Origin: a virus
Taxonomy: Duplodnaviria > Heunggongvirae > Uroviricota > Caudoviricetes
Direction: 5' to 3' (one strand)
Length of the DNA stretch: 17,248 nt
IMG/VR virus record: IMGVR_UViG_2571042870_000012
The position numbers were made by a program, and so were the translations under genes. This document shows positions 1 to 17,248 of the stretch, piece after piece (positions within the stretch are counted from its first letter, which is position 1; each line of letters begins with the position of its first letter). The notes beneath the pieces were generated by a model. That model saw nothing but the letters and a program-made list of their open reading frames with translations, did not search any database and was not told the DNA's origin.

Positions 1-237
1 CACGTCATAGACGGTTTTACCCCGATGATCTTCAACGAGATGCCACGATGCCTCATCACTGTTGAAAACAGCCACGAAGCCAGCCGGAATATCTGGCGGT
101 GCAATATAGGAACTGTTTGCTGGCAGACCTGTATGAGGCGGAATATATGCGTCACCTTCACCAATAAATTCATTAGTTCCGGCCAGCAGATTATAAATTT
201 TTATGGTCCGTGGTTGTTCACTCATTCTGAATGCCAT
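1..237 (-). CDS. Tail fibre assembly protein (Tfa), N-terminal 79 codons; the gene continues past the window start
   Basis: Minus-strand translation from ATG at 235-237 reads [42 protein letters not shown]..., matching the N-terminus of E. coli prophage Tfa proteins as I recall them. The ATG overlaps the upstream stop (TAATG). Absent from the ORF track because it runs off the edge. Confidence 0.8.
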
Positions 238-533
238 TATGCAAGCCTCACAATGTAGTTAAATGCGATGTTTTTGACGGTGTTTTCCGCGTTACCAGCA
301 GCGTTAACGGTGATGGTGTGTCCATGTGAGCCAATCGCAACAGAGTGCGTATGAGCACCAATACCGACAGTATGTGCGTGAGCACCTGCAGATGCAGCTG
401 TGCCGCTGACACTATGAGTGTGCGCTCCTGCAGCACTTGTATTCACACTGGCCGCAGACACTACCTTATGTACTGACCCATTTTGTGACCACTGGCTGAT
501 TGCTGATGCGCCTGTGACACTATGAGTATGGTT
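237..533 (-). pseudogene. 3' remnant of a side tail fibre gene (C-terminal tip region only, no N-terminal domain)
   Basis: The frame is open from the in-frame stop at 534-536 down to the TAA at 237-239 and has no ATG at its 5' end (the track start is GTG). Translation carries repeated His-x-His motifs ([33 protein letters not shown]) typical of tail-fibre tips, and it lies directly upstream of tfa. Confidence 0.65.
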
Positions 534-632
534 TCAGGTGAATGATATTTCCATACGCTGTTGGATATCCGTTGTTATACACCTCGTATAACTCAAGACC
601 TGCTGCCCCCTGCGTATTGTCTGTCAGCGCGG

Positions 633-1400
633 CTAACGCCCGCCAAACATGGCAAACAGATCATTAATACCGTTTGCACGCGCTTTTTGCTCTGCCAGTA
701 CCTGCGCACGGATACTGTTTTCATCCACCACGGGTGCTGCTGCCTGCACTGGCGTCCGGGAGGCTGCAGGTTCATCATCCTGTACGCGTGGAGCACTGTT
801 GCGTGGCGGAGTAATCATGTTTCGAATGGATTCCGGCATCTTTTTAAATTCCTCTGTACGTTTTGACTGAATACATGCCATTGCCTTAACGGCTGGTGTC
901 ACCTGATCAGCAAATCCCTGTGCCAGACATTCGGCACCGGACATCCAGGTCTCATCCGCCAGCATGGCAGCAATTTCATCGGTGGTTTTCCCGGTTTTCT
1001 GTGCATAAGCGGGTAACAGAACCGCCTCAACTTTATCGAGCAGGTCGGCATAGGTGCGCATGTCCTCCGCATCACCGCCCGTAAATCCAAATGGTTTATG
1101 AATCATCATGAAGGAGTTTTCCGGCATAATGACCGGGTTTCCCACCATCGCAATGACCGACGCCATTGACGCCGCCACACCGTCGACATAAACGGTAATG
1201 GACGCACCATGTGTTTTCAGTGCATTAAAAATGGCGATGCCTTCAAAGACATCGCCACCCGGTGAATTAATATGGAGATTAATGTGGGTGATATCGCCCA
1301 GTGCATTCAGATCACTGATAAACTGCTTCGCCGTAACACCCCAGAAACCAATCTCGTCATAAATATAAATATCCGCGTCACTCTGGTGACCTGCCTGCAT
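633..1400 (-). CDS. Prohead (head maturation) protease, ClpP/S49-like, lambda gpC equivalent
   Basis: Translation contains [11 protein letters not shown]...[18 protein letters not shown]...[17 protein letters not shown], a ClpP-family fold signature, immediately downstream of portal. Start taken at ATG 1398-1400 ([16 protein letters not shown]), 13 nt after the portal stop; its ribosome-binding site is weak, so the start is uncertain. The track ORF (to 1661) overlaps portal. Confidence 0.75.
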
Positions 1401-1413
1401 CCTGAACCAGGAA

Positions 1414-2922
1414 TTATTCTTCGGACTGGTCGTCGGTGTGCTGCGGCTCCTGTCGTTTCGTTGCGGCACTGCTGCCTCCTTTATCACTGGCCGGATCGGT
1501 ATCAAATACCAGATCCAGCTTGCGGTTTTCATCAATTTCGGCCTTGCGCCGACGTTTGACATCATCCGGATTACGACCACCTGCACGTACCCAGTCTGAT
1601 TCTGTCGCCGCTCCACCACGAATCTGAATTTTCCAGGCCTCAGCCTCCTTAACAGGGTCAATCCACGGCATCACCGGTCCGGAATACACCGCGGTATACA
1701 GTGAAGATCGGTCCAGACCGCGGGGTAGCCTGATAACACCGGATGCCACAGCCTGTTTCAGCCAGGCACGGTACATCGGGCGGGTGACGGCACCAATAAA
1801 CCAGTCCTGCAGGATCAGGTAGCCATCAGTAGACTCAACCAGTTCCTGACGCTGGGCGCTGTAAGTGCCGTTATAGTTGCGTGCCGTACTGGAAAAACTC
1901 AGACGACTGCCCGCCGCCACGGCACGCAACTGACCATTACGAAAAGTTTCAAGGTTAGGATTGGGACGATCCGACTTCACCATTCCGATTTCTTCGCCGG
2001 GTTTCAGATCGTCGTAAATAATGCCTGGCTGAATGGTAAGCTCGCGTTCATTCTCCTTGCTGCCATTACCATCCGATTCATAGCTTTGCCCGTCGCCTTT
2101 CCGGATGTACATCCCCAGAGCAGCGGCGATCCTTGCTGCAGTCAGCTCAGAATCTTCATACTCTTTCAGGGCACTGAGGCGGATCAGCACACCGGACAAC
2201 AAAGACGTCCCGCGCATCTGGTGCAGACGGCGAACAAATTTAAGATGCAGCATTCGCTCTGCATCCACTTCTTTGGTTTCCATCTGCCGTCCGGATACAG
2301 GACGACTTTTATACACCAGATATTTTTCGGGACGCCCCCAGTCATCAACAAACACGCCCTGATTCAGCCTGTTGCTCTCATCACTGGTCATGGGAATAAA
2401 GTCTGGCTCGAGCGCCTCCAGCCAGAAATGAACACCGGCAGAAGGCGTCAGGCTGTTTATGCGCCCGGAAACCATCTGGGCAAACACCTCACCATCGCGC
2501 AGCCAGGTACGCAGCATCAGACGTTCCAGCATCGGACGGGTAAACTGCCCGGTGACTTCCGGACTGACAGACCATTCACTCCATCGGGTGCGTATCTCCG
2601 CTGCCAGATCACGGGCAATGGCCCCATTGCGTAATACCGGATGTGGCTCGACAATAATCCCGTTTTTCCCCACCACCCGTTCTTCCAGCTTGTCAAATAC
2701 ACCAATGACCAGATCGTGGTTGTTATCAAGGTAACGGGCCTGCTCACGTAACGACACGGCCCCGTACTGGCTTAACTGGTCGGCAGTTCGGTTCTCCCGT
2801 CGGGCTTTGTGTGTCCGCGTCGTTTTTACGGCCTCATAAGCCTGGATCACCGCACGGGAACGCAGCCTTGCCGCTTTCCATCCTGGTGAAAAAACGCCAA
2901 TCACATCATCAAGAATTGCCAT
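1414..2922 (-). CDS. Portal protein (lambda gpB-like)
   Basis: About 500 aa ORF between gpW and the protease with an acidic C-terminal tail (HTDDQSEE). Start taken at ATG 2920-2922, overlapping the gpW stop as TGATG (translational coupling); the track ORF extends to 2994. Confidence 0.8.
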   Translation of the reverse strand: MAILDDVIGVFSPGWKAARLRSRAVIQAYEAVKTTRTHKARRENRTADQLSQYGAVSLREQARYLDNNHDLVIGVFDKLEERVVGKNGIIVEPHPVLRNGAIARDLAAEIRTRWSEWSVSPEVTGQFTRPMLERLMLRTWLRDGEVFAQMVSGRINSLTPSAGVHFWLEALEPDFIPMTSDESNRLNQGVFVDDWGRPEKYLVYKSRPVSGRQMETKEVDAERMLHLKFVRRLHQMRGTSLLSGVLIRLSALKEYEDSELTAARIAAALGMYIRKGDGQSYESDGNGSKENERELTIQPGIIYDDLKPGEEIGMVKSDRPNPNLETFRNGQLRAVAAGSRLSFSSTARNYNGTYSAQRQELVESTDGYLILQDWFIGAVTRPMYRAWLKQAVASGVIRLPRGLDRSSLYTAVYSGPVMPWIDPVKEAEAWKIQIRGGAATESDWVRAGGRNPDDVKRRRKAEIDENRKLDLVFDTDPASDKGGSSAATKRQEPQHTDDQSEE

Positions 2923-3134
2923 CAGAACCTCGCCAGCCGGTACCCGGGATGCCCCCGTCGTCGTGTAATCAGAGCCGCAAGGCGGCGCTCCCACTCCTGC
3001 CGCCCCTGCCGGATCTCAGATAAGTTTTCCATGGTCATCTGCTGACCATTAAAAGTGACGGATTTTCCGTCCAGCACCGCCATTTCAGCTTCCGTATAAC
3101 GCTGAATCATGGCTTCGATATCATTCTGGTTCAT
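2922..3134 (-). CDS. gpW-like head-tail joining (head completion) protein
   Basis: About 70 aa protein ending ...RRLAALITRRRGHPGYRLARF, resembling the lambda W C-terminus as recalled (...QRRRGPAGFYV). GGAGG lies 6 nt upstream of ATG 3132-3134, which overlaps the terminase stop as ATGA. Confidence 0.65.
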   Translation of the reverse strand: MNQNDIEAMIQRYTEAEMAVLDGKSVTFNGQQMTMENLSEIRQGRQEWERRLAALITRRRGHPGYRLARF

Positions 3135-5230
3135 AACCATCCTCCGGAAGTCAGCCAGGGGTTAACATCGTCAGTTACTGTTTTCTTCCGTTTTTGTTTT
3201 TTAACAGGCGTGGATACCGGTTCCGGTGAGGATGACGGTTCGGTACTGTCCTGGACACACTCCAGCCAGGTTTCCCGGCTCGCCCACTCCGGTGCATCCG
3301 GCCAGCGGATCTTTTCGTATCCATGCAGAATGACCAGAGCCTCGGCATACACCATCAGGTCAAAAGCTTCGTTGGCACCGCGACCCGGCTTACTCCATTT
3401 CCCGTCACGGCTCCGCTCTTCATACGTCAGTTCGTCGTAAAACCAGCTCCCCAGCCAGTCAGGGAAATGCACATAGCCTGGACCTGGCGAGTCACGCCAT
3501 AACGCGTTATTCACCCGGTCTTTCAGGGCATCCGTCTGAAGAAGCCAGAGCGGCACATCACCTGCGGCCTGCGCCCGGCGGCCCGTTCGTCCGGTGTTAT
3601 CAGGGAATGTACGGCTGATCAGTTTTGCGCGCCGGATGCTGTCACCCTTAAACAGGTAAATACGTTTACCAAGGCCATCACGACGGCAACGACGCCAGAA
3701 TTTATAGGCATTATCAGTGACCCCGTCTTCACCGCCGGAGTCCACCGCCATTGCCATCAGTCGCATTTGTTGAGAAGGATCGGAGGCCAGCGGCCAGCTT
3801 TTATGAAAAACATCCGTCAGCAGGACATCCCAGTCTTCCGGATAGCTGGCCGGATCAATTCGCTGGCTCTCCCCGTCGCAGTCACTGCGCAATGACTGCG
3901 TGATGTTGTAACGATCAATAATCCAGCGTTCGCCACGACTGCCATAGCCCGTTACCTGAACCACAAAACGGCGATGACGTCCCGCCTGCACATCCACTGT
4001 CGCCACAAGGAAATTAATGCCATCCGGCACACTGCGGGAAGGAACTGGCTCTGCCCGCTGCTCAAGCAGTTCACTTTTTCGTTGCTCCATGCTGGCACGA
4101 GGAAGATAAGGCAATCCCCAGTCGGTGTTGATAACCGCCCTGAGTGTTTCTTCGCTTCCTGTCGCTTCATACTCCTGTTCTGCAGTCAGTAATTTGTAAA
4201 CCAGTTGCGCCCAGGTCTGATACGCAGCAGCTGGCCCTTCCATCCAGAAACTGGCGATACGGGAGCGGCGCGGTTCACCGGAAACGTTGCCGTTACGATC
4301 AATGACCTGACCTTCACGCAACCAGACTCCAGCACTATTGAGCTCACGCTTTTTCTCCGCAGTGATAATGCCGCTGCAGTGCGGGCAAAGTAGATACGCC
4401 GCCTCACTGGCTTTAAAGGGATCCGGTTCATTACGGTAGCCGGTCATGGCATCCATGGCTGGCTGAAAATATTCACCGCAGTGCGGACATGACCAGTACC
4501 AGCGGCGGCGGTCACCACGATTGTAAAGGGAAAGAATACCAGTCGTCGGTGGCGCTTCATGAGGCGACTTACGTCGCCATTTGCTGTCGCAGATGTCACG
4601 TCCCGGCGAGCTCTCCACCAGAGTCATCCCGGCGGACATAAATGTGGTGGTACGTTTTGAGGCCAGGGAGAAACCATCACCCTCGCTGTCGATATTCTCC
4701 GGAAAACGGTCGTAATCGGTTAAGGCGACAAACCGGTAATCCGACGACGACATAATGTTGACCGAGGGCCAACCAATTTTAAGGAACGAGCCATCCCTGA
4801 ACGTCTTATCATGGACATTATTGTCGTTACGACGTGGACTCATTCTTTTCTTTACCGCCGCACTGCTTCTGAACGTTCTGTCGAGGCGCTTTTTAGAATG
4901 CTCGCGGGCCTTATCTTCGGTCATCTGCACAACGAGCATGTCCGAAGGATCGCAAACGATGGTATAGACAATCCATCCATCGATCAGACCAATGGTCTTC
5001 CCTGTTCGCGCAGGACCAATAAAAATCACCGCATCGTATTCACGCGATGCCAGGCAGTTCATGGGCTCAATGATGTAGGGTGTCAGTTCAGGATCCCATG
5101 GCACCGAGTTACCAGCCCCCTTGGGAACACGCATGAATTTTTTAACAGCCTCCGAAATCGGCATGCGACGTGGTGGGGAAAATCCTGCCGATATGTCCCT
5201 TCCCAAATTTCGGGCTGATGAAAAACCCAT
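3131..5230 (-). CDS. Terminase large subunit (lambda gpA-like)
   Basis: 699 aa ORF with a GPARTGKT Walker A-like motif and Cys/His clusters (CPHCGEYF...CPHCSG) analogous to lambda gpA. AGGAGG sits just upstream of ATG 5228-5230, overlapping the Nu1 stop. Confidence 0.85.
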   Translation of the reverse strand: MGFSSARNLGRDISAGFSPPRRMPISEAVKKFMRVPKGAGNSVPWDPELTPYIIEPMNCLASREYDAVIFIGPARTGKTIGLIDGWIVYTIVCDPSDMLVVQMTEDKAREHSKKRLDRTFRSSAAVKKRMSPRRNDNNVHDKTFRDGSFLKIGWPSVNIMSSSDYRFVALTDYDRFPENIDSEGDGFSLASKRTTTFMSAGMTLVESSPGRDICDSKWRRKSPHEAPPTTGILSLYNRGDRRRWYWSCPHCGEYFQPAMDAMTGYRNEPDPFKASEAAYLLCPHCSGIITAEKKRELNSAGVWLREGQVIDRNGNVSGEPRRSRIASFWMEGPAAAYQTWAQLVYKLLTAEQEYEATGSEETLRAVINTDWGLPYLPRASMEQRKSELLEQRAEPVPSRSVPDGINFLVATVDVQAGRHRRFVVQVTGYGSRGERWIIDRYNITQSLRSDCDGESQRIDPASYPEDWDVLLTDVFHKSWPLASDPSQQMRLMAMAVDSGGEDGVTDNAYKFWRRCRRDGLGKRIYLFKGDSIRRAKLISRTFPDNTGRTGRRAQAAGDVPLWLLQTDALKDRVNNALWRDSPGPGYVHFPDWLGSWFYDELTYEERSRDGKWSKPGRGANEAFDLMVYAEALVILHGYEKIRWPDAPEWASRETWLECVQDSTEPSSSPEPVSTPVKKQKRKKTVTDDVNPWLTSGGWL

Positions 5231-5238
5231 TATTCCTC

Positions 5239-5766
5239 CTAGAGACTCTCTCCTTCCTCATCAGGAATTAATTCAGCAGCACAAGCCTCGTAGGATTTTT
5301 CCTGAAGAGTGTATCGCAGGTCATCAATTGCCTGCTGTACAACGCCGACGGCCTGAGGAGTCAGGGCGCAATCGCGTTCAAGAACATCCGGAATTGTCTC
5401 CAGAACCTGGACGACAGCCTTTCTCATGGACGAATAGACGATGACTACTTCATCAACGGGGATGAGTTTTCGCTGCTCCTTTTCCAGCTTGATCCTTTCA
5501 TTTTCAGACTGGTACCAGTCCTTTCTCTCTTTCGGCTCCATACGGGATGGATCATGAACAGAGTCTGCTGCCTCATGCTTCACACTAAACAGGGCTGGCC
5601 CGACATGCTGCAGGGCGTAAACGGGGTTCCCCCTGACAGTCGCAGCCACAGGAGTGTTGGCCGCGAGAAGCCGTTTTTTTACTGTGTCCCGGTGAAGCCC
5701 AAAGGCCTCAGCGATTTTAAAAACACTCCAGTAATAAGCATCACCGATCCCGCTCACATTTGACAT
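5239..5766 (-). CDS. Terminase small subunit (Nu1 / NohA-like DNA packaging protein)
   Basis: Translation MSNVSGIGDAYYWSVFKIAEAFGLHRDTVKKRL... matches the Nu1-homolog (NohA) family of E. coli prophages as recalled. Start at ATG 5764-5766 with GGAG 6 nt upstream; the track start at 5796 is probably too far upstream. Confidence 0.8.
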   Translation of the reverse strand: MSNVSGIGDAYYWSVFKIAEAFGLHRDTVKKRLLAANTPVAATVRGNPVYALQHVGPALFSVKHEAADSVHDPSRMEPKERKDWYQSENERIKLEKEQRKLIPVDEVVIVYSSMRKAVVQVLETIPDVLERDCALTPQAVGVVQQAIDDLRYTLQEKSYEACAAELIPDEEGESL

Positions 5767-5899
5767 AAGCAACTCCATCTGGCAGGTGAAAATCATGTTT
5801 ATTTATATATTTCAATTAATTGTAAACTGGTCTAATGACAGGGAGAAAAAAATATTGTACAGGTAAAAAGAGAAATAACTTTTAATTATCAATAAATTA

Positions 5900-5990
5900 C
5901 CAAACATGCTGCCGCCGCCATGGAAATGCAAAAACTAGCCTTTTTCCGCGACGCTCCCGCCCCGTGGCAGGGGCCCCCACCGGGAGGACC
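5900..5990 (-). other. cos-like site (candidate cosN plus flanking cosB) upstream of Nu1
   Basis: Minus strand reads ACGGGGCGGGAGCGTCGCGGAAAAAGG about 195 nt upstream of the Nu1 start. Lambda has ACGGGGCGGCGACCTCGCGGGTTTTCGC at the same relative position (cosN GGGCGGCGACCT), from memory. Confidence 0.4.
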
Positions 5991-6142
5991 CGACAGCCTG
6001 ACAGCCGTGACGAGCATCTGATACAGCGCTTTACATAATGGCATAGGAATAATTCAGAAGGACATCACAGCATGCCCACACAAATTAGTGTGAGTGTCCT
6101 GTTTCTTCCTACGCACAGGACTGACGAGCATGAGGGGAAAAT

Positions 6143-6310
6143 ATGCGAACCATAAATGCCTCATCTTCAGCAATGCAGCCGGCATCCGAACAGGACGATA
6201 TTGTAAATTCACCTAATTACGAGGACATTGCAGTAGTTGAATTGCAGCTCTGTATTAGCCTGACAGTGACAGAATGCGATATTGACTCTGTCACAGGTGA
6301 AATAGTTTGA
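6143..6310 (+). CDS. Hypothetical 55 aa protein
   Basis: ATG 6143-6145 preceded by GAGGGG at about 6 nt; translation MRTINASSSAMQPASEQDDIVNSPNYEDIAVVELQLCISLTVTECDIDSVTGEIV. I recall near-identical nucleotide sequence in the lambda right-end region. Below the track length cutoff. Confidence 0.3.
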   Translation: MRTINASSSAMQPASEQDDIVNSPNYEDIAVVELQLCISLTVTECDIDSVTGEIV

Positions 6311-6330
6311 ATGATTAGCAGTTATGGTGC

Positions 6331-6537
6331 TCAGTCAACCACCAGGGAATAATCCTTCGAATTCTTATCGTGCTTCACCAACGCTGCCTCAATTGCCCTG
6401 AATGCTTCCAGAGACACCTGATGTTCTATACATGCAATTACAACATCCGGGTAACTCATAGAAATGGTGCTATTAAGCATATTTTTTACACGAATCAGAT
6501 CCAACGAGAGTTCATCAGCAGATTGTTCTTTATTCAT
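6331..6537 (-). CDS. Hypothetical 68 aa protein conserved at the right end of lambdoid genomes
   Basis: Track [44 protein letters not shown]...; I recall a close homolog between Rz/bor and cos in lambda. Function unknown. Confidence 0.45.
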
Positions 6538-6837
6538 TTTGTCGCTCCATGCGTTTGCTCGTCATCTAGCGGTTAAAATATTACTTCAAATCTTACTGCA
6601 TAAAAGAGGAAAAGTATGAAAGTTTGAGTACATCGACCTTACATACATCTGTCGGTTGCATATCCCTCCTGGATGCCAGCAAGGCTCAATTTTGTTACGC
6701 AATCAACACTATTCATTAAAAACAGGCTTAATATTTGACATAAATCATCAACAAAACACAAAGAGGTCAGACCAGATTGAAACAATAAACACGATAATGA
6801 AAACTACGCGCCATCGTATCACATGGAAGGTTTACCA

Positions 6838-7248
6838 ATGGCTCAGGCTGCCATTTTTAAAGAAATATTCGATCAAGTGCGTAAAAATTTAAACTGTGAA
6901 TTATTTTATTCTGAGCTAAAACGTCACAATATCTCACTTTATATTTACTATTTAGCCACAGATAATATTCACATTGTGTTAGAAAACGACAACATAGTGT
7001 TAGTAAAAGGACTCAAAAAGGTTGTAAATGTTATATTCTCCAGAAACAAACATCTTATAGAGACCTCCTATAATAAGTTGAAATCAAAAGAAATCACATT
7101 TCAACAATACAGGGAAAATCTTGCTAAAGCAGGAGTTTTCCGATGGGTTACAAATATCCAGGAACACCAAAGATATTACTATGCCTTTGATAACTCATTA
7201 CTATTTACTGAAAGCATCCAGAAAACTACACAGATCTTACCACGCTAA
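6838..7248 (+). CDS. ydfO: YdfO-family protein (DUF1398-like)
   Basis: Translation [31 protein letters not shown]...[15 protein letters not shown]... matches YdfO as recalled. Start at ATG 6838-6840 with GGAAGG 7 nt upstream; the track start at 6823 is probably upstream of the true start. Confidence 0.8.
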
Positions 7249-7399
7249 ACCATAACGTCCGGCTTCTCTCACTCCTGAGCCGGACTGCATTGGTTTAATA
7301 AAAACCATCAACAATTGTGATTTAGATATTCGGAACCATTCAAATATAACAAAACCCCGTAAAAACGAGGTTTATGGATAAATTTTATTATTGAATACA

Positions 7400-7573
7400 T
7401 CAGATTAAATTAATCTTGACATCATAGCTTTCAAGACCCGTCATTTTTTCCCGTGCGGTAAACTGAATACTGGTAACTTCTTTCCCGGTCTTTTTCTTAA
7501 GTTCAATAATTTTTTTTGTTATATATTCAGAAATATCTGCTTCTGCTTTTGTTTTTAAGTTTTCAATATTCAT
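7400..7573 (-). CDS. gnsB: GnsB-like small protein (57 aa)
   Basis: Minus-strand translation MNIENLKTKAEADISEYITKKIIELKKKTGKEVTSIQFTAREKMTGLESYDVKINLI matches the GnsA/GnsB family as recalled. Not in the ORF track (below cutoff); found by manual translation. Confidence 0.8.
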   Translation of the reverse strand: MNIENLKTKAEADISEYITKKIIELKKKTGKEVTSIQFTAREKMTGLESYDVKINLI

Positions 7574-7744
7574 CATTTCCTCTTTTAGTCTGTTATGACT
7601 TTCCAGTTACACAGTAAGTCGATTATATGGTGCAAACGTGTAAAAGATAAGATGAAACATCGCAATAATCAACATACGATAGTCTAAATTTTACACAAAC
7701 AGACAAAGAGAATTTTCCTGAATTATCAATACAATAGCATCAAA

Positions 7745-7975
7745 TCAACTCAAGAGCCTTATTGCTGCTTCCAGAATTTCTTCTGAAGTAACATGTCGAT
7801 CCGCGGCTACATAAATGACTTTATGATCTCCGGTCAGAGATGGAAACCCTGCGGCCATTACAGTAAGGTGTGTTTTTTCGCCATTTGGATATTCACGCAT
7901 GATGGTGTTAACTCCAGTCATCGCTGGCACTACCACTGCTGGTTCAGAGTTAAAAAAAACTATGATTTTTTTCAT
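7745..7975 (-). CDS. Hypothetical prophage protein at the ynfN position (YnfN-like, tentative)
   Basis: ORF MKKIIVFFNSEPAVVVPAMTGVNTIMREYPNGEKTHLTVMAAGFPSLTGDHKVIYVAADRHV... lying between gnsB and cspI as ynfN does in K-12 Qin. The Shine-Dalgarno is weak and the start is uncertain (alternative ATG at 7921). Confidence 0.5.
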   Translation of the reverse strand: MKKIIVFFNSEPAVVVPAMTGVNTIMREYPNGEKTHLTVMAAGFPSLTGDHKVIYVAADRHVTSEEILEAAIRLLS

Positions 7976-8015
7976 GATGTTACCGTAGTATGTGAGTATC
8001 CATCGAATAGATACC

Positions 8016-8039
8016 AAGCAAAAAAGCTCCCGAAGGAGC
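8016..8039 (-). terminator. Rho-independent terminator candidate downstream of cspI
   Basis: Hairpin GCTCC-CGAA-GGAGC (8026-8039) followed on the minus strand by TTTTTTGCTTG. Confidence 0.45.
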
Positions 8040-8246
8040 CTTCATTTTCACTTTTTTAAATCCAACGACAGACGGCTGGCATTTAAGTATTGTGAAATAT
8101 TATCAAATGTAATCATCATTGATTTACAAAAGATACATTTTGCCCCGAAAGGATTCATGTCAGAAACATCAAAAGATGATGTTCTATACTGGGAACCATG
8201 ACAACACGGGCATCTAAAGTGAATATGGTTTGTAATATTGTCTACC

Positions 8247-8459
8247 TCAAAGCGCCACTACATGAACAGCGGCAGGACCTTTAGGTCCGTTCTCAATACC
8301 AAATTCAACTTCCTGATTCTCAGTTAATGTTTTGAAATCGTTGCTCTGAATTGCTGAGAAATGGACAAACACATCTTTGCTGCCATCTTTCGGCGTGATG
8401 AAACCAAAACCTTTTTCAGGGTTAAACCATTTCACTAAACCAGTCATTTTGTTAGACAT
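8247..8459 (-). CDS. cspI: Cold shock protein CspI
   Basis: 70 aa CspA-family protein [45 protein letters not shown]... with RNP1/RNP2 motifs and a long AT-rich 5' leader. Confidence 0.85.
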
Positions 8460-8822
8460 AATTATTACCTTTTGAAGAAATTAGCCCTTGGGCAGAATGG
8501 TCCGAAAAAAAATATCAGAGAGAAAAACCAACAAGGAAATCTCAAGAGGTACAAATAATAAAATTATAACAATGACTGCTTCAGATAAATTTGTAACAAA
8601 CCAGAACACCATTAACGCATGATTAACCACCCATAGCAAGGATTACTTTTGTAAAGAAAAACACAGCAATGAAAGAATAGCTTTATTTATTAATAATAAC
8701 GTGTCATTCTGATTAAGACCTTTTATCTTACCCTTAAGATTTCAGGAATTTTGGCTCATGGAAGAGTCCTTTTTATTTAAATTTTACATTCCGCGATGTA
8801 AATGTTCCGATTTAATATTACC

Positions 8823-9846
<1,024 letters not shown>

Positions 9847-9850
<4 letters not shown>

Positions 9851-10134
9851 ATATATTTATGATGAGGACGCTCGTGCTTATTGGCAGGATTTTCAATCTT
9901 AAAGGAGTACTGATGCTGCAGATAAGACTCAACTTTTTCTGACAATTTTTCTGCTACTTCCAGGAAGACTTGCCGGACGCTCCTTCTGGCTGCTGCCTCA
10001 TAAAACTCCAGCGCAGCTCCTTCAACACGGTCCATGGCGACATCCAGGTCAAAAATTTCACCGTCAAAGCGTTCTTTGTCCTGTAAGGCTACAGTTACCG
10101 TAACTTTATTCTCAAAATTACGGACTCCTTTCAC
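9847..10134 (-). CDS. ydfR: YdfR-like hypothetical protein between holin and endolysin
   Basis: 95-codon soluble ORF at the position YdfR occupies in K-12 Qin; the track start is GTG and the true start is uncertain. Confidence 0.55.
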
Positions 10135-10162
10135 AACCAGTTCATAGTCTTGAGTCGTTGGA

Positions 10163-10378
10163 TTACTCTCCTCTCGCAGCCTTACGCCTGTCTTCTTTAA
10201 TCTTGAAATAAAGATTTGTCAGATACGTCAGCAGGCCAAAAACCAGGCTACCCAGCACACCGATTGCAGCCCACTGTGACGGAGTTACTTTATCGAGTAA
10301 CTGCAATGCCCAGAAACCAGCATTACCCGCCGATGTGCCATAGGCAACACCTGTTGTTAACTTATCCATTGATTTCAT
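10163..10378 (-). CDS. essQ: Class II holin, phage 21 S-type (pinholin) with dual-start motif
   Basis: Translation [71 protein letters not shown] (71 aa) matches S21 as recalled, with Met1 and Met4 both present. The track ORF (to 10453) over-extends upstream. Confidence 0.8.
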
Positions 10379-10597
10379 ATCCTCACCCCGATGTACACGG
10401 ATGGTGCAATATGTTTGAAAAGATCGGAGTCTACGGGGTAGTTTTGACAGCACACGCTGTTCTCAACGGCGCTAAAGAAACATACACATTAAAAATGTGA
10501 GTAATTATTTTGAAAGAAAGTCATATATAAAATAATAATACGAGAAATGTTTTCATATTTAGTGTACTGTATACGGCCATTTATACAGGAAAAGCCT

Positions 10598-10768
10598 ATG
10601 TCAGAACGTAAAGACTCAAAATCACGCCGTAATTATCTCGTTAAATGTTCCTGCCCAAACTGCACCCAAGAGTCAGAACACAGTTTTTCAAGAGTACAAA
10701 AAGGTGCCCTTTTGATCTGCCCTCATTGCAACAAAGTATTCCAGACAAATCTTAAAGCTGTAGCCTGA
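10598..10768 (+). CDS. Small zinc-ribbon-like protein (56 aa, two CxxC pairs)
   Basis: ATG 10598-10600 with AGGA 7 nt upstream; translation MSERKDSKSRRNYLVKCSCPNCTQESEHSFSRVQKGALLICPHCNKVFQTNLKAVA. Possibly YnfQ/YmcF-like, not verified. Confidence 0.5.
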   Translation: MSERKDSKSRRNYLVKCSCPNCTQESEHSFSRVQKGALLICPHCNKVFQTNLKAVA

Positions 10769-10830
10769 TTGATTTTATTAGTAACAAGTATTTTTTATAT
10801 TTTAATAATATATTTAAAGCAGATAATAAA

Positions 10831-10853
10831 AAACCCGCCTGAGCGGGTTTGAG
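10831..10853. terminator. Rho-independent terminator (mainly minus strand, weaker on plus)
   Basis: Hairpin AAACCCGC-CTGA-GCGGGTTT; the minus strand continues with TTTTTTATTATCT, the plus strand with TTTGAGATT. Confidence 0.5.
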
Positions 10854-11131
10854 ATTGTGGTGCTTTTTGTGGGAGTCATCCACTTACGCACTTTGTTTTG
10901 CCATGCCAGCAGTTAGCTTCTGCTGTAAAACTATTCATGCAGCAAACCTGCACTTCACCACAATGGTTAGCATACTTTTCCTGATTAAGATTTTGCCAAA
11001 TATGCTGGCCATTGTTTCATGTATTGGACCTCCTTAATTTTTATTAAAGAAATCCAATATTCACTACTCTGTCCGTATCTCTACTCAGGCATCAGCCTTC
11101 TTCGTTATCGTATACAGACGAGCGATGAATT

Positions 11132-11347
11132 TTAATCAGTAATGATGACATTTGCTGCTGCAGGACCTTTAGCACCACTCTCTATAGAGAAGGTAACCTT
11201 TTGACCTTCAAATAAGGTTCGATAATTATCATTCTGAATCGCAGAAAAATGCACAAACACATCTTTACTACCATCAACAGGAGAAATAAAGCCGAAACCT
11301 TTATCAGCGTTAAACCATTTTACTAAACCAGTCATTTTATTTGACAT
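11132..11347 (-). CDS. cspB: Cold shock protein CspB
   Basis: 71 aa CspA-family protein [53 protein letters not shown]...; ATG at 11345-11347. Confidence 0.85.
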
Positions 11348-11647
11348 TCTACATTCCTTAACTTGAGCCTTTCGGCATAAATGGTTTGCATAACAGAAAC
11401 GACTTCGTACTTAATTGGAGAGACTCAAAGAAGGAATAAGTGAATAACACCTGAAATGAGAACTGCTTTAGTAAACTACTTCGTATATCGTCTGTTCTTC
11501 AAACCGACGCAATCATTAACGCATAGTTGAACATATGAAGCAATGTTTATTTTAGACATCCAGCCATCTTCAACCCCATCAAAAAACTATAGCTTTCTTC
11601 AGGAACGTGTGTATAGTGCGCCAAGTTATCAGTATTAAGGAATTTTT

Positions 11648-11860
11648 TTGTCCCGTAAAATGACAGGAATTGTCAAAACCTTTGACGGCAAAAGCGGCAA
11701 GGGTCTTATCACCCCATCCGATGGTCGTATCGATGTCCAGCTTCATGTTTCAGCGCTCAATCTCCGCGATGCAGAAGAAATTACCACCGGATTACGCGTG
11801 GAATTTTGCCGGATAAATGGTCTGCGTGGCCCTTCAGCTGCCAATGTTTACCTTTCATGA
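11648..11860 (+). CDS. cspF: Cold shock-like protein CspF
   Basis: Translation [45 protein letters not shown]...[13 protein letters not shown], transcribed divergently from cspB. The first codon is TTG with AAGGA 6-7 nt upstream; an internal ATG (MTGIV) is an alternative start. Confidence 0.8.
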
Positions 11861-11914
11861 GCTATATTAAAGCTTTAATTTCAGGCCCCATCGGATCACA
11901 CATGGAGAGTTTTT

Positions 11915-12004
11915 ATGAATAACCCCGTCTGTCTTGATGACTGGTTGATTGGCTTTAAAAGCTTATGCTGTACTTTGGCCGTAATAGCTCTGCTAATAAT
12001 ATAA
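11915..12004 (+). CDS. Candidate small hydrophobic protein (29 aa)
   Basis: ATG 11915-11917 preceded by GGAGAG with a 5 nt spacer; translation [29 protein letters not shown]. Lies 55 nt after the cspF stop and before the bidirectional terminator. Below the track cutoff. Confidence 0.3.
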
Positions 12005-12152
12005 TAAGCAGACTCATTGTGTTTAGGGACATTGTACTGGAAGAAAACATTTTAAACATCAGGCAAATAACCAAGTCACCAGCTAAATAATAAGTTAACA
12101 GACATGAGTCCCGGGATGAGATTCAACATTACCATTGCCCCATTTAAAGCAC

Positions 12153-12188
12153 AAAACCCGCTCATCAGCGGGTTTTCTACTTTTTCTT
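12153..12188. terminator. Bidirectional rho-independent terminator (tR'-like on the minus strand; cspF terminator on the plus strand)
   Basis: Hairpin AAAACCCGCT-CATC-AGCGGGTTTT with T-rich tracts on both sides (plus: TTTTCTACTTTTTCTT; minus: TTTTGTGCTTT). Confidence 0.55.
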
Positions 12189-12221
12189 AACGTCGGGTAT
12201 ACAAAGCCCATCGTTGAAAAA

Positions 12222-12250
12222 ATTTTATCCATATTTTTTGAAAAATGCAA
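12222..12250 (-). promoter_or_regulatory. Candidate late promoter (pR'-like) downstream of the Q gene
   Basis: Minus strand has TTGCAT (complement of 12245-12250), a 17 nt spacer, and TAAAAT (complement of 12222-12227), about 30 nt after the Q stop and about 60 nt before the terminator. Position mirrors lambda pR'/qut/tR'. Confidence 0.35.
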
Positions 12251-12281
12251 ACATCATGTCGCCATCTTCAGCAAAAATCAT

Positions 12282-13034
12282 TTATCTCGTCACCTTCCTC
12301 AATTGCGCTTCCGCGTATGCTTCTTCCTGCCAGCACTTTGTTACCAGTTTACCAATGACGTCCGCATACCCCTTATACCACTGATAATCGGTCAGGTCTG
12401 GTACCAGCTTCTGGACATGACGTCGTGCCAGCGTGGTCGGTAAACGACTAAACCGGTTTCCATTACAACGCCCACAAATCTTATATACCGGTACGCCATG
12501 AAACCGGGTTCTTTTTTCATCCAGAACAATCCCTTTACCCTTACACCCTCTGCACGCTGTGCTGGCTTCGCCCTTACCATGGCAATGCTGACATAGTTCC
12601 TTCACCCATTCTTCCTTGATTACAGATTCCCCGCGTCTGTAGTGTTTCACCACTTCGCGCAATACATTATAAAATCCCGTACCTGAACAATGCTCACAGC
12701 GAGCTTTACTTGCCGCAGACCTGGAGTAATCAGCAAAGGCAAAACTCACGAGGTAAGGAATAATCTGTAACCGGATTTCTTCACTCAATTTGTTCAATGT
12801 CGGGTTATCCAGTGCCATCGCGTAATTTAGCAGGCCTTCAATCGCAAACTGAGGGTCCTGAACACCAACTTTTGCCAGAAATAAGGCCAACCCAAGTGGT
12901 GCTTTCGACTGCACCATCCCCTGCGCTGCCATTACATCCGTAATTGTTAAACAACCGGTGCCTGTCGCTGGAGCGTCATCGCTCAATTTTGGAGATTTTG
13001 GGGAGTAATATTTTGGTAAGGCTTCAAGGTTCAT
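12282..13034 (-). CDS. quuQ: Late-gene antitermination protein Q (phage 82 / 21 family)
   Basis: 250 aa from ATG 13032-13034 (MNLEALPKYYSPK...) with GGAG 7 nt upstream; Cys-rich zinc-binding region CEHCSGTG...CQHCHGKGEASTACRGCKGKG...CGRCNG. The track ORF starts at an upstream TTG. Confidence 0.8.
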   Translation of the reverse strand: MNLEALPKYYSPKSPKLSDDAPATGTGCLTITDVMAAQGMVQSKAPLGLALFLAKVGVQDPQFAIEGLLNYAMALDNPTLNKLSEEIRLQIIPYLVSFAFADYSRSAASKARCEHCSGTGFYNVLREVVKHYRRGESVIKEEWVKELCQHCHGKGEASTACRGCKGKGIVLDEKRTRFHGVPVYKICGRCNGNRFSRLPTTLARRHVQKLVPDLTDYQWYKGYADVIGKLVTKCWQEEAYAEAQLRKVTR

Positions 13035-13047
13035 GCTCGTTCTCCAC

Positions 13048-14097
13048 TTACGCCAGTACGCCAATTGCCAGCGCGCGATCGATAAAACGAAATATCAGCT
13101 CCAGTTGGGAGCCATACTTCTCTTCAAATGCCACTGTATCCGTATGCAGCTCGTTGTGATGCTTTCTGCACAAAGGCAACACAAAGAGATCATGTGCTTT
13201 TGTTCCCATTCCGCCCTGCCCGTGACCAATCAGATGATGCGGATCGTCGGCTGGCATACCGCAGCAAGCACACGGCTGTGTCTTAACCCAACGTGTGTAT
13301 TTCTCCTTAACCCAGCGGCGACGTTTAGGCAGCTTCATGAAAGATTCCGGAGACTCTGGATCAACGGTGATGCTTACCACCGTCTTTTCCTGTGGTAGTT
13401 TTTGTTGCTGGTGGGCGTAAGGCAACGGTGCAAGATTTTTTGTGCGTTGTTTCAATATGCTGGTGGCGGTCTGCTCTCCCGGTACGATGTCGCTTTCGCG
13501 GTACACCGAGCAGATTTTTTCCGCTGGTAATCCCAGCGAACGACGCGATACAGCCTCAGGTAGTGCATCCACCACCTGATTGCAGACCGCCCACCAGGAT
13601 AATTCAGCCAAAGATAATTCCCGCTCCTGCGTACCGCTTATTGCGTGACGGATGACGTCAATCACCCATGCTGTCAGATTTTGTTGAGCAAGCAGCTCCA
13701 GTGATTCCGATGTCTGGTCACGCAGTTGGTTGTCGCAGTGCCAACACAACACCATTGCGCCGGTACCATAACGGTGAATGACTGTTTCAGTGTGATGGTA
13801 ATCGCCATTAGGCCACTGGCAGGATGTAACATGACGTAATAGCCAGTCAGACAATGAGCCAACGCCGCCAGCAGCACGAATCACCCGTGCGTTACTGAAA
13901 AACGGCAGCAATGTTTTGTCTTCCACCAGCGGCTGGCGAGCGGCAGGAACGACCCCGGACGGCAGATTACGCATGCTTTTCGGTTCCGGCTCCACCAGTA
14001 ACCGGGTATTGTGGAATACCGGCATGGATTCACGGCCCGGCTTAACGATCACCAGCCCGAGTTCCGGTACCAGAACAGGTCGAAGTAATACCCGCAC
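13048..14097 (-). CDS. ydfU: YdfU-like protein (DUF968 family, nin-region)
   Basis: 349-codon ORF with a C-terminal Cys/His cluster (CACCGMPADDPHHLIGHGQGGMGTKAHDLFVLPLCRKHHNELH), directly upstream of Q. Apparent GTG start at 14095-14097, one base after the rem-like stop. Confidence 0.7.
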   Translation of the reverse strand: MRVLLRPVLVPELGLVIVKPGRESMPVFHNTRLLVEPEPKSMRNLPSGVVPAARQPLVEDKTLLPFFSNARVIRAAGGVGSLSDWLLRHVTSCQWPNGDYHHTETVIHRYGTGAMVLCWHCDNQLRDQTSESLELLAQQNLTAWVIDVIRHAISGTQERELSLAELSWWAVCNQVVDALPEAVSRRSLGLPAEKICSVYRESDIVPGEQTATSILKQRTKNLAPLPYAHQQQKLPQEKTVVSITVDPESPESFMKLPKRRRWVKEKYTRWVKTQPCACCGMPADDPHHLIGHGQGGMGTKAHDLFVLPLCRKHHNELHTDTVAFEEKYGSQLELIFRFIDRALAIGVLA

Positions 14098-14098
14098 G

Positions 14099-14377
14099 TT
14101 ACCTCCAGATGCGTTGCTGGAATGTGTGGGACGGACGCGGTGGGCGTTCGGAGTAAGGCAATCTGACTGAGATTATCCAGTGACGGTAGTCGAGGCTAAG
14201 GGCTTTTTTAACCTCGTATCCGCGCCTGCGGTAACACTGAATTATCCATTCAGCCTGCTCTTCAGTGCATGGTGGATGCTGGAACCAGTCCGATTTGAAT
14301 GCATGAAAACGCCGTCCGCACCTGCTGGCAAAGACGGCAGAATCATCAGAATTGTGTAATTTGGTATCGTGCGCCAT
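14099..14377 (-). CDS. rem: Rem-like small protein
   Basis: 92 aa from the only in-frame ATG (MAHDTKLHNSDDSAVFASRCGRRFHAFKSDWFQHPPCTEEQAEWIIQCYRRRGYEV...), at the rem position (rem-ydfU-Q). The track ORF begins at an upstream TTG; the Shine-Dalgarno is weak. Confidence 0.5.
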   Translation of the reverse strand: MAHDTKLHNSDDSAVFASRCGRRFHAFKSDWFQHPPCTEEQAEWIIQCYRRRGYEVKKALSLDYRHWIISVRLPYSERPPRPSHTFQQRIWR

Positions 14378-14737
14378 CGGTTGTCTCTGCTGGCGCAGCA
14401 GGTGCCAGTTGTTCAGGCTGGCGTATAAAGTATAAATAAACTGGTTCCAGTGTAAAGCCCCTACATTAATGGAATAAAAGTCAAACAACAGATTGTTGGG
14501 ATAAACACAACGCTTATTATTAAAAGCGATTAGATAAATTAAATTTTAATGTTATGCAATTTTACCAGATCACCATAACATCTCGTTTGAAACCACCGAA
14601 ACAACAACCATATCAATATTGATTATGTTAAAGTGAGTAAATATGGAAAACAACAAATCTGCACATTACGCTCCTTCTTTATCTGTGATACTTTTTGTTT
14701 TATGCTGTGTGTGGGCATTATTTTTATAAAAATATTT

Positions 14738-14766
14738 ACAGATAAAATAAACCCGCCGAAGCGGGT
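14738..14766 (-). terminator. Rho-independent terminator downstream of hok
   Basis: Hairpin AACCCGC-CGAA-GCGGGTT followed on the minus strand by TTTATTTTATCTGT. Confidence 0.5.
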
Positions 14767-14835
14767 TAAGTGCGGGTGCATTGAGGATGCCTGACACATC
14801 AGAGGTGGCGAGGGATTTCTCCCTCGCCAAGTCTC

Positions 14836-14991
14836 TTACTCCTCAGGTTCGTAGACTGTGAAGACAGCGACCTCCGTCTGGCCGGTTCGGATTCGTACCT
14901 CGCAGAGGTCTTTCCTCGTTACCAGTGCCGTCACTATGACGGTTAAACAGATGACGATCAGGGCGATTAACATCGCCTTTTGCTGCTTCAT
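14836..14991 (-). CDS. hokD: Hok-family type I toxin (51 aa)
   Basis: Translation MKQQKAMLIALIVICLTVIVTALVTRKDLCEVRIRTGQTEVAVFTVYEPEE; AAGGAG 9 nt upstream of ATG 14989-14991. A GC hairpin (14807-14828) follows the stop. The track ORF extends in frame to an ATG at 15048. Confidence 0.85.
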   Translation of the reverse strand: MKQQKAMLIALIVICLTVIVTALVTRKDLCEVRIRTGQTEVAVFTVYEPEE

Positions 14992-15577
14992 AGCCTGCTT
15001 CTCCTTGCCTTTTGGCACGTAAGAGGCTAACCTAGATTTGCCGTTCATAGATTGAGCCTCAGATTAATGTTAAGCGTCTTGCAGGACGCGTAATGTTAAC
15101 TGGGGCTTTTCTCTATCTGCCTTTGGTGTTCATGCCTGAGACAGATAGCCTCAAGCACCCGCAGCCATTCTACTTAACTCCCGTCACCTGGCCAATATAA
15201 AATCAATCAGAAAGGCGATCCATAAGAACAACAGCAAGACAATAAATTGCCATTACAGCTGCAATAGCCAGCGCACATTTGAGAACCAGCACGACAACCT
15301 CCTGTATTGGACGTACACCAGTCCTGATAAATATGAGGCTCTCTCATCATTGATGAGATACAACTATTGGGTATAGTTTCTGTGATTTTGTTCTGTAGAA
15401 ATGGAACACAACAACCAGTAACCACCAGCGATTCTTTAAATACGCCAAATCCGACGCAAGCTAACCTTCTAGTCCGCTTTGGGCGAAGACCGGACGTTCG
15501 ATAGGTGTGAACTAGTAACTTTAAAAACATTTAATTACCAGTAAAAAAACAAGAATATACTATCACTTTTCCAATTT

Positions 15578-16603
15578 TTAATTACCCTTATCAATTTTAA
15601 GAAATACATTTCCAATCTCATCAGAATAATCCTGTATTATTTTTGAAATGACGGCATGATCAATGGTTGGTTTTAAGAATAAAAGTGTCACAGTAATCTG
15701 CATCAAACTAATAGCAGTAGCATGGGCTGGATCAGCCATTCCTGAATCACTTTGCCCGACCAATAATATATCATCACCAGTTTCACAGAGACCAAGCCTA
15801 TTTCTCATTGCCTTGGAACCGGTGTGTACATTCTGACTCGCCCACTTATAATAAGGGCGCATGTGTTCTAACTGAACATCTTTCTCAATAGCTCCAAACC
15901 CCACTTTATTATGGTTAGGGAAAATATAAGATGCCCACCCATAATTATCTGCATATTTTTTGCCGTATTTTTTTATTAATAGATCAAATTGAACTTTACA
16001 CTCAGCTATTTCTTCAATAGTTGGACCTTTTGCTTCTAACCGGTGCTCGTACTTTTTGTGTTCCAACATTCCAGTATATGAATCAACCACTTCATGGTAG
16101 TAAAAGCGCTCAGCACACTCTTTTCCATGCTTTGCTATAAACATAGCTGTGGCTGCTACCTCATGAAGTGCTCGCCATCTCGCTTGGGCAGCATCTGCAA
16201 ATCCATTCTTTAAGAGACACAAAATTTCGTTGGCGATGTGGCAAGCTCTTGCGTGATGCCGAACGACTAAATCAAAAACCACATCCTCTTCAGAGGCAGC
16301 TTGTGGTCTATAAGAACGATTGAACTCTTCACCGGACTCCGTGCATATCACTATAAGTGTTTCGAGCAAATCAAAAGCCTCTGCCCATCTTGAAATATTT
16401 CTCTCAACAAATTCATCACAAAGAGAACGATGTTCTCTAAGCATTGCATTGGCCGAGCCAATAAGAGATTTTTTAACGACAATGGCTATTTTGGGAATTA
16501 GGTTATTAATTTCTTTTTCGATATCAGCGTCACCAGATAAATCAAGTCTCTCTTTTAAAAGGCTGTCTATGTGCTCAAGCAAAATATTATGAAAAGTATC
16601 CAT
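15578..16603 (-). CDS. Hypothetical protein, AT-rich orphan cargo gene (341 aa from ATG; 345 from an upstream TTG)
   Basis: Long uninterrupted ORF with K/E/I/N-rich, low-GC codon usage unlike the flanking genes. No transmembrane segment or motif I can assign with confidence. Flanked by AT-rich non-coding DNA. Confidence 0.7.
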   Translation of the reverse strand: MDTFHNILLEHIDSLLKERLDLSGDADIEKEINNLIPKIAIVVKKSLIGSANAMLREHRSLCDEFVERNISRWAEAFDLLETLIVICTESGEEFNRSYRPQAASEEDVVFDLVVRHHARACHIANEILCLLKNGFADAAQARWRALHEVAATAMFIAKHGKECAERFYYHEVVDSYTGMLEHKKYEHRLEAKGPTIEEIAECKVQFDLLIKKYGKKYADNYGWASYIFPNHNKVGFGAIEKDVQLEHMRPYYKWASQNVHTGSKAMRNRLGLCETGDDILLVGQSDSGMADPAHATAISLMQITVTLLFLKPTIDHAVISKIIQDYSDEIGNVFLKIDKGN

Positions 16604-16830
16604 ATCATATCTCAATAAGTTTTAAATCCATGTGGCACACCCATAATATAAAAATAAACAGCATGCCAGTCTAAGTCTGGCTATTTGTATATCATATCAC
16701 CTGAAACATTGACAGATGTAACCCACCAAAATATTATCAATGACCACTCTTGGCACAAAGCGAACAACCACGCTAGCTCTACCTTGTGCCATGAAAATGT
16801 CAATGCATATCTGAACTAATGCCCTTTAAT

Positions 16831-17248
16831 CTAGTAACGTCTAAAATACCTAACATTTCCCTGATAAAATGCCATAATGCGCTGCATAACTTCGCTCTTC
16901 CGGCACTCGCGACAGATTATGTTTAGACAACTATCGTAGCGACGTATTTCTCCGTCAGGTAATGACCAGATAAGGTCCGGATCAACCGCAGATGGTTTTT
17001 TCAGCTTTGCCCTTGAGAGCTTTTTACGGGCATTTTGCCAGTCCTTACGCGCCTGTTCAGACGGGAATAACCCGTAACCAGAGTTGTATACATCGCCACT
17101 GGCAACCAGCTCTCTGGCCAGAACGCTCATCAGATATCTTGTTGCCCCAGTTTTAGTTTCCAGTTGTCGTAACGTCTCGCGCCCACTCTGGCGTACGAGT
17201 TCAACAACCTGCCTGGATTTGCCCCTATATTTCCAGACATCTGTTATC
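16831..17248 (-). CDS. Ren-like protein (partial; frame stays open to the window edge)
   Basis: C-terminus ...CLNIICRECRKSEVMQRIMAFYQGNVRYFRRY and internal ...TGAT... resemble lambda Ren as recalled (...FKECRQSAAMKRVLAVYGVKR; ...LTGATV...). The frame has no stop upstream within the window, so the true start is at or beyond 17248. Confidence 0.4.
   Translation of the reverse strand, partial: ITDVWKYRGKSRQVVELVRQSGRETLRQLETKTGATRYLMSVLARELVASGDVYNSGYGLFPSEQARKDWQNARKKLSRAKLKKPSAVDPDLIWSLPDGEIRRYDSCLNIICRECRKSEVMQRIMAFYQGNVRYFRRY

Follow-up and report, generated by a model that had tools for sequence, protein, structure and literature searches.

In the DNA analyzed here, a stretch of 17,248 nt that we refer to as the window, the head genes of a prophage run into the 3′ part of a tail fiber gene. 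The question raised by this locus is "How did these two modules come to lie side by side?" Was the intervening DNA removed in one event or in several, is anything left that could still function as a phage, and what determined where the remaining DNA was joined? A first-pass annotation had proposed a deletion scar uniting the head module with a tail fiber 3′ fragment, and the colinearity of both flanks with an intact prophage bears this out. We conclude, with a probability of about 0.93, that what we see is a compound deletion scar and that the prophage bearing it is a decaying lambdoid element of the Qin type in the APEC O78 lineage of E. coli, although the anatomy of the scar proved to differ in several respects from that first description.

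Source and gene content of the window

The reverse complement of the chromosome of E. coli DSM 103263 (NZ_CP192200.1) matches the window with 0 mismatches over 17,248 nt, the window occupying positions 20001-37248 of the DSM 103263 locus (L001). DSM 103263 is a chicken isolate from Berlin, and the lineage hosting the prophage is the APEC O78 lineage of E. coli. According to the annotation of this identical record, the prophage is lambdoid, of the Qin type, and is inserted as Qin is, between a truncated ydfJ (ydfJ′) and rspB with its integrase at the rspB end. The Qin signature set of dicB, ydfA/B/C, hokD/sok, cspB/F/I, ydfT(Q), ydfU, rrrQ/rzpQ, gnsB, tfaQ and pinQ is present, and sok and cspA-type leaders were detected with Rfam. 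Both int and xis are annotated as intact, an IS2 splits the replication region just outside the window, and pinQ is about 1.5 kb from the scar. All morphogenesis genes in the window are on the minus strand, transcribed in the order cos-like site, terS, terL, a 70-aa ORF, portal, ClpP-like ORF, tail fiber sequence and tfaQ. By position, the features are:

1..237, minus strand: tfaQ (tail fiber assembly), 5′ 237 nt; the window begins within the gene (RefSeq CDS 19662..20237 of L001, equivalent to window -338..237)
237..533, minus strand: stf remnant piece 2, codons 911-1008 plus stop, in the native frame (tblastn, 100% to Stf aa 911-1008)
532..535, no strand: junction B, TTTC microhomology (comparison with APEC O78, L002, and EC43, L003)
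536..633, minus strand: stf remnant piece 1, codons 708-739 (100% match to EC43 L003; tblastn, Stf aa 707-741)
634..635, no strand: junction A, shared TA (three-way alignment)
636..1469, minus strand: truncated ClpP-like prohead protease/major capsid fusion, codons 1-278 of 675 (tblastn, aa 1-278, 98.9%)
1414..2922, minus strand: portal, full length, 502 aa (annotation; tblastn, 502/502 aa, 99.8% to EC43)
2922..3134, minus strand: 70-aa ORF between terL and portal (the position of lambda gpW), full length (70/70 aa, 100%)
3131..5230, minus strand: terL (large terminase), full length, 699 aa (tblastn, 699/699 aa, 99.9%)
5239..5766, minus strand: terS (DUF1441 small terminase), full length, 175 aa (tblastn, 175/175 aa, 100%)
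5946..5966, minus strand: cos-like site CACGGGGCGGGAGCGTCGCGG (by likeness to lambda cos)

For reference, the lambda sequence around cosN is ACGGGGCGGCGACCTCGCGG. TfaQ aligns with its EC43 counterpart over 191/191 aa at 99.5% identity (tblastn), and stf piece 2 contains Phage_fibre repeats (Pfam). RefSeq already labels the protease fragment as a pseudogene "missing C-terminus" and the stf fragment as a pseudogene "missing N-terminus".

Two deletions at the scar

Breakpoints were mapped by blastn and base-level alignment to EC43 and APEC O78. EC43 (L003) has an intact prophage at the same locus, and serves here as a present-day relative, not as the actual ancestor. The alignment to an intact relative that the first-pass annotation had called for thus succeeded with EC43, but phage 21, which it had named for this purpose, is the wrong comparator, as the head module is like that of mEp460, cdtI and phi458. 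The gene order of the EC43 prophage is tfaQ, a gene for a 1008-aa Stf, lom, J, I, K, L, M, tape measure, T, G, major tail, U, Z-like, a 276-bp gene, DUF2190, a 675-aa ClpP-like prohead protease/major capsid fusion, portal, terL and terS. Three segments of the window align to it in turn: 1-535 with L003 2797-3331 at 99.8% (blastn), 532-635 with L003 3837-3940 at 100%, and the remainder, from 621/634 on, with L003 from 20001/20014 on at 99.2%. Where a single junction at 534-640 had been described there are, consequently, two, a head/tail junction at 634-635 (junction A) and a 509-bp deletion junction at 532-535 (junction B).

Junction A is a deletion of 16,075 bp relative to EC43, the absent interval being L003 3941-20015, and it joins codon 278 of the fusion gene to stf codon 707/708. 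The stf sequence extends up to 635 (...GCGCGGCTA) and the protease/capsid gene begins at 634 (TAACGCCCG...), so that the two overlap by TA. The 15-nt overlap reported by BLAST at this position is an imperfect patch (CTGTCAGCGCGGCTA versus CTG-CAGCGTCTGATA). The ClpP-like ORF does end at 633, as first reported, with a minus-strand TAG at 633-635, but this is not the natural end of the gene: in the intact fusion gene this codon is TAT, and the stop arises from the first base of stf, the C at 633. The resulting 278-codon ORF is the 5′ 41% of the fusion gene, and its only Pfam domain is CLP_protease, at aa 31-191, while the full-length EC43 fusion also has Phage_capsid_4 at aa 377-672; the protease domain has been kept, and the end of the scaffold-like linker and the capsid domain have been lost. 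We considered classing the 278-codon ORF as a member of the protease/capsid fusion family and rejected this because its HK97-fold capsid domain is deleted; it is a fragment of a member.

Junction B lies within the stf remnant, where 509 bp corresponding to codons 740-910 are gone and the ends meet at a 4-bp TTTC (532-535), window 535 being equivalent to L003 3331 and window 536 to L003 3841. Since a length of 509 bp is not divisible by 3, the two stf pieces stand in different reading frames. A tail fiber frame open from 534-536 into tfa had been noted from the sequence, and there is indeed a minus-strand TGA at 534-536 followed by an open frame of 98 aa (240-533, minus strand), the TAA of which overlaps the tfaQ ATG at 235-237 (TAATG, 235-239). 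That TGA, however, was made by the second deletion, stf codon 910 being GGA in the intact gene. The supposed spacer of about 95 bp between protease and tail fiber did not survive the alignment, the segment 532-635 being 100% identical to internal stf sequence of EC43 (L003 3837-3940), with 97 bp of stf coding DNA at 536-632.

The search for microhomology that the first reading had suggested gave TA at junction A and TTTC at junction B. At both junctions one copy of a short identical sequence has been kept, as in illegitimate deletion. By our own geometric calculation, random joins show an ambiguity of at least 2 bp in ~16% of cases and of at least 4 bp in ~1.6%. With only 2 bp of perfect microhomology, expected by chance at ~16%, junction A alone is therefore no proof of mechanism. 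That the scar as a whole is not a chance feature follows from its flanks, both of which are colinear, at 99-100%, with one intact prophage at the same locus.

In a first step, then, a 16,075-bp deletion at the shared TA connected codon 278 of the fusion gene with stf codon 707/708, and in a second step, seen in one genome only, a 509-bp out-of-frame deletion occurred at TTTC. Both events were probably illegitimate joins of the RecA-independent type at very short homologies.

Functions lost and kept

Fourteen whole genes have been lost, namely DUF2190, the 276-bp gene, the Z-, U- and V-like genes, G, T, tape measure, M, L, K, I, J and lom, and two genes were lost in part at junction A (stf codons 1-706 and fusion-gene codons 279-675). 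Could any of these have been relocated within the prophage, in which case the layout would have another explanation? When 21 EC43 morphogenesis proteins were compared by tblastn with the entire prophage (L001 and L006, 58 kb, from ydfJ′ to rspB), none of lom, J, I, K, L, M, H, T, G, V, U, Z, the 276-bp product, DUF2190 or the capsid domain was found. The sole matches were TfaQ, Stf aa 707-741 and 911-1008, protease/capsid aa 1-278, portal, the 70-aa ORF, terL and terS. The same search confirms that the prophage is devoid of any capsid, decoration, connector or tail shaft genes and finds no relocated copies of capsid or tail genes in the prophage.

Because the capsid and tail genes are absent, the prophage would be unable to make virions on its own, which we consider a sound reading of its gene content. 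What it appears to have retained comprises int, xis, early genes, Q, lysis genes, the cos-like site, terS, terL, portal and a stand-alone protease domain. The earlier impression that terminase and portal are intact was correct, terS, terL and portal being full length at 99.8-100% identity, with the cos-like site present at 5946-5966.

Age, distribution and reality of the scar

Junction A was found as a contiguous 121-mer, 100% identical, in 12 of 5,426 complete genomes and also in four viral or metagenome contigs. In APEC O78 and 10 other complete genomes junction A is present and the 509 bp are retained, and the second step must therefore be later than the first. Junction B gave one single-piece match in the 5,426 complete genomes, that of DSM 103263, and none in the other loci fetched; it is recent and private to DSM 103263, with one assembly behind it.

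Are these junctions real? An assembly artifact at one or both, for instance from collapsed tail fiber repeats, is quite improbable. The rarity of junction B (1/5,426 complete genomes and no other fetched locus) and the GAHTHS-type repeats in the 3′ region of stf are what such an error might produce, but the partners at junction B are non-repeated and have only TTTC in common, unlike a repeat collapse, and the DSM 103263 record is a finished chromosome. For junction A the identical sequence in 12 independently assembled complete genomes and the four contigs excludes an artifact; for junction B there is the one assembly. Even harder to maintain is the anatomy that the ORF boundaries imply when read mechanically, with an intact stand-alone protease, a 95-bp non-coding spacer and a single junction. 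The boundaries do fit it, but the intact gene is a 675-aa fusion with TAT at 633-635, positions 536-635 are stf coding DNA and two junctions have been mapped, leaving this version next to no chance of being right.

It could also be asked if the element, instead of decaying, has been pared down to something that still functions, such as a satellite able to form capsids or a packaging module that has been domesticated. The ORFs of its terS, terL, portal and protease domain are still uninterrupted and differ little from their counterparts in viable phages, and a cos-like site, int and xis are present. However, the capsid domain was deleted from inside its gene and each flank aligns colinearly, at 99-100%, with a complete prophage occupying the same locus, facts that also led us to reject a phage satellite or capsid-forming PICI as a classification. 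In addition, IS2 interrupts the replication region, and the junction-A lineage comprises only 12/5,426 genomes of identical sequence, so its intact ORFs can reflect a recent event. We consider a functional reduced entity very unlikely, and take the locus to be a compound deletion scar in a decaying prophage.

A recurrent deletion endpoint in stf

Junction A can be compared with the nohA′/stfQ′ junction of K-12, in which stf homology ends and nohD/terL homology starts at the very same TA (K-12 locus L005 7840-7841, equivalent to window 634-635). The use of this stf-side position was scanned with a 22-mer ending at the TA in IMG/VR and JGI/ENA metagenome contigs, yielding 180 contigs with readable right flanks, 150 of which run on as intact stf and 30 of which switch directly after the TA. 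The 30 switching contigs have 16 different partner positions, and as these counts are of contigs, not of phylogenetically independent events, only the distinct partner positions measure independence. The partners are protease codon 278 (the window type), portal, tape measure (H), L, a V-G intergenic hairpin, I, lambda-type A (aa 81), B, E (aa 62 and aa 296), Z, two nohD positions and three unplaced sites. Every partner alignable to an intact reference is colinear with that reference, which makes these nested deletions toward the head genes.

In a second scan the endpoint was left unselected by searching with a 20-mer located 53 nt upstream. Fourteen contigs break at the TA and one breaks one nt off, compared with three breaks elsewhere in the following 120 nt. 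A scan from the other side identified a contig (L197) with a deletion running in the opposite direction from the same TA. The hot-spot sequence reads ...CAGCGCGG(C/T)TA with CCCGACC... following the endpoint, includes a short dyad, CGGnTAnCCG, and has scars on both its C and its T alleles. Among the intact partner sites mapped, 11/12 have TA at the crossover; the partners are closer to the hot-spot sequence than are 1,277 other TA dinucleotides of these regions (Mann-Whitney p=0.001), and in 4/16 ACCG comes directly after the TA (TAACCG). In complete genomes the K-12-type junction occurs in 372, the window type in 12 and the lambda-A type in 4-5. Portal-type and V-type junctions were found in none of the complete genomes, being confined to contigs from IMG/VR or metagenomes.

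The stf-side TA of junction A is, then, a nucleotide-exact recurrent deletion endpoint, shared by at least 16 different deletions including that of K-12, and the position of the first deletion in the window would accordingly have been nonrandom. A limited literature search returned no description of a deletion hot spot in stf, and an earlier description is possible. The deletion in KV7 was considered as a third use of the hot spot and discarded, its junction being in a different stf allele and having no TA; it is an unrelated deletion.

Possible causes of the fixed endpoint

What could hold one end of so many deletions at the same nucleotide? Most likely, the DNA would have been broken, or its strands exchanged, at the stf TA in a way that depends on sequence or structure, and the end may then have been joined at a TA-containing look-alike site. 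Our tentative proposal, for which we would offer somewhat less than even odds, is that the stf TA is the target of an undescribed site-specific breakage or strand-exchange activity, whose core is the 2-bp TA and whose preference for look-alike sites is relaxed, and that this activity has time and again stripped lambdoid prophages of capsid and tail genes while leaving tfa, pin and the receptor-binding end of stf in place. No recombinase, transposase or nuclease was identified that explains the fixed TA endpoint.

An obvious suspect is PinQ, the neighboring serine invertase, which could have made deletion A by recombining a crossover site in stf with a quasi-site. The related invertase Cin recombines at quasi-sites, the pinQ gene is only 1.5 kb away, and the 2-bp core TA shared by 11/12 partners is what serine recombinases require. 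Also, pin-carrying contigs make up 10/12 of the scars versus 34/69 of the intact loci, an association that is confounded by prophage age and locus. The sites themselves argue otherwise. PinQ acts on standard e14 pix repeats (PMC12529663). We compared the prophage with a 26-bp Din-family site of TTCTCCCAAACC-NN-GGTTTGGGAGAA-type half-sites (pix/hix/gix/cix), with pix derived from e14. Against the e14 pix consensus the stf site scores 3/24 and the protease partner 6/24, which is the background level, and there is no pix-like site anywhere in the prophage (background maximum 15/24, as against 20-21/24 for the e14 pix sites). Furthermore, invertases favor inversion and no inverted partner exists among those aligned. 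That PinQ was responsible seems to us quite improbable.

Might the endpoint instead be shared by common descent, one ancient deletion having fixed the stf′ remnant and different partners having been swapped in later from phages? Qin is old and vertically inherited, the stf′-tfaQ-pinQ block is common to K-12, APEC O78 and many other strains, and lambdoid prophages recombine freely. Homologous exchange, however, should be unable to create a new non-homologous partner exactly at an old junction; the 16 partner positions form a nested series over two unrelated head modules, the lambda type and the mEp460 type; scars are carried by both C and T alleles; and the L197 deletion runs the other way from the same TA. 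We give common descent little credence, if marginally more than PinQ, and return to a break or strand exchange specific to the stf TA as the preferred cause.

Several known activities were considered in addition and rejected. An adjacent deletion mediated by an IS or transposon would have left DNA at the site, and there is no inserted DNA at the stf TA in any of the 180 contigs; the 12 partners compared with an intact reference are colinear with prophage or lambda morphogenesis DNA and the ORFs beside seven junctions appeared phage-like by eye. No inverted copy of the fixed end, as for a transposon terminus, was found within L003 1000-4300 (3 kb). A MOBF relaxase nic site was suggested by a 12-nt identity to that of R388 TrwC (TGCGTATTGTCT, at 611-622), in which an IR2 hairpin and a TATTGTCT U-turn direct cleavage directly 3′ of GTCT (PMC4176350). 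By eye there is no partner arm for IR2 in the window sequence, and the nick predicted on the R388 model, between 622 and 623, would be 12-13 nt off the junction; we take the identity to be a coincidence. Placement of the TA in a hairpin loop was rejected because the folds of 12 DNA sites were inconsistent, with only the V-G partner clearly in a terminator-like loop. As judged by eye, none of lambda cosN, REP/RAYT, IS5/IS630 targets and BstEII-type sites cuts at TA in both alleles.

Significance

Taken alone, the scar is an instance of routine decay in a cryptic prophage that is well known, and it had already been flagged by RefSeq as two pseudogenes. The practical value of our analysis is in the correct map, that is, two junctions, stops that were made by those junctions and a truncated protease-capsid fusion. 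The hot spot is a different matter. If it is real, the "grounding" of prophages would be channeled by a DNA site and not be random erosion, with virion genes always removed and stf′-tfa-pin always kept, and the position of the textbook nohA-stfQ junction of K-12 would be accounted for. If true, this would constitute a directed route to prophage domestication that might preserve the cassette of the Stf C-terminus and Tfa, a cassette recently linked to the blocking of phage adsorption.

Comparison with known systems

The closest well-studied counterpart is Qin of K-12 MG1655, which has the same ydfJ′...rspB locus, early, lysis and cold-shock genes and stf′-tfaQ-pinQ-ydfK-ynfT block, as well as a head/tail junction at the identical stf-side TA. 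It differs in that a Nu1-type small terminase gene, nohA, is joined straight to stf′, whereas in the window a DUF1441 terS is accompanied by terL, portal and the protease fragment; K-12 Qin is also without the 509-bp second deletion, and its intQ is a pseudogene while int and xis of the window prophage are intact. The Qin-locus prophage of EC43 and phages mEp460, cdtI, phi458 and Tritos share the head module with the 675-aa fusion and a lambda-like tail order, the fusion protein being 98.5-99.1% identical to those of phi458, Tritos, mEp460 and cdtI, but all of these keep the 16 kb of capsid, connector, tail and tail fiber genes that the window is without. Phage 21 and lambda have a head module that is not of this type (DUF1441 small terminase, protease-capsid fusion). 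In KV7 this locus has undergone yet another deletion, which has its own breakpoints and involves a different stf allele, and the DLP12 nohD-aaaD′-tfaD, e14 and Rac remnants are likewise internal deletions that fused packaging fragments to tail fiber or tfa fragments, albeit at loci and breakpoints that differ from those of the window.

Deletion series anchored at a site are known from the Int-promoted deletions of lambda that end at att and from Cin recombination at quasi-sites. While the stf TA corresponds to no att site and to no crossover site of the Din family and only a 2-bp core is shared with its partners, it resembles both the lambda Int/att and the Cin series in having a nucleotide-fixed endpoint, variable partners of limited resemblance and a short shared core.

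Further breakpoints in the tail fibre gene

Beside the main TA, the stf-side endpoint of junction A (the head/tail deletion at window 634-635), stf has a minor second recurrent breakpoint at window ~590-598 (CGTATA/A, break at the slash), again after a TA, with the main TA 44 nt to its right. It is used by two viral contigs, L117 and L119, each with a different right-hand partner. Several of the deletion scars anchored at the main TA also carry extra internal deletions in the head region that they keep (IMG/VR contigs L045, L060, L068 and L197; L045, for example, reads tape measure/portal/terL across its added deletions), which shows a stepwise erosion following the first event.

A further sequence lies 12-13 nt from junction A:

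window 611-622, + strand, TGCGTATTGTCT, the same 12 nt as directly 5' of the TrwC nick in the oriT of plasmid R388

At that nick R388 reads GGTGCGTATTGTCT/ATAGCC, and its 12 nt before the nick are identical to window 611-622. No IR2 hairpin partner for the 12-mer is present, and the identity, though it adjoins the hot spot, is probably a coincidence of sequence.

Other features of the prophage

window 5946-5966, - strand, putative cos-like sequence CACGGGGCGGGAGCGTCGCGG
window 8220-8605, - strand, full-length cspA-type thermoregulator leader (Rfam RF01766, 113 bits)
window 11116-11508, - strand, full-length cspA-type thermoregulator leader (RF01766, 159 bits)
window ~17214-17248, IS2 terminal repeat (TGGATTTGCCCCTATATTTCCAGACATCTGTTATC...), running on in the same locus (L001 37225-38453)
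L006 11143-12709 (rest of the prophage, outside the window), integrase and excisionase, annotated intact

About 180 nt separate the cos-like sequence, which resembles the lambda cosN region, from the DUF1441 small terminase gene downstream of it. Downstream of each thermoregulator leader lies a cold-shock gene, cspI or cspB. At the window end IS2 has broken the DUF977 and replication-gene region, and this insertion is a second, independent inactivating event. The integrase is annotated intact, whereas intQ of K-12 is a pseudogene, and excision of the defective prophage may still be possible.

Comparison with K-12 and EC43

window 9847-10378 (L001 29847-30378), ydfR, annotated at 333 bp, overlapping essD
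window 14836-15160, - strand, hokD toxin gene with full-length sok antitoxin RNA (RF01794, 109 bits)
window 15578-16603, DUF5677 gene

In K-12 hokD is followed by a relBE-ydfV-flxA block; this block is absent from the window, where the DUF5677 gene takes its place near hokD. In both K-12 and EC43, which has an intact prophage at the same locus, ydfR is 312 bp long and separate from essD, and the differences in length and overlap suggest that the lysis cassette of the window has either a small indel or else an alternative start.

Follow-up and report, generated by a model that had tools for sequence, protein, structure and literature searches.

The window analysed here, a 17,248-nt stretch of DNA from a Caudoviricetes virus (IMG/VR record IMGVR_UViG_2571042870_000012), carries on its minus strand a 29-codon open reading frame (ORF), directly upstream of a hok locus, that is very probably a genuine coding frame, judging from the pattern of substitutions among its relatives. 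Its product is a predicted and so far uncharacterised small membrane protein that is linked to hok. The gene model that we favor, and consider probable, is that of a real small gene for a 29-residue, one-helix peptide, which would be made in lysogens as an accessory product useful only together with hok, rather than being a separately silenced toxin. The positions of the ORF, its upstream elements and the hok locus are collected in Table 1.

Table 1. Features of the small-ORF and hok region (positions in the window)
Feature	Position	Strand	Basis or remark
Small ORF, 29 codons and TGA stop, GTG start (15290-15292)	15203-15292	minus	ORF list and translation
Shine-Dalgarno AGGAGG, 5 nt 5' of GTG	15298-15303	minus	sequence; kept in relatives
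Motif GTGTACGTCC in the short 5' UTR	15309-15318	minus	conserved
Putative -10 box CATATT of the small-ORF promoter; predicted transcription start ~15323	15330-15335	minus	conservation
-35 box position, 17 nt 5' of the -10 box; TCTCAT (degenerate) in the window	15353-15358	minus	hexamer counts
~190-nt block common to most loci of the type, holding the promoter	15293-15495	minus	left bound is the hairpin 15472-15495
Cys-rich 107-aa ORF, spurious	15207-15530	minus	other frame, overlaps the small ORF
hok promoter, -35 TTGGCC (15195-15190), -10 TAGAAT (15172-15167)	15167-15195	minus	promoter scan
hok mRNA leader, Sok RNA target region	14986-15160	minus	Rfam RF01794, 109.3 bits, E = 1.5e-25, full-length
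mok (70 codons); hok (51 codons, 14836-14991) in the same frame	14836-15048	minus	ORF list; RefSeq label hokD
Intrinsic hok terminator, first terminator 3' of the small ORF	14750-14767	minus	terminator scan

A previous reading of the sequence alone had pointed to a minus-strand GTG frame with a closely spaced AGGAGG, encoding one hydrophobic helix plus a charged tail, and this arrangement is present exactly as it was noted. The peptide (MLVLKCALAIAAVMAIYCLAVVLMDRLSD) has a GRAVY value of 1.81 (2.70 in its best 19-residue window) and one predicted transmembrane helix (about residues 2-24), followed by the short acidic tail DRLSD; most probably, it is located in the inner membrane. Translation would start at the GTG (15292), driven by the strong Shine-Dalgarno sequence. 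Across the family, A9, V13, Y17-C18-L19 and L23 are invariant, and the L-M-D-R-L of the tail is conserved. By itself, a sighting of this kind is weak, since a random window of the same size is expected to contain 0.44 combinations of AGGAGG with a start codon 4-9 nt downstream that opens 29 or more codons, and the actual window contains three, two of which are large genes; hence, it is the comparative evidence that has to carry the case for a gene.

The chance expectation is also one argument for the reading that the ORF is not a functional gene, i.e., that it is a chance ORF riding with the hok promoter region or a cis-acting short upstream ORF. Two further observations favor such a reading: recombination joints fall inside the small ORF in 12 of the 115 hok loci of this leader type, leaving only a 3' remnant of the last 6-10 codons, which shows that this end is kept along with the surroundings of the hok promoter, and the family is young, narrow and confined to Escherichia. 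We nevertheless consider this reading very unlikely, given how the frame has evolved. Among the 77 related prophage loci compared, 75 retain the GTG, the 29 codons and the Shine-Dalgarno sequence, the exceptions being one decayed copy and one copy without a stop codon. All intact copies, including those in five unrelated upstream contexts, have GGAGG or GGAG at constant spacing, and the sole decayed (frameshifted) copy has lost the Shine-Dalgarno sequence (GAAAG instead) and the reading frame together. Between alleles of the close family, we counted 17 synonymous vs. 13 non-synonymous (conservative) changes, with 17 of the 30 changes at codon position 3, which compares to a synonymous share of ~29% expected by chance (binomial p = 0.0014).

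The amount of variation relative to the surrounding DNA tells the same story. When loci were sampled by their hok leader, without selection on the ORF, so that the sample is unbiased but small (12-16 haplotypes), variable sites amounted to 5/58 at codon positions 1 and 2 vs. 59/232 in the flanks (p = 0.0045), i.e., about three times less variability than in the flanking non-coding DNA, whereas codon position 3 was flank-like (5/29); the larger sample was retrieved by a pattern inside the ORF, so some of its sites are biased toward conservation. The ORF is short and, consequently, single statistics are modest (p ~1e-3; codon-position chi-square p = 0.02-0.12). Diverged relatives were compared as well: in the small-ORF frame, dN/dS was 0.27 against subfamily B (34 aa, 64% nucleotide identity) and 0.19 against a variant locus, L309 (74% nucleotide identity), with synonymous sites near saturation in these comparisons (dS ~1.0-1.3). 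A whole codon, inserted in frame in L309, is the only length difference among intact copies. All other frames showed dN/dS of 0.9-1.5 or contained stops; in the comparison with subfamily B, stops interrupt one of the alternative sense frames, and none of the antisense frames is open in all sequences, and in L309 both alternative frames are closed. Therefore, the frame is kept in homologous loci and is under purifying selection in this frame only, as the previous reading had proposed to check. The same reading had named hok mRNA secondary structure as a possible cause of the conservation, and this cause is ruled out, because the ORF is located outside the hok mRNA and the region shows no significant folding (z = -0.8 for the 5' UTR plus ORF). 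A search for an RNA element in place of a gene returned the same fold score and, in Rfam, only the hok leader.

The longer Cys-rich frame that overlaps the small ORF had previously been regarded as probably spurious, and our data agree. Its dN/dS was 1.5 against subfamily B and 1.43 against the other diverged relative, it is closed in L309, its start position varies (resulting in lengths of 23-107 aa), and among its variants there were 17 synonymous vs. 61 non-synonymous changes and seven that create stops, with no codon periodicity. The 107-aa frame is carried as a "hypothetical protein" in many GenBank records. On the opposite strand, one plus-strand frame is open in the window and shows a low dN/dS, because its wobble positions are shared with the sense frame; this frame has a stop in subfamily B and was rejected as well. 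The annotation of phage HannyBb places ORFs on this plus (antisense) strand.

Upstream of the ORF, the shared ~190-nt block is, outside the promoter, non-coding, with a neutral-like rate of change and no codon periodicity. As for the putative promoter, CATATT was found in 76 of the 77 loci, being kept where all sequence further upstream differs, and the -35 and -10 hexamers and their 17-nt spacing are conserved although the spacer and upstream sequences are unrelated. The -35 hexamer is TTGAAT in 49 loci, TTGAAG in 12, TTGCTG in two and TCTCAT in 12. The UTR motif likewise shows only small variation (GTATACGTCA, GTGCACGTCC) across the five unrelated upstream contexts. Conservation of promoter and Shine-Dalgarno sequence in unrelated contexts is not what a non-functional ORF would lead one to expect. 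We propose that transcription could come from two sources, acting alone or together, namely the ORF's own sigma-70 promoter (consensus TTGAAT-17 nt-CATATT, giving a 5' UTR of ~30 nt) and read-through from the rightward early operon of the prophage, the latter because all neighbouring genes are on the same strand. The putative promoter matches 8 of the 12 consensus positions, which is under the threshold of the promoter scanner, and in the window, with TCTCAT as its -35 box, it is probably weak and may be inactive.

At its other end, the small ORF stops 8 nt upstream of the -35 box of hok and 42 nt upstream of the 5' end of the hok mRNA. The previous reading had placed the ORF in the hok leader region, which turned out to be incorrect, as the ORF ends (15203) upstream of the hok promoter (15167-15195), and the leader begins only at 15160. 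Essentially every hok locus of this type retains the core of this promoter (AGTTAAGTAGAAT). We found no terminator between the small ORF and the hok promoter and, together with the 8-nt distance, this means that transcripts of the small ORF should extend through hok as far as the hok terminator. In the favored model, the small ORF is the left part of a mobile "small ORF plus hok/sok" cassette that lambda-like prophages of Escherichia carry in their nin region. In all 123 evaluable copies of the small ORF, the hok leader follows, 103 of 105 loci bearing the ORF have an intact Hok, and mok and hok follow the divergent L309 copy too. The association is one-sided, however, since 83 of the 115 hok loci of this leader type are without the small ORF, and hence the ORF is not required for the persistence of hok/sok.

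Such a linkage raises the question of whether the peptide is functionally coupled to Hok, either as a co-toxin, whose mRNA would be the 5'-extended hok transcript and hence under the control of Sok and RNase III, or as a membrane antagonist (immunity factor) that would temper Hok in the lysogen or during lytic growth of the phage. That the ORF never occurs without hok, that no terminator intervenes, that the two move jointly among different phage backbones, and that both products are single-helix membrane peptides with a conserved Cys are all consistent with such coupling. However, this support is circumstantial; the strict linkage could stem from the 8-nt proximity alone. Furthermore, hok loci without the ORF are common and have an intact Hok, so that there is no obligatory partnership, the translation start region of the small ORF has no complementarity to Sok, and no resemblance of this region to the mok start region (by eye) or to the hok leader (Rfam search) was seen. 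Overall, we regard functional coupling to Hok as unlikely. The small ORF is like members of the Hok/Gef family (PF01848) in being a same-strand neighbour that encodes a membrane peptide with a Cys inside the helix or close to it; it is unlike Hok in that there is no detectable similarity, the periplasmic C-terminal domain is missing and the frame is located outside the hok mRNA, and it is unlike mok in that it is not an overlapping regulatory frame. A reading of the small ORF as a truncated Hok paralogue was rejected, as the peptide had no Pfam match at E <= 1 and BLASTP against the neighbouring Hok returned nothing at E <= 100.

The favored model, an accessory peptide made in lysogens, draws on the expression of a homologue. 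XECs145 of E. coli EHEC Sakai, identical to ECs_5710, is the subfamily B homologue of the small ORF and is transcribed and translated in growing lysogens. In LB, its RNA RPKM was 79, its footprint RPKM 346, its ribosome coverage value 4.35 and its coverage 0.99 (PMC5597208), which makes it one of the novel ORFs with a comparatively high translation efficiency in growing cells, with the provisions that this Ribo-seq support concerns subfamily B only (~52-55% protein identity to the window copy) and that reads may map to several places in the Sakai genome, which has many near-identical prophage copies. The culture was uninduced, and spontaneous induction in a subpopulation is possible. For XECs145, an inner-membrane location with a single transmembrane helix has also been predicted (PMC5597208, S2 and S8 Tables). 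The window copy shares with XECs145 the core ALA..AV...YCL..V.LMDRL and the position directly upstream of hok, and differs from it in its GTG start and in the absence of the MSDD N-terminus. The window copy also has its own promoter block, whereas subfamily B follows a 27-aa ORF and a DUF551 gene, and a palindrome that is located between the ORF and the hok promoter in subfamily B is absent in the window copy. More broadly, the small ORF is similar to the small inner-membrane proteins that ribosome profiling or tagging has revealed in E. coli and its prophages, for example the "XECs" set of EHEC Sakai (Hücker et al. 2017), with 29-34 aa, one helix and a strong Shine-Dalgarno sequence, and, like these, is usually overlooked by annotation pipelines.

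These expression data also bear on the reading, suggested by the general architecture of the peptide, that the small ORF is the toxin of a type I toxin-antitoxin pair separate from hok/sok, with a dedicated small RNA, antisense or divergent, keeping it silent. With 29 aa, a single hydrophobic helix and a tail that is short and charged or polar, the peptide has the size and build of type I toxins (TisB, ZorO, Ldr, Ibs, ShoB, DinQ), the ORF adjoins a bona fide type I system (hok), and in the window a plus-strand promoter-like site (TTAACT-18 nt-TAAAAT, 15174-15203) would yield an RNA antisense to the ORF. This site, the only one facing the ORF that a computational scan of the plus strand for canonical promoters found, has a usable -10 box (TAAAAT or TATAAA) in only 26 of 77 loci, the others having TGAAAT or GTGAAAT, and it is missing from phage HannyBb. 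Moreover, no cognate small RNA was found, the hok leader being the sole RNA family in the Rfam search, the 5' UTR is short and without significant structure rather than long and structured, and the Shine-Dalgarno sequence, which is strong and conserved, is unpaired in the centroid fold instead of hidden. Tandem repeats of the locus were not found, and sequence similarity to the known type I toxins was not detected. Finally, efficient translation of the Sakai homologue in uninduced exponential growth, without stress, is unlike what is expected for tightly repressed type I toxins. Hence, the type I toxin reading appears highly improbable.

The region is present in 1710 of 5426 complete E. coli genomes. 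Beyond these, a scan of species-representative genomes gave matches in E. albertii, in E. ruysiae and in three short, probably mis-binned contigs from metagenome bins, and in nothing else. A profile search of 1.84 billion proteins gave 17 matches, all from the same tiny family. The peptide had no significant match to known families in Pfam, NCBIfam, PHROGs or PADLOC; literature searches by peptide string and by locus tag were without result, and surveys of type I toxins do not mention the ORF. We also considered a common origin with a 27-aa ORF ("MTWPEAF...") that occupies the same position at other hok loci, and rejected it (hhalign probability 1.3%). The previous description of the ORF as unannotated holds in part: in a sample of 40 genomes, RefSeq annotates no feature where the match lies, yet the exact peptide and its variants, sought with the 46-aa stop-to-stop translation of the small ORF as the query, exist in GenBank/RefSeq as "hypothetical" or "membrane protein" entries (e.g., GCZ25347.1, and ACT39199.1/ACT43394.1 for the close variant of REL606 and BL21(DE3), MLVLKCTLAIVAVMAIYCLVIVLMDHLSD).

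Prophages are known to carry "moron" genes for membrane proteins that are made in lysogens, such as DicB of Qin and the superinfection-exclusion proteins HK97 gp15 and lambda SieB. The small ORF resembles morons in that it is small and accessory to the prophage, has a putative promoter of its own, sits between early genes, is apparently, judging from the homologue, expressed in the lysogenic state and encodes a predicted membrane protein; it differs from DicB, HK97 gp15 and SieB in being far smaller and in having no homology to them.

A more far-reaching, and in our view rather unlikely, proposal is that a 29-34-residue membrane peptide, co-transcribed into the hok mRNA, is a third component of Escherichia prophage hok loci that acts as an antagonist or co-effector of Hok. 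If true, an antagonist would provide a protein-level safety catch for the lysogen or the lytic cycle, a co-effector would be released upon Sok decay, and the unrelated 27-aa membrane ORF at the equivalent position in other hok loci would be an analogous partner. For annotation, the practical consequence of our results is that the 29-codon frame deserves to be annotated as a gene, and that the 107-aa Cys-rich "hypothetical protein" should no longer be called; the element is carried by ~31% of complete E. coli genomes, yet the current RefSeq annotation of the locus omits the gene. If real, the gene enlarges the poorly charted set of small prophage proteins by another conserved, expressed membrane protein. 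Its position also has a bearing on how read-through from upstream promoters may affect hok/sok regulation, and the one-way association with hok poses a testable question, namely whether the phage-borne hok toxin system has an overlooked protein partner.

As the sequence-only reading had it, the window contains a 29-codon minus-strand frame that opens with GTG behind an AGGAGG (table), and an in-frame stop leaves this GTG as the first possible start codon. The encoded peptide, MLVLKCALAIAAVMAIYCLAVVLMDRLSD, is also as hydrophobic as had been claimed (GRAVY 1.81; 2.70 in the top 19-residue window). This observation is correct, yet on its own it is weak proof of a gene: in a random window of the same size and composition, an AGGAGG with a start codon behind it and no fewer than 29 open codons is expected ~0.44 times, and the frame with its Shine-Dalgarno sequence therefore proves little alone.

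Features of the small ORF and its surroundings (window positions unless another locus is named)
Feature	Position	Strand	Details
Small ORF	15292-15203	minus	GTG start 15292-15290, TGA stop 15205-15203, 29 codons
Shine-Dalgarno AGGAGG of small ORF	15303-15298	minus	5 nt 5' of GTG
hok promoter	-35 15195-15190; -10 15172-15167	minus	TTGGCC, 17 nt, TAGAAT
hok leader	14986-15160	minus	Rfam RF01794, full-length match, 109 bits, E = 1.5e-25
mok/hok	14836-15048	minus	mok 70-codon ORF containing, in the same frame, 51-codon hok
Promoter-like site	15350-15377	plus	TTGATG, 16 nt, TATAGT
Hairpin GTCCG...CGGAC	15472-15495		left edge of block common to phages
DUF5677 gene	15581-16615	minus	Pfam E = 5.5e-34; upstream neighbour of small ORF
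Family C ORF	L308 (EHEC Sakai prophage Sp6) 2344-2427		also in L020 and many IMG/VR loci

Homologous loci were drawn from four sequenced phages (Tritos, Evi, mEp460_ev081 and HannyBb), from IMG/VR contigs anchored by a 19-nt hok-leader stretch and not selected for the ORF, and from IMG/VR contigs with a degenerate pattern inside the ORF, a larger and partly biased sample. The gene is conserved and has a strong ribosome-binding site: the GTG and 29 codons are kept in 75 of the 77 loci of the window's type (subfamily A), with GGAGG or GGAG at identical spacing in every intact copy. The two exceptions are a stop-loss variant and a decayed copy, in which the Shine-Dalgarno sequence now reads GAAAG and a 2-nt deletion has destroyed the frame. 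Within this close family, 17 of 30 allele-level changes are synonymous vs. a chance expectation of ~29% (binomial p = 0.0014), codon position 3 takes 17 of the 30, and the 13 non-synonymous changes are all conservative (A/T/V, V/I/L, M/V/I, R/H, L/F, S/T). In the ORF-unselected sample, codon positions 1 and 2 are variable at 5 of 58 sites vs. 59 of 232 flanking non-coding sites (Fisher p = 0.0045) and position 3 is flank-like (5 of 29); the larger, partly biased sample repeats this pattern. Subfamily B, a diverged relative (MSDDISLAMEGALAVIAVVGVYCLVVFLMDRLGN; 34 aa, ATG start, GGAGGG), shares 64% DNA identity with the window's ORF over 26 codons, and dN/dS between the two is 0.27 in the small ORF frame (dS 1.27) vs. 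1.5 in the frame of the overlapping Cys-rich ORF; the other sense frame has stops, and the lone antisense frame open in the window has a stop in subfamily B. L309, a variant from an Escherichia genome (MLAALKGFVAILAVVAIYCLVVVLMDRLSD; 74% identical), gives a dN/dS of 0.19; stops interrupt the two other sense frames, and the ORF has gained exactly one codon by insertion. Residues A9, V13, Y17, C18, L19 and L23 are invariant family-wide. Frame preservation and codon substitution in homologous prophages, the check proposed earlier, thus support coding, and we conclude from them that the 29-codon frame is under selection as a protein. The Cys-rich ORF (15207-15530, minus strand, 107 aa) was rejected as a gene, as suspected, and behaves as non-coding: its start varies between loci to give 23-107 aa, its changes are 17 synonymous vs. 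61 non-synonymous, seven variants create stops, and no codon periodicity was found in it.

In EHEC Sakai, prophage Sp6 carries a subfamily B gene 188 nt ahead of mok/hok, which the present RefSeq record lists as ECs_5710. Its counterpart in a published Ribo-seq catalogue (Hücker et al. 2017, PLoS One 12:e0184119, PMC5597208) is XECs145, classed there as 'real' and as a predicted inner-membrane protein with one transmembrane helix. The RNA RPKM, footprint RPKM, ribosome coverage value and coverage were 79.1, 346.1, 4.35 and 0.99 in LB, 121.3, 150.1, 1.14 and 0.84 in the BHI control, and 73.3, 1.1, 0.01 and 0.37 under BHI stress (PMC5597208), with the caveat that Sakai has many similar prophages and its reads could align at more than one of them. 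These data are direct evidence that a family member, of a different subfamily from the window's, is translated in uninduced lysogens. Literature searches found no paper mentioning the peptide itself.

The window matches, without any difference, a Qin-like lambdoid prophage found in E. coli APEC O78, and the Pfam-confirmed minus-strand order runs DUF977, DUF5677, the small ORF, mok/hok, a 129-aa ORF, DUF968 (ydfU) and antiterminator Q. The DUF5677 protein has no PADLOC match, and its gene falls outside the conserved cassette because other phages have different genes at that position. The proposed location of the small ORF in the hok leader was not upheld: its end lies on the upstream side, 42 nt from the hok mRNA 5' end and 8 nt from the hok -35 box, and it is outside the hok transcript. 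Therefore, hok mRNA folding elements cannot account for its conservation. Its region is also no more stably folded than shuffled sequence (z = -0.8). A hairpin flagged within the ORF is weak, and ribosomes would translate through it. The window's mok shares its reading frame with hok, as in chromosomal mokC/hokC; RefSeq labels this hok hokD, but, unlike K-12 hokD, it comes with a promoter, a leader and a mok of its own. Antisense to the hok leader there is a 35-aa ORF (15093-15200, plus strand); XECs166, an ORF that resembles it, is catalogued as 'translated' in the Sakai Ribo-seq (PMC5597208), a signal that probably comes from abundant Sok RNA, not protein.

The peptide's architecture had also prompted a type I toxin reading, which fared poorly. 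The defining antitoxin partner was not found: an Rfam search detected no small-RNA family, and the window's antisense promoter-like site (plus strand, 15174-15203) is not conserved, its -10 box being usable in only 26 of the 77 loci. The short UTR, which leaves the ribosome-binding site open, and the good translation of the Sakai homologue in growing cells also count against a type I toxin. The peptide has no significant family match in Pfam, NCBIfam, PHROGs or PADLOC and no similarity to Hok. Searching 1.84 billion representative proteins with a profile gave 17 matches, all of the same tiny family, and when one genome of each bacterial species was scanned, the small ORF turned up in Escherichia only, apart from three short metagenome-bin contigs. 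These ~3-kb contigs, in bins labelled Collinsella, Scatousia and Haemophilus, carry the Escherichia prophage small ORF and are most likely binning contamination. The small ORF belongs among small prophage membrane proteins; its family already has database entries, named 'hypothetical' or 'membrane' protein, with one member in a Ribo-seq catalogue, and earlier work had neither characterised it nor pointed out its link to hok.

Adjacency to hok is obligate, with a hok leader following 123 of 123 evaluable copies of subfamilies A and B; mok/hok also follows the divergent L309 copy, and 103 of 105 loci with the small ORF have an intact Hok. The converse fails: among 115 hok loci of this leader type, the ORF is complete in 20, absent from 83 and reduced to a 3' remnant in 12, where a recombination joint inside it leaves only the last codons. 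The pair travels jointly among phage backbones with differing upstream genes (DUF5677 in the window; elsewhere an acetyltransferase, an opposite-strand 449-aa ORF or a QueH-like gene). This one-sided dependence, together with a gap of just 8 nt to the hok -35 box and no terminator between the two, suggests that the small ORF is co-transcribed with hok and possibly functionally tied to it, although physical proximity alone could yield the same linkage pattern.

Upstream, loci with wholly different far-upstream sequence share a conserved promoter-like arrangement: a -35-like hexamer, a 17-nt spacer and CATATT (76 of 77 loci), from which ~30 nt, including GTGTACGTC, lead to the Shine-Dalgarno sequence. 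The spacer sequence itself differs between contexts, and conserved hexamers and spacing around an unconserved spacer are what marks a functional sigma-70 promoter. The hexamer is TTGAAT in 49 loci, TTGAAG in 12, TTGCTG in 2 and TCTCAT in 12; the putative promoter, though, matches only 8 of 12 consensus positions, and a promoter scanner gave no call. The window has the TCTCAT haplotype, in which three base changes convert TTGAAT and also create a palindrome, CTCATCAATGATGAG (15343-15357), and the plus-strand promoter-like site, which points away from the small ORF, toward the GTCCG...CGGAC hairpin. The ORF's own putative promoter is probably weak in the window, and expression there may come from read-through of same-strand upstream genes. 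The hairpin, which in most other loci forms a perfect 8-bp stem, looks like the boundary of a cargo-exchange hotspot because the genes to its left vary from phage to phage.

A second tiny membrane-ORF family, C (27 aa, e.g., MTWPEAFTTVGIAMAVALVVYSICRWG), lies directly upstream of hok in prophages other than the window's and has no annotation in Sakai. Its start codon shares bases with the stop of a DUF551 gene (ATGA), a hok leader lies within 400 nt of 77 of 113 copies, and the arrangements observed are DUF551-C-hok, DUF551-C-B-hok and C-A-hok; kinship with the small ORF family was rejected, as hhalign shows no relation. In L308 and L020, another compared locus, a perfect palindrome, CGATATGGGAATTCCCATATCG, of which one variant has a compensatory change, separates the subfamily B ORF from the hok promoter, and the cassette is bordered by near-repeats GGGTAAAAACG(G)TT(T/C)GC(G/C)GG, as if inserted or deleted between them. 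ORF-less loci retain remnants, i.e., the 3' end of the subfamily B ORF and the palindrome.

We infer that the peptide would be made in lysogens and insert in the inner membrane as a single helix, that its mRNA would run on into hok, and that its role would be bound to the hok cassette rather than that of an independently silenced toxin. The peptide might antagonise Hok, join it as a co-effector or have an unrelated accessory function, and we consider direct functional coupling to Hok unlikely. The small ORF is a solid and common small gene, not surprising in itself, whose neighbour is intriguing.

Follow-up and report, generated by a model that had tools for sequence, protein, structure and literature searches.

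The stretch of DNA that was analysed, hereafter the window (17,248 bp), matches a Qin-like prophage of E. coli APEC O78 (NC_020163.1) with 100% identity. This prophage is defective, as it contains a protease pseudogene, a tail-fibre pseudogene and an IS2 insertion. An ORF of 341-345 codons had been reported by an earlier note at bp 15578-16603, and its presence on the minus strand was confirmed with precisely these limits, running from an ATG at 16603 to a stop codon at 15578 (341 amino acids). An in-frame TTG at 16615, four codons upstream of the ATG, would yield a protein of 345 amino acids. RefSeq annotates the 341 amino acid form, as a DUF5677 family protein (WP_000379313.1), and the N-termini of the homologues (MDT or MET) support the ATG start. 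The product is predicted to be all-alpha and cytoplasmic.

A word-indexed search with the protein yielded 553 relatives at E<1e-5. Together with the dN/dS values of the CDS (0.19 against Salmonella, 0.29 against Providencia and 0.12 against the Klebsiella copy) this makes the ORF clearly coding, and comparison of the sequences clearly indicates an intact gene under purifying selection. The dN/dS was 0.38-0.51 in residues 1-60 and 0.07-0.25 in the core. The G + C content of the CDS is 38.5% and that of the cassette in which it lies (see below) 37.5%, versus 48-51% for the flanking prophage genes (50.7% for ydfU/ydfT and 48.3% for the DUF977 gene), in agreement with the lower G + C content noted before.

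Upstream of the gene, at bp 16831-17213 on the minus strand, lies a DUF977 family gene of the prophage backbone, the 5' end of which has been removed by IS2. The end of IS2 (bp 17214-17248) comes between the cargo region and the early promoter and replication genes of the prophage, and the resulting separation of the DUF5677 gene from the prophage early operon is a point in favour of its autonomy. The upstream gene had been called Ren-like; it does occupy the position of lambda Ren, but it is a DUF977 gene that has only a 20-residue C-terminal motif in common with Ren. On the other side, the hok neighbour was confirmed by the annotation (hokD, bp 14836-14991, minus strand) and by Rfam (sok/hok-leader RNA region, RF01794, bp 14986-15160, minus strand). 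This toxin-antitoxin module (bp 14836-15160) belongs to the backbone and adjoins the slot in which the DUF5677 gene is found. It is followed by an unannotated backbone segment (bp 15161-15471) that extends from sok to a hairpin at the left end of the slot; the stretch 15050-15500 is present in 1,474 E. coli genomes at a coverage of at least 80%. A Cys-rich ORF of 107 amino acids at bp 15207-15530 was rejected as a gene: one copy contains a stop codon, the frame is broken in L021, and 12 substitutions lead to 7 amino-acid changes, showing that coding is not conserved.

In K-12, which lacks the DUF5677 gene, relBE is indeed part of this region of the Qin prophage. It does not occupy the cargo slot, as had been thought, but takes the place of the stretch from hok to the left hairpin, and is found outside the cargo interval, on the same side of the boundary hairpin as hok. 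Like the DUF5677 gene, relBE and hokD/sok of K-12 are accessory modules of the same prophage region; unlike it, they are two-component toxin-antitoxin systems, whereas the DUF5677 gene has no partner.

The DUF5677 gene is rare. It is present in 73 of the 5,426 complete E. coli genomes, always with at least 99% identity, versus 3,690 of these genomes for the DUF977 gene (at a coverage of at least 80%), and it is missing from 98% of the prophages with the same backbone. A comparison of synteny among twelve sampled prophages, as had been suggested to detect swapping of cargo, revealed at least 9 different contents at the slot. Besides the DUF5677 gene these were a RelA/SpoT protein that corresponds to the PADLOC candidate PDC-S33 (E 5e-119), SMODS+SLATT with a recombinase pseudogene, a DUF4209 protein, QueH, an alpha/beta hydrolase, a 314-aa ORF without an assigned family, arrays of small nin-type ORFs and an IS3 element. 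A HAD-like ORF of 214 amino acids was also found among the cargos. The deviant G + C content, the patchy presence and the alternative contents are those of a prophage cargo gene ('moron'). The earlier suggestions of a variable cargo slot and of foreign origin both held: the slot is strongly supported as a variable cargo site, and the gene as foreign (37.5-38.5% G + C, and the same cassette on a plasmid and an integrase island), rare and self-contained.

At each breakpoint of the slot there is a copy of a 24-nt stem-loop (consensus GTCCGCTTTGKGCNARRAGCGGAC), the two copies being inverted relative to each other. The left copy (GTCCGCTTTGGGCGAAGACCGGAC) is at bp 15472-15495 on the plus strand, and the backbone common to other genomes ends at 15495-15498, with homology to prophages that contain other cargos stopping at 15497. 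The right copy (GTTCGCTTTGTGCCAAGAGTGGTC), which is degenerate, is at bp 16742-16765 on the minus strand, where homology with prophages that contain other cargos resumes at about 16744. The inverted pair also encloses the RelA/SpoT cargo and the DUF4209 cargo of other prophages, while single copies are found alongside the SMODS and 314-aa cargos and, in K-12, between relB and ydfV. The copy of the gene on a Salmonella plasmid retains both stem-loops. As a background, 10 near-matches were counted in 1.32 Mb of unrelated loci. The exact pattern occurs in 113 IMG/VR contigs, and a DUF977 gene adjoins it in 61 of these. In 56 loci a second stem-loop was present 0.3-7 kb away, and the intervals contain at least 15 unrelated cargo families. 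The stem-loops could provide portable homology for the exchange of modules, or they could be the site of a recombinase.

In P2 and P4 prophage and satellite hotspots, unrelated defence cargos replace one another at a fixed position (PMC9122126). The slot next to the DUF977 gene shows the same swapping at a fixed position in a temperate element. It differs from these hotspots in that it lies in Qin/Rac-type lambdoid prophages, after DUF977, and in that it has an inverted pair of 24-nt stem-loops that can accompany the cargo to other replicons. In the literature searched, a search of limited reach, no description of a hotspot delimited by stem-loops was found, and we consider this hotspot a less expected observation than the candidate gene itself.

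Outside E. coli the gene is found together with both of its flanks as a recurring unit of approximately 1.3 kb. Bp 15471-16765 of the window show approximately 90% DNA identity to a Salmonella IncFII/Rep3 plasmid and bp 15470-16740 approximately 89% to a Providencia integrase island; a copy in the same slot of a Klebsiella prophage is 77% identical. The cassette common to the Salmonella plasmid and the Providencia island ends at 15470/15471. From the breakpoints of these DNA comparisons it follows that the gene travels with approximately 140-160 bp upstream and approximately 100 bp downstream. The 5' flank (bp 16604-16741, minus strand) is conserved in the E. coli, Salmonella, Providencia and Klebsiella copies. 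It contains a candidate promoter on the minus strand, predicted from a match to 9 of the 12 consensus positions (-35 TAGACT, 16673-16668; -10 TATATT, 16650-16645), and a small stem-loop (16665-16681). A 10-nt direct repeat (ATATCATATC) overlaps the start codon (16602-16611) and recurs 87 bp upstream (16689-16698). The Shine-Dalgarno sequence consists of GAGA only and is weak, as was noted previously. The 3' flank (bp 15496-15577, minus strand) is conserved with the Salmonella and Providencia copies; it lacks a convincing terminator, and a stable structure was not found in it (z-score -0.2). An Rfam search of the flanks gave no match and folding gave no stable structure, so the idea that they contain an RNA antitoxin or a riboswitch was rejected. 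The data show an intact gene that moves horizontally as a single-gene cassette and lies in a hotspot bounded by hairpins.

The protein had been described as an orphan to which no domain could be assigned. The relatives mentioned above and its membership of DUF5677 refute this: residues 112-274 match the Pfam family DUF5677 (PF18928) with an E value of 5.8e-34 and 118 bits, the gathering cutoff being 27.1, and the same profile matches all of a set of 80 diverse relatives. The protein also matches PHROG 27456 (E 4e-210). Both families lack a known function, so that membership gives the protein a name but does not explain its role, and no functional description of DUF5677 or DUF977 was found in the literature searched. 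Relatives with 59-89% identity occur in Salmonella, Pectobacterium, Providencia, Klebsiella, Vibrio, Sulfurovum, Nitrospirae and Desulfuromonas. An exhaustive HMMER search (E<=1e-3) recovered 3,116 representatives of 50%-identity clusters. Relatives are encoded by at least 442 of 185,579 species-representative genomes, many of them Chloroflexota and one an archaeon. Overall, DUF5677 ranges over bacteria and some archaea, including haloarchaeal plasmids. Relatives were found on 36 IMG/VR viral contigs and 13 true plasmids, and in one of the 50,697 deposited phage genomes, that of Bacillus phage SPR. Rare relatives have an N-terminal NTPase_1 domain, or extensions without an assigned family.

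Searches for a functional assignment were negative. None of the families of PADLOC-DB v2.0.0 (2023; 5,027 models) matches the protein at E<=1, and the checks for Abi_2/AbiD/AbiF that had been proposed gave no Pfam or PADLOC match at E<=1, nor did any other named Abi family. A Pfam scan of the 80 relatives at E<=10 for a weak link to HEPN, Abi or HD families returned only DUF5677 and noise, and no Pfam HEPN family was found for the query or the relatives. There was no match in NCBIfam, and no PDB chain was matched by either the single sequence or the family profile.

A structure was predicted with AlphaFold2 using 60 homologues (pLDDT 91.4, pTM 0.87). The model is wholly helical, with long helices at residues 28-72, 74-104, 108-132 and 136-184, followed by shorter ones. 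The Foldseek check for Abi, HEPN or nuclease relatives of the model gave nothing below E 0.1 in the PDB and BFVD. Conservation peaks at residues 121-160, 241-260 and 281-300 and is lowest in residues 1-60. The near-invariant residues are G134, D137, A139, R142-W143-R144-x-L146-H147-E148, E240, Y252, H260 and G283-x-S285-x2-G288. In the model the conserved polar ones among these (D137, R142, R144, H147, E148, E240, Y252, H260 and S285) would be concentrated in two C-terminal segments and where the fourth of the long helices, which may form a four-helix bundle, begins. The model suggests a soluble, all-helical, enzyme-like protein.

R142 is conserved in 79 and H147 in 78 of the 80 members, and R142-x4-H147 matches the HEPN pattern Rx4-6H. 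In HEPN proteins this motif closes helix 3 or falls within the loop that leads to helix 4, and the arginine is followed by a polar N, D or H (Anantharaman et al.; PMC3710099). Helix 2 of HEPN proteins has an acidic residue, typically within Ex3[KR]. In the predicted structure R142-x4-H147 would instead be located 6-11 residues into the fourth helix (136-184), and the residue after R142 is an invariant Trp. An acidic residue is present in the second long helix (E89; 66 E and 10 D among the 80 members), but not in an Ex3[KR] context. The minimal HEPN proteins AF_0298 (2hsb), TT1696 (1ufb) and the sacsin HEPN domain (3o10) gave scores barely above those of generic four-helix bundles; they have no counterpart for approximately 160 further residues of the DUF5677 protein, and differ from it in the position of the motif and the residue after the Arg. 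Because of the position of the motif within the fourth helix, the invariant Trp and the lack of a match to a HEPN Pfam family, membership of the HEPN superfamily is a lead, not a result. RHHARACH (R115-x6-H122), which had been judged too weak to call a HEPN motif, was rejected, as H122 is kept in only 5 of the 80 members.

The genomic neighbourhoods of the homologues vary. Apart from the Klebsiella copy in the same prophage slot, the gene was found in Enterobacter as the distal part of a P4-like island, where a gene for a 777-aa SEC-C protein comes next, directly after vapBC on the Salmonella plasmid, and as a lone chromosomal insertion in Photobacterium. In Providencia the order is integrase, DUF5677, a dCTP deaminase defence gene (E 1e-168) and a gene for a 2,147-aa NACHT protein. 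The Kushneria copy follows a gene for an FRG protein matching PDC-S15, near yefM-yoeB, and the Bacillus copies lie two genes upstream of aimR in SPbeta-type prophages. Even close copies have differing neighbours. The 554 neighbouring ORFs from 80 species fell into 526 clusters, the largest of which has four members, showing that there is no conserved partner gene; in particular, a conserved co-oriented antitoxin of type II was not recurrent in the 80 loci.

Defence genes are common in these neighbourhoods. Among the 148 immediate neighbours there were matches to PD-Lambda-1 (2e-140), a CBASS cyclase (3e-134), PsyrA (2e-123) and viperin (5e-105), and to AriA (of PARIS), SngC, BrxH, Mrr and FRG proteins. 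The ORFs at a distance of 6.5-10 kb include restriction-modification, BREX, AbiEii and MADS genes. In the inner and outer zones 159 and 135 PADLOC models were matched, respectively, counts that have no genome-wide control; since both zones are equally rich in defence genes, their comparison is unusable as a negative control. An enrichment of DUF5677 next to serine recombinases, which serve as markers of defence loci, has also been reported. These data show that DUF5677 genes sit in defence islands. Defence and anti-defence genes occupy the same kind of genomic context.

The explanation that we favour, although tentatively, is that of a mobile single-gene cassette whose product is most likely a stand-alone anti-phage effector, probably a nuclease. 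The earlier proposal of a single-gene anti-phage or abortive-infection module was thus borne out as regards the mobile single-gene cargo. Its anti-phage function is plausible by association, with no match to a defence model, and the gene is a plausible single-gene defence candidate in this sense. Our analysis suggests an effector of the abortive-infection type, the leading candidate for its activity being that of a HEPN-like RNase. It would be expressed in the lysogen from its own candidate promoter and held inactive until triggered by an infecting phage, and the fast-evolving N-terminal part of approximately 60 residues may be involved in sensing or regulation. The mobile copies with approximately 90% identity, the rarity of the gene versus the common backbone, the defence- and toxin-antitoxin-type contents of the slot and the defence-rich neighbourhoods of the homologues are points for this explanation. 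The lack of a PADLOC, NCBIfam, Abi_2 or HEPN match is a point against it, as is an assay in E. faecalis with six phages, in which the one DUF5677 ORF tried was not among the five active candidates.

A precedent for such an effector is HepS of the Gifsy-1 prophage, a lone HEPN tRNA nuclease that is inactive until it is triggered by a phage tail-tip protein and then acts through abortive infection (PMC13043305). Like the DUF5677 gene, hepS is a single-gene prophage module without a partner, located between replication genes and late regulators, the usual place of accessory genes in lambdoid phages, and in Gifsy-1 a DUF977 gene also comes after the replication genes. The proteins, compared by description, differ: HepS is smaller than 250 amino acids and has a canonical R100-N-x3-H105 motif, whereas the DUF5677 protein has 341 amino acids and R-W-R-x-L-H-E in a long helix. 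Also unlike HepS, its activity is only predicted and its sequence matches no PDB chain. The LT2 Gifsy-1 record contained no ORF suitable as hepS; STM2620 was rejected, as it is a DUF1367 gene. Tha of S. aureus prophages appears to be a similar case. Prophage defence hotspots and single-protein abortive-infection effectors are known kinds, and the protein family itself has already been catalogued, as a DUF only.

Two other explanations are each considered unlikely. According to the first, the gene serves the mobile element, either as a counter-defence enzyme that aids prophages, plasmids and satellites in becoming established in new cells or as an addiction toxin with a small RNA or peptide antitoxin in the flanks. 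The presence of the gene on a prophage, a plasmid (after vapBC), a P4-like island and SPbeta-type phages is consistent with this, as are the adjoining hok/sok in the window, the conserved 5' and 3' flanks that travel with the gene and the 10-nt direct repeat over the start codon and 87 bp upstream. However, many copies are lone chromosomal genes without genes of mobile elements close by (Photobacterium, Kushneria, Desulfuromonas and many Chloroflexota), and neither an Rfam family or stable RNA structure in the flanks nor a conserved small ORF or partner gene was found. Furthermore, the single occurrence among the deposited phage genomes is unlike that of typical anti-defence genes of lytic phages.

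The second of these, which we regard as equally doubtful, is an accessory enzyme or binding protein outside conflict, with a stress-related, metabolic or nucleic-acid-modifying role, that hitchhikes in variable regions. QueH, the alpha/beta hydrolase and the HAD-like ORF in the slot are not obviously defensive, the many conserved polar residues would suit almost any enzyme, and the absence of a matching defence model and the negative result with the Enterococcus ORF agree with such a role. Against it are the patchy spread, with 60% identity between the E. coli protein and those of Sulfurovum, Nitrospirae and Desulfuromonas, the lack of a conserved metabolic neighbourhood and the recurrence of defence systems beside the gene.

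A bolder combination is improbable: that DUF5677 is a new family of immune effectors in which RWRxLHE together with E240, Y252 and H260 would form a non-HEPN active site, and that the stem-loops would also be a new platform for the exchange of defence cassettes between prophages, plasmids and islands. Finally, an ordinary lytic-cycle gene of the nin region (an accessory in replication, recombination or late-gene expression) would fit the orientation of the early-right operon, the location between the replication genes and the Q antiterminator and the copy in the same place in Klebsiella, but it is nearly excluded by the distribution of the gene, which is missing from almost all prophages with this backbone and present on plasmids, islands and bare chromosomes, and the foreign G + C content and the defects of the host prophage (protease and tail-fibre pseudogenes, IS2) also speak against it.

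Whatever the function of the protein, the stem-loop pair is a sequence handle with which the cargo of this lambdoid hotspot can be harvested, in parallel to the use of the P2 and P4 hotspots in the discovery of new systems. DUF5677 has no solved relative, and its near-invariant residues form a small set that lends itself to testing. Should the protein prove to be a defence effector, the single-protein immune systems would gain a large family of more than 3,000 clusters at 50% identity that spans from Enterobacteria to Chloroflexota and haloarchaeal plasmids.

The DUF977 gene has lost its 5' end to an IS2 insertion (window 17214-17248; 17826-19054 in locus L001), which stands between the cargo region and the prophage replication genes with the early promoter. 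As the cargo region is cut off by IS2, expression of the cargo gene, which encodes the DUF5677 protein, needs either its own promoter or an outward promoter of IS2. The best promoter-like site of the region (TTGACA-17-TATTAT, 11/12, window 16709-16737, plus strand) was directed away from the cargo gene and antisense to DUF977; its -35 element was not kept in the Salmonella copy of the cassette. An exact 10-nt direct repeat, ATATCATATC, was present at window 16602-16611 and 16689-16698, with one copy overlapping the start codon of the cargo gene and the second located 87 bp upstream. In the Salmonella and Providencia cassettes both copies showed partial conservation, and the repeat may be an operator. 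Elsewhere in the window, cspI and cspB, cold-shock genes of the prophage, were preceded by two cspA-type thermoregulator leaders (Rfam RF01766), at 8220-8605 and 11116-11508, both on the minus strand.

DUF5677 was also found in other genetic surroundings. In Providencia rettgeri (L025, 6406-17026) it was part of a compact island, consisting of an integrase, DUF5677, a dCTP deaminase defence gene, three small ORFs and a 2,147-aa NACHT-like protein, in that order. In Enterobacter hormaechei (L007-L010, 9194-11533) the DUF5677 gene was followed, where a P4-like island ends, by a gene for a 777-aa protein with a SEC-C motif at its C-terminal end; comparison of this protein to PADLOC gave weak tail matches to E2-like models and nothing more. 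Some DUF5677 proteins had an NTPase_1 P-loop domain fused at the N terminus, or 300-500 additional residues with no match in Pfam, and in a large subfamily the N terminus was extended by 70-100 residues; the proteins concerned included P0146, P0219 and P0271 and many relatives of approximately 420 aa. Of the 73 copies in E. coli, two looked inactivated, H1/H66 (strain GPEC1054) and H64 (strain ET358): an ISVsa5 insertion split one, and the other differed in length by 1 bp and was annotated in split form. The sole E. coli match filed as a plasmid (H132, NZ_CP141089.1, from PLSDB) was a 4.9-Mb record, evidently a chromosome.

The limits of the cargo slot were marked by inverted pairs of a 24-nt stem-loop, GTCCGCTTTGKGCNARRAGCGGAC, located in the window at 15472-15495 (plus strand) and, as the inverted partner copy, at 16742-16765 (minus strand). 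The stem-loop also occurred in the compared loci L021, L148, L149, L152, L020 and L012 and in L154-L266. At least 15 unrelated cargo families were found between the stem-loop copies in 56 prophage loci. An exact match to the stem-loop was present in 113 IMG/VR contigs, some of which contained 4-6 copies without DUF977 or hok. A 107-aa Cys-rich ORF in the unannotated backbone segment (window 15207-15530, minus strand) was rejected as conserved coding sequence, since its frame was interrupted by a stop codon in L113 and broken in L021, and most of its changes were non-synonymous.

In E. coli GPEC606 (L021, 2967-3992) the slot held a 341-aa RelA/SpoT-domain protein matching the PADLOC candidate PDC-S33 (E 5e-119), which may be a defence gene of the toxic small alarmone synthetase type. 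In E. coli EC21Z-014 (L149, 1443-3424) it was occupied by a SMODS nucleotidyltransferase and a SLATT protein, a CBASS-like pair, alongside a frameshifted recombinase pseudogene that could be connected with cargo exchange.
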